Positions 1-64,000 of a stretch of 64,000 bases of DNA are shown here, in pieces. Under the pieces are notes generated by a model, which did no database searches, was not told the DNA's origin, and saw only the letters and a list, made by a program, of their open reading frames with translations. This DNA comes from Phallusia mammillata (Eukaryota). The stretch covers positions 19,158,001-19,222,000 of the forward strand of contig OZ281497.1 of assembly GCA_965637545.1 (NCBI GenBank), given 5' to 3'. Every line of letters begins with the position of its first letter. The stretch's first letter is position 1. The translations under genes were made by a program, and so were the position numbers.

Positions 1-2
1 CT

Positions 3-1157
3 CTCTCGCCCGAAAAGCAAATCTACGACAGCGTTTCACCCTACTACAACGTGTGTACCAACGAACTCCCTCCATACACAGGAAAACATCACGGAGTCAC
101 GATGTCTTACTACGTCAGCAGCGATGGGAACAGTGACGGCGAAGGACCTGCATGTTACTTGACCCATGACGATGACAGCGGTTCCGAAGGTTTTGCCGAT
201 GCCGGTTTGGAGTTCAGCCAAATGTTCACGTCAGCCCTTGGTCAGCATCCCAAACTACAGCACAGCAAATCGGCGCCCGTGCCAGTTCTGAATCACCCAG
301 CGTTTGCAAACAACTTTATGTCTCAATCCGTAACAGCATCCACCAAGCAACTGTGCAAGGCAGCGGCTCACGTTGCCCAGACACGGAGAAGCACTGCCTC
401 TAGTGGCGAGATTCCATCCGACTGCACCGATAAATCTAAATCGTCGTCGCGTACAAGGACCGGCTCGCAGAGGGAAAATGTGAGCACCGACTCGATGAGC
501 GGACAAACAGTGATTACCCATACCAACGAAAACTGCCAACAAGTCGAAATGCCCCACCCTAAACCGTTCCCTCGACACAAGGCGCGCAGATCGTCGGAAC
601 AGATCAAACAGCCTATACTTCGACCCGCAGCTCCTAACAGGTCTCAGTCCTACACGGAAGGCCAAGTCGCTTGCAAAACTGCAATGGACGAGTCCCTAAC
701 CGGATCAAACGGTGACGTGAGTTCGGAATGGAAGGTACGAGTTCGCAACGACGGCACTCGTTACATTACGAAGCGACCCGTCCGAGAGCGCTTGCTTAAG
801 GAGCGAGAGCAACGCTTGCTGGCCGAACGTTGCGGCATTACTACAGACGACGACGCTGCAACAGAACTCAAGCTTGGTCGCCACTGGACCCGCGACGAAC
901 GCAAACGTCACATGCGCATCGCTCGCGAAAAGCGTCGACGGAAGGATTTCATGCAGCGATGCCGCTTGGAGGCGCTAAACGAAAACGCTCCCGCTGACGG
1001 TGAAATCGTTGAACTTAGCCACAAGAAAATGACCCGCAGAAAGCACAAACGTATGTTGCTGGACAACTTCGTAACCGTGCAAGAAATTCTGGCCCATGGC
1101 GACAGAACAACCAGTGCAAATAAAGTGAACCCCTTATTAAGCGTCACCTACATTTGA
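3..1157 (+). CDS. PDZRN3: Terminal coding exon of a PDZRN3/PDZRN4/PDZD4 (LNX3/4, Slip1) family protein; 5' part lies outside the window
   Basis: Frame is open from base 3 to TGA at 1155-1157. It contains the family's C-terminal block EWKVRVRNDGTRYITKRPVRERLLKERE...GITTDDDAATELKLGRHWTRDERKRH...ELSHKKMTRRKHKRMLLDNFVTVQEILAHG and ends in a PDZ-binding-type tail LLSVTYI. The exact vertebrate paralog cannot be assigned. Confidence 0.9.
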   Translation, partial: LSPEKQIYDSVSPYYNVCTNELPPYTGKHHGVTMSYYVSSDGNSDGEGPACYLTHDDDSGSEGFADAGLEFSQMFTSALGQHPKLQHSKSAPVPVLNHPAFANNFMSQSVTASTKQLCKAAAHVAQTRRSTASSGEIPSDCTDKSKSSSRTRTGSQRENVSTDSMSGQTVITHTNENCQQVEMPHPKPFPRHKARRSSEQIKQPILRPAAPNRSQSYTEGQVACKTAMDESLTGSNGDVSSEWKVRVRNDGTRYITKRPVRERLLKEREQRLLAERCGITTDDDAATELKLGRHWTRDERKRHMRIAREKRRRKDFMQRCRLEALNENAPADGEIVELSHKKMTRRKHKRMLLDNFVTVQEILAHGDRTTSANKVNPLLSVTYI

Positions 1158-2214
1158 AAGGGAAATACGTTTAGGCACCCATTGTGTTTGGGCGACTTGG
1201 ACGCATGTGTTAAGATGGAACCACAGGCGACCAAACAGCAGAGCAGTTCTGGTCTACCAGCTACAAAGTTCCAGCATATCGTTAAAGGCGAGATGTTTCA
1301 TCGGTACACACTGTACTTCACTTATCTTGGTTCTCCAGCCGCGCGCATGCATGTGCAAATGTCGTAGTAAAAATGCTTTTCATTCAGCTTGGAAAAACTG
1401 CTTATTTATTTTCTCACTTGCTTATAGCCATAAGGTTTTTTTGCATTGATAGATTTACAGTATACACGTTGAGCACAATGTGCCTTTACACACTAAGGCC
1501 TATGCTTTATGAGTAGACTAGGCAGTTGTTTTTGCTTCCCTATTTCTGTTCTGTTTTGCTTTCTGACAAGTCGAGTTTTATTACTATTTCTTTCCTTTCA
1601 GTTTTGCGTTATTTCACCCTTCTCCGCAATGTCTTTACCAAAATAATCTTGTATTTGTGTTTTCTTTTGCTGTTTCCCTAATACAGAAATGTTCAATAGA
1701 AGAAACAATACATTTTTTGTTTCATTTTGTCAGCAGGTATAAGAGTTTTCAAGTTGAGATGACTAGTTTAATGCGAAAGGATGTTTTTCTGTAAGAAATA
1801 GAAATCGAATAGACCCAACTATCTTTCAAAATTACAACACAAAAGCTTTCTCGAAATCAAAACAAATTTACGGTACTTGAAAGTCAATTACTTAAACCCT
1901 AATCTCAACCCAAACAATTGCATCTATATGTGGTAGAATCCTCATCCCTGGCGTGACCTCGAAGCGTAATGGATTCTACTCCTTTTCAACTAATACTCAT
2001 ATTTAAATTTATTTTGCGATGTTATCCAGATTCCAGGAATAAAGTTATTTTTTTTAAAAGAACTACAAAATTGTTTCAACAAAATATTTCCCAAATACAA
2101 CAGGTTTAACAAATAATCAACACTGACCAACTGAAAACAGAACAGAATCCGTTTCACAAACTAGCATGATCAGTTACTAACATGCATACTTTGCGGCACG
2201 TGTAAAGTAGAATG

Positions 2215-2704
2215 CAGGGAGTCGAACCGCTTTTCATATGGGTTCAGGTTCGGTTCGGGTTCGGTTCCGGTTTTTAAAAGTGTATATTTTCGGGTTCGGG
2301 TTTTGTTCCGGTTCGGATAAATTATCCGGTCCGAACCGGTTTGCGGTTTTTAAACCGGTTAAATTTTTTTTCGTTTCAATTTAATTGTACCCATCATCTA
2401 CCTGGCCTTATCAAACTCCAAAATAATTTTGCCCGTGCACTGTTATTTTTAACACGCCATATAAGTGTTATGTCGCTTATTTTTCAGTGCGTTGTTTTGA
2501 AAAAAGTCGCAAAATATAAAACAGACTGCATTTTTTACTGGTTCGTTTCCGGTTCGGGTCCAATGCCAAACAAAATATGGGGTTCAACTCCGGTTCGGGT
2601 TTTAAAAAAATCGTAATTAGCGGTTCGGGTTCGGTTCGGGTTTAAACAAATTAACCGCTCAAACCGGTTCGCGGGTTCGGGTTCAGTTCCGGTTCGACTC
2701 CCTG
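2215..2704. mobile_element. Non-autonomous hAT MITE, 490 bp
   Basis: Perfect 15-bp TIRs CAGGGAGTCGAACCG / CGGTTCGACTCCCTG; perfect 8-bp TSD GTAGAATG (2207-2214, 2705-2712); many subterminal GGTTC(G/A)GG repeats near both ends; no ORF. Confidence 0.92.
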
Positions 2705-2796
2705 GTAGAATGACAGTATTATTTCAACATCAGTTAATCGCACAACTTACACGTTTATGACGTCACAGTCGAATATGTTTAATGTATGTTTTAGTC

Positions 2797-3196
2797 CAGT
2801 GGTTCTCAAACTGGGGTACGCGTACCACTAGTCGGTGGAATTGTCCGGTGGTACGCGAGTAGGATTCTGCTACACCCGGTGGTGAGGTTCAATTTTTTTT
2901 GTCAGCCGGTTCTATCACAAAAGTCATATTTTTCAGCCGGTTCTGCTGTAAAAAGTCCATTTACAGTAACCAGTAATGCTAACCGGTTCGCTGATCTCAT
3001 AAAATTTCGTGAGACGATTCTATAGGACCGGCCGAATCCCACCACTGGCTACACCTAATTTAAGTCCGATTTAAAATTGCATCTCAACTGACCCAATCAT
3101 CCCCGCTTTGGGCGAAACTCGTGTTTTGGACCTTCTTTTGAAATCGCTAAATGAGCTAGCCAGGTTGAGAAAGTAGGCCTATTTCTTGGTCTATTT
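2797..3196. mobile_element. hAT (Buster/Charlie-type) MITE, right end lost, interrupted by a second MITE
   Basis: Starts CAGTGGTTCTCAAACT. Body aligns by eye with the complete copy at 32388-32653 (shared cctaatttaagtc...aaaattgca.ctcaa.tgacccaa...gctagccaggttgagaaag...tttcttggtctat). Confidence 0.8.
2877..3047. mobile_element. Nested hAT MITE, 171 bp
   Basis: TIRs CGGTGGTGAGGTTC / GAATCCCACCACTG (11/14); perfect TSD GCTACACC (2869-2876, 3048-3055); absent at the equivalent site of the 32388 copy. Confidence 0.85.
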
Positions 3197-3637
3197 CAGT
3201 GTTTCTTAACCTTTTTCGGATCACGAACCCCTAAAACATTCTCCCTTTGCGAGAAACACATTGCAAATGTCGAAATTAGGTTTTAATCAACATAGCCATG
3301 GTAAGAAGAGCTGAAAATCCCGCCTCACAGAGATAGGTTGTAGCAAACGGCATAAAAGCAGCGATGGTCCTCTTTTTAACAGGATACACAGCAAAACGCA
3401 CTAAAATGCCAGACTTACAATAGTAGAGTAGCCGTTATATATTATTGCATCACAAACGCGGTTTTGTTGCTCAAACTACTCGAAGTGCATGTTTGGCTGC
3501 CGTTGTGGCCTGATAAGTGGAAACCTCATGGACAGAGGAAAATACATGGATTTTTGGAATAATTGCATTTCGTTTCACGGACCCCTTAATGCATCTTATC
3601 GGACCCCTTGGGGGTTCATGGACCCCAGGTTAAGAAC
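3197..3637. mobile_element. hAT MITE with damaged right end
   Basis: Left end CAGTGTTTCTTAACC; right end ...gaccccaGGTTAAGAAC with the last bases missing; termini resemble the element at 56649-56865. Confidence 0.65.
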
Positions 3638-3823
3638 AAAAGTTCAACTGTAGAAATTGGGCTGTCAATGGGTTTGCCCAAAATTTATGTTTGGTAGAAA
3701 GACTCTGGGTTTTCCAATACCGAATACAACGCACAAAACAATTTATAATTTATTACTGCATTTTTTACTACTTCTGGTAGTTTAAGTGTATTTCGGAAAA
3801 GAACATTCATAATAGTGTTTTTT

Positions 3824-4537
3824 GAAAATTCAGTGTGAAAAACCATTAAATCTGTCGCTATATTTTATTTGTTTTATCAAAACAAATGCATTTCGCTATA
3901 AAAAGCATCATCAGTGTCTAAAAACAAAATAAAAAGCGGGATAAAAGCAAAAAATACAAAAAACACACACCCCCAGACCAACCGCAAAAAGTCTTTCCTC
4001 TGTCTTACAGGACTGCAAATGCAGACCGGCAGGTATGGCGCTGATAAAAACCACGAAAAAAAGGCGAGGAAAAGATAAGGGCGCAAAACGAAAAAAACAA
4101 ACACGATTGTAGCAACAAAGCGATTACAGTTACCGAACAGCCGGAAGGACCATCGCTTGAACATTTATTGTGGCGCCCGTTAAAATTAGCCATTTGTTTT
4201 CACAAACGTCCAATTTTTCAGTGTTCGGTAACTGTAATCGCTTTGTTGCTACAATCGTGTTTGTTTTTTTCGTTTTGCGCCCTTATCTTTTCCTCGCCTT
4301 TTTTTCGTGGTTTTTATCAGCGCCATACCTGCCGGTCTGCATTTGCAGTCCTGTAAGACAGAGGAAATACTTTTTGCGGTTGGTCTGGGGGTGTGTGTGT
4401 TTTGTATTTTTTGCTTTTATCCCGCTTTTTATTTTGTTTTTAGACACTGATGATGCTTTTTATAGCGAAATGCATTTGTTTTGATAAAACAAATAAAATA
4501 TAGCGACAGATTTAGTGGTTTTTCACACTGAATTTTC
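3824..4537. repeat. Long near-perfect inverted repeat (fold-back element): two ~316-bp arms with an 82-bp spacer
   Basis: Arm 3824-4139 is the reverse complement of 4222-4537 apart from a few substitutions or small indels. The ORF track shows mirror-image ORFs (3877..4164 - and 4170..4484 +) with near-identical translation. Confidence 0.95.
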
Positions 4538-5575
4538 TTGATCTGATTTTAATGACCCTGAATCGTCGCAGTCGTTTTACTTGAAAGGAGATTTCAATAA
4601 TAAGAAAAGAATTACTAGTGTTTTTTGATTTCGTTTTGTATCTGGTTGGCAATGACACTTGTTCACCGTTGCTAAAACATTGGAAACTATATCCTAAACG
4701 TCACAGTACATTTGTTCTTGTCACGACACTGTACTGTTCTGGAACAATGCTATGTGTCGCAAGATAGAGAATGAAGAATTGAGAGTGTAAAGTGTATGTG
4801 ATTGTGACTATGTGTACTTGACTTTTGTAAATGTGTTAGTAATATATGTTGATATTGTAGCGATTAATTTAATAACATATCAAGAAAATTAACAAATATT
4901 CAATAAAAAACAGTCTGCAGTTGACAAAAGGCTAATTTAAAACCCCATAAATCAAATTATCAAACCCCATATTTGTAAGACTACTGATCATACTGATGTT
5001 TTAATGGTTAATACATTTTTGAAATGCAACAAAAATATAACACTTGCATAGTTTAAGTCAGGTTTTTGGAGAACACACTTTAAGACTTATTGTACTGCCA
5101 CTACTATAGTATACGCAGTACAGTAATCAGTAAATAAACCAAGAAAATGTTTTTAAACAACTAACTTTTGGGCTGATTGATGGAATAAATTATTCAGAAT
5201 TTGCTGATTACTGTAACATGATCATGTCATTATGTATAGCTGTAATAAAAGGTGATTAATTTTTGCTTAATGCTTTGGCTAAATATAACTATCGCAGATG
5301 TAACATTGATAACCTTTGGAAAGGTAATATCTTTGTTTCAATGGTACCACATAAAACCTACAAATGGTATGGAACAATATTTGTAAATGCAGCTCTGTTT
5401 GCTGGTAGACCACTGTTAAAGATTAACTGCTTGATTGGTATTGATGCAAAAAAGATATTGTTATAAATTTTTAGCCAGTAACCTTTTTATCTGTAGAGTT
5501 TTTGAAAATAAATACCTTTTTAGTTTTGTATGGTTTGTAGCATGTAATTGACAAACCAGTATCTCACATGCCCAA

Positions 5576-7714
5576 ATGTCGGATTCAGAAGACGACGAAA
5601 TTCCTGAAACCAAATTAAAACTGATTGTGGTTGGTGATGGTGCATGTGGAAAGGTAAGTTATTTTTTTGTACGAATCATATTTAGCAATGTGTATTATTT
5701 AATTTTTATTTAACTGGTGGTTTGAAATTGTATGTGTGTTGTATGTATATATAAATGTTAGTGTGAGATTAGTCTCTTTTTATCAATTTAAAATTTGTTA
5801 CAATTTCAGACTTCGATTATAACAAGGTACACCCAAGAACAATTTGGAAAACAATATGACCAAACTGTTGGGATTGATTTTTTCATGCAGAGGCTGACGC
5901 TCCCAGGTATACAAAAATATAATTCTCACACATTTGTTTGAATTATTCTCACACCAATTTAAAACATAGGTGACAGAAATGTTACATTACAAGTTTGGGA
6001 CATTGGAGGACAAACTCTTGGTGGCAGTATGCTGGACAAGTATGTTTATGGGGCACAGGTTAGTATTGTAGCTTATTTCTTTTGTAAATTGTTAAGTATT
6101 CTGTGGCACTAGTGTTGTGTTTTTGTACTATGTACCAATTTTGTGTCATGCATCAAAATTAATACAATACAAGTTATCTTTATTAACCTTAAGTAAACAA
6201 ATAAAGCAAACAACATTTTTTTTGTACATTTTGTACCATCATAGTTCTAATTACCTGTCACATTTTCATTATCTATCTAGGGTGTGCTTTTTGTGTATGA
6301 CATTACAAATTATCAAAGCTTTGAAAATATTGACGACTGGCTGGCAGCTGTCAAGCAAGTTACAAAAGATAAGCCATGTCATTATGCACTTGTTGGAAAC
6401 AAAGGTGAGACATGCAAAACTTTTTACATTTTTCTGCAGTCTCTGTTTTATAATATTCTGATAGTGTGTTAAAATATGAAGAGTTTGGTTACTGTAATGG
6501 GAGAAAACGACAAATGTCAGGTACTAAAATAAACATTTTTCTCAAGGTGATTTGGAGCATATGAGGAGTATAGAAAAAAGCAAACATGATCTGTATGCCC
6601 ATGATCACAACATGTCAAGCCATTTTGTTTGTGCCAAAACAGGAGATTCAGTGAGTGTTTTTGACTGTTTTTACAGAATCTTTGGAGCCTGATAACAAAC
6701 AACAATGTCCATTGCAGGTGTCCCTTGCCTTTAAGCGCATAGCAGCTGATATATTGAAAATTAAGTTGTCAAAAGCAGAGCAAGATGGAACACATGTAAG
6801 TGATTGCGTGACACTAAATTTATAGTGTTGGCATGTACGAATGCCCATCAGTTTGGTTGTTTTCCATAAAAGGGATACATACTCTTGAGAAATTTATTCT
6901 ACCTAAAGTGGCTTTTTTAGTAGCTTTAATCAAAGCAAATTTCCCACTTTGGGCCAGGTACAACAGGTTCACAAATAGTCTGCTCTTCATGATATAGAAC
7001 AGTGACCTTACACATGAAGAAATGTTCTTCTAGACCAGTAATTCCCGAATTGGAGTTCGCAGGGGTTTATGGAGACAAACGTTGTATAGAACAGTATTCT
7101 TAAGTTTTCTAACTGTTTTTATCCAATCCTGCATATGAATGCGAACTGTTTATCACACCTTTAGGCCAAAAACAAATCATTTTTTACGATTGTTAACCCC
7201 TAATATGACATTATAGCACATAGGGACAATAGGGCAAGGCGTTTGTGAAGTTTTATTCACCAGAAAACTTATCACTTTGTTACATTGACTGCTACAGTAG
7301 AAACTTCATTGAGAGTAAAGGACTGTTAAGGTGGATTAAAATGCCCAAAAAGCTAAAGTACAATATCGATTACACATCACTGTTTTACATTTACTGCCGA
7401 CTGTGATGACACAGAAAAGCCACAATGCTTTCTATGTGGAAACATTCTTGCTAACAGTAGCATTTAACCTGCCAAATTAAAAGACTTGTGTTGAATTGTT
7501 GGGGTCCACAGACTTAAAAAAGGGACCCTACAAAAAGATTGGCAACCACTGCACTGGACAGACTGGTGTTATAAGTTGCTTATCCCAGGACACAATGCTT
7601 TTTTTCTATTTACAGAAAGTTGTAACAGCTGTATTAGAAAATTCCCATCGACCGAAACCAACACCACAAATGCGAAAAAGGAAAACCAAGAGTTCTGTAT
7701 GTTCAGTGCAATGA
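5576..7714 (+). CDS. RAB28: Ras-related small GTPase Rab28, 7 exons, 222 aa
   Basis: Exons 5576-5653, 5810-5906, 5970-6058, 6281-6404, 6547-6650, 6718-6795, 7616-7714 (all GT-AG, frame preserved). Motifs [57 protein letters not shown]; C-terminal CaaX CSVQ. Confidence 0.95.
7036..7551. mobile_element. Degenerate hAT MITE in RAB28 intron 6
   Basis: Left CAGTAATTCCCGAATT and right AAGATTGGCAACCACTG resemble Buster-type TIRs; TSD not convincing (ttctagac vs cactggac). Confidence 0.35.
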
Positions 7715-8606
7715 CCAGTGCTGTTTCAGACATTGTACAGCCTTGCTACCTCTGCCTCTTCAACACAACAAAAATGGACCAATAAATATGTTTTCAGTTT
7801 TTGCACTTACTGCGGTTTTTATTTAATCTTAATGTTAAGTTTCATCGTCTCTGTGGATAGTTGCAAATTGTGTTTTTGTTGCATGAATGTGCACCAAAGC
7901 AGATGCAAAAAATGATGCAAAGACAAATTTTTGATTGTTGTTTTCCGGTGCTTTTTAAACATGTTGTTTTTTATTGTTGTGCATATCTTACACAAAAATG
8001 TGTTGGACCAATCAGATACCCAGTTACTTAGACATGTCTGACATTGTAGCAAGGTAAACTGTTAACATTAATACAGATTTTCTATGGTAGGTACAACTGC
8101 CAGTGATTTTTTGTTGTGTATTTTCAACTGTTTCATATATCTGTAATACACTGTTTTGTTACTTATTATTGCTTGTTTAAAACAACAGTCATACCTTTGT
8201 AGTAAATTACTGGTTTGAAAGTAAAGACATACAAAAAATGCTGGTAGAAGTGTCATCGAATCATCAAGAACCATATTTTGACAATTTTTGTGGTAGTGCA
8301 CCGAAACAACCATCAACGGGATGACCTATTCTATAAACGCAATCCTTGCAACTAATGAAACTTGTGAAAATGGCAGCAGTTACTTGGGGCTTGGACTTAA
8401 TACTCTCAAATGCGCTGTTCAGTAACAGCCCCGACAATGTGGACAAAATACAGTGATATCAGTTGAGTTGAGATATGGAGAACCCTTGAGCTTAATATTC
8501 TCACGTGTGTTGAGGGTGGTACTAAAACTGTATGGTACCGCAGGTTCTTATCAGCCCGAAAAGGACGTCGAAGATTGAATTATAATGTTCTTGCTATTAC
8601 AAACCT

Positions 8607-8808
8607 TTCACCCCTACCCTAATAGCCCCAATCGTCAACGTTTTCAAATGTTTTATTAGTAGTTTGTGTCGATTGCCTACTATGTTTAGATTGTATATTT
8701 TAGAGGAGCCTGTACCCCCATGTTAAGTCGTGTTTTAATGGATATTAATATACTTCGTGCGAAAATGGTAGTTTGACGGACTTGGAGCTATTCGGGTTAG
8801 GGTGAGAA
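8607..8808. mobile_element. Small degenerate MITE-like element with ~30-bp imperfect inverted ends
   Basis: TCACCCCTACCCTAATAGCCCCAA-TCGTCAA (8607 onward) versus the reverse complement of TTGACGGACTTGGAGCTATTCGGGTTAGGGTGA (about 20/24 in the core); no TSD found. Confidence 0.4.
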
Positions 8809-9372
8809 TTTACAAGTAAAAATTTGAAAAACACTTCACATTCCACAAACTATGCCAAATGTTATCGGGTATCGTGCAAGTAATATGAGGCATCATGCAG
8901 TGAAAGTATTTAGTACCTTGCCGTTAGCCATGCGTATCCACTATCCAGAGTGCGCACACATGGAACGGTTGGAACCTGATTGTGCACAATGATACTATAC
9001 AATATATCATTTGTTTAATAGTATCATTGGTGTGCAGTTGTGCACGTTTGTTTGCAAATCCAAAACAAGAATAAAATACAGTAATAGACAAATTTAGGAG
9101 GTTGTTTTCCGCCATCCCATGGTGATCGCAGGTTGAGCTATGGCAGTTGGACAAAATTTGGGACTTATGCAAACGGAATAATGCTAAAAAATTGTGGTAC
9201 TGTAAACGTAAGCCGAAAGACCGTAATAAAGTTAACATTAATTAGTGTTTAATTGTGCCTGGTCTGCAAAAACAAATTGTTTCTAACTTTTGCGATATTA
9301 TTGTGGTAAGACAACCATTCCAAGACTGCAATTTTGCAACTTATAACATGTAACTTTACTTTTAGATTAGTC

Positions 9373-10491
9373 ATGCAAAAACACATAAAACAGAAAGTCT
9401 TTAAATATGTGCAAGGTGGTTACTTAATGAAGCTTAAACATTGTTTGGAGACGCACAAAAAGAAAGATGATAACTTTCACCTAGATTTTGTGACTGGCGA
9501 TTTGAGACGAACTCCTCTACATGTTGCTTGTTTACTTGGAGATGATGCCATAGTGCGATGTTTGTTGTATTTTGGTAGTAATGCACAGATACAGGATGCT
9601 AACAGAGATACCCCAATGCACCTGGCAGCAAGGTGCATTCATGAAAATAGCACTTATACTGATCGGAAGCTGTTGATTGATCCATTGTTCCGAGAATATC
9701 CAGATGCGATGAAACTAATCAACAAATGGGGAGAGACTCCCAAAGACACACTCAAAAAAGCAAAGGAAAGTTTTAAGAGCATGCAAGACTTTGAAAGCAT
9801 GGCTGCAGGAGAAGAGGTGGGGAGTTGTTATAGGGATTCTGAAGAATCATCGACAAGTACGACTTGGCACGAAAAACTGACAAATGAATGGGCTGATGAT
9901 TGTGCTGATATTGGGTTTGCAGCAAAGTTTGTGGCAACTGGTGACATAAGTGAGGACATTCCTGAATATCAAACATTTGATGAGTGGGCTGACAGAATAG
10001 CAGAGGAATACAAGCGCAGACACTTGTCTTCGGCTGAAAAATACAAAAGAAGAAAAGAAATAAACATGAAACGGAAACGGGAAGAAACAAGGGATATGAA
10101 GGAGCGATTTGAAAAAGAACAGGAAGTATACAGAAAGAGGATGGCTTTGAAAAAAGTTGAATTGCTTGAATCTAAGCATCAAAGATATCAAGAAAAAATG
10201 GGTGAACACAAATCAAGTTCTGCAAAAGATTCCAAACTCTCATTTCGGGATATTCCTTGGCCATGTCGGGGTTCTGTAAAAGATATGGTTGAAGTGATTT
10301 TGACCGGGATGCCACCAAGTTCTGATCAAAAGGACAAGCGTAAATTTATTTTAAGGCAACAGATGTTATGGCATCCAGACAAATTTGTTCAACGCTGTCG
10401 GGATAGACTTGATGAAAAAGACAAGGAAGTTGTTCTGGAAACGGTCAAAGCTCTTTCCCAGGAACTAAATAATTTGTTGAATCAAGATTAA
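9373..10491 (+). CDS. NFKBIL1: NF-kappa-B inhibitor-like protein 1, single coding exon, 372 aa
   Basis: ATG at 9373 just after splice acceptors (tttag/attag). Ankyrin repeats (RTPLHVACLLGD...DANRDTPMHLAA), charged coiled region, DIPWP motif and C-terminal QMLWHPDKFVQR...V.E.VKALSQELN typical of NFKBIL1. Confidence 0.9.
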   Translation: MQKHIKQKVFKYVQGGYLMKLKHCLETHKKKDDNFHLDFVTGDLRRTPLHVACLLGDDAIVRCLLYFGSNAQIQDANRDTPMHLAARCIHENSTYTDRKLLIDPLFREYPDAMKLINKWGETPKDTLKKAKESFKSMQDFESMAAGEEVGSCYRDSEESSTSTTWHEKLTNEWADDCADIGFAAKFVATGDISEDIPEYQTFDEWADRIAEEYKRRHLSSAEKYKRRKEINMKRKREETRDMKERFEKEQEVYRKRMALKKVELLESKHQRYQEKMGEHKSSSAKDSKLSFRDIPWPCRGSVKDMVEVILTGMPPSSDQKDKRKFILRQQMLWHPDKFVQRCRDRLDEKDKEVVLETVKALSQELNNLLNQD

Positions 10492-10613
10492 TTACATTGT
10501 CTACATATAAAAAATTGTAATATTGGATTTCTTCTTTCCTTAGGTCATTGTTGGTGAACTTAACATGTCGATTTCTTTCACTTAGCAGGTTTGCTGCTGC
10601 AATATAGGGTAAA

Positions 10614-13600
10614 ATGTCATTTAATTATGTTGTCACTGCTCACAAGCCTACAGCAGTGAATCAGTGTATAACAGGTAACACTTATGCATGCTGGTGAGTG
10701 CAGCAACATTTATCAATTTGTCTCCTATATTTTTAGGTCATTTTACAAGTCCTGATGATTTAAATCTACTGATCACCAAAAACTCCCGTTTAGAAATATT
10801 TACTGTGTCAGCTGAAGGATTAAAGCCAGTCAAAGAACTTAACATTTATGGCAAAATTGCAATCGCAAAGCTCTTTAGACCTGAGGTAAAGTAATTTTGT
10901 ATATAATTGTTTCCTTGTCATCCACTGCATTCACTTTATTGTATCTTTATAGTTCATAGTTGGTAAACCAAGCATGGTTTTTCAAATGCTTAACAAATAT
11001 GGTGGTACTACATACTGCATGATACCACATGGTATCGTGAATGTGAACATATGAGTCCAACATGGGTAAATGAGATCGGACCAAAGTTTTATAATGGATC
11101 CCTTTCCTTGGGGTAGCATCTTGTTCTCACTTTCTCGGGTGAAGTTTGTCTACACACTTTTGGATTCAGCACTTTGATGAGTTTGGAAGAAATTTCACAG
11201 ATGGTAGATGTAGTTATGTACATGTGCCATCTGCTTTGTTTGTCTTGATAACCCCAGTACTTATGCAGCCAGGCCCGAAAATATAAAATGTTTTTGTATG
11301 TTGCTGGCCCCTAAAATTGGTGATTTTTTTACAACATTCAAATTAAATTACATTTTGACAGCTTCTACAATTTCCTATTTATATGTGTCGATTGTTTTGT
11401 TTTGCACTATTTTGCCACCATTTACCCCTTGTTTACTTTGAAATTGAACATTAAATTGGACAAACAATGTCTGATTTAAAGGGGATTAGATTCGAATATC
11501 AACTAAAAGGGTGCATAGGATGAAAAAGGTTGGGAACCACTACTGAGGTGATAAAAGCTGGTGGCTAATAAAAGCTGGTAGCCCATTTTAAAATAAGTGG
11601 AGGAAACGTATTACGGATTTAAATTCAACCGCCAGAGTCTTTCAAAAGTCAAATTTTAATTTTGGCATTTAGTATATTTCAGTCCCAGCAAAACTACTAA
11701 CCATGTGACCAAATGTGGTATTTAGTTACTAATAATCAACTCAATTATTTCAGTATTTTAGTACTACTGCAATAAGAAAGTTGATTATTCCTGCATAAAA
11801 TATGTTTTGCTTATACATTTCAGGGAGAAAAAAAGGATTTGTTGTTTATCTTGACTGAACCATATCATGGCAGTATTTTGTCTTACAAAACCAAAGATGA
11901 TGGAAACTGTGAAATTGTTACAAAAGCCAGTGGAGATTTGTGTGTAAGATTCTTTTTTTACCTGATTGGGTTTATTCTGGAGACTAAACTTTATTAACTG
12001 TTTAACATTGATATTTTTAATTTCTAATTTGAAAGGATCCTGTTGGAAGGCCCCCAGAAACTGGCGTAATTGGCATCATTGATCCTACAAGCAAGCTTAT
12101 AGGCCTTCGCCTTTATGAAGGGGTATTCAAGGTAAATGTACTAAAATCATTACTCCCTTGCGCAGTATAAACTCCAACCCATTTTGTTCATAAACTTAAA
12201 AACTATTTTTTTAGTTTTTGCCTTATGATCCAAGTTCTGAGGAATTGCGGCCATTTAATGTTCGAATTGAGGAGTTGAGTGTAATTGACGCACAATTTCT
12301 GCATGGGTGTTCCACACCTACTCTTGTGATTATATATCAGGTAGTGTTACTTGTTAATATTGCAAAAATGGCCCATCCTATATAACTTACATGTTTATGT
12401 AACCTTATGCATTTTTTTAAATGAATATCTGATCAAACTGATAATTCTGCAGAACCCACAAGGAAGGCATGTTAAAACACACAAAATAGATTTGAGGGAA
12501 AAAGATGTAAAACCTGGCCCCTGGAAACAGGAAAATGTAGATGCAGAGGCTAACATGATTATTTCAGGTGTGTGTGTGTTTCATTGAAATATAACCTATC
12601 TAATGTGTGTTGTTGTTTTGTTCCAGTTCCAGCTCCTCTAAATGGGGTAATTATTATTGGCCAGGAATCTATAACCTACCACAATGGAAACAAGTACATA
12701 CCGATTGCTCCACCTGATGTCAAGGTGCCTGCCTTGGTCATAAAATCACACATTTTTGCACCCAGAATGACAATTTTGCTGTACATTTTAGAATACGATA
12801 AACTGCTATGCACCTGTGGACACAGATGGATCACGATACCTGCTTGGAGACTTAGCTGGTCACCTTTTTATTTTGCTGCTTGAGCGCGATGAGCTTATGG
12901 ATGGAACAGCCTCTGTCAGAGATCTTAAAATAGAACTTCTTGGAGAGGTAAATACATTTATATTAACCATTCGACATATATATATACTTAGTTTGTGTAT
13001 TAGTACAGGTATATGGTTTGTGTAATATATGAAGCTCAAATACTATACTTTAGGTTTCAATACCAGAAGCAATTAGTTATCTTGACAATGGTGTTGTCTA
13101 CATTGGATCTCGCCTTGGTGATTCTCAACTTGTTCGATTGCACACTGAACCAGTACCACATGAAAGTAAGTCACCATTCCACCAAAGAAATAAAATAAAA
13201 TTCTTAAGCAAATACCTTACAAAACTATTTTGTAGCAAATGAGGTAACAACTTAAATTTTATTGTTTCGATTTTGTCAGCTTCTCCTGATCGCAATGGAG
13301 AGAACAAAAGTACCCTAGTGACCGTGCTTGACACCTACACAAATTTAGGACCTATTGTTGACATGTGTGTGGTTGATCTTGACAGACAGGGCCAGGGTCA
13401 GGTAAAAACTAGTCTTATGTAAATAAAATTGAAATGCTTTTTTTTATTTTTGTGCAAACTGTTATCTTACATATGTGTGCTTTGCACAGTATGTATTCAA
13501 AATTGAAGTAATGTTTAGCTGGTCACATGTTCTGGAGCATTCAAAGAAGGAAGTTTGAGGATCATCAGAAATGGAATTGGAATTCAAGAACATGCTAGCA

Positions 13601-16600
13601 TCGATCTTCCAAGCATATCTGGTTTGTTTTTATTTCTGAAATCAACTTTCAGACAAAACTGTGATGAAAATTTTCTCAACCTTAAACTATTGCTATGTTT
13701 AGGTTGATGAAAATTTTTGTTTTTATCGAACTATTGTTTTAACGAAATGTTAATGTTTTGTTTTTGTTTTCCATTAAATTTAGGTCTATGGCCACTGCAA
13801 GTGCTGGATGACAGCGATAAGTTTGACACCTTAGTCATGTCCTTTGTTGGTCACTCGAGGGTGCTACGTCTCAGTGGAGAAGAAGTTGAAGAAACTGAAC
13901 TATATGGGTTCGATGATGAACGACAAACATTTCATTGCACCAATGTCACCTATCGACAACTTATACAAGTTAGTGTTGCATTGTTTTCATACAATTATTG
14001 ACTGTGTTTTTGTTGTTTTATTTGGTAAATTATCCATGTACAAACTGTACATAATAAATTGTCTAGTTAGGTAATGAATATGATTAAAATATGTTTATGG
14101 ATGAAAAGTTTGTTATTCACAAAATAATGTGAAAGGGCTGCTTTCTTAAAAATAAGTTTTGAAGTCCAGCATTTGCAATAAAACTTGTGTCCATTTTAGT
14201 GACCAAAATTATATTTGTCGTTTACTGAAAAAGTTTTTTGATAACTGCAAATATTTTAATGTATAGGTGACAGAAAAGAGTGTTCGTCTAATATCCAATG
14301 AAAAAAAGCGTCTAGTAAGTGAGTGGACACCCAAAGATGATAGACACATCAGTGTTGCTACCAGCAACCAATCCCAAGTGTTGCTTGCTGTTGGAAAATC
14401 CCTGCATTACCTGGAAATTCAACAAGGTTTGTATACTATTAGTTATCATATCTATGCTCACATCTACAGTGTTTATAAAGACAGATGTCGCTATCACTAT
14501 TCACTAAGCGACATAAACTTGACCTAAATTATAATAACATAATCTTTGTAAAAAAATGTAGGTAGTATTGTGGCAAAAGTTGTCAATAATTTTTGGTCTT
14601 ATCCTGTTGTTTGTTGAAACAGGTGAACTTATCGAACGTGGGTCAGTTGAACTTCCACATGAGGTCGCCTGTCTGACAATAGATCATTTAAATGGGGAGA
14701 AAATTTCACCAGAGTCCATGGAGGCGTCAACACAGCTTGCAGAAATATGTGCTGTAGGTTTGTGGAATGACAACAGTGCTCGTGTGTTGAAGCTGCCAAG
14801 CCTTGAAGAGATGTATCAAGAAAAACTTGCTGATGGTAAGAAACCACAACTTACATGATTGGTGTCGTTTTATTAGGCTGTTTGCTTATGATAAAAAATG
14901 TGTGCTCCTTGTGCAGAAATTATTCCTCGTTCCATATTACTGGTCCAGTTTGAAGGAATCAACTACCTGCTGGTTACATTGGGTGATGGAACATTGTTTT
15001 ACTTCACACTGGATGAAAACACTGGTATGCTGTCTTACAAATAGCCTATTATTTCTTAATATCCAATATTTCAGGGTTATACTCTCAGTCTCAGTCTGGG
15101 TCATTGCAAGGTAGCCTATCTAAAACTTGCATGTACAAGGAGGGGGGAAAAAGAAAAATAGTCGTTTTGTCACTTAAAACATCATCATTTGGCATATCAG
15201 GGGATATCCCTAAATGTAGCGATATGATGTTAGAAATGTCAGCAGTGTGGCTTTTTGCTGAAAAACTTTAAAGAACCGTGGTTGGATTCACTGGAGTCGT
15301 TATCAGACACAAAAATCCCTGGTAGAATTTAACCATGATTCCTTACTCTGATATTCAGCAAAAACAACTACACGATTTGAATAGAATACGAAGGAATTAA
15401 AGTCAGTTGTGATTTACTGCAGGCGTGTTATCTGATAAAAAGAGGGTGCCACTTGGAACACAACCCACCTCATTATGTGCGTTTTCGTCTGGCGGGGCAA
15501 GAACTGTGTTTGCGTGCTCTGATCGACCTACAGTCGTGTACAGCTCCAACAAGAAGCTCGTGTTTTCCAATGTTAACTTGAAAGAAGTTTCTCATATGTG
15601 CCCGCTGGATTCGAAAGGTTACCCCGACAGGTAAATGCTACAAGGAAAAACTTTTGTTTTTAACCTATTGTCTCTGAAATGTTATCAAACGCATTATGGA
15701 AAGCATAAAAAAGGTCGTGGTTGTCTTGAAAACTTAGAATCCATCGATTGAACAGTATTTAACCCTCTGACAGGCAGCATACGTATCGGCGATAGCTGTT
15801 TCAATATTCAATATAAATCTTTTTTGTCTTGAAATGTTGGCATCACCAAAAAGATACAATAAAATCAGTGATTAAATAAACCTATTGGTGGACTATGCGT
15901 TTAATGGTGCCCCAACGTAAACTTTGGAGGCGCTAAGCACTGAAGACTTTTACAGCTATGGAAAGTAAATTGATGGATGACGGAAAGTTTGAGTTATTGT
16001 TCGTTTGCTAAAAAATTCTTTAAAGGCTTATATTTAAGATTTTATTCAAACGGTTATTTAAACGGTACAAGACCGTTAAAACCACCTATTCTCGGTTTGA
16101 GAAAAAGGCTTCTTAACTCCCGCACTTTCTTAATGACGCTTCTTTTTAAGTTATTGCAAAGCGAACGTTGTTCTAAAAATAGTTTTAGTGTGAGTTCCTG
16201 GTTTCGTGGATATAACCAATCAAATGGGAAAACCTAAGTAATTAAACAACAAAGAAAATGTTATTACGTATGGTGAGGACACAACGAACAAAAGCAGTGT
16301 GACGGAATTGTGAACAAATAAACAATCAATATTTTTCACAACAAATAGGAAATGACCAAGCAACGCACAAAAGCAGACACGAACAGCGCCATAAACAAAT
16401 AAGGAATACTATTCGCAACACTAGTGAATTCGATTTTGCAAGTTCGGTTGGGCTTCATGGTTCACTTTTGGTTTTCTTCGGGATAATCGAATATTCCGTT
16501 TACAGTTTAAACAAATTTTTCACTTCATCGAAATTGCGTTCAAGTGAAAATAAATTCCGTAAATCAAACTCCAGTTAATCGAATATTCCGGTTCATCGAA

Positions 16601-19600
16601 TATTCCGGTTTATCGAATATTCCGGTTAATCAAATATTCCATTTAATCGAATATTCGGGTTTATCGAAATCCCGGTTAATCGAATATTCCATCATGGGGT
16701 ATGTTTTGCTGATTCGAAAATTAAATCATAAAGCGTCCAGCATAAACTTTTGCTGAGAAATATCAGTAACATTTGTTTTTGTTTTTCAATTTATTTGTAC
16801 TGTATTAGGTGTTTGGTTGGACTTTCGATTTAACTTTTATATTGTAGTTTGGCGCTCGCGAACGACAGCACATTGCTTATCGGCACCATTGACGAAATAC
16901 AGAAGTTACACATCAGGACGGTTCCGTTAAACGAGTCCCCGAGACGCATAGCTTACCAGGTGCCAGTTTGCATAATATCAGCAGTCAGCACTATTGGTAC
17001 ACAGTGCATGTAACAATGCTTGCTTTGCAGGAAGAAACCCAGTGCTTCGGTGTGATTACACTGCGCACGGACATGGCGGATGTTAAGAACGGCGGAAGCA
17101 CACCCGTTCGACCATGCGCTAGTACACAGGTGAAATATACCACTAATGAGGTAACCTTGCATTATGGGCTATATCAGTGGTTCTCAACTGGTGGTCCATG
17201 ATGACTTTTTGGGTGGTCCACAGGACGTCCACTAAATTTGTTGATCAACTGGAGATAATTGCATATTACACATTGAAAGTGTATCAAAATGTTAGCTGTT
17301 AATAATTGTATCTCGCGTCTTGAAAATCGGTTTTAAAGAATTATGTTTCAAGCCCAAATAGTTGTTTCGTATGCTTACTTCAATTTTGCTCCAAAAAGAA
17401 ATGATCTTATTTTTACTGGGCTGGTGGCCCGAAGCACTGGGCTATATTGTTTCATGTTTCGGCATATTAAATGAATATTGTGTGTTTAGGGATAATACAC
17501 CTAAAGCATTGATTTTCTAAACTAAATAAATTGTTATCTGTCCCAAAGAGGACTTAAATGTATGGATAACGAATAAAACTAAGTAATTTAAATGTGTGCA
17601 TTTCATGCATTTTGCAATCATTTTTACCATCCTTTCGAACAGGCAGGCATAATAGCGAAGAGTCCCGCATTTGGTGCTCGCTCCGGTGAAACCTCACAGG
17701 TGTTTTACGGTGACGAGGTTGACGTTGGAAATCTTCTTATCATTGATCAGCACACGTTTGAAGGTAATTCGAAATTCTAAGTTTTTCAAGTCCAAACCCC
17801 TTCACCATGGTATACGATATGTAGATGCGTAAATTATGGTTTCTTAATCTGTTTTTACATGACAAAGAAGCTTTTTGAATTGTGTAGTTAGGAATTCTTC
17901 CATTAGGTAAACTCAACTTGCACTTATGTAGTTTACCACGCTTATCAACTCGCGATGAACGAGGAACCGATGAGTGTTATTTCCTGTCATTTGGGCGACG
18001 AACAAACTCCGTATTTTGTGGTTGGAACAGCTATTGTTTATTCGGACGAACCCGAACCGAAGTCTGGACGAATCCTGGTTTTCCAATACAGCGATAGTAA
18101 GAAATAATACCTCGTTGATGCATTTCTTGTTTTTTTTTGTCGCAACTGTAGATGCAAATTGGAATGCCCCCATATGAAAGCTATAAGAACAATTTGTTTG
18201 GGAAGGAAACTTGTGCAAACTCATTTTTTTGTTTTGCAGACAAACTCAGTCTTGTCACGCACAAGGAGGTAAAGGGTGCCGTGTACTCGTTGTGCGAATT
18301 CAACGGGAATGTGCTCGCCTCCATAAACAACACGGTAAGCGATTAGTGCAACACACAGTTTCGTACCATTTTATATATTTAAAGAGTATGCTTATGGCGT
18401 TATGGGTGTATTACGCAAAAACAACTTTGCTCTGCATTTCGTTTTGTATTTCTCCGTCAATGCGACGGATTTAACTTGGGCCATTTTGTAAGTGCAACAA
18501 ATTTGTTCAAGGTTTGCATTTTCCAATGGAAAGGCGAGCGTGAACTAAGAGTGGAATGCAGCTATCCCACCAACATACTTGCTCTCTACCTCAAATGCAA
18601 GGGCGACTTTGTGCTCGTTGGCGACCTCATGCGGTCGATGAATCTGCTTACGTACAAACACATCGAGGGTAATCTCGATGAGGTATGCCTACAACTTTGT
18701 CTTTGTTTTCCGCGGCATTCTCCCAAGTTTTCTCAAGAAAGAGTACTTCAAATTTTTACAATTTTGACACAGGTGCTCATAAATTGACACATGTGGTAGA
18801 TAGTGTGATGGATAGGCGGATACTTAAAGTTGTGCAACCGTTGTAATTACAGTAAACAGTTAGATGCTACGGCATATAACATTAAGTATGCCGAAACTAT
18901 AATACTCAAAGAACCACTCTCGGGTCTTGCATCGTAAATGTTACCAAACACATGTCACTAAATAACGAAAAGCGAAAAAAAACCCATAAACTACCTGAAA
19001 CGTAGAATCGCCATTTTAACTTATTGTAACTTAATTGATTGTATTTGTATGTATGCACCCAGTAGCGGTATGAGTTTTTTTAGGATTCCTTTTTGTTCAT
19101 TACAGTAGGTTTTAACATAACAAACCACACAGAATGCGCATGGATTAAACTTTTTTCTCTTTCCCGTTTTTTATATTGCTAGTTGTACGTGCAGCCAAAT
19201 GATGTTTGACAGTCACGTCGCAAATGCAAAAACCCTGTCCCTTGTGTTATCGCAATTTGCCGGTGGTCTAGGTTGCAAAAACACTTAGTTAAAGGGCAAG
19301 AAAACAAATAAAGTTTATGTCGTAAACTCTTTAAACCCAAGCGACCACGTTGAATCTATGTTGAAACACTTGGTGTAATGTACAGATAGCAAGGGACTAC
19401 AGCCCTAACTGGATGACTGCAGTGGAGATTATTGATGACGACACGTTTCTGGGCGCGGAAAATTCCTCTAACTTGTTTGTTTGCCAAAAGGACAGGTGAG
19501 TTTCTACCACGACATGTTTATCGTCCCGACTTGTGTTTTGCCCCGTGACTCATATTTTGGAATATGACTGTAAATACAAGTCTCTGTAGAAGGAAAATAC

Positions 19601-22600
19601 AGTTGAAGGATTCTGCTTCCAATTTGCTACTGTTTTTCAAAATTTGGGCGTGGCGGGGGTGTGTCGTACTTATGTTCGGGCTTACTGGTGCTGCGTGGTT
19701 CAACGTTAAAAACGTGTTTGATACTTTGACAAAATGTTTACTGCTAAAGCGTAAAATTATCCAAACGCTGATTGTGTAGAATCGTAAACAAATTGCTGTA
19801 TAAGATTAAAACAAAAACAATCTGCTCACAATTTTAAGTGGAAAGCCTCTTTGTTCAGTGCTAGGGCCTTGGCAACGAGGCATGGCAGTTTTACCTGCCA
19901 AAACAAGAATTTGTCGTTACGAAAAGAGTCGCTATACATTTTCTCAACCTTGTGTTTGCGGTTCTCTGCACGTCACGTAGTGTTTACGCCATACCAGTAG
20001 CATCGATCTATGTTGCCATGCAGTGCTGCAACCACTGACGAAGATAGATCACGTCTCCAGCAGACCGGACTCTACCACCTTGGCGATTTCGTCAACACCT
20101 TTCGACACGGTTCGCTGGTCATGCAGAACGTCGGGGAGAGCTGCACTGCCACACAGGTCGGTCATCGCGGTTGTTTTGGTCAAGTTTGCTTTCTTTTTGA
20201 ATGCAACTGCAGTGCTATGGCCTTTTGAAACTTTAAATATGCTGAAACATGAGTAGCTACAGTTGTTTACTTGACTGTTATATAACCATTTGGTCCTTCG
20301 GTTACCGATACTCGACCATCTTGTGACATTAAATGCATCGAGATTAAAAATGAAATACCAAGGTTTTTATGTTTAAATGTAAGGGAAATATTTTCCAGTC
20401 TGTTTTGCACTTTTCAAATCTAAACACATAAAAAGCTCTGGCTTGGACAGACCTTTAAAAGCAGTTGCCAATCATAACGCCATTAGCGTTATTGATTGTT
20501 TTCATGTGCGTTTTGCTTATGTAATACAACAATATGCTTACGACATAACAATGACTATATGTCAACTCCTCCCAGCACGTTTTGCTGATGTTGATTATTG
20601 TATGTTTTTGCAGAGCACGATCTTGTATGGGACGTCGTGTGGCTGTATTGGAGTTATTGCCACAATCAACGAAGACCTTTTCAATCTGCTTCAGTCGGTC
20701 CAGAGCCGCCTGTCAAAAGTAATTAAAAGCGTCGGGAACATCGAACACGCCTCATATCCTTTTTATTACTTTCTGTATTGACGCCGCAGCAAATACAACC
20801 ATCGCGTATGGCGTATTGCCTAACGTGAATTTGCCTAGGGCAGGGCTCTTCACCCGGGCTTCGGTGGAATACTCACAGGGGTTCCGTGAACTTTAAGGGT
20901 TCCCCGAGGTTTGTTTTACATGTTTTAAAATTATTTCATGGGGATTTCGCAAATTTTGACAAAATACCTCAAGGGAAATTTTGACAAAACGTTGTGCCAC
21001 TAAAAAGGTTGAAGAGCACTGGCCTATGTTATCAACGTGTTTTCTTTCATTTTTACCCCTTGGGAATATGGAGGACAAAATTAACCCGAGTTTCCATAAC
21101 ACATTAGTCCCACATTTTCTATGTGTACCTACTAGAATGACAGTTTTACCCCTTAGGCCTCGCCTCTTGCGCAGGGTATGTTGTGTAATTAGAAATCGTT
21201 AGCAAATGACTGATGTTGTGATTTGATTTCGGTTTGTCACATAAAAATACGTGATATCGAACGAAATACTGATGTTTGTCGATTTGCTCATAAATCAGGC
21301 CACCGTTTGTACACACATGCATTGTTGACGTGTTGGCTATTTCCTGGTGACTTAATTTTGACAGCTATTGCATGCATCAGTTTGTTTAGGTGACATTTCA
21401 CTCTTCACATACAGCAGAGCGGAAGTAGCTACAATTGCGCTATCAGCTGGGTATTTTGCCAATTTGTAAACCATTGAAAGTCTGCAAACACGAAATCGAT
21501 TTGCATATACTTTGAACGCTTGTAGTCTAGATTGTGATATACTTCCTTTAAATGTTTGTGTTCCCAATGGCAATTATAAGTCTATTCTGTGCTGTAGCAA
21601 CTACAATTTCAAGTATTACCACTCTTTTATAACCCGCATGAATCGTTATGACAAGCTTAAGAACATTCGAATTGCACTCTAGTTTTGAACAAAACGTAAA
21701 TAAAAATCATCTTTTATTATTTAAAAGCATCGAGCCAATAAATGATAAGACAGTGCACACTATGGTGTATGCCCAGTTGTGACATCGCACAGAATACGTA
21801 AGGCATGAGTTTTAAGCATGTTACCCAACTACCTGTAGTGCGGTTGGAAGGCTACACTAGCCAATTCGGTCGATCTCTCGCCACTAAAGCTGTGCTCATG
21901 AGACCTTATAGGTCGAAACAATGTGCACCGTCTGTAGGTAATCATTTTTTTATCTATATTTGACCGAGGGCATAAGATTTGTCACCTAAACAACTTTTTC
22001 ATAATTATGAAGTTTAATCCAAGGTATTTAATAGCAATAGTTTATTGATTTTTTAAACCGTTACACCATCCTTAACCTCATTTATCCACATGGAGGGCGT
22101 TTTCCACCAATCATGAGACGAAACCGGACAAGGGTTTTGTGGACGGTGACCTCGTCGAGCTATTCCTCGACTTGCCTCGTGACAAAATGATTGAAACTGC
22201 GAAAGGAGTTGTGGTAACTATACTTGCTTTCAATATTTGCACACCATGTTTGCCTGCACGTCTCCCCCAATACTTTATAAAGCGGTCGTCATTGTGTGGT
22301 TTCATCAAACCCACGTGACATTTGCTCCATACCGCGAGTATTTGTGATTTCGATCTGGATTCGTTTTGTTTGCATAATATATTTTCAAATTCTCCTTTTT
22401 ATTGCGGGCATAGATAATATGCTGTCCATGCTAAAGCATTTAGTCAACACATCTAACTAACACGCGTCTAGAACAGATTTCAAAGGCATGAAAGCGATCG
22501 TGTATTGTTTTATTTATCTTCTGCTTAGCGTAGCACGTGTCTGGCACCGAGTCGTTAATGTTTGGCACTTGAATGTCGCTTATGAAACTTTTGCTATTTC

Positions 22601-23643
22601 CGTATCTTTGTGACATTCTGCTACGTGATATGCCAGCATGTTTTGGTGTTGGGAGCAATTAATGTCGCAACGTAGAATTTCTTGTCAATATTTCTACGAA
22701 CAATAATGCATAATGTGCAGCGCTTGGTCAACAATCAGAAAACTTGTTTGTGGGAATTAACCAGGTTTAAGTTAACGGCTTACGTTGAGATTTTGATTTA
22801 GTATTTCGGGTGTCAGTCACATATCAAGTCCGCACGTGACTTGAGGCGTGATTAAACTGACGATTTATTGTTAGATTCACTTAATTGCGAAAGGATTAAT
22901 GGGACGTTTTGTTTGAGTTATGACGTCTATAAGCAGTCACAAGACTGTGTAAGTTGTTGTATAGTAACCTCACCCATATAATGGTCCATTATTAACATAT
23001 TAACAGATTAAGATTCTATGTTCCGCAGCTGTTTTCTGTCGCCAGATATTAAATGCAATTTTGGTTCATAACTCGTCGCGAAAGGGTTTCCTCTGTTCAA
23101 AAATGCTTTGTGTTAACCTATTACCATTTACTACACATTCTTCGTGAGTAATGTCACTGCAAACGAAGTTACATGCCCTGATCGAACGCACCGCGACCCC
23201 CCAGTGTAATGACTCAAAGTATGTAAATAATGTATTCACATCGCAGACGTTGTGTTAGCAGACTTCATCGTCTGAGCGCGTGTCATTAGCGCGAATGTAA
23301 GCGGAACTAGCTTCGACAAGCATGACTGTTTTTCATCTTTATTGTCCAACGAAAATCTCCATATTATTTCCCAACGGTTAGACGCTTTCGTGGTTCAACA
23401 CATAGAAATACCCTTTGTGCTTTATTGCAAATGTCAGGAACAGATTTTTCCTGCAGAAAGATGAAACTATAAGAGGCACAGCAATTGTTAAAATTTGAAA
23501 AATATCATTTTTGCCTTTTTGCTAAATAATTGACACAACCTTGTTTTTGTCTTTTTGTACAGATTAAACAAGACAGCACAAAACGCGACGCCACTGAAGA
23601 AGATTTGATAAAAATTATCGAGGAAATCAGCCGAATTCACTGA
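10614..23643 (+). CDS. DDB1: DNA damage-binding protein 1, 27 exons, 1160 aa
   Basis: Exons 10614-10674, 10737-10885, 11824-11943, 12036-12131, 12215-12340, 12453-12567, 12627-12724, 12792-12947, 13054-13165, 13280-13401, 13519-13621, 13784-13968, 14267-14426, 14623-14835, 14917-15024, 15423-15630, 16848-16959, 17031-17129, 17643-17763, 17932-18096, 18240-18334, 18512-18682, 19386-19495, 20024-20156, 20614-20753, 22090-22213, 23563-23643 sum to 3483 nt in frame. Starts [15 protein letters not shown], contains [42 protein letters not shown], ends [13 protein letters not shown]. Confidence 0.97.
16571..16688. repeat. Tandem array of seven 17-bp units (consensus CCGGTTAATCGAATATT) in DDB1 intron 16
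   Basis: Units start at 16571, 16588, 16605, 16622, 16639, 16656, 16672; an isolated copy lies near 16480-16497. Resembles subterminal repeats of pogo/Tigger-like MITEs (inference). Confidence 0.85.
20841..21021. mobile_element. hAT MITE, 181 bp, inside the U12 intron
   Basis: TIRs CAGGGCTCTTCACCC / GGTTGAAGAGCACTG (13/15); degenerate TSD GCCTAGGG / GCCTATGT. Confidence 0.75.
21888..21939 (+). ncRNA. Type I hammerhead ribozyme motif, probably inactivated
   Basis: AGCTGTG-CTCATGA-GACC(TTATA)GGTC-GAAA-C-AATGTGCACC-GTC-TGTAGGT: perfect stem II, GAAA, short stem III closing a loop with palindrome GTGCAC, GUC cleavage triplet, wobble-rich stem I. Core reads CUCAUGA instead of CUGANGA. Confidence 0.7.
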
Positions 23644-25624
23644 GAGAGAAATGTTATACTCAACTCAACCAGGAGCAGGGCCTTGATTGGGCCGATCGAA
23701 CGATGTTCCAAAGAGTTATCAAGCCTTCCTGTACAAGCGAATGTTAAAACTTTTAGTGCGGCTTGCTTGCTATTGTTTCAGTTGAAAATTAGCGATTTCT
23801 TTGCGGCGACGTTGGTGTGTCTGTTCCTGTTTATTTTTTGTCAATGTGCGAGCAACGAGATGAGTTTCGCCACAGGCTATCTATAATTTGTGGGCCATCC
23901 ACTTATATTGTTTTGTAATTTCCCTTGAAACAATGCTTGGACACCTGTGAAACTTGAATAATATTGCCGCCTGTCGTTTTTTCCAGAAAGGCTGGAAGAC
24001 CTGTTTCCAAACCGTAAACATTTTTTTTTTGGAAATTCAGAATGTTCGTTTGTAGGTTATTTACATCAAAGGGCAGGTTAAGACAGGGAGGCTTGTGATG
24101 GGAAAGCTTAAAAAGTTAAATTTTGTGTTTGAAGATTAGCTGCAAGTGTGTTGTTTGTTTGGCATGCTCGATGCTGTTTGGCATGCTACTAAATGCAATA
24201 GGGCAAAAGATGCAGAATAATTGTGCAACTTCACGATTCATGCGATGTGTCTTTTTGCGATTGTGTGTAGAAATGGAAATTAATTTGCAGTGAAAAAGAA
24301 AAAAACAGGCTAGGTAAAGATGTTATCGACCCCTCCCGTCATGCTTGAACGAGCCGCATTTTTTCTTACATCAGCTGGCCGATTGGAGGTTAGTAAACAA
24401 AAACATCTGAAACTTTCCTATCGAGGAAGTCGACAAAGGACTGCTCACTGCCGAAGGCCTGTTCTGCAAATCAACCTTTAAAGTAACTATTTGTATTATT
24501 GCAAATGAGTATTACAAAAATAAGTTTGTGACATAGCCTGAGTACTGTGAGTAGCAATGGTTTATCAGTCTCTCGTGGCGTGATAACTTTAGCCTGCTTG
24601 GTTTTAGGTATGTTGAAACGAAAGAAAGCTCAATGATAAAAATTAGTATTAGGTTGTTAATTGCCATAACCCTTGTTTAAGGTTCGTTGATTAATATTAT
24701 AAATACAATATTTTTTGAATGAAAATAATATGCAAATAAAGTATTATTAGATACTTCTGGAGCATTATTTCAGCCATATGACATTAATGTGTGTATTATG
24801 TTACATGCATGGAAGGCTTTTATTTTGTATCCTGCACATACTTGCTAAAAATAGTTTTGGTTTTAAAGTAAGTTACTATATTATCCATAGATAACATTAT
24901 ACATTACTTTATGTTTGTGTGTTTGGTTTTTGAGTTTTTTGGATACTACATTCTATGATTATGAGTTTCAAATAATTTCTGTCTATTAAAACCAGAAAAC
25001 AGTGCACTTAATATAATTGTATTTAACCTGAGCTAGGTGTTTCTAAAGTATTTGTACTATTACTTTTTTGAAGTTTCCCTTTTCTGTTTGTTTTCCTGCT
25101 CTTTATCATATTTCTTGTTAAAATAACAAGGTGTGGTTGAGTTACTCAGTACCATAAAGGTAAATATTGGTTTAGTTTGGCAAAATATGTAGCACTACAC
25201 TTTGGTTCCTATTTGTACAGTAATGCCTGTTGGTCTCTAAATCAGCCTTATGTTGACTTGAAGCTCATGCTTGTCCTGTCCAGAAGTATTGATTGGAATA
25301 GCTTTGTGGTTTGGCAATATGGCATATGGCCAATCTACTTGTCTTTTTTAAAAATCTATGATTGGGATAGTATTGTTAGATTTAAGTATACAGCCATGAG
25401 TTTGAGCATTTATGTTTATTTTGTTGTGTCAAACAAAGTTTGATTGGATTGTTTTTAACATTTTTAGGTGTCAAAACTTACAGGTTTTACCTAGTAACAT
25501 GGTTTAGGGCTTCTCACGCTTGTTTGTGATCATCTTATTATATGTTAGTGCCTGTTAAGGCAGTTACACAACTTTGTAACTGGACAGTTTTTTGAAAGAC
25601 AAAATATATCTTCCTACATTAAAC

Positions 25625-26649
25625 ATGGTGAGTTTTGTTGTTGTATTTTTGTCGAATTAGAATTTCAATGTTCAAAAACAAGCACATATTTGTGTCGTGT
25701 TTATGATAAAAGTCAATTACTGCAACCTTTTCTTTTCACATGACATGATTGATGTATGATCTAATTTAGTGTAAACATCCACCATCGCACCGTTACTTCC
25801 TTGCTGTTGTGTTGCAATAAAACAAAAATTACTGTTTTCACAGGATGGTGAAAACAACGAAACAGAAGATCGTCCTTTCAATTCCCTCCCATTTAAAATG
25901 GCTTTGCCTATGGTTGCAGTTGGTACATTTATCCTTGCACTGAGCTTTGCGTTTTGTTGCTACCTTGCCAGGTATATATTGATATATTTTTAACCGACCG
26001 TTTCAGTATTGTTGTGAGGCCATTTTTATCAAATGCTGTCATCTAGCCCTAACTGAAATAAAACTGTTTGCTACTTTTTTGTCATCACCATATATTGGTA
26101 CAGATTAAGAAGACATAGAGCAAAAGATAAAGGGTACAAAAAGGTAAGAATTCATGCCATATAGTTTTCACCGTTATATTGTTGATATTAAACTCTATTT
26201 TGATACTTGTTCAAGGTTGTTTTAAATAAAAACAAGGACAATGCTCTTCAGGACACCAAAAATGAAGTAAGTATACATTTGCCATGCTATGATGTTATGT
26301 GACCCATTTACCTAATGTTTACTTTTTGTACAGACATGTCCTGTTTGTTTGGAAGACTTCAAAAACAAAGATGTCCTTGCTATTTGTGCCTGTCATCATG
26401 TATTTCATAAAAAGTATGTTTTAAATATGTTTTACTGCTTTTTTGGTAAGCACCCATTTAACATGCGTTATACCTTGTTTTAGATGTTTATCAAAATGGC
26501 TTGACCTGCGTCCAACCTGTCCAATGTGCATGTCACATATACCTGTTCGATACCATGGACAACCAAGCCATGCAGGCACATCTGCCACATCATTTACCAT
26601 CCCTGCTACCATGGGAACACCGGCTGGTTTATTTCCAAGCCAGGTTTAA
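25625..26649 (+). CDS. RNF24: Transmembrane RING-H2 E3 ligase, RNF24/RNF122 family, 155 aa
   Basis: Exons 25625-25627 (ATG only), 25844-25971, 26104-26143, 26216-26266, 26334-26413, 26484-26649. Hydrophobic segment ending [18 protein letters not shown], then CPVCLEDFK...[28 protein letters not shown]24 versus RNF122 cannot be resolved. Confidence 0.9.
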
Positions 26650-29600
26650 CCACTCGCTTTCCAGCAGCGAGGTAACTGTACGTTATTACCCAGCCCGGTG
26701 ACTTTGTATAGTTAGGCTGACCAAACACAATCAGGGTATTCAACAAACCGATACTGTCGAACAGCCATTGCAGATCCTGAGCTTATGGGACGCTCCGTCT
26801 TTATTTCCGTTCGGCGATGTGAAGCGAAATGTGCTTAAGAGTGGCTGAGTTTCTCCATAACGACTGGAGCGATATGGTCACGTGACAAGGATCCTTTGTT
26901 TGCGAGCGGTGCGTGGTGAAGTGTCTGTAACCAAACTGCGCCGCCTTGTTTCACATCTGGGGCGGCGCTATCGCGTTTCGATTTCGTCTCAAAAGGACGT
27001 TTTCTATCCCAATCCGACAATTGGTGGTCTGGTTGTTGCCGTCGGCGTGTTGTTTTTGCCTGTAAGCGTCAACCGCGTTAACATGGAGAAGCAATTCATG
27101 GAAATGCGGTTTCGCTGAACGTCTAGCACCAAACAACGTGCGCGTAACAGCAACGCTCGGGAATTTACAAAACCTTGTTTGTAACTCGCTGCCCCGAGTA
27201 ACGGCACAAATCGTTTGGAGCCTCATACTCAAGTCGCAACTCCCGGGTGATATTACTTCGATACCGCAGTAGTGGAGCTGGTACCATCCGATGCTCTCCC
27301 TATTTACGTGTAATAATAACTCGTTCAACAGCGTATTATGCATGCTCGTCGTTTGCAGGCAGGGGAAGGGCGTAATTGCACAAGCAGGCACGCGCCAGTA
27401 AAGGCCATCGATTTGGCTTTGAAAATCGCGCAGCCTCGTTAAAATACAAAGCAACAATCCACAGGAAGTCGATAAGCTAGGGCGACGTTTCAATTTGCCG
27501 CGCACGTCTAGAAGTTGTAAAAGGCCTTCACCATTATCGGCTGGTGACAAGTTCGATCAGTGTCGAATCAGGAAGCTGGTCATTACTGTACATACGTTGT
27601 CCAGTTTTGTTCTCTATAATCATTATAGTTAACAACTGTGCTAGGCAAGAATTTTACGCAGTAATCCCCACAAGTACGTTCAATTCAAATTGCCCTCCCA
27701 TAATATATTTCCTAATTTTGGCGCCTTCAATGAATGTTTAAAGTGTATATTCAAGAAGTTTAATAGATAAAAACAAAATATATTTGAGTAATCGCGGGTT
27801 GAGAAAAGTCGTATCTTGCGCAATATCAATTTAGAATCGTCAATAACAACATGACAACGTATTCCTGTGGTCACACAATTATTTGCAGTGTGAGCAGCTA
27901 GTTACTGTATGTGCTGCTGCTACAGCGCAGCAGTTGACATACAGGCTTCCTCCCTTTTTTTCGGAATTCGTCTAAACGGTTGCACGCGTCGTGGAGAATC
28001 ATCATCGAGCACTGACGTCACCACCCTGCCGTAGTTATCGAAGTGAAAGCCTATTTTCGCAATCTGCGGGGCCACGTTTTTTCGACATACCCCTATACTA
28101 GTCGCTATGAGGGCTAACGCACCTTTTGCGCAGAAATTTATTTGCACTGGTTTGTTTAAAATTTTAAATCGTTTAATCCGCTTAAAGTTACTAATCGCAA
28201 CGATTCGCGCATTTGCGGTCGATCTTACGTACATACAGAGTCTGTTTTGACAGAGAGTACTTTTCACAGCAGACACATAACTTGCCACAGATTTTACTTG
28301 ATATTTCGGTTCGTGCAGTGTATTTGATGCGACCGCGCATGTTTGTATCAGTTGATGTGCTGTATGTGAACTGTTCTTTTATCGCCAACCGCATGTCGTT
28401 TGAAGCAAGTGTTTCGGTCGTTATGTGATATATCGACTTAACAAGGGTATCAATTGTATACGGCAACTGAATTTTGTGGTTACAAAAACTGTTTGTTATC
28501 GTATTTCTGTCGTTGTTGGCTTTTGTACGCTCATTTGTAGCTTTCATATATACCAAGCATGTTGACATCTGCGGGATTACCAATCTTTTTCTTGGCGGTT
28601 TGCTTTAATTCGTCGCGTTTGCGGCGTTGCGATTTGCTATCCTTTATTACGTGGTACTGCTTCATTCTTTTCGTTAATACCCACTCGTCGCACTTTTTCT
28701 ACTGTTCCATTTTTCTTTCGCTCTCAAGCGACTTTGCTTGCATCCTGACTAGCGCTGTACGCCAAACCCTTTCTGTTTTATGCTTCTTTCATTTGCGTTT
28801 TACGAAATACATTTTTTAGCAAAACCGAACCAGCATTTAGGCAAAAGGCCAATGCGAAGTTTGCGATTCATGACTTGTCTTGTCAGCTGACGTGCTTGGT
28901 TTGTTGCCAAGTTCAGACAACTGAATGAACTGCTTGCTTTGGATCCACATTTGACAGTGGCGTTTGACTTATGATTTTACAGATAATGTCACTTTAGTCT
29001 ACTTGCATATAGTTTGCCTGTTAACAGAAATCAGTATTTTATAAAACTGTTTAATATTCTTCGCAAGCAAAATGTAAGCTTTTCGATATACTTCCCTTAG
29101 GCATTTACACCTAAGCAATTTTGTGTCGAAAAAACGCTCATGCAGCCGTGCGTTCGACCAGTTGCCAATGACGCAATTTCGTTTTCAAATGGGAATCGAA
29201 TTTAATTAGACCTGGGTGCAGTCGCGCCTGCAGTCAATGACCGGAAAGCTTTTTCAAACTAAAAAGGCATTTAACCACCACAGCCGACATACAGCACACA
29301 CACACCTTTGCTAGATGTCCCATTTATTCCGAGCAAAAAAACTGCTACATACAGTTTGTATTGGCTGTCGTAGCCTGATGCACATTGGTAAATGTTTTTA
29401 ACTTGGTGATTTTGTACAACACAGCAGCCTGAGTATAGGTCAAAAATATTGCAACTAACAGGTTTCATTTGTGTCAAAATACAAGTCGAGTCATTCGCCC
29501 AAATGGTTAATATCTAGACTTGTGCTTAAGGGTTTTTCAAAGATCGCAATTTCCCTTTTCATCCTCTATAATAGCAATCGTTGTCGTGCCACATGAAACG

Positions 29601-30792
29601 GATGAGAAAGCATTGAATTGAATTACAATAGGTGAATCACGTAATAGTTTTACGAAGCAGAGCCCTAAAGAGGAAAAATATGTGTTGACGCGAGACGTCT
29701 GCTCTTTGCTAAAGTAGGCCAAGACAAATACATACGTGTGCCCACATTTGTTTAAAACCTAAAGAACAAAAAATGTTCGGCAAATAGCAGCAATATTTAT
29801 AATTGCAAATCAACAATATAAGCATGCAAAAATGTGCCTATTTTATTTGCGAACTTCGATATTCATGGACACTTGTGGATCCTCGGCAAACAAACAGTCT
29901 GTAGCCTATGTCTCTCTCATGGGCCTGATATGGAGAACATTTGAGTCACGTTAATGGCCAGAACTATATATAGACGAAAACTCACAAAGTGTTGGGTGGT
30001 TTATTTTGATATTTCCAGATTTAATTTCGAGATACGTTAATTGTCGCACAATTTTTGAAATAAAATTTTCTGTTATCAAACAACATGTTTAGGCGCTTCT
30101 ATTTATTTTATCTTGATCCCCGTGGATTTATTTTGCTTAAAGGACCTTGTCTCAGTATCCCAACATTTTTAATCTGCGATGCTGTTAGGAAAAACCAGAA
30201 CACATTGAAGCAAAACTTTTCTCCTACAATACATGTTCTCCATGTCTTTCTTTTTTAAACCCCCTTTTGTTTTGCTAGAAAACTGACCTGTTAAGAGTGA
30301 CAAGGCGGTTTGCGAAAATACTTCAGTTTCATTGGTGGAAAGGAAATGCGCACTGAACTGTGGGTAGTTGTTTACCACGTGAGGATTGTCGCAGTTAAAT
30401 TGCCGAAGAAGGTGGTGTGGCCAAATTCAGACTTCTGCAGTAAGTTGTTTGCTTGTTGTATTTCTTTGTGCAAAGTATTTTTGTTGTAAATAAGTACAAA
30501 GATTTGATACATGCACACAACTAAACACTGTTTTGCTGCTTTGTGTGGCCGTGTCACAAAAGAGGTTTTATTTTACTGGGTTAAAAATTTCCATGCGAGC
30601 CATGCACCAGTCATTGCCTGTAAGGTTTTTGCGTGATGACTGGGATTTAAGCCTAATAGATCCCATGCGGAGTAACAGTTTAATGGCGCTTTATGAAATG
30701 TAGATATTTTTCAGCTTTGCTTATTTACATTTAAACAGATTTTTAACTTTCGTGCACAGGGTAAGGGTTGGGAGCCGGACCAGCACGGCAAA

Positions 30793-33700
30793 ATGTCGTT
30801 TGATTTCTTTAACTCCCCTAAGTGGGACCCGGTTGCCCGTGATTTGGGGGAAGATTTTAGACTAACTAGCTTTACAGCTCTAAAAGGATGAGGGTGTAAG
30901 GTTCCGCAGGAGGTGCTGCTCAAACTTCTGGCGGAACTAACACCTGATGAAGATGGACAATCAGTTACTGCAAACAATATTACAAAACCTTTAATTGGTG
31001 AGCTGTTTGTGTATAGGGTGGGGTCTTCCCAAATTGTTGCCTGTTCTAAAGTATGTATTTTTATTCCATGCCCATTTCCCATAAAACCTCTTTTGTGAGA
31101 CCGATTCTGATTGTGACAAATTAATTTCAAAATACTTAAATTTTGAAGGATTTATCTGGGCTGATGGCTCTAAGACCCAGATTTGATCCTGAGGCCCATG
31201 GGTTAGATACTAAGTTCCGTCTGACCAAGTACACTGGTAAGAAATGTGCACCTCAGGTCAACTTTGTTTTCAAAATGAAAGATTTACCATGAATGCACTT
31301 TGAAACAAACATTTAGGGCTCCATGGCGGTGCATGTAAAGTTCCCAATGATGTTTTAAATAAACTACTTGAGGAGCTGGTAGATGGATCCAGCCAGTACA
31401 ATGGAGAGCAGTTTCTGGCAGCAATGGTTCAATCTAACATGGGTATATTTTATCACTTGATTCTGTGGTGGTATTTGTGGGAATGGGCATGGCTTTTTTT
31501 AGTCTAGTGTATTTTCCTATTTAATCTTCTGTACTTACTAAATTGCTGAAATGATTTTTTATTTGACTAGGTATTGGACTGGACACATGCATTATTCCTC
31601 TCAGATTTGGGAGTTTGTTTTTGCTGCAAACCACAGATTTCTTTTATCCACTCGTTGATGATCCTTATATGATGGTAAACTTTTTTGAAAAATATGATTT
31701 GTTGATTTGGCAATAGTGTTTGGTGTTTCACAGGGGAGAATCGCCTGTGCAAATGTTTTAAGTGATCTTTATGCAATGGGTGCAACAGAATGTGATACCA
31801 TGATGATGTTACTGGGTGTCAGCTCGAAATTTACTGAAAAGGAGCGAGACATTGTTGTGCCACTCATGATGAGAGGTTTTAAGGTGTTTATACTTAATTG
31901 TTTAAAGGAACTACATCAAAACAATAACCTGCATCATATACTATGTAGGATTGTGCTGAGGAAGGTGGAACAAGTATTACTGGTGGACAAACTGTGCTGA
32001 ATCCATGGTGCTTGATTGGGGGCGTAGCCACATCAGTGTGTCAACAAAATGAGTTTATAATGTAAGATAAATATTGACAACCTGGTTTGCAATTCAACAT
32101 TGACATATGCCCTCGTTCCCAGGCCAAGCAATGCTGTGCCTGGAGATGTATTGGTGTTGACAAAACCGCTGGGAACACAAGTTGCGTGTAATGCCCACCA
32201 ATGGATGGAACAAAAAAATGACAAATGGAACAAAATTAAGTTTATTGTCAGTGAAGAAGATGTGGAAAAGGCTTACCAAGATGCCATGTTTAACATGTCA
32301 AGATTGAATCGATCAGGTATGAAAGTTATTTTCTTATTTCATGTTAAAATGGGTGATTTGATTTTTGCTTGTAATCTTGTTGTAATGCAGTGGTTCTCAA
32401 ACTGTGGTGTGCTGGAACGTTTTAGGTGGTATGCGAGTAGTTTTCTGCTATATATACCTAATTTAAGTCAGATCTAAAATTGCAACTCAATTGACCCAAC
32501 TGATCAGCCCTGGTTTGGGTGAAACTCTTGTTTTGAATATTCTTTGAAATTGCTAAATATGCTAGCCAGGTTGAGAAAGGAGGGCTATTTCTTGGTCTAT
32601 CCATTCAAACAGGGTTTAGTGGTATGCGATTCATATAAGTTTGAGAACCACTGTTATAATGCCATGGCGAAAGTAACAAAGACAATATATGAAAGCTATT
32701 TGAGATTATTCTTAAATTGTATTACAGCTGCACAATTGATGCACACATTTAACAGTCATGGAGCAACTGATGTCACTGGATTTGGAATTATTGGACATGC
32801 CAAAAATTTGGCAAAACAGCAAAAAAATGAAGTAAATTTTGTGATACACAATTTGCCATGTATCAACAAGATGGCATCCATTGCAAAAGCTTGTGGGAAC
32901 ATGTTTGGATTATTGCAAGGAACATCTGCAGAAACTTCAGGTTTGTTTATTGCAATTTCATACTTTTACCCATAAAAAACATTTTTTTAACAGGTGGACT
33001 TTTGATTTGTCTTCCTCGTGAACAAGCTGCAAAATACTGTGCTGAAATTAAAAAGATTGAAGGACATCAAGCTTGGATTATTGGAATAGTTGAAAGTGGT
33101 ACGTGTTAAGGATGTTTTTAAACTGTGTAGCTTAGTTAGTAGAGCATGAGTCATGTTAAGGCTCCTGTTGTGGGTACAAATCCCTCTGCAGGTTAGAAAT
33201 TTTTTTAGCCATGTCTTGCTATATGAAAATGTTTGGTAGGACTCGTTTCAGTCTAACATCTTTAATAATCCCGGCAGACTATAGTTTACTTTCCTTTTTT
33301 AACAAACAGGCACTAGAACAGCTAAAATCATAGAAAAACCCCGTGTAATTGAAGTTCAAACCCTTGAGGATGGGACAGTGCAAAGTGTGCCACCAATTAC
33401 CACTCCAAGAAGAACAGTGGTAAAAAAAATTTTCTGTAAATGATTTTGCTGTGTTGTAACTAAACTTCTTTATTGTCAGGCAAAACATCCAGCATTGGAA
33501 CATTCCAAACCACTGCCAATAAGTGAAGTTTCACAGGTATGTGTAGATTGCTTTAAAACATTAATTGTTGGCAATTTGTTTACAATGGATTCATGATTTA
33601 CTTTCAGCTTAATACACAAGCAACTATACTACCTGTAACAGAACAACAGCAATTGCAAACAGTTGAAACGGTTAGCGCTGATGTTATGCACACACAAACC

Positions 33701-34141
33701 CTTACGCATCTAACACCTGTAACAACTCTTCAGGATGGGCAACAACTCCATCAGGTAACAATGTTGCTCTGTAGAAACTTGCATTGGTGCAAACCTGGCA
33801 GAAGGTTTAGAGCAGTGGTTCTTAGCCTTTTTGCCTTTGCAGATCCTTTTCGATGTTGTAATCTAATTGCGGACCCCTATGAAGTTTTAGGAAGAATGTT
33901 TTTAAACAAGTTGAAGCATTTTTTTTAAATTGTCATTTATCAATCTCGTTGTGTGTGAATTAAGAAGTTGTTGGTGGAGAAACCACTGTTTTAGAGAGAA
34001 TATATTTCCTGTTTTTGTTACAAAAACCATGTGCTATGTGCAAAAACGTTTTCTTCACAGGTTATGGTCCAAGACACACAACAATACCAGCAGCAGATGC
34101 AGCAGCAAGCACAGTTTCAGAACCACCATCACCAGCAGTAG
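30793..34141 (+). CDS. SEPHS2: Selenophosphate synthetase, Sec-containing isoform (SPS2-type selenoprotein), 492 aa
   Basis: Exons 30793-30997, 31571-31674, 31734-31883, 31949-32061, 32123-32316, 32728-32940, 32994-33098, 33310-33419, 33480-33536, 33608-33754, 34061-34141. In-frame TGA at 30889-30891 in [20 protein letters not shown]; motifs [66 protein letters not shown]; SECIS downstream. Confidence 0.95.
30901..30937 (+). promoter_or_regulatory. Candidate Sec redefinition element (stem-loop 9 nt after the Sec UGA)
   Basis: GTTCCG pairs with CGGAAC and CAGGAG with CTTCTG (one bulge, one G-U). The UGA is followed directly by GGGTGT. Confidence 0.6.
31164..31442 (+). CDS. Alternative first coding exons of the SPS gene giving an SPS1-type Gly isoform (490 aa with the shared exons)
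   Basis: Exons 31164-31236 and 31317-31442 encode [25 protein letters not shown]|[20 protein letters not shown]..., paralogous to the Sec exon with GGT (31328-31330) at the Sec position. Ends in phase 1 like the Sec exon, so it can splice to 31571. Confidence 0.92.
32388..32653. mobile_element. Complete hAT (Buster-type) MITE, 266 bp, in an SPS intron
   Basis: Perfect 16-bp TIRs CAGTGGTTCTCAAACT / AGTTTGAGAACCACTG; TSD TTGTAATG / TTATAATG (7/8). Confidence 0.9.
33813..33988. mobile_element. hAT MITE, 176 bp, in the last SPS intron
   Basis: Ends CAGTGGTT... / ...AACCACTG; TSD GTTTAGAG / TTTTAGAG (7/8). Confidence 0.75.
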
Positions 34142-34310
34142 CAAAATTAACTGTATTTGTGTCGCAATTACTGCCTTCGGCAACAGTGCCGCATATCGTG
34201 GGATTTTTTTGTGCGTTTTATAGATCGTGTTCGCATTATCGTTGCGCAGATATGCGTCTTTGCAAAGAGCAGCTTGCAAATTCGTGCATACACGCGCACA
34301 GTCTGGCATT

Positions 34311-34388
34311 GCACTGTAACTCTATGAAGTCTAATCTGAAAATGTGTCCCATCGCAGTGGATTGTGACTGATTTTTTTCGTTATGTGC
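34311..34388 (+). promoter_or_regulatory. SECIS element (probably type II) in the SPS 3' UTR
   Basis: Helix I GCAC..TAAC / GTTA.GTGC; core ATGA (34324-34327) opposite GA (34370-34371); helix II AGTC.AATC / GATT..GACT; apical AAAA (34339-34342) and mini-stem TGTG / CGCA. Confidence 0.9.
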
Positions 34389-34413
34389 TATGTTTGACTA
34401 TTTTAATTGCTGT

Positions 34414-34419
34414 AATAAA
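34414..34419 (+). terminator. Polyadenylation signal of the SPS gene
   Basis: AATAAA 25 nt after the SECIS. Confidence 0.6.
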
Positions 34420-35235
34420 GAGTATTGAAGGGAAATGATTTGTTCCGCCTGATGGTGCACTGGAGCTGATTGAACACTCCCATCAACAGCCCAGCTTTAA
34501 CATAGTCATTTAGTTGCCCTACTTGTTTGTAACATAAGCAATCTCTTTCAAACTTCTAAAAATAATGACGACAAGACCTGCATAAAATCTGAAAAATTTA
34601 TTGTGCTTTATTTAGTTTTCATATATTCTCCACACACTACTAGTCCATAATTTCGAAAGGGCTTCAGGGCAACCGAATAGATTACACAAAAGTTTTTTTT
34701 TGCCGTCACAATCAAATCAAACGCTCGGTTACGGCAGAACAAAGAGAAACAGAGGCGGGGCGTAAATAAATTAGATCAAGCACGTATACAATTGTCACCA
34801 CGGAAATTACATCTATAAGTTTATGAAAGCAGGTTAGATAAATAATAAACAATGTAATTATTATTTAAAAATGTTTTTAATTAAGAAACGAGTAATATAA
34901 ATCAAGTAATTTTGGCGTTGAAAAGCATGTTCAATAAATTGTTAATAATTCCATATTTCAAGGATTAACTTGCCTACAAAACAACCTTGGCCCTGAATTA
35001 TTTTTAACAGATCTTTCTGAAACAGTATCTTTAAACCCGCCACTGCAGACTTTACAAAAGAAGCTTTGTATTCCAGGCTCGGCAAAGCAGTTCGAAATGC
35101 TTCTCCACGCACAGTTACTTAACTAAACTTTTCCGAACAACGACTATTCAAAGAATGAAAGAACGCCCGACGTTTAGTCTCGGTGCAGCCGCTTGCCCCT
35201 GAAAAAGCCTTGGTGTACCACACTCTCTTTCATTG

Positions 35236-35280
35236 TGACGTCACACGCCTCACTGATGGAGGTTTTGGCTGCCATCTTTG
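35236..35280 (+). promoter_or_regulatory. Possible KMT2E promoter motifs (CRE palindrome and YY1-like site)
   Basis: TGACGTCA at 35236-35243 and GCCATCTTTG at 35271-35280, where CpG-containing sequence gives way to CpG-poor sequence about 750 bp before the ATG. Motif match only. Confidence 0.3.
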
Positions 35281-36027
35281 AATAATTGAGAAGGAAATAG
35301 AGGGACGTGTTGCTGTGTTTGTTTATGGATACACTGCCAATTTAAACGTTTATTTGACTTGAATCTCACGAATACTGTTATTTGAAGTTGTTACAAAATA
35401 GTGTTAGTGGTTTTGAATGCTTAAACAGTGTTTCTCTGTAGCGAACTAAAGTAAAAAGATAGAGATTTACAAATAAAGTTACCAGTGAGCTGTACACTCT
35501 GTGTAAGTTCAGTTGAAACATTTTACCTTGTAAGCGCCTGAGCTACAGATAAATGATTGTGATGATGTTTTATGGTCTTTTAGCCTAATTTTGTGTTGCT
35601 TTAGGTGTTTGCCAGCGTTTATATGTTATACGTTACCTTGATAGCAATATATACTATGTTGGATAGACTTAGGAGTATGTGAAAGTTTCTATCAACTTTG
35701 CTGAATGTTTTGAATGGCATTTTTACCAATGTAACCATAACTTTAATGACACTGTGTCTGGTAAAACCAGTTCATGACACCTACAGTGAGTAAAAACATT
35801 GTTTCACCATTTTGAATCTTGTTTCTTTATTACAGTGATAGAAATGATGTACAATACAAATGTGTGGTTCAATTGAAATGTGGTCCACATGGCACCTGTC
35901 ATAAAATACATGTGAACTGTATTGTCAAGTTGTCATGAAGATTTTTGTTCGACTCATGTGATGGAGTTGAGCTGGAAAATTAATTGTTATGTTGACCCAA
36001 TAAAATCGTTTCTGTGCTGTGTGCATT

Positions 36028-39000
36028 ATGAGTTTGGCATTGGCAATGTCTACGAATTTAAATCGAGACATATGTATGGACATGGCTGTTAACTCCAAGT
36101 ATGTTTTTGGTACCGCTTTGTGCATGTATTAGGAGTATTTTTTACTAAGATTTTATTGGATATGCAGGATTGAAAATGTACCATCTGCGACGCCCTTACA
36201 CCAACAACGACCAGTGTTTCACTCGCATGATGGTGAACACTGCTGTGGGCTTCCATACCAAGTAAGAAGACCACTGTTTATATCTGTTTGCAAATGATGT
36301 TACCCTTATAAAGCTGTTGACCTTTATTTTAGGACCACAACTATGGAGCGCCCCCGCCACCACCTACTCCTCCACTTTCCCCTAATGAACCTTGCTTCAA
36401 ACCTTTGATGTCTAATCCCAATATGGTGTGTGTAAAGTCTTGTCCCACTACTGTCTCACCGCCACCCTCTGTTCCAACCAATGCATTGTACCAAAATGGT
36501 AAGCTAAGTAGAAAGCAACATGTTTCAAGTAATATGCACAATTGTTTTTATAATGCATCCAGATGCATTAGCTTACAAATGCAACATCAGCCTCCAAATA
36601 TTCCCAGGAATGTTGTTTTCAGCCTATCAGTTTATCACCATTTCCCTTCTGTGTTGTTAGTGTGTTCAGTGAACCACTTGTTTTATGGCCCTTGGGCATG
36701 AAACTTTACATCTATGCACATTACTTTTCTTCAGCTGACACGGCTTGCCACATAAGCACAGTGTCTTATGTTGTTCAGCTTGTTTTTGGAGCATTGTAAT
36801 TATAAGTAAAATTAGTTCATAAGATTTAATGTAACAATTATTTTTTGGATTGAACAAGAGGTAAAACCTGACTGAGAGGTTAAACTAGAACAGGAAGTCA
36901 GTAAGATATTTATAACTTTAGTCTGGCATTTAACTACTGAAAGATATTTATTGTATCATGTCTGTAATTTGTGTGTAAATCAGAGCTTTTAAAAGCATGT
37001 CTGTTTTGTTTACTTTTTTGTTTTTCAATTCTTCACTTGCAATTGCTATTTGTCACAGTTCATATTATGTTGTTTTCAGGTTTAGAAAAACCTTCTGAAG
37101 TCACACAGAACAATGTTTCTTTTTTCCCCAACAGTCTTAGCTCAGAATCAAGTGGTGATATAACCAGATGTATTTGTGGGTAAGTGCTTTCAGACTTGCC
37201 TTGTTTTCAGCATTTCGTCAATCTTATGCTGACAATTGATTTTTCAGTTTTACACATGATGATGGTTACATGATTTGTTGTGATAAATGTGGTGTCTGGC
37301 AGCATATTGACTGTATGAATATTGACCGGAACAATATACCAGAAACCTATGATTGTGACAGGTGTAATCCCAGGTAAGCTTTTTCACGTTCATCTTTAAC
37401 AAGCTATTAAACTTGGTATGTTGTGTGTAAAATATTTACAACATTTTTTATTTGTTGCAGACATGTTGATAAGGAGCAAGCGTTTTTGTTACAGTCAAAG
37501 AAAAAGGAAGATTTATCAAGTAATTTTTGTGTTGATTGATTTAGTACATATATGTATCAGTTCTAACGTATGTGTTTGCACTGCACAGTGGCATCAGAAT
37601 TAGACAGTGACATCGAAAGTGGTGATGATACCAGTAATGTTCAATCCAGGATTCACTACACTTCTGTTCAGTCAACACCAACCAGTTTAACTATAACTTC
37701 AAATCGTAATGGAAAGAAAACTGCTCCACATTTTGGTTCTGGCAAAAAGCGCAAGAGAAGTAAAGATGAAAGCAAGAGAATTGTCAAGAGGGTCAGTAAC
37801 TCAAGAATGTTGTATTTGTCTTGCAATGTATGATTCTTTTATCCCATGGGTTTAAGGCTAGTTATTGCTGTCTATTTATGGTGTTTTTGTGTGTTTTTTA
37901 GTTTAACAGTGCTGATAAGAAGGCAAGATCTAGGTCCAGATCTAAAGTAAGTGAAAATGCCCTGGGCAATAAAAAACTGATCAATTGTTTTGCATAGTCT
38001 TTTCTTAAAACTTTAAAACTTTACTGTATAGTTTGAAATTTGTTAAGTGGCTTTAAAACATTTTCGTTTGCAGTCATCCTGCTTGGAATCTCCTGGGGAG
38101 GACAAATGTGTAGAAAATAATCATTTTGTATGGGAAAACAAACTAAGGTAGTTCATCTGTTCTGGCCAGTAGACTGTACTACACAATTGCATCCATAACT
38201 GACATTGTGTTGCATGGATTATACAGGGAATGGACTAACTCTTATGTGGAGATATATTCAAATCAGTATACACAAGATTTGCTGCAGTCTGTCCTTTCTG
38301 CATCCAAAAAGCTCAACGAAAAGAATCACAATGATACCATTTTAAGTCAACTTCATAAGCAGTTGGCAAAAGTATGTGTGAATTACATCTGAAATACATT
38401 TTTATCTGTTTATATATACTCATATTTGTGTGTGATGAAGGTTCAGCAATTGAAAAACTGTGTCATGGCAATGGAGGACATAAGTGTAGCAATGCCCATT
38501 GCTGAAGTTTGTGGTACATACATGCTTTCCAATCAGTTTGAGGGGTGCAACTCAGTTCTGTACAAAAGGTAAATATTAACTTTTCTTTAACATCCTATTT
38601 GTTTTTCGTGTGTTTAAAAGCATGATTTTTTACAACCTAGGCCTTACCCGTTTGTGTTCTTCTACACTGGTTTTGATGGTCTTGAAATATGTGTTGATGC
38701 CCGCCTTTCTGGAAATGTTTCCAGATATTTAAGGCGGTCGTGTCATCCAAACAGTGAGGTATGTGCGGGTTTCTGTGAAATGTGTATTGAGCGATTGAGA
38801 ACATTTTTTAACAAAAATCATTTACAGGTTAAGCATGTAATGGAAAACAATAAACTGCATTTGTTTGTGTATTCCAAGGAAAATATTCCCAGTGGAGAGG
38901 AAGTAACAATTCCTTTTGATTTTAAGTATCAAAACTGGTAAGTTTAAAAGTCAAATGTATGTTTATAAAGCACCTTTACCTGACTCTCTCTTTACATGAA

Positions 39001-42000
39001 CAGTGCCTACAATGTTGAATGTGGCTGTGGTCGCCCTGATATTTGTCCTGTATTTAAGTCATCGAAATTAAAAGCTGAACAGTAGGTTTTTTACAACAAT
39101 AGTGTTCACTGCATACTTCGTAAAACTTTAATGTAACCTTGTGTTGAATAGATTTTTAAGGAATGCAACAAAACAGCATGTTGTTCAAGATGAATTTGGA
39201 AAGAAAAAACTTTCTCCTCTTGTACTCCCTTTGTCTCGGATAAACCCAAATGTAAGTGTTTTGTAGATGTTTCTTAGCGTTTCAGGTCTGGACTAAACAA
39301 GTGGTTCATAAAAATTTCCTTTTTTTTGTTTAGGGTAACGGCTACTTGAGTTCTGATCATGAATCCTCCCATGCATATGGTGATGTGGAATTGGATGAAA
39401 GTGGAAGGCTTGAAAATCAAAGGAAAAAGGTACTATTAAGTTTACTGTTTTACACCCAAATGTAAAACTTTTTATGCTCACAATTGTATCATAAAGGATT
39501 TTATTGTATTTCTCACTGAAACAATTTTTACTATTTGCAGTCCAGAGAAGAGCGAAAAATGGAAGCCTACATTCGAGCATTTGAAAAAATGGAAAAACAA
39601 GAAAAGAAGAAAGAGTTGCATCACAATCATACCCCTCACAGCAAACCTGAACCTATTACACTATGTCGAGATTCAGTTAAGGTAAAACATTGGACTTCAA
39701 TGCATACAAACAGCTTGTTTACTCTTATTGAACATTCTCATTATGTGTTTGTAGACTTCTGTCCATCCAGTTAGTGGTGAACTATCCGAAGAATATTTAA
39801 CTCCTTCACAAGTTGTAACACCTAATCGGCGGACAAATAGGTATGTCATGTTATATTCATTGTGAATTGTCACAAACGACTAGTGATGGGACGATACCAG
39901 GTTTTGAAGCGAGTACCGATACCGAGTACGAGTACCACATGTATATACCTTCGATACCGAGTACCGAGTACGATTACCGATTACTTAAGTGCAGTGTTGT
40001 ACTTAGTTGTGTATGACCTGCTAATTTATCTGTCATGGTCGGCGTACAGGCGTGCACACACACATGTAGAAAAAAGTAATCTCCATACGATAGCGAAAAA
40101 AATATACGTAACCTGCCGGAACTTTTTCCCAAATTTGTACTGTCCGAAGCATATATTGGCACAAAGTTTTCAGTGTTCTTATCGATATCGATACCACTGA
40201 AATCGTTCGATACCATCGATACCGAGTACCGGGTACCCGCCCCATCACTACAAACGACACCTAAATTTTTGTTCATTTGTTTGTTAGGAGGCGATCTACA
40301 AGAGGTGGAAGGCGGAATACTGCAAAGCGTGGAAGAATGACATCGTTTGAAGGTGTTTTATCACCCAGCATGGCTATGGAAACGGATTCTAATCATTCAT
40401 ATGATAGTACAACAGCACTTTCAAATATGTCGGAGCGTATTGCATCGCTGGACAGCGAACAGTCTGGTTTATCAGCAGGACAATCGATGCCTGAAATTGT
40501 GGATGAAATGACCAGATTTTCAGAGTCTGGTGATGGTGCTTGCGAATACCAGACAGGTGCAAGGACTTCAGAATCATCAGATATGATTTCCACAGAGGAC
40601 AGTAAACATTCTGTAAACCCCGTTGAGTTGCCACCCAGCATGAATACCTCAGAAGCACCGACTACTGTTGAAGCACATAATCAGCTTGGCATTGTTACAA
40701 AGACAAGTGAAGACCTGCCTGAACAAAAAGACACGACAAGTTCTAGCAGTGTTGAGCAACCACCAACTGCCAACAACACTGTAACCAAATCAGCAAAAAC
40801 CAAGAAAAATGGTTCAACAGAGGGACAAACTTCTGGTAGGTATCTGTTCTATGTGTCAACCAACCTCTATTGGGTACAGGCTTGTTAAATATTAATCATC
40901 TGTTTGCTATAGCCCTGGCCCAATTGATTTAATAAATACTTTGGTGTGTTAAAGCCAATATGGCCAGTGTTTAAATAAGGTTTAGTTTCAGCTGGTCAAT
41001 GATTAACTGTGTGCTGTGACAAGGTTGATAGATTTTGGTTTATTTTGTAGCACCATGCAACAGCAGTGCCGCCACTCCCACTAATGACCCCCCAGTACTA
41101 TGTTCATTCATGCACTGGGATTACAGGCCTGGTATTCCATCAGGTCATGTACGCATTGGCATTAGTTCACAACCAGAAAGAAGGTGCTCTACCCAAGCAG
41201 ATAAATTTATTAAGAAGGTAAATATGTGTATTTTGTTGGCAAGTGCACCATTACCTCTATTTTCAAATTTCGTTTTTGCAACTTAACCTATTTACAGCGA
41301 TGGCTGCAGCGGGCAATTAAAGAAGATCTGCTCCCTAAACCTGGTGTTGGTGTCACACCAATTAATGGAGATATGCCACCACCAAATGCAAACACAACTG
41401 AATCATATAGTTCATTTAAAAAGAAGTTTCTGAAACAATATGCTGATTTACCAGCAACCATCACCAGCAACCTATTACCTGCTCAACCACTAAAAGAGTC
41501 TGATGGTTGCACGAACTCAAAACAAACATTTTCGGATTTACACACTGGTCAATCAACTGAGGGTCCCTCCCCTGCTGAAAACTTGGATGTATCAAATACC
41601 AACACAACCTCTATGCCTGTAAAAGACATTAATCCTGTTTTGGAATATGAGGTATGTACATGTTATCTGCCCATACACTGTTACTTGTAAGCATGATGGC
41701 ATTGGCATTTTCTGCATGTGGTTTGTCAAGCAAGTCACCCATGTTCATTCACAGTAATATAACTTGGGACACAGTATTACTTCTAATGCCCAATTTGGCT
41801 CATCTGCTAGTTACTATGCATGTGCAACAGAAGTGTTGGTATTACAGCTGTTAAAACTTTAGGACTAACCATGCATGCTGGTTGCTTCATGTCATGCAGT
41901 TTTGTTTGCTTTGTTGCTTCACTGTGCTTGTTGTAGAACCTGTCAGAAGACGATGAATTTGAGGTTGACCAGGCTGCATGTAAATCACCAGAACCAGCCA

Positions 42001-45000
42001 AAATTATTGAGGACAGCAAGGTACTGCAGTGGGTGTGAATTGGCCACTGTGGCTTGCTATAGTTGCAAAAGAAGCTTTGTATGGGAGAATATTTTAACTT
42101 GTTTAAGCATTTTGAAGTTGTTGTGGTCATTAATCTTGTGGTGCATGCTGTCTCTATGCTGCATGGAATTAAACCATTTTGACATGTTTTTTTCATGCTG
42201 GCACAAACACTTTTAAAATGGTAGTCAGGTTATATTTATTTAAATTGATGTTTTTAGTCCCCAACTCAAATCCTTTCAAGCTGGTCAGAGGACAATGATG
42301 TGTCAGCGAAATTAACACACAATGACAGTGCTATGACTCCTGAAGAAGCACAATCTGCCCCAACTAAAAAGAAGGTAATTATGTGTGACATGTTTAATTG
42401 TTGCAACAAATAGCTATAAATATAAAAATGTTTTTAGCAGAAACATAAATGTTTTTCAGATTATTTGTACAAAGTAACAAACAGTGGCTATATCTTGTTC
42501 TCTTACATGTTAATGTCATTTTTTAGGTTTCCCTGCAAGAATATCTTAAGCGAAGCAAAGATGTGAGAAAAAACAGTGCAGGGTCAGTGGAAATTGCTGA
42601 TCCTCCGAAAGCAACTACCTCAAGTTTTGTAAAAGAAAATGTTTCTGAAACTAATACATTGCCAAGTAATGGAATACCTACCATCATCACAAGTCAGGCT
42701 AATTCCCCCTCAACTGAATCACCTACAATCACTACAGGGCAAAATTCAGAGTAGGTTATAACTGATTTGCTATCGCATTGTTTATTTTCACCAATTGGGC
42801 AACCTTTGTGATCTGATTGTATGAGCTGATGAGTTTTTAGACCAGTAGTTCTCAAAATTGGGGTTTCGGAGTCTCAGTTGCATTAGTTGGGGGGCCTAAG
42901 AAATATTTAAACAGTTAGAATATATGAAGTGGCAAAGAAAATGCCTCCTAACATGGACAAGTTGGTTAAATGTTTCCTAATGTTTGCTGCTTTTACATTG
43001 AAAACAAATGTAGATAAACAATGTTGGCTGTACAATGAATTATTCAGGATTTTCCCAAATGACTCCGCTAATAAGGGGGTACAGTTTGAGAAACACTCAT
43101 ATGTTTTGACTGTTTGCTGTGTTGTTGTCAAACTGTTAGAAATGTATTATAAGATGCTTTCAAAGTCAGTCAAATTCCTGTCTTTCATGCACTGAATTTC
43201 AGGGCCAATGCTTTGATAAATTAGACTAGGTCGTGTTGTGAGCATTTTTGATTTTCACCATTATGTGAATTATCTTTCACAATCTGTCCACAGCATAAAA
43301 TTTAAGATGTCTTTGAAAAATGTAAACATTTATGTAACTTCACTCTATTCCCAGAGTATGCCTAGCAACCTGGGCGGATATTTAAGCTTGTTTAAATAAA
43401 ATATATTTGTACTGTTGACGAGGTGAAGAGGACAACTGCACATATATGTAATGATTTTCACCCGTGATTAACCTTATACTGTCCTTTAAACTTCCAGAAC
43501 AAGCAAAGACAGGAACCTTTTGGTATCGGATGAAACATTAGTGGAGAACCTTTCCAAACTAATCACAGAGGCAGCAAAACCAGCCATTGGCCAATCAAAA
43601 TTAAGTGACCTGTCAAGCGCTTTGTCAACAGGGGCAATCAAAACATTGCCAGCGGAAGTTATGGATATAGTCACCAAAACAGTGAAACAGCTCACGGAAG
43701 GTAAGCATCATAACTTCGTGTTGATGCTCAACTTGCTTGTGCCCTGTTTGTAATACGTTCACTTTGCAATTTTAGATTCAGATGGTCAAAATACACCCAA
43801 GAATGGAAGTGTGAATAGTTCAGATTTGAATGGTAAGTTCATTTGCCCTTCAAGTAGATCTTTCTCAATGATTGTGTTGAAATATTGTTTCGAAAAACAG
43901 GTCCCAGGTTGAAAAATAGCAGCAAAACTTCGCCAGCACTTTCCAACAGTTCACGCAGCACACAGGATAGTTGCAAGAGCCCAAGTGCCAGAAGCAATTC
44001 ATCAGGTACCTCACATCGAGCTCGTTCAGGAAGTAGTGCTGGTGAAACGTCAAAGAAGTCATCATTTTCCAACACTCAATCCCATACCAGCAGCACAGCT
44101 GCAAAACATCTACCTTCGCAGTCGAGTCCAGCAACACCAAACTCTGTACCCTCACCTCGTTCTCCCAGGGTGGCCATTAACTCCTTACGATCCCCCTCTA
44201 CTCCAACTATATATGATCACAGACACAACTCAAGAGGGGAATCCACTAAAGGTTGGTAAAACAGGCATTGTTTTTATTTGTATAAACTGAGAATCTGTCT
44301 ATACCAGCGGTTCCCAAACTGGGGTCCGTACAGCAGTTTCAGAGGGTCCGCAAGGAGAATTAGTCTTTAAACCAAGGGTGTGCAACATTTTTCGCCGGTG
44401 GGCCATAAAACCAATTTCGGACATCAAGCGAGGGCCATACAATTTTATTCATGTGTACGATAAATTTGAAATTCTCTCAAAGCATCGATAAGTTACATGG
44501 TTTCACAACAAAATAATTGTTTACTAGACAAAGGGAATTATTACGTCACCTTCGGTTTAGTACTTGCAAACTGGTTGGAAAACGCTGGTCTAGCTCATAC
44601 TAGTTATGTATAGTATAGTAACTATAGTATAGAGATTTACCAAAAACTAGTGAAAAATTTTGCTGATTGCATTTTTCTCTGAATCAGTGTGTTGGTAAGG
44701 GCCACACTAAATAGTTTGGCGCGCCGCCTGTTGCACACCCCTGCTTCAGTTTCAGAGGGTACGCAATGTTTCTCGGATGTAATGCTTGCTTTATATTAGT
44801 CTTTAGTTAGCGAATGTTTTCAACATTATATCTGTACTGTTATGTTATACTAGAAAAGTTTTTAAACATTAGGCTTTCGCAAAATACCGAAACCGACTGT
44901 ATGTTGTACATGACATGAGAGTCGCGCTATCCTAAACCAAAACCAAACATTAATGAGTTAATTGCAGCAAAACAAGTGCACCCATCTCATTAAACGTCTA

Positions 45001-47033
45001 CCGCATTTGATAGTTTTTTTCTTTCATTGGTGTGGTTTTTGCGTTTTTTCTGGAGCATTCTTTGTTTTTATAGGGCCGCAACATAACAAAATTATTGCAA
45101 AGGGTCCGCCAGGCAAATTTTTTTGAAAAGTTTGGGAACCGCTGGTCTATACAATAGCCTTGTGTCTAATTAGTTTTGTTCATTTAATTTAGTGTTTTAG
45201 CAGTAGTCTCTTTGTGACAAAACTGATTTCAGATACTTGGCTACCACAGGCATGGATCACAAAACAACAGCCTTTTGTGTTCCATGGTTATAAAGGCATG
45301 TGTTTATAGAGGTTCATTGTTAAAATCAAGAACAATATTTGGTTTTGTCATGCCATAATGTTTTCAAAGCCAGTCAAATTCCTGTCTTTCAATCACTGAA
45401 TTTCAGGGCCAATGCTTTGATAAATAATAGATCAGATTGGTTACTTTGTTGTTCTCATTATTGGTGAACTGCTTTATCTATCTGTTCACATTACCATTCT
45501 GACGCTTGTACAAAATTAATATTTGTGTTTATTATTGATTATTTTAGACAATGTGCTGAACAACTCTCGATCCCGACATAACAGTGGGGCATCAAGTGGC
45601 AGTAGCAGTAACCTATCTACTAGGTCACCAAGACCAGGCTCTTCATTGGTAAGTGTTCTTGAGACTGAGGTTCATTATGTCCCTTCATTAGGGTTTTTCC
45701 TGTTAAGTTGACATTACTTTGTGCAGATTATAATTAGTGTAGACCTAAAATTGTAAACTGTTTTGACCAATCAATTTATTCCAAAGATGTGTATGACTTT
45801 TGTGATTGATGGATGCCCTAAGTATGCAAGGGATTTCTGTGTTTGCATTTTATCCACCCACTGTTTGTCCTTAACCCCTGCCACACATTAACCTATATAT
45901 AAACTTGACAGCAACACTAAAATGTTACTCAAAATTCAAAACTCTGTGACGCTAAGACAATTTTTATGAATCTGAATAAAATTTGACTAATTGGCCACTA
46001 GTTCTACCTCAATATATTATCTTTGTTATGGTATATAAAAAGGGTGTTACATATGAATGTTTGATCAGTCCAGTTGATGCAAATGTTGCTGTCAATAATT
46101 GTGCATGTTCTATCTACACATTGCAATTTGGCGTCTAGTTAGCAGGATTAGTCAGTTTAAATAAGTATCATGGTTCCATTGGGATGTGGGAGACAGCAAG
46201 TATGGCATTGTATTGTAGTGGATAATATATGTATCCAATGTGATGATAAAAAAAGAACGTGATAAATAGCATTCATTGGGTCTTATAAAATAACATCATC
46301 TGTAGCTGGAAAACACTATTTTTAGTTAAATTTGCCTGTGTTTCACTACTGTTTAACAATTGCACATTTCTAACATCTATTCAACCATTTCTAGGATTAT
46401 CACTCCAGCAAACATCCAAGTACATCAGGCAGCTACAAACTGGATTCCCACCCACGTGTGCCTGCAAACCAACCCCAAAAGGTTCCCTCTCTGACCCCCG
46501 CCGTCCCTGGCCAACCTATTCCTTCGCTAATGCGCGGTCCTGGTGGAGTCATACCCCAAGTGATATACAACAGTAGGCCAGCTCCTGTTTCGTCGCGGTC
46601 ATCACAGAACAGTCCCCCACCTTGGGATGACTACAGGCCTACAGAGCCTCCAGGAAGGCCACCCAAAGAACCCCACTACAGTCGGCCACCTTATTATCCT
46701 CCAGGGCCACCTCCTGAACCTCCAGGGGGCGGTTACAGGCGAAACAGTTATGATAAACCATACTATGACCGATATTCGCATCCTTACCCGAGGAGAGAAG
46801 AGCCGAGGGAGGATTACCTGCCACCCAAGCACAGCCCTCCGCCTCCCCCTTATTACCACCACAACTCTTATTACCCCGAGGGTAAGGGAGGGTATTTCCC
46901 ACCACGCGAAGCTCGTCCGGTCAGTCCTGGGCCTCATCACCGCCACGGACCGCCGGAGTATTACAACAGCAAGCGAAAGAGCGACTCCTGTTACAGGTCG
47001 AGCTTTTATGCGCCGGATATGCACAGGCGATAG
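36028..47033 (+). CDS. KMT2E: KMT2E (MLL5)/SETD5-family PHD and inactive-SET protein, more than 20 exons
   Basis: ATG 36028; GLPYQ|[14 protein letters not shown] (36168-36498); PHD finger [29 protein letters not shown]...CDRC (37080-37373); SET domain with [27 protein letters not shown] (38641-38937, RRSC in place of NHSC as in this family); [19 protein letters not shown] (39541); RWLQRAIKE; [12 protein letters not shown]; Pro/Tyr-rich last exon 46396-47033. Some low-complexity exon boundaries are approximate. Confidence 0.92.
39881..40250. mobile_element. hAT MITE, 370 bp, in a KMT2E intron
   Basis: Perfect TIRs TAGTGATGGG / CCCATCACTA; perfect TSD CAAACGAC (39873-39880, 40251-40258); clusters of (C)GATACC/GAGTAC subterminal repeats. 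Confidence 0.92.
43160..43295 (+). ncRNA. Candidate intronic H/ACA snoRNA, copy 1
   Basis: Hairpin 1 (TCAAAG/CTTTGA base, AAATTC/GAATTT upper stem), H box AAATTA (43218-43223), hairpin 2 (TTGTGA/TCACAA, TTCAC/GTGAA), ACA at 43290-43292; about 136 nt; first hairpin duplicated at 45364. Confidence 0.6.
44373..44743. mobile_element. Nested hAT MITE, 371 bp
   Basis: TIRs CAAGGGTGTGCAAC / GTTGCACACCCCTG (13/14). Flanked by a duplicated host segment (cagtttcagagggt.cgcaa) rather than a clean 8-bp TSD. Confidence 0.75.
44881..44993 (+). pseudogene. Disrupted C-terminus of a hAT (Buster/Charlie-type) transposase
   Basis: Translates [19 protein letters not shown](frameshift)[16 protein letters not shown], resembling the KYRNRL...DMRVALS...P...LI..KQ..PSH end of these transposases (recognised from memory). 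Confidence 0.7.
45364..45493 (+). ncRNA. Candidate intronic H/ACA snoRNA, copy 2
   Basis: First ~60 nt nearly identical to 43160-43220; H box AAATAA (45422-45427); second hairpin (CAGAT/ATCTG, GTTC/GAAC); ACA at 45488-45490, 55 nt before the next KMT2E acceptor. Confidence 0.6.
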
Positions 47034-47300
47034 CTGGGCGAAGGTCGACGCCGTTGATAGATCTCAGGGAGTTTTAAGCCGGGTCCGAATGCGGCGACGA
47101 ATCCGGCGGCTGCATGCCTTTTTGTGTGTGTTGTACATACGGCTGTAAATAGTCGAAACTAAGATGTTAGTGTCTGGCCGCAGATTGATCTCTCTTAGAA
47201 TATTTCCACTGATCCACACCTAACTGTTCCTGTTATTTCCTCTATTTCCCGCCGTTAAACCTTTTCATGCGAGAGAAAAACCTAGTAGCTGCTTGGTTTC

Positions 47301-47306
47301 AATAAA
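47301..47306 (+). terminator. Probable KMT2E polyadenylation signal
   Basis: First AATAAA after the stop at 47033, followed by T-rich sequence. Confidence 0.5.
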
Positions 47307-47703
47307 GTATTTGTTACTTTATTCTTGATCCTCTTTTCCGCTATTTTAATTGCACTTGACACGCCCCCAGTTCGTATCCCGTGCCCGCCGGCTGACAGCA
47401 GCAACATCTCTGCTTTGCTTGCTAATTTTTGATTCCCGCCCCCTAATGCTTTTATTCAGGACCACCGTTGTCCAGAGTTACCACCACAAAGGTATTCCGT
47501 TGTTGCCGCGTGAATCGGCGCTATTATGCGCAAACTAAAGTATATTTTTCTAAACAATTGTCCATGTGCGCGGGGCCTTTTTTCCTGTAGTTTTTTACGG
47601 ACAGTTAAGGGTCTCACGTGCGCCCCATGCGGCGTGTTTTCGTGCTGCTAACACTTCCAACGCGTCGGCTAACCAGAAGCGTCACCAACCAACACTGCCC
47701 GTG

Positions 47704-47901
47704 TCACTTTTCGGCAAACCCGTTCTTCTTGCATGATAGCCACCATTTGTTCTTTATCCCGTGTAGCGTGCGTAGCTTGGTAATTCCTTGTTCTTGTCGC
47801 GAGAGTTTTCTTTCGTGTTTCGCCCGATCACCCTCAAGAGTTGATTTCCCCGCAAGCATTTCGCTGTCGACTCGTCGCACGTACATTTCGACCGGTTTCA
47901 T
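47704..47901 (-). CDS. Candidate 65-aa small protein of unknown family
   Basis: ATG-initiated ORF MKPVEMYVRRVDSEML...KNKWWLSCKKNGFAEK, with an acceptor-like CTTACGTCCAACAG ending 14 nt upstream (47916). No homology recognised. Confidence 0.3.
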   Translation of the reverse strand: MKPVEMYVRRVDSEMLAGKSTLEGDRAKHERKLSRQEQGITKLRTLHGIKNKWWLSCKKNGFAEK

Positions 47902-49693
47902 GCGATTAATATTAACTGTTGGACGTAAGTCGATGAACGATCATCAATAAAAGTTCAACTGCTTGATGATTTTACCTCGATTCAAGTTGTATTTGAAAGA
48001 TATAGAGGCAGTATCCTATTGTATTGTAGGTAAAAGTTTAGGTATTTGATTTAAAATAATCAGATTTTTGTCAAGGCATCTTGTTGGGTAGGAGTCTTCT
48101 TGTGAAGGTTGTGCATACTCTGTTATTTATTTCCACCCACAGGCAAATCAACGCACTATTCGTGGGATGATTTTAGATGAACCTGTACAGCAAAAAGTTA
48201 CATTATTCTACTGTCTATTTAGTTCGACTCGATTGCTCCAGTTGTTACCTCGATAACCTCAAAGGACAAAATGATTTTATTCTAGCGTTCACTGCGAAAG
48301 TGTTTGTGCCTACTAGGTTATATGCACAGCTTAACCAGGATTAGCTGTGTTGATACCCTCTATTTCATATTGTGGTTTAGGCCTTGGGTTTGTGTTTAAT
48401 GCTGTCAAAACTCTGGCGGTTGTTGCTTAGAATGCTATCGGTATTAAAATGGGTAAACCCGCTAAAACTGTTGATATCAGGAAGCACCACTGCACCTCGG
48501 TGCTGTTCCCACACAGGCTCTTAGCAAATGCGCCTTACTGTTTCCACCTAGCGGATTGGTGACTGCCACAAAGTAACTTGTATAGTGCAGTGAAGCCTAG
48601 ACATCTTTGACTACTCGTGAAGACGCTTGAATCAACGTATCTATTTTCCGAATTGCCGTGTTTGAGTTTGGGTACACGAAACGTGGCCACAAGCACGTTT
48701 GGTGCAATCAACAGGACATATTACCTTTGTTAAACAATATGTTTAACCCTTTATTAGCACTGTACGCTTCCGCTGTAATGTTGTACACGAAATCAAACAA
48801 CACATTATGAGCAGTAGTCACTCGTGCAGGCTGACAGATGTATTGGTAACAATTTTTACGGTGGGTCTCGAAAAAGCATTGTGAAAAGACGATCGTGCGG
48901 TTTCCTTTTACTGTATTTCTACACATACGTGTTAAGCCGGTTTTCAAAATGTGTTAAACACACAGCGGTCTTAAATGACCTCACACCGTCAACTGCGTCC
49001 AGGCTTTTGACGGGCACTGAGTGACGAGAGCTCTTAGCAACAGTCACGAATATTGCTGATTGGTTGGGGCAACGAACAATACAACTTGACGACGGAAGCC
49101 AGGTATGCAATATTCAACAGCCAATTATTGAAAATCAATAGAGGTGGTTTCGACAAGAGATTAAAATTTATGAATCACCGGGTAGCTGCCATGGCTCCAA
49201 ATCACGTTGTTCTATAAAACCTGGACAACACTACATGTCACGTTTGCTTTTCACGAAATTTGGTGCCTTTGTGTTGAGCTGTAAGCCGAAAGGAACTTGC
49301 GGTAAACCGCTGCAACGTTCAGGCTTCACATTCATCACGAACACTGTTTGCACATCAATTTCTTTTGTGAAATTCTATTATCTTTTGAATTACCGATATT
49401 ACGGAAAGTTTACCTGCCGGAATTTTAGTGCAATATGTGCGGACTTTGCGTGTTGTACAGTTAAGTTAAGTGCGCAACATAAAGTGACTGAGTTTTGCTA
49501 TCTACACTTCCACAGTTTCACAGGGAATAAAATATAAAATACATAACAGCACGAATATGGAAAAACACACATACAATTGTATAGGGTGATGACACGGTTC
49601 GTTTGCTTGAAAAGTCGGGGGCTGTTATCAAGTTTTCGCAGTTCTCCATTCTGTGCATCGAGCACAAACGATTTATAAGCACCTAATTGGGCG

Positions 49694-50878
49694 TCACGCC
49701 ATTTTCGAGACAATTTCGTGGCCGCCGTTTGTGGGCTGCTGGTCGGTTTTTGACAACATGCCCACAAACTCTTCGTAGTCGATCTGTCCGTCGCCGTTTT
49801 TGTCCGCCTCGTTGATCATCTCGTTAATGTCCTCCTCGGTCAGATTCTCGCCAATGTTTCGCATCACGTGACTAAGTTCCGCCCGACTGATGTAGCCGTT
49901 GCCGTCGCGATCAAAGACCTATAAATAGATAAGTAGAATTGGCAATCAAGTTGCGATTCCCCAATATTGATTGCTATTAAATAGCGGCCAACTCAGTTGG
50001 TTGCAATTCGTAAGTGTGTGCAACCAATAGCCCGTAAAACTCATTCCAAATTGTGATTTATAGTAAATCGATTTTGCGGACAAAAGTTGATTGTAAAGAG
50101 CGCAGAACGTACGATGCTGATCGCATATTATAGCATTACGAATACTGTTAGGCGCCGTAGTAAAGCGTGAATCCATTACTTCAAAGACATAACTCACACC
50201 ATCACCAACAAATGGCACAAAGGGCTGTTTGTGACATTTAGTTGTGTGAACGGATGTAGCTTTTAAACGTGACAAGCATTTTTCCGCGCAATGCGTGTTT
50301 GCAAGTGGGCGGGTGCAGTGGCGCGTAGTGATCAGGACTCGGCTAAATTTGGCATTCGAAGAAAAGCACTGACACTGCAAAATAAATGCTGCGTGCAAAA
50401 CCAAGCCTTGGTCGATAAGAATCGGGTTGCAGCAGTATTCGCTTGCGACGTCTGCGCCACAAAAGACTACATTTTGACCTAGTCTCCTTAGATTAGTTGT
50501 CATATTATACACCGGAAGACCCAAATTGAATAACGATCGAGCGCAAATTACCTTAAATGCTTCTCGCAGCTCCTCGTCCTCCGCTTGGTCGTGTCGACTT
50601 TTGGTTTCCATCATACGCACAAACTCATCAAAATCGATCTTGTCATTGCCGTCTACGTCAGCTTCATGGATCATGTCCCTTAATTCTGAGTCAGTCGCCG
50701 GATATCCCAGGGTCCTCATCACTGAACCAAGTTCATCAGCCTCAATGCTTCCGTCACCATTCTGGTCAAAAAACGCAAAGGCCTCGCGCAATTCATCCAG
50801 TTTGCCATCGACGACAGCAGCGCTGCCATTGTACACAGGTTGTTTGTGTTGATTTTTCTGCTTGGCCATTGCGGACAT
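49694..50878 (-). CDS. Divergent calmodulin-like protein, 4 EF-hands, 2 exons, 183 aa
   Basis: Exons 50878-50552 and 49918-49694 (GT-AG, phase 0). Loops [48 protein letters not shown]; EEELREAF-type linkers; N- and C-terminal extensions and many substitutions, so not canonical calmodulin. Confidence 0.92.
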
Positions 50879-53003
50879 GTTGATCTCAAGCCTTTACGCA
50901 GCTGCCCAGATTACATACCGCGCACAACAAAACCCTGATTTAATCTCCTGTGGCTACAACTAGGAAAAACAAACACGCTAAAGAATCAACACACATGTAT
51001 TGAAAAGGGTAGGCCCATTAATGACCGTGTTTACATACACCGTAAACAGAGCTATCTGTGCATTTCGGAATAGACATTGAATACAGTTTTGAGTTATCTA
51101 ATATTAAATCTTATGTAGGCGATGCACACGACATATAAACGCAGTCCAAATTAACTTTTTATTTTGGGCAATGCTCATTAACTGGCCACTACGCTAACTA
51201 ATGCAAAATGTCTTTTTAATGTGCTTGCCTAAGCTGGCCTACAGACAATACGACTAAAACATTTCAATCGTGTGGCAGCGTTCGCGCTCGCTTCTGAAAT
51301 AAATGACCGTTGGCTTCCTCTTTACCAGATCTGACGGTGAGATGCCTAATCCTCTAAGCCGCACAGTTGCAGTGGAGTTAACTATGCTCAGCGACAACAA
51401 CCGACCACAGCCGAAGCTGTTTGCACGCGGTGCTGATTGATTTACAATAAAGGGGGCGGACCACTTGCGTTTTCAATTCTCACACGCGATGACGTCAGAT
51501 TAGCGCTTTCTGTTCTAATCGGGAATACGGCGTTTGTTGCATAATCGCTTCGGAGATCTAAGCGGAGCAGAAAGCACCATTTGCAATGGACACGACACCG
51601 ACCGGCGACTAAAATACTCCAGGGGCAGCGCACAGGCCTAGGCTTTTGCCCTGACGTTTGCTGTGGAAATGGCAGCCGATTACCAGTGTCCCACAAGGGA
51701 CAATGCAATATCGCAGGGGCCTGTGCAGCTGGCAGATACGTTACTTACCAGTGATTCCATTTCGGCATGCTTCGATCGCGTTATTGACGGAAGTGGCTTT
51801 AGAAGTTCGCAGGCGAAATAAACTTGTATGACACTTCATTTAATTAACCTTTGTGATTAGCGCAAATATTACACAATCGCTTTTTACAAAATTTTGGCAA
51901 ACATACCTTGGCAAACAGAGCTAGTACCATGTTTGCCATTTCTCTGCCTATATCGCTTGAAATCAATTTTACTCACGTACGTAAAACCACATTCCTACAA
52001 CAAAAAGTCAATTTTCATTCAAGCCCGAATTCCAATTCCTTGACAATATAGCTATTCCCGCAGAATAAGTTCCTAACTACCGACACAGTGGCACACAAAA
52101 TACCAGCCAGTCGCCTCTGGAATTTACTGCCGAATAAGCTTAGGTCGTACAATCTTATACGTCACAGACACATAATCTGCTGTAAACAAACCTTCTGTAG
52201 GTGCTGATATCACGCTCTATATAAGCATCGACGGCTGGCACACCTTTTTCTCACTGATTGCTACAATCCTGCCAATTGATTATTAAACTATTGCTCACAG
52301 CTTGACTCCATGAATAATTTACAACTCATTTCGCTGTTTGCAACACAGAACTTCCCCTATACACTCATTACCGCGACGCAGCATACAAAATTGATTGACG
52401 TTTTACGCCAAGGTCGCAGTTGCCGTTATAGTTAACCTCTGATAAATACTCAGTTGCCCCATTTACGCTTATACTTTAAAAACGCAACAATATTTGTTGC
52501 AAGACTGAAACATGTAAAAAATCAACTTATTTTTTCTGACCCACCCTTTGTCACACGATGAGCCCGTTTGTTTTGGCGCTGGTTGTGCATATACACAAGC
52601 CCGTTTGGATTTCAAACCGAACTGTTTGCGCCGAAAAAGTGCTTCTGCGACATTTTTGTACTGTGGTCTACTTGCAATTTCATTGGCTCTCTTGCAAAGC
52701 TTCGCGTCAATCTTAAAGGCGATTATCCTGTCATTTCAAGCACTGACTCAGACTGCAGTCGAGGCGGTACTGAAAGCAATATTGCGGAACTGGTACATCG
52801 GCGTCGAACCATAACATCGCCGGGGTCCGGGTATGGGTTACCGGCGAATTGTTCCTCCGCACGCCGGGGGTCGAACGAGCGGACCTGGGTTCCACCGGTG
52901 CTGCCTCGTTGGTCTCAATTCGAAACTCATATCGCGTATCGGTTTACCACTGGCACGAGAACGCTGTTGTTCAATCGACCACTGGCTGTTGTGTCGTACA
53001 ACC

Positions 53004-53382
53004 TTATGTCGTGTCTATTTCCGGACACATTGTAACGAGTTTTTGTTGTCCAGCACCGGTCTTGTTGTCAGTGTATTTGTCACCCGATTTGGCCAATGAC
53101 ACATAGCGAATGGTAAAATCACCGGATGATGATTGCTTGCGTTTTGGTTTTGTACCTGGTTGCCTAATGCGTTGAAGCAAGTCCGAAATTCCCTGTTAAA
53201 AAGTTTTTTTTTTGCTTGATACGTTATGGCTCGTCTTTGTAGAAGTCGTGAAAAATCAGAATTAGAAACTGAACACAAACACAGCATGTATAGGTATAGG
53301 TAGAAATTTATCATTAGCCAACAACAATACAGCGTTTGAGGTTTCAAATTTTTCAATCTTCGAGGCTGCTTACGTTACACAT
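53004..53382 (-). CDS. Candidate spliced small protein, 65 aa or the C-terminal part of a longer one
   Basis: ATGTGTAAC|GTAAGC (53382-53374) joins strong acceptor CTTTTTAACAG| at 53192 to give MCN|GISDLLQRIRQPGTKPKRKQSSSGDFTIRYVSLAKSGDKYTDNKTGAGQQKLVTMCPEIDTT* (stop 53006-53004). Upstream exon 54227-54158 is also open and in phase. Confidence 0.45.
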
Positions 53383-54845
53383 AGGAAAAAAATTCCCGCA
53401 ATATTTTAGGATGTTGCATGCACGCAACGCACATCCTCTTCTGCCGTTCTATTTTTGCCCATCTTTTCTGAGGATCAACGTTCCACAAACCGAGCTGCAT
53501 TGGGTTGGTGGTCATTTAGGTTTGCAACTGCGCAAGCCATTGATGTCAGCGTTGTACGTAACAATACACACTTGACAAGTGCCGTTGCAAATCCGAAGTA
53601 AAAACTTTCATGTACTTATAAACAGTTGATTTGTAGTTCATCTATGTTCTTTCAGCAAATGCCTGGGTACTTTCATTTTCAAGCCTGTGTTCAACCGCTT
53701 GTCAATCAAGGACAGGCTTTGATAAGAGTGGAAGTCAAACCGGTCCAAAAAACAACAGTTTTGAAAACTGTCTAAACAAAACAATTCTTAAGTGTCCGTT
53801 GGCGGTTGGCCCAGATAAATCTTTGCTGATCACTTTGTCACTCACCCATCAGACACAATGGGTTATATTTACGTTAGACAGCTAATATATTGCGGTTTAG
53901 CAACAGTAGCCCGCCCCTATTGATGTATTTTGGTTCGTTGAGCAACGGGTCGGACGTCTCCTTTATTAATTTCAGCTTTAGCTTGTTCATTATCATTGAC
54001 TGTGTCATCACAATGAGTTGGATCCCTTGTGGAATACAGAAAACAGCTCTGCAAAATGCCCAAAGGTAAGTGTGCTAAATATAGTCGTGAAAGTTTAATT
54101 AAACATAAAATTGCCATTGACTGTATTACAAGCATATGCAGCATTCGTATGACTTACATGCTTTTTAGTTTCTGAGTAAGATTGTAGACTGCTGTTGTAG
54201 CCTACTGTTGTACGAGATCCACTGCTGCTGAAATAAAAATTTTGTCACCGTTGCTTTGTCACCTGGTTGTATCGTTGTGCAAAATACAATTTAACTGGAA
54301 CTTGTTATATGCGTGGACTACAATGAAATACACTTTGTGACCTGTTTGGTTCTTTGATAAACGCACCCTACATTGAAAAATAATCTTTCTGTTTTATCGA
54401 AAGACAATGCAGTGAATTATAAATTTACAAATTTACTTAATGATGACGTGGAAATTTATTTGTAAACGTTCTGAATATATTTATAAACATAACCACCATA
54501 TTTTATCACTGAAAAGGTGTATTTGAAGGAATGTTTTTCAAACATTTGGAAAAAGTTTTGTTTTTATTCAAGCATGACAAGTTTGCTCATGCGTATTAAA
54601 CGTACGCACTAAAGCGTGAAACGTTTTGGGTTTGGGAGGCAAAGTTTCCGCGATTATAGTTACAAAGGTTTTGGTTTGTTTGTTTGTTGAAGCTGAAACA
54701 ACGAGATTAAAAACCTAAAGTGTACATAGTAAGGATGTTGTAATGCTATTGCAATGTTGCGTGGTAAATTTCTATCGTTTTTGATGTGAATTTATGAAGT
54801 TTGGACAATTGGAACCACAGACCAGGCAGGCAGGTTCAGGTCCAG

Positions 54846-57800
54846 ATGGTAACGTCTAAAACTTTGGTCCCACTTTTCCCGATTATGCAGTGTTTGGTAC
54901 AGTTTGTGGAAGATGAATTTATTGTCATTTGTTGGATACTACTTGGGCAGGACCATTGCTATGCTACAGTTTTTTTTAAGCATTTAGCGTTAGATACTGT
55001 AATAATGAGAGATTTGTGCAAAAAGGATTGTATAATGTCTATAACTTTTAAAAGAATATTTATTTTTGACAGGTTCATTGTACTCATTCTAACAGAATAA
55101 TACTAAAAAATATGAATCCAAAACTTGAATGGTCCACAAAAGAAAAGCTTTCTTTATCTTCTTATGTTTTACAAAGTGGCAATCAGCACTGGTAAGATAT
55201 GGCAACCAGCTGTCTTTTTTAACACCATCAAAATAAAGAATTAAAAACGTTGGTTTTTATCAAATATTGCAAATGTAGTTGATTATATTTTTATGTCACA
55301 AGCGATAGTCCTTAACATGACATGTTATTTAATTTCTAATAATATTTAAAATTCAATGTTAGGTCTGGAGGTGTCACTCGGATGCTGAGGTCTTTGGGTG
55401 AACCTAATCGACCACCAGATTGGTTTAGTGCAAAAAACTGTGCACAACAATACACTGATTTAATTGAAGCTGCAGAAACACCAAGGTTGGTCTTATTAAA
55501 ACATTTTTTCCTACTTCCTTTATGGCCGTAACTGCTAGTGCTTGGTAGATGCTGCCTTAACATAGAACAGGAGTGTCCAGCCAGTCAAATGCACACCTGA
55601 TCCCAAGTTAATGCAAGTGGTTTAGCTAAGTTACCTTTTTTCATTGTTGTTAACTCAACAGTTGTTCCATGGCTGTTGCATATGTCCTTACAAGAATTTC
55701 TCTGTTTTGGTACATGCTGTCAGAGTGTGTGTTGACATCTGTTGTGTAAAACAAAATTAGTACCTAAGAATTCTATGACGCAAATGACTACATGCAAATA
55801 AAAAACAAACAAACGAAAATTAATACTTTGATCAGATTCCAAAATAACACTGCACTAATATAAATGGAAGGTGCACATGATATACTGTAGGCCAGGGATG
55901 CACAACCTAAGGCTATGCTGCCAAATGTGGCTTAAGTACATTTTTATGTGGCCACACAAGTATTTTGAATTACATGTATTGGCTAATTCTTTACAACTGT
56001 AATTGATAAATAAAAAGCACAGTGACTTTGTCAAGAGAAGTGTATCTGGTGCATAATTTGTAATGTAACTGATTAGACCAGCAGCAATGCCAACAGGAAA
56101 TAAGCTGACCAGATTTTAGTTAGTAATGTTGACCCATTAGTTGACCCCATAAGATTGGTTGCCTTTATCGTTGTTCTTACATAAGAGGTTGGCCATCGTC
56201 GGCAATATGCAATTAACTGTAATTTTGTAGACGGAAAAGAGGTGAGCGATCTGAATCGAATGAATCAAGCTCAAGTGCAAGTTCTCCAGCCATTCTATCA
56301 ATTGGTGATGCCATTGTTAGAAAGCTTACCCAGGAGCGGATCGAGGAAATTCGAAAACAAATTAGAAGTGAAAGAGCGAAATACAAAAAGTTAAAAAACA
56401 CTTTGGCACAGGTGACAAATATGTTTATAAAATCTAAAAACTCAAAAAAATTCTTTAACACCAAAATATACAGATTGAGTCTGGAGACCTAGATGACAAA
56501 TTGGATGAAATGATAGAGGAAATCCAAAGGTTGGTTGAGTGTTTTTAAAACTGCCAAATGTTTGTGAATGTAGTTTTGTATGAAAGTAATTTAACACTTG
56601 ATGTTTACCACTGTGTTTTCTTGTTATAAGGGCAACTTCAGTTTAGTGCAGTGGTTCTTAACCTTTTTTCCTTGCTGCACCCCTTTCAAATCACTAACCA
56701 ATTTTCGCACCCCCTTTCAAATCACTAACCAATTTTCGCTCCCCCTTCTGTAATTGCTTAAATAGAATAGACCTAACCAACCTTAACGATTCTGCATCTC
56801 CGCACCCCCTAGGAACAGTTCTCGCACCCCTTGGGGGTGCGTGCACCCCAGGTTAAGAACCCCTGGTTTAGTGGGTTAAAATTTGACCACTCAAAATGTC
56901 AGTTTTGTTTTCATTTGGTAGAAAAAAAGCTGAAGAAGCCCAAACCAAAACACCTGAGGCCAAGAATAATGAGGAAGTACAACCTGTTCAAGAAGTAGAA
57001 AATCAAAGTTTGTCAAATTTTATTCTATTTTTAAAAAAATCGAAACTAAAAGTGTTGTGCATTAGATGTTGTGATGGAGACCAGTAAACCTGATACAGCT
57101 GATGATAACACAACAACATCTGAAGAAATTCAACCAATTCCGGTTCCTGAAAACTCTGAACAAGATGTAAGATTAAATGATTGTAGTCCTGCAATATCAA
57201 ACTCTTACATTTGCTTTTATGGTTTCCTGCTTAGAGTGAAACACTTACAATCCCTGATGATACACAAGAGTTGAAGGAGAATCAAGTTGAAATGGAAGTC
57301 GATGCAAATCAGGTAGGAAATAGAGACGTGCTGTATGTTAACATGTTTTTTCAATGGCTTGGTGTTCTTAAAAGGAGGAAAGCCAAGATTCTGAAACAAT
57401 TGAGGACTCAGAAATGCTTCCCTTCGAACCTACTGTTAATGCAGAGGATTCTACAGAAGCGGCAACGGTTTGTGTCCCTGAAAACAAAGATCAGTCCCAA
57501 CCGCCCTGCGAGGAAACAGCAACTAATGTCACAGAACTACAGGTGTTTATATTACAATTGGCTAAGTATCCATTGATAAGTAAAATGTATAACACAGTAT
57601 CAATTTTAGGAGCTTACTGATACAGCCACAACAGGAGATCCCTTACCAAAGGAGGAGGATAGTGTATCCAAGCCTGTCATTGTGGACAACATTAATGATG
57701 AAGAGCCAACAGCTAATTCACCAGTGTGTGATGTTCCAGCACAAGAGCCTGAAACCACCAATCCTGATGTGGACGAGGATGTTCAGGATGTTCTCCCATC

Positions 57801-60671
57801 TCCTGATGTTGATTTGCCCACGGATGAAACCAGGACAGGTACTGTGGAGTCAGAGGAAACCACACAAGAAGAAAATGATCAAGTTGTGAACACCGAAACT
57901 AAAAATTTTGTGGCACCATTACCAGATACCCTGGAAAAGAAAGGAGATACGAAAGTACCAACAGCATCTGCACAAGAACATACTGTTGTAGTTCAAGAAA
58001 ATCCAAATGTCGTGGCATCAGACTTTGTAGATACAACTGATAAAAATCAAGACATCGTCACTGAAACGGCAGAAGAGCCAGCAGATGCTCCATCAGTAAC
58101 AGAAGATAACAAAGTGGAGGAGTCTGTAGTTGAAGATGATAATATTTCACATGCCAGTAATTCTGTTATTGGAGATGGAAACTTTTCAGAACAAAATGAA
58201 GGTATTACTTTCTTTCTAACCTACATATATGTATTTGTACTGTCAAAAAAAATTACATTAACTTTTGCAACAGGTGACACTGGCAGCATGGCAAGCACAC
58301 CTGCATATATTGACAGCTTTCCAAGTAGTCCTGCATTGTCAACAACGTAAATAGATATACACAGTAAATATGAACATGGTTTCAAATACCATTTTATTAC
58401 AGGAGTGATGCTGACCCAGAGGCTACTGCCAACTTCCGTGCATGGAAAAAGTCCATTATGATTTTGTGGAAACAGGTTGCAAGCCACAGGTGGGAGTCAA
58501 AACATTTTGAATGAGACAGTTTACACTCTATTATAACCTTTATTTTGTTGCAATAGATACGCCAGCTTGTTCTTGCAACCAGTCACTGATGACATTGCTC
58601 CCAACTACTCCAACGTTGTCTACAGGGCAATGGACCTGTCAACCCTGAAAAAGCATCTAGAAACAGGAGTGGTTAGTTTGTGGTAGAGTTTTCAGTGTCT
58701 CTGCTCACCCAATTTAAGAAGGAAAATTCACATAACGATGTTTGTATCTATTGCTAGACCTCGTTTCTGAATAGGCCTTAAACATACAGGCTACTTTATG
58801 TGCTTGCAAATTGATTCCACATTCCCATGTTTGTGGCCATTGCGTTGGAGTGTATGACACTATGACAACCAGATATTGACTGACTGCTGTTAAATTATGA
58901 AGTTATTTCTGTTTCAGGTGCGAACGACCAGCGAGTTTCAGCGCGATTTAATGCTAATGTTCCAGAACGCTCTTATGTACAATAATCGGGAACACGATGT
59001 CTACAAGATGGCGCTAGACATGCAGAAAGACGTCATGGATCAAGTTGCGGTAAGTATAACGTCTGTAACTTCGTTCTCTTACTCATTGTTTAAGCTGTGC
59101 CTTTTTTACACAACGTAAAAGCAACAGTGCAATTATATTTAGATGTTTAGGTCATCACTGTTTATTAAGGAAACTTATGATGTCAAATACTCGATATATA
59201 TATATATATTTTGTAAAACTGTTTTTGTGACCTTTTTTTATTTGACTCACCTTGCATTTTCGGAATAGCGTTTTTTTAACTTGCAGCCCTTTTTCTGTAG
59301 CAATTTTTGGCAACCCAATTGATGATGGAAACTGCTCAACAGTCAACGCCCAAAGGTCTGCGAAGAAGCACACTGCGCAAGTCGGCCATGAGCGAAAAGG
59401 TAGGCTACCACTCACATTTTCCACGAAATTCCTCCCAAATAACCAGCACCCCTTCTACAATTATTCATGTTCTTGTACTTAGAGAGACGGCGAACCCAAC
59501 AAGGTGTCGGCATCGGCCGATATGTTAATCGCGCTACTTGTACGGTACTCACAGCTAACTTTTACTTTGCGCACTGACACTTTTGGTTGTATTTTTGCAC
59601 GGGTTGGGTTGACTCACGTTTTAAACGTTCGCTGAGGTGTATCATTCGTACTGAATGTTTTATGTGATGTGATTGCGAGACCTGAAACAGAACTGCCTTG
59701 TATATTGAAACAGAACCCCTTTCAATTAAACAGAATTGTTTAGCTGTTTTTTCATCTGTTTGCTCTATGGTACAAAAGATGTCTGTAGCAGCATTTTTTA
59801 AAGTATTTTTTAAAGTCGCCTAATTTAATGCTGACAGTCGTTGTAACAAATTCTGTGAATTTGAATAACACGGAATCGTAAAACTGTAAAAAGGTGTAGA
59901 TAGGTTAGTCCATTTTTGCTTGTTTCAAATTAAATCGCCTAAAAACAACGCTCCGCCTAATTCCTTATTTGGCCCTGATCACGAACTTTGCTAAATTAAA
60001 CGATTTCAGTCAAATCCTTCGATAATGGATGTGGTTTAGAAACCAAAACCAGTTTAGCATGTGTGAGGGGAGACAGTGTTACATTTGGAACAACTACAAA
60101 CGCCCCTAACAATACAACTCATAATGGATTTCCTGGGTTCTAATTGCTTGCGTAAACTATACGTATAATCACTGGGATCGATTTGCAGACAATTGATCGT
60201 CGTTGATCGCCATGTTAGGCGTTGTTTTGCAGGGTGATTTTGCACGAATCAAGTAGATTATAGACAAGTTCCCTTTAAATCAGTGTAAAACGGCAAGAAA
60301 TGCACACTTTCCAATTTAAAATGATTTCTAAATGACTTGATTTATGTTCAAACAAATTCTTCGGCAAAAGCTTAATTCATATTTTTTTAATCAACTCTTT
60401 GTATAGTTGACTGCACTTTTTTGGTTTGCCTTCTTTTTTCGTTCGTGATGAAGTTAGCAAGGGATGTTAGTTTTATTTGTGGTTTGGAGTCAAACTCGTG
60501 AATTTTCTCTCCTCCAACGTGAAATATTCTCTTGTAGACCGGTTTGCCTGCGGTATTAAATAATGAACTTTGTATTTTTCTTTTTCTCAGGTCAGCGAGG
60601 CACGGAGCAAGCGGACGGCAGCCATCGAAGGCGAGATGAAGTTTATGAAGAAGAAGCCGCCACACGAGTGA
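54846..60671 (+). CDS. BRD8: Bromodomain-containing protein 8 (NuA4/TIP60 subunit), single-bromodomain form
   Basis: Start at ATG 54846 (ATG-only exon spliced to 55073) or ATG 55112. WSTKEKLSLSS...GEPNRPPDWFSAKNCAQQYTDLIE...ETPRRKRGE, IVRKLTQERIEE; acidic middle; bromodomain exons 58403-58489, 58557-58671, 58918-59049 (WKKSIMILWKQVASHRYASLFLQPVTDDIAPNY...DLMLMFQNALMYN); 59301-59399; last exon 60591-60671 VSEARSKRTAAIEGEMKFMKKKPPHE resembles the vertebrate short-isoform end. Confidence 0.93.
56649..56865. mobile_element. hAT MITE, 217 bp, in a BRD8 intron
   Basis: TIRs CAGTGGTTCTTAACCT / AGGTTAAGAACCCCTG (15/16); perfect TSD GTTTAGTG; internal ~32-bp tandem duplication (ccctttcaaatcactaaccaattttcgc x2). 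Confidence 0.92.
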
Positions 60672-63600
60672 GCCACAGTGCACGCAAAATTCGACGTGCA
60701 GAACTAATCGGTTTCGGCACGGATTAAACATGCCCCTGCGGTCGCTATGGCGACGAGTTGGCGCGCCGAGACCACGTTAGTCGTAAAATCCCAGTCCTGA
60801 AGAGAAACCTTAGATGTTGGATGTCACTGCCACTGATGATATTTGCGCAACCTTCAATGTGACGCCGAACTTCAATTCTGGGATGGGTGGGAACGTGGGG
60901 TTGAGGCCCTGACGATGTGGGGGCGTCGTTTGATTTAACGAGGGCGCGCACTCTTATTCACACCTCACCCTGTCAACACAGTAAACGTGCGCCAATAAAT
61001 TCCCGAACAGTCACGCAGGGTTTGCGTATTTTCGTTTTTATCACCTTGGGTGACATTCTTTCGGTACTCGCCCGCCAATGAAACTGCTGTTTGGACGGAA
61101 ATATTAGCGTTGGCAAGCGCTGTTCTGTCGTCCCAAACCCCAAAACAAGGGCGTGCGAAATTTTACGACCGTTTATTTGAAGTTTGATGACTGCCACTGC
61201 CGGAAAACGCTAAATATACACTGCCCAAGCACATGTTGTCCATGTATGTCGGGATGTATTTTTTTAACTACAGCCAATCATTAGCGACAGCATAAGAAAA
61301 CCTAAACCAATAAAGCAGATGGATTGAAGCGACCGGGAAACGAACCCTGGGTCGGTGAGAAAGCAGGAGAAACGGCTTTGTGTGTTGGTCTTCACCTTGC
61401 ACCGCCTGAAAATTCCCGGATTGCTTTTGACTATTTGCCAGAGGATTGACACGCAATACCTGCAACCGGCTCCATGTTGGTCGACATTAATTTGCTCGCG
61501 ACATAAACGATAATCAGATTAGAGAAGCAACTTACCGTCTGATGGCGGCGGGACGGGCTTGTTTCGTCAATAAACAGGCATCCATGAGCTTGACGGGCGC
61601 GGTAAGGCGATCTCCGGCGTCAGTCGCAAAATGTTTACTGTTGTATCAGTTCAATGGCGGCGCCCGACTAATCATTTTCGCCCAGGCGAAGCAAATACAA
61701 ATCTAATCTGTATTCAAATCTCGAAAAATCTGAGGTAGCTGTGCTTGCTATATAGAGACTGGTAACGGTTTGCGTGATTGTAAACCTACCGATTTGGGTG
61801 AGGCAAATGACCGCACAATGTTAAGTGTTATTGTTTATTCGATAGCGGTTCAACGCCCATTTTCCGGTTACTTGCTTGAGTTTTGGAGATAGTGGAACCG
61901 AATTGTGTGCGGTTAACAATATGTTAACTTTCTTCAAAACTGCCACAAACAATTTAGCACTTTTTTGCAGTGTCTATTTCTCAGCGTTTTGACCCAAAAC
62001 CTAATGGAATCCAAAACGAAATTACATTTAAGTCAGTTTTGCAACAAACAAAAATGCAGCTACTGCTTCAAGTTAAACGGGTTTCAAGTTTTTGTTAACC
62101 CGCTCTTCATCGTAAGAAAGCTTATAATGACAGCGCTTGGAAGTTTGATTGGCACTAGAATTTCAATCGAAAATTTACAAAAAATACATGCCAAAGTCAA
62201 CACCTGCAAACTAAATCGGCAGCTATCTAAACAGCAGTGATATTGTTTTAAACAACTTTGACGCATGTAAATCCTAATTTTCAATTTTTGCTCCAAAGAA
62301 AATAGATGGTATTTCTGAAGCTTTAATATTGTCTGTTTTGATAACTATGTTTTTATGCACTCCCATAGCATTGCGGCGCTTAGTAAATAAGTTGCATCAG
62401 CTTGTTTGGGCAGACGTGTTTATATTTCTTGCGTGGAAAGGCATTTTCACAGACAAAACACATAGCGTTGCCTAAAGAAGCCGCGGGTTAAATATCTTCG
62501 TGTTTTCGGTCTTCTCCCGTTGCGAGCAATATTAGTAGAACACTGGAGTCAATCCATACATCATAACTCTTGGCGTGGCCGCAGACTTGTGGAATTCAGG
62601 CAATGCGAGCAGACCATCTTTATTCCCATGTTTTCCAAATCTATTTTTGGCTCAGCGAAGACCCGATTTTAACGATCGACTGAAGCAAGTCTCTCCTGGC
62701 CTCTGTAATTATGTCGGGGTCGTGTTATTTTGGGTCGAGGGCCTGCCGGCGTGACGTTTCATATGGCACTTTTAGGTATTTGCCTTCGTGACGTAGTTGA
62801 CGTAAATGACGATCGGCAGGTGTGCACACTTGCCACGTCACGTCGCCGCAGTTCGCGAGAGAGACTTCGGGTTTGATTTACTTCACAGCGCTACCACATG
62901 TTTTGCTTCTACCCACCAACAAACATTTCCAGTGTTTGTCAGTCGCTGGTTTTCGGTCTGCACCTGTTCTTTTGCCAAGCGCACAGGAGATGTGCTTCTC
63001 GCGATCTGCGGGGTTGTTTGTTTGAAAGAGGTCCGCTTTGCAAACAGGCTGCGTCGCCGTAACGCTTTGTTCCAGATGTGAACGACCTTGGAATGCTGGA
63101 GATGCTTCTCGGGTTTACGACGCCCGGAAAAACACGCCTTTGAAGGAGGCACCGACATCCCGTGGCATCGCGTGCGCTCTTGCAAGGGCTGCGAGCCCCA
63201 CCCTTGCGACGCTCACACGGCGAGTGGCTAATGTTGCACCTGTGTTTGCCGAGGTCTCACTCAGTGATAAAACGATGTGACCTGCACCCTGTCGTTGATA
63301 CTCAGTAATTGACCGCGTTTTCAGATGCAATAAATCAAAATCCAAGAGTACTCAACAACGCGGAAACGTCACAATAATGACATTTTTGCATTGCAATGCC
63401 TATAATATTAACTTTGTGGTAACCAATGGAATTCGCAGTCGTGTGCCCAACAACAAACAACCCCTCCCAGAGTTTCCATGAAATCCAGCAATAAACTACA
63501 TCGTGAGCGAGAACATCAAAGTCGTGTTTTGTCTGCTCGTGGAGATGCAGGTGTTTCCCCGTTCGTTACCTTTTCCCGGGGCGTTTTTGTTTTGAATCAC

Positions 63601-64000
63601 GACGAAAACAGAACTCTTCCGCTCATGATTTCCCGTCGTGATTTGAGCGAAGTTACATGTCGTGTCTTTTCCGCCACCATTTTGTATCGTTAAAGCTAGT
63701 TCTCAGAAACGTTATTGAAAACGACTTTCAGGACCATCAAAGCATACGCTTTAATTTGCTTTCCGTGGAAATTGTGTTTTGTGGGTAAATTTGGTAGTGA
63801 ACGAAATGTATTATAATCACCGCTCCTCTACATTAAAGACGGCACGAAATCCTCAAGCCCGGTTTCCTAGTCTGGTGAACTCGGCCACTCTAAAAATAAC
63901 CGAATGTTGCCCCCCCAAAAAAAAGATGTGGGTTACGTCAATCAAAAACGCTAGCTATGAGAAACACAGCATCAAAAGCAAAAACAACGAGTTTGCTAAC

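What the first reader, a model, noticed from the sequence alone, without database searches (positions are those of the whole stretch)
30793..34419. One selenophosphate synthetase locus encodes both a selenoprotein (Sec) and a Gly-substituted SPS1-like form through alternative first exons
Seen: two paralogous N-termini in tandem, [16 protein letters not shown] (one exon, 30793-30997) and RLTKYTG|LHG-G-ACKVP (two exons, 31164-31442). Both end in phase 1 and splice to common exon 31571; the shared 3' UTR has a SECIS and the true stop is UAG. Known: SPS2 (Sec) makes selenophosphate, while SPS1 forms lack Sec and have a distinct, poorly defined role. From memory, an alternative-exon Sec/Gly SPS gene was described in ascidians (Mariotti et al. 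2015), so the system itself is probably not new. Inference: this is a snapshot of subfunctionalisation before full gene duplication, and the intron inside the Gly N-terminus may be a lineage-specific gain.
Basis: partly seen in the sequence, partly recalled or inferred. Interest (0 to 1): 0.8.

Follow-up and report, generated by a model that had tools for sequence, protein, structure and literature searches.

The report
Sea-squirt dual Sec/Gly selenophosphate synthetase gene
This is the sea squirt Phallusia mammillata's copy of a gene type already described in Ciona, where one selenophosphate synthetase gene makes either a selenocysteine enzyme or a glycine-substituted SPS1-like form by swapping its first coding exons; the finding is real and transcribed, but it is an ortholog of a published system.

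Summary
The two N-terminal coding modules are a Sec exon (30793-30997) and a Gly pair (31164-31236, 31317-31442). Both end in phase 1 and join the common exon at 31571. The stop is TAG at 34139-34141, and a SECIS candidate lies at 34316-34384.

Assembled RNA contigs from four studies show all three predicted junctions. The Gly model is 490/490 identical to the deposited Phallusia mammillata protein A0A6F9DSJ3. This is the ascidian "SPS-ae" gene of Mariotti et al. 2015 in a species that paper did not cover.

- **Not first exons.** A shared non-coding leader exon (about 30385-30439) splices to either module. The Sec exon acceptor (30760) also receives the ascidian spliced leader.
- **Intron not gained recently.** The intron inside the Gly N-terminus sits at the same site and phase in Clavelina, Styela and an unidentified ascidian. 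It is old within ascidians.

Two runs also contain a Sec-exon-to-Gly-exon junction, which puts a premature stop in the Sec reading frame. Its role is unknown.

The result is of modest interest: a new member of a known kind. The scan's earlier notes on this genome had no entry for this gene.

The parts
30385..30439 (+). Shared non-coding leader exon with no ATG. Its 5' ends are seen between about 30341 and 30385, and its donor follows 30439.
   Evidence: joints 30439>30760 (X2) and 30439>31149 (X1, X5); a SMART-oligo loose end at 30383 (X5); no depth upstream of 30322; no ATG in 30385-30439.
30760..30997 (+). Sec (SPS2-type) exon. ATG is at 30793 and the Sec codon TGA at 30889-30891, followed by GGGTGT. 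The exon ends in phase 1. Its acceptor at 30760 takes either the leader exon or the trans-spliced leader.
   Evidence: joint 30997>31571 in 4 of 4 runs; loose end ATTCTATTTGAATA+AG at 30758 in X5; this sequence is the Ciona spliced leader.
30892..30945 (+). Stable hairpin starting directly after the UGA (SRE-type Sec recoding element). It begins with the readthrough-associated hexanucleotide GGGTGT.
   Evidence: -28.2 kcal/mol, z -3.56, 0 of 200 shuffles fold as well; the hairpin is kept in 4 ascidian-type Sec exons, with 2 pairs showing changes on both sides; hexanucleotide GGGTG[T/C] defined by Mariotti et al., Supplement S6.
31149..31236 (+). Gly exon 1. ATG is at 31164, there are 73 coding bases, and the exon ends in phase 1.
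   Evidence: joints 30439>31149, 30997>31149, 31236>31317; the model is identical to the deposited Phallusia protein.
31237..31316 (+). 80-nt GT..AG intron inside the Gly N-terminus, at the same position and phase in four ascidians.
   Evidence: joint present in 4 of 4 runs with 87-88 letters on the shorter side; introns of 76, 87 and 180 nt at the same site in L011, Clavelina and Styela.
31317..31442 (+). Gly exon 2. Gly29 (GGT, 31328-31330) aligns with Sec. The exon ends in phase 1.
   Evidence: (joint 31442>31571 in 4 of 4 runs).
31571..34141 (+). Ten common coding exons: 31571-31674, 31734-31883, 31949-32061, 32123-32316, 32728-32940, 32994-33098, 33310-33419, 33480-33536, 33608-33754 and 34061-34141 (stop TAG 34139-34141). 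They encode the AIRS/AIRS_C core and a Gln-rich C-terminal tail.
   Evidence: model; every junction is present in all 4 runs. (AIRS, AIRS_C; human SEPHS1 at 8e-21); the Ciona cloning primer ends ...QFQNHHQ-stop.
34316..34384 (+). SECIS element candidate in the shared 3' UTR, with AUGA at 34324, AAAA at 34339 and CUGAU at 34368.
   Evidence: SECIS_1 at 28.1 bits, E 0.0075; the fold shows helix I, an internal loop, helix II and an apical mini-stem; single contigs run from 31570 through 34378-34437.
34414..34419 (+). Poly(A) signal AATAAA. RNA contigs end at 34424-34437.

Best explanation
This is the Phallusia mammillata ortholog of the ascidian SPS-ae gene, a single selenophosphate synthetase locus that produces two proteins.

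Shown: transcription starts at about 30341-30385 and yields a short non-coding leader exon. Its donor joins either the Sec exon (30760) or Gly exon 1 (31149), skipping the Sec exon. The Sec exon acceptor can also receive the trans-spliced leader. The Sec exon donor joins the common exon at 31571, skipping the Gly exons. Gly exon 2 joins the same acceptor in the same phase.

Inferred from the family: in Sec-form mRNA the UGA at codon 33 is recoded to selenocysteine by the 3'-UTR SECIS, assisted by the hairpin just downstream of the UGA. This gives an SPS2-type enzyme that makes selenophosphate for Sec-tRNA synthesis. Gly-form mRNA starts at its own AUG and carries Gly at that site. By analogy with Ciona SPS-Gly, it serves the separate SPS1-type function, and its SECIS is idle.

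Shown but unexplained: transcripts that include both modules have a premature stop in the Sec frame and are probably unproductive.
For: Gene model and phases.

Family assignment: AIRS and AIRS_C hits on single exons, and human SEPHS1 structures at E 8e-21 for a 50-aa exon.

RNA evidence: in 4 runs from 4 studies all constitutive and alternative joints are present, the leader joins Sec or Gly, the spliced leader sits on the Sec exon, and one contig covers the common exons plus the 3' UTR.

Independent confirmation of the Gly model: 490/490 identity to A0A6F9DSJ3 / CAB3265973.1 of Phallusia mammillata.

Recoding elements: SECIS candidate and UGA-proximal hairpin.

Same tandem layout elsewhere: Sec exon, then Gly exon 1, intron, Gly exon 2 in Clavelina and in metagenome contigs L011-L013.

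Selection: against the L011 species both modules are under purifying selection. The Sec exon has pN 0.35 and pS 0.66. The Gly exons have pN 0.15 and pS 0.77. Common exons have pN 0.07-0.10.

Published precedent: SPS-ae in Ciona and Molgula, with the Ciona Gly form rescuing the Drosophila SPS1 mutant (PMC4561486). Exon sizes 104/150/113/194/213/105 are the same as in Ciona.
Against: - The SECIS score is below Rfam's gathering threshold, and its fold is not more stable than shuffles (z -0.92).
- Three alternative joints rest on only 28-30 letters on one side: Sec>common, Gly2>common and Sec>Gly1. Logan contigs break at branch points, and this is under the tool's 31-letter rule.
- No protein-level evidence for Sec insertion or for either isoform's activity was obtainable.
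- In runs X2 and X17 the only retained upstream link of the Gly contig is the Sec exon, so in some samples the Sec-skipping Gly mRNA may be the minor form.
- Contig depths cannot quantify isoforms.
Confidence: 0.9

Rival explanations
1. The Gly exons are a decaying tandem duplicate of the N-terminal exon. Their splicing is noise, or only feeds nonsense-mediated decay, and no Gly protein matters.
For: Tandem Sec+Gly transcripts carrying a premature stop exist. The Gly exons lie inside what is otherwise the Sec-to-common intron.
Against: The Gly N-terminus is better conserved than the Sec N-terminus across species whose synonymous sites are saturated (pN 0.15 against 0.35). It has an intact ORF with the same intron in four ascidians, including Styela, where it is the only N-terminus kept. 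Leader>Gly junctions skip the Sec exon. A cDNA-derived protein record exists. The Ciona Gly form is active in a fly rescue assay.
Confidence: 0.03
2. The tandem mRNA (Sec exon plus Gly exons) is a functional product. Termination at UGA33 lets ribosomes reinitiate at the Gly AUG 121 nt downstream. Sec insertion carries them past that AUG to a stop at 31185-31187. The Gly/Sec protein ratio would then respond to selenium supply.
For: The joint 30997>31149 is seen in two independent studies, and there it is the only retained upstream link of the Gly contig. The ORF ahead of the UGA is short (32 codons), and the Sec-frame stop overlaps the start of the Gly ORF.
Against: Two out-of-frame AUGs with a 15-codon ORF lie between the UGA and the Gly AUG. 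The joint is supported by only 28 letters on the Sec side. A leader>Gly mRNA that needs no such mechanism exists in X1 and X5. No translation data are available.
Confidence: 0.06
3. The apparent duplication is an assembly artefact, for example collapsed haplotypes or a mis-joined paralog, and the two forms come from two genes.
For: None found.
Against: The two modules share only 57% nucleotide identity in their best-conserved core. The same order and spacing recur in independent assemblies of Clavelina and the L011-L013 contigs. RNA contigs join both modules to the same downstream exon sequence, which is covered by a single contig per run.
Confidence: 0.01

Closest known systems
SPS-ae of Ciona intestinalis / C. 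savignyi and Molgula tectiformis (Mariotti et al. 2015, Genome Res 25:1256, PMC4561486)
   Same: One SPS gene has a Sec N-terminal exon and a Gly N-terminal alternative. Downstream exons of identical sizes (104/150/113/194/213/105) and the SECIS-bearing 3' UTR are shared. The Gly form starts MALRP(K/R)FDP, the C-terminus is Gln-rich and ends ...QFQNHH..., and GGGTG[T/C] follows the UGA.
   Different: The species differs (Phallusia mammillata, Ascidiidae) and the N-terminal sequences are diverged. Features shown here that the paper text I could read does not state: a shared non-coding leader exon, the spliced leader on the Sec exon, a Sec+Gly tandem transcript, and the position of the intron inside the Gly N-terminus.
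Styelidae/Pyuridae pair: intron-containing SPS1-Gly gene plus intronless retrocopied SPS2-Sec (Botryllus, Halocynthia; Styela clava locus L081 here)
   Same: The Gly N-terminus is split by the same phase-1 intron after 73 coding bases, and the common exon structure is the same.
   Different: In Styela no Sec exon and no TGAGGGTG motif occur within 3 kb upstream, so the two functions are already in separate genes. Phallusia keeps both in one gene.
Vertebrate SEPHS2 (Sec) and SEPHS1 (Thr) paralogs
   Same: The labour is divided the same way between a Sec enzyme and a non-Sec, non-Cys form. The core is 70-80% identical, and PDB SEPHS1 matches at 8e-21 on one exon.
   Different: In vertebrates there are two genes from whole-gene duplication, with Thr rather than Gly at the site. 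Here there is one gene and an exon-level duplication.
Insect SPS1 (Arg, or UGA read through without SECIS)
   Same: A non-Sec SPS form with a function separate from selenophosphate synthesis. Hymenopteran UGA is followed by the GGGTG[T/C] hexanucleotide and a hairpin.
   Different: It is an independent duplication, no alternative exons are involved, and many insects lack selenoproteins altogether.

Membership tests
Selenophosphate synthetase (SelD/SPS; AIR-synthase-related fold) | AIRS N-terminal and AIRS_C C-terminal domains | tested here: met
   single exons hit PF00586 (21.6 bits) and PF02769 (21.7, 23.4 and 15 bits) in collinear profile order. Each exon alone is near or below the whole-protein cut-off; full-length relatives, including the identical Phallusia protein, carry both domains.
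Selenophosphate synthetase (SelD/SPS; AIR-synthase-related fold) | Close sequence similarity to experimentally solved SPS proteins | tested here: met
   the 50-aa exon 31734-31883 matches human SEPHS1 (3fd5, 9hjt) at E 8e-21 over its full length.
Selenophosphate synthetase (SelD/SPS; AIR-synthase-related fold) | N-terminal glycine-rich loop G-(U/C)-G-C-K with the catalytic Sec/Cys | tested here: met
   the Sec exon reads LKG-U-GCKVPQ, aligned with the UGA of many metazoan SPS2 sequences. The Gly form reads LHG-G-ACKVP, so it lacks the Sec/Cys.
Eukaryotic selenoprotein gene | In-frame UGA at a conserved Sec position, with coding conservation continuing downstream | tested here: met
   UGA aligns with UGA in Clavelina, L011, L001 and other metazoan loci, and the exon downstream of it is under purifying selection.
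Eukaryotic selenoprotein gene | [quoted passage not shown] | tested here: inconclusive
   SECIS_1 at 28.1 bits, below the gathering score of 35, E 0.0075 in 2 kb. The canonical AUGA / AAA / UGAU motifs and SECIS-like fold are present, inside the transcribed 3' UTR. SECISearch3 was not available.
Eukaryotic selenoprotein gene | Actual insertion of selenocysteine | not testable with these tools
   Needs 75Se labelling or mass spectrometry.
Ascidian SPS-ae (dual Sec/Gly gene) | A single locus with a Sec N-terminal exon and a Gly N-terminal alternative joining the same downstream exon in the same phase | tested here: met
Ascidian SPS-ae (dual Sec/Gly gene) | Both isoforms transcribed, differing only at the 5' end and sharing the 3' UTR with the SECIS | tested here: met
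   isoform-specific contigs are present in four studies, and one contig per run covers 31570 to 34378-34437.
Ascidian SPS-ae (dual Sec/Gly gene) | Orthology to the Ciona gene | tested here: met
   the Ciona Gly isoform (P0126) begins MALRPKFDP...[20 protein letters not shown]. Common exon sizes are identical. The same C-terminal tail is encoded by the paper's cloning primer. The Ciona genomic locus itself could not be fetched.
SPS1-type function of the Gly isoform | No selenophosphate synthesis, and a separate activity able to replace Drosophila SPS1 | not tested
   Shown only for the Ciona Gly form by Mariotti et al., and inferred here by orthology.

The most novel reading that the evidence does not exclude
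The transcript containing the Sec exon followed by the Gly exons is not splicing noise but a selenium-responsive switch. Ribosomes that terminate at UGA33 can reinitiate at the Gly AUG and make the SPS1-like form. Ribosomes that insert Sec run past that AUG to a nearby stop. One mRNA would then report selenium status. Linked to this, the GGGTG[T/C] hexanucleotide and hairpin, kept after the UGA in Phallusia, Clavelina and the L011 species, would be functional rather than the relic proposed for Ciona.
Probability: 0.07. Interest if true: 0.55.

Novelty: new member of a known kind. Interest (0 to 1): 0.3.

Why it matters
The locus is a clear, transcribed example of two protein functions (SPS2 and SPS1) separated at the level of alternative exons before gene duplication, which is the evolutionary intermediate proposed by Mariotti et al.

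Finding it in Phallusia and Clavelina, with the same exon order and the same Gly-exon intron as in Styela, supports an origin at or near the base of ascidians. It also dates the intron to that origin.

It gives Phallusia, a species used for embryology, a defined pair of isoforms and splice junctions that can be targeted separately to ask what the SPS1-type function is. None of this changes the published picture. It extends that picture and adds transcript-level detail.

Tried and rejected
- **Rfam at gathering thresholds** found no SECIS in the window. It appeared only in a 2-kb E-value search.
- **Pfam on the two N-terminal exon pieces** found nothing.
The 70-aa common exon was used instead.
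- **Exact-protein look-ups failed** for the Clavelina representative, the Styela representative and the Ciona intestinalis Gly isoform. Other cluster members worked for Clavelina and Styela. The Ciona genomic layout of the Gly exons could therefore not be checked.
- **No SECIS_1 match** was found in the Clavelina 3' region or in the whole L080/L081 loci. The L011-L013 contigs end before the 3' UTR. SECIS conservation across species therefore remains unshown.
- **ARAGORN did not confirm** the intronic tRNA-like hit.
- **Steric or U12-type explanations for exon exclusivity were considered and dropped.** The Sec-to-Gly intron is 151 nt, and all donors look U2-type in the sequence.
- **Isoform ratios were not estimated**, because contig depths are not a valid measure.
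- **The large representative-protein search was not used**, because the protein's identity was never in doubt.
Full report
**What is in the sequence**

On the + strand an ATG at 30793 opens an exon ending at 30997. It encodes a typical SPS N-terminus with TGA (30889-30891) in the catalytic loop, LKG-U-GCKVPQ.

A second ATG lies 167 bases further on, at 31164. It opens a 73-base coding piece ending at 31236. After an 80-base GT..AG intron comes a 126-base piece (31317-31442). Together these two pieces encode a paralogous N-terminus in which Gly29 (GGT, 31328-31330) aligns with the Sec residue: LHG-G-ACKVP.

Both modules end with one base of a split codon, and both complete GGT with 31571-31572. 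Ten further exons with canonical splice sites carry the frame to TAG at 34139-34141. The Sec form is 492 aa and the Gly form 490 aa.

The two N-termini share 26 identical residues. Their alignment score lies 11.6 standard deviations above shuffles, and none of 2000 shuffles reached it. Nucleotide identity in the best-conserved core is only 57%, so the duplication is old and not an assembly artefact.

**Family**

Single exons hit the AIRS and AIRS_C domains in collinear order. One 50-residue exon matches the solved human SEPHS1 structures at E 8e-21.

A word-based protein search seeded with a related intronless contig returned thousands of SPS proteins. Among them was UniProt A0A6F9DSJ3 / CAB3265973.1, 'selenophosphate synthetase 2 [Phallusia mammillata]'. 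It is identical over all 490 residues to my Gly-isoform model.

It independently confirms the Gly exon joins. It also shows that the Gly form is already deposited.

**Recoding signals**

Rfam's SECIS_1 model matches 34316-34384 at 28.1 bits. This is below the gathering score of 35, with E 0.0075 in a 2-kb search. The match has AUGA at 34324, an unpaired AAAA at 34339 and CUGAU at 34368. The predicted fold has the expected two helices, internal loop and apical mini-stem.

The element lies 175 bases after the stop and 30 bases before the AATAAA at 34414-34419.

Directly after the UGA comes GGGTGT. This is the hexanucleotide GGGTG[T/C] that Mariotti et al. associate with UGA readthrough. It begins a hairpin of -28.2 kcal/mol (z -3.56, 0 of 200 shuffles as stable).

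The hairpin is kept in the Sec exons of Clavelina, the L011 contig and L001, with two pairs changed on both sides. With four sequences and coding constraint, that is supportive but not proof.

**Transcripts**

Twenty public runs of one organism hold the stretch. Fourteen hold about 0.43-0.49 of its words, roughly the exonic share.

Contigs of four runs from four studies were laid on 30000-34800. All nine constitutive junctions are present in all four runs, including the four that build the Gln-rich C-terminal tail.

- 30997>31571
- 31236>31317
- 31442>31571

One contig per run covers the common exons and the 3' UTR to 34378-34437. Both forms therefore share the SECIS region.

1. **A shared leader exon.** An upstream exon ending at 30439 joins 30760 (the Sec exon, run X2) or 31149 (Gly exon 1, runs X1 and X5, with 57-87 letters on the shorter side). 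The two modules are therefore alternative first coding exons behind a shared non-coding leader. The leader has no ATG. A SMART template-switch oligo (recognised from my own knowledge) abuts 30383 in X5 and marks a cDNA 5' end. X1 extends to about 30341.
2. **A trans-spliced leader.** In X5 a contig carries the template-switch oligo followed by ATTCTATTTGAATA and the AG at 30758-30759, then the Sec exon, then 30 bases of the common exon. That sequence is the 16-nt Ciona spliced leader. Some Sec-form mRNA is therefore trans-spliced at the 30760 acceptor.
3. **A tandem form.** In X2 and X17 the Gly-exon contig is preceded by the last 28 bases of the Sec exon (joint 30997>31149). In that form the Sec frame runs into a stop at 31185-31187 after 13 further codons.

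There is a caveat. Logan contigs break at branch points, so the Sec>common, Gly2>common and Sec>Gly1 joints have only 28-30 letters on one side. That is below the tool's own 31-letter rule. Contig depth cannot be used to rank the isoforms either.

**Comparison with other ascidians**

A scan of metagenome contigs with a common exon found three near-identical 7-kb contigs, L011-L013, at 89% identity on that exon. They show the same layout:

- Sec exon with TGA followed by GGGTGT
- Gly exon 1 of 73 coding bases
- a 76-base intron
- Gly exon 2 of 120 bases
- the common exons

The genomic loci of Clavelina lepadiformis (Aplousobranchia) and Styela clava (Stolidobranchia) were fetched through cluster members.

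| Species / locus | Sec exon | Gly exon 1 (coding) | Gly intron | Gly exon 2 |
|---|---|---|---|---|
| Phallusia (window) | 30793-30997, TGA + GGGTGT | 73 nt | 80 nt | 126 nt |
| L011 (unidentified ascidian) | 1823-2030, TGA + GGGTGT | 73 nt | 76 nt | 120 nt |
| Clavelina (L080) | 2821-3013, TGA + GGGTGC | 73 nt | 87 nt | 123 nt |
| Styela (L081) | none within 3 kb upstream, no TGAGGGTG | 73 nt | 180 nt | 120 nt |

The Styela pattern is what the published model predicts for Styelidae.

The intron in the Gly N-terminus is thus at one position and phase in four ascidians spanning the three traditional orders. The N-terminal coding exon is uninterrupted in amphioxus, lamprey, human SEPHS1 and the Ciona Sec exon (exon lists in the paper's alignment file). 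The intron is therefore specific to the ascidian Gly module and about as old as that module. It is not a recent gain in this lineage.

**Selection**

Between Phallusia and the L011 species synonymous sites are saturated (pS 0.66-0.88). Non-synonymous divergence is as follows:

| Region | pN |
|---|---|
| Sec exon | 0.35 |
| Gly exons | 0.15 |
| Common exons | 0.07-0.10 |

Both modules are constrained, the Gly one more strongly. This matches the published observation that SPS2 evolves faster than SPS1 after separation.

The Gly module also keeps the ancestral-looking ends: MA.R..FDP.AH.LD at the start and EQF near the end. These ends are seen in other metazoan SPS2 N-termini. The Sec module keeps the ancestral catalytic loop.

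**What it is and how it works**

The locus is the Phallusia ortholog of the SPS-ae gene described in Ciona intestinalis, C. savignyi and Molgula tectiformis (PMC4561486). Exon sizes of 104/150/113/194/213/105 are the same as in Ciona. The paper's Ciona cloning primers encode MALRPKFDPQS and ...QMQQFQNHHQ-stop, matching this gene's Gly start and C-terminus.

What is shown:
- the exon anatomy
- the alternative junctions
- the shared leader and 3' UTR
- the conservation across ascidians

What is inferred from the family:
- that UGA33 is read as Sec through the SECIS
- that the Sec form makes selenophosphate
- that the Gly form carries the SPS1-type function, as the Ciona Gly form does when it rescues the Drosophila SPS1 mutant

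The role of the tandem Sec+Gly transcript is open. The simplest reading is unproductive splicing removed by nonsense-mediated decay. A reinitiation switch responsive to selenium is possible but untested.

**Verdict**

Two details are corrected: these are not first exons, and the intron is not lineage-specific.

The system is published. This is a new species instance with added transcript detail and wider comparative support.

Noticed in passing
window 33121-33194 (+), intron between 33098 and 33310: A tRNA-like sequence scores 31.1 bits against Rfam tRNA, just above gathering. ARAGORN calls no tRNA there. It is probably a tRNA-derived repeat or pseudogene.
   Followed up: partly
window 32388-32653, intron between 32316 and 32728; related arm at 33807-33829: A roughly 266-bp element is bounded by perfect 16-nt terminal inverted repeats, CAGTGGTTCTCAAACT / AGTTTGAGAACCACTG, so it is MITE-like. 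Run X1 shows extra contig depth and a loose end at 32619 there, as expected for a dispersed repeat.
   Followed up: partly
L080 (Clavelina) 2911-2919; L011 1919-1927; window 30889-30897: TGA followed by GGGTG[T/C] is present in Phallusia, Clavelina and the L011 species and absent from the Styela locus. The 2015 supplement states that among ascidians it was found only in Ciona and regarded it as a likely relic. It seems to track retention of the dual gene.
   Followed up: partly
L080 10937-11140 and window about 43160-45493: In Clavelina the next gene downstream of SPS encodes a PHD/SET protein. Synteny is probably conserved.
   Followed up: no
L046, L016, L056, L057, L010 (metagenome contigs): Other residues occupy the Sec site in environmental SPS sequences. 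LKG-L-GCK is the annelid SPS1-Leu type and LRG-R-ASK the insect SPS1-Arg type. IKGK-CKVPQ shows an apparent one-residue deletion.
   Followed up: no
L001 (1695-nt metagenome contig): An intronless or spliced Sec-form SPS sequence has a long Gln-rich tail and is 83% identical to the Phallusia common part. It is either a transcript or a retrocopied SPS2 of another ascidian. No SECIS was detected within the contig.
   Followed up: partly
window 34222: There is an A>G difference in the 3' UTR in run X1 only, probably a polymorphism.
   Followed up: no
window 33727-34087: Low-depth contigs in X1, X2 and X17 run through the last intron. This is unspliced precursor or minor intron retention.
   Followed up: no
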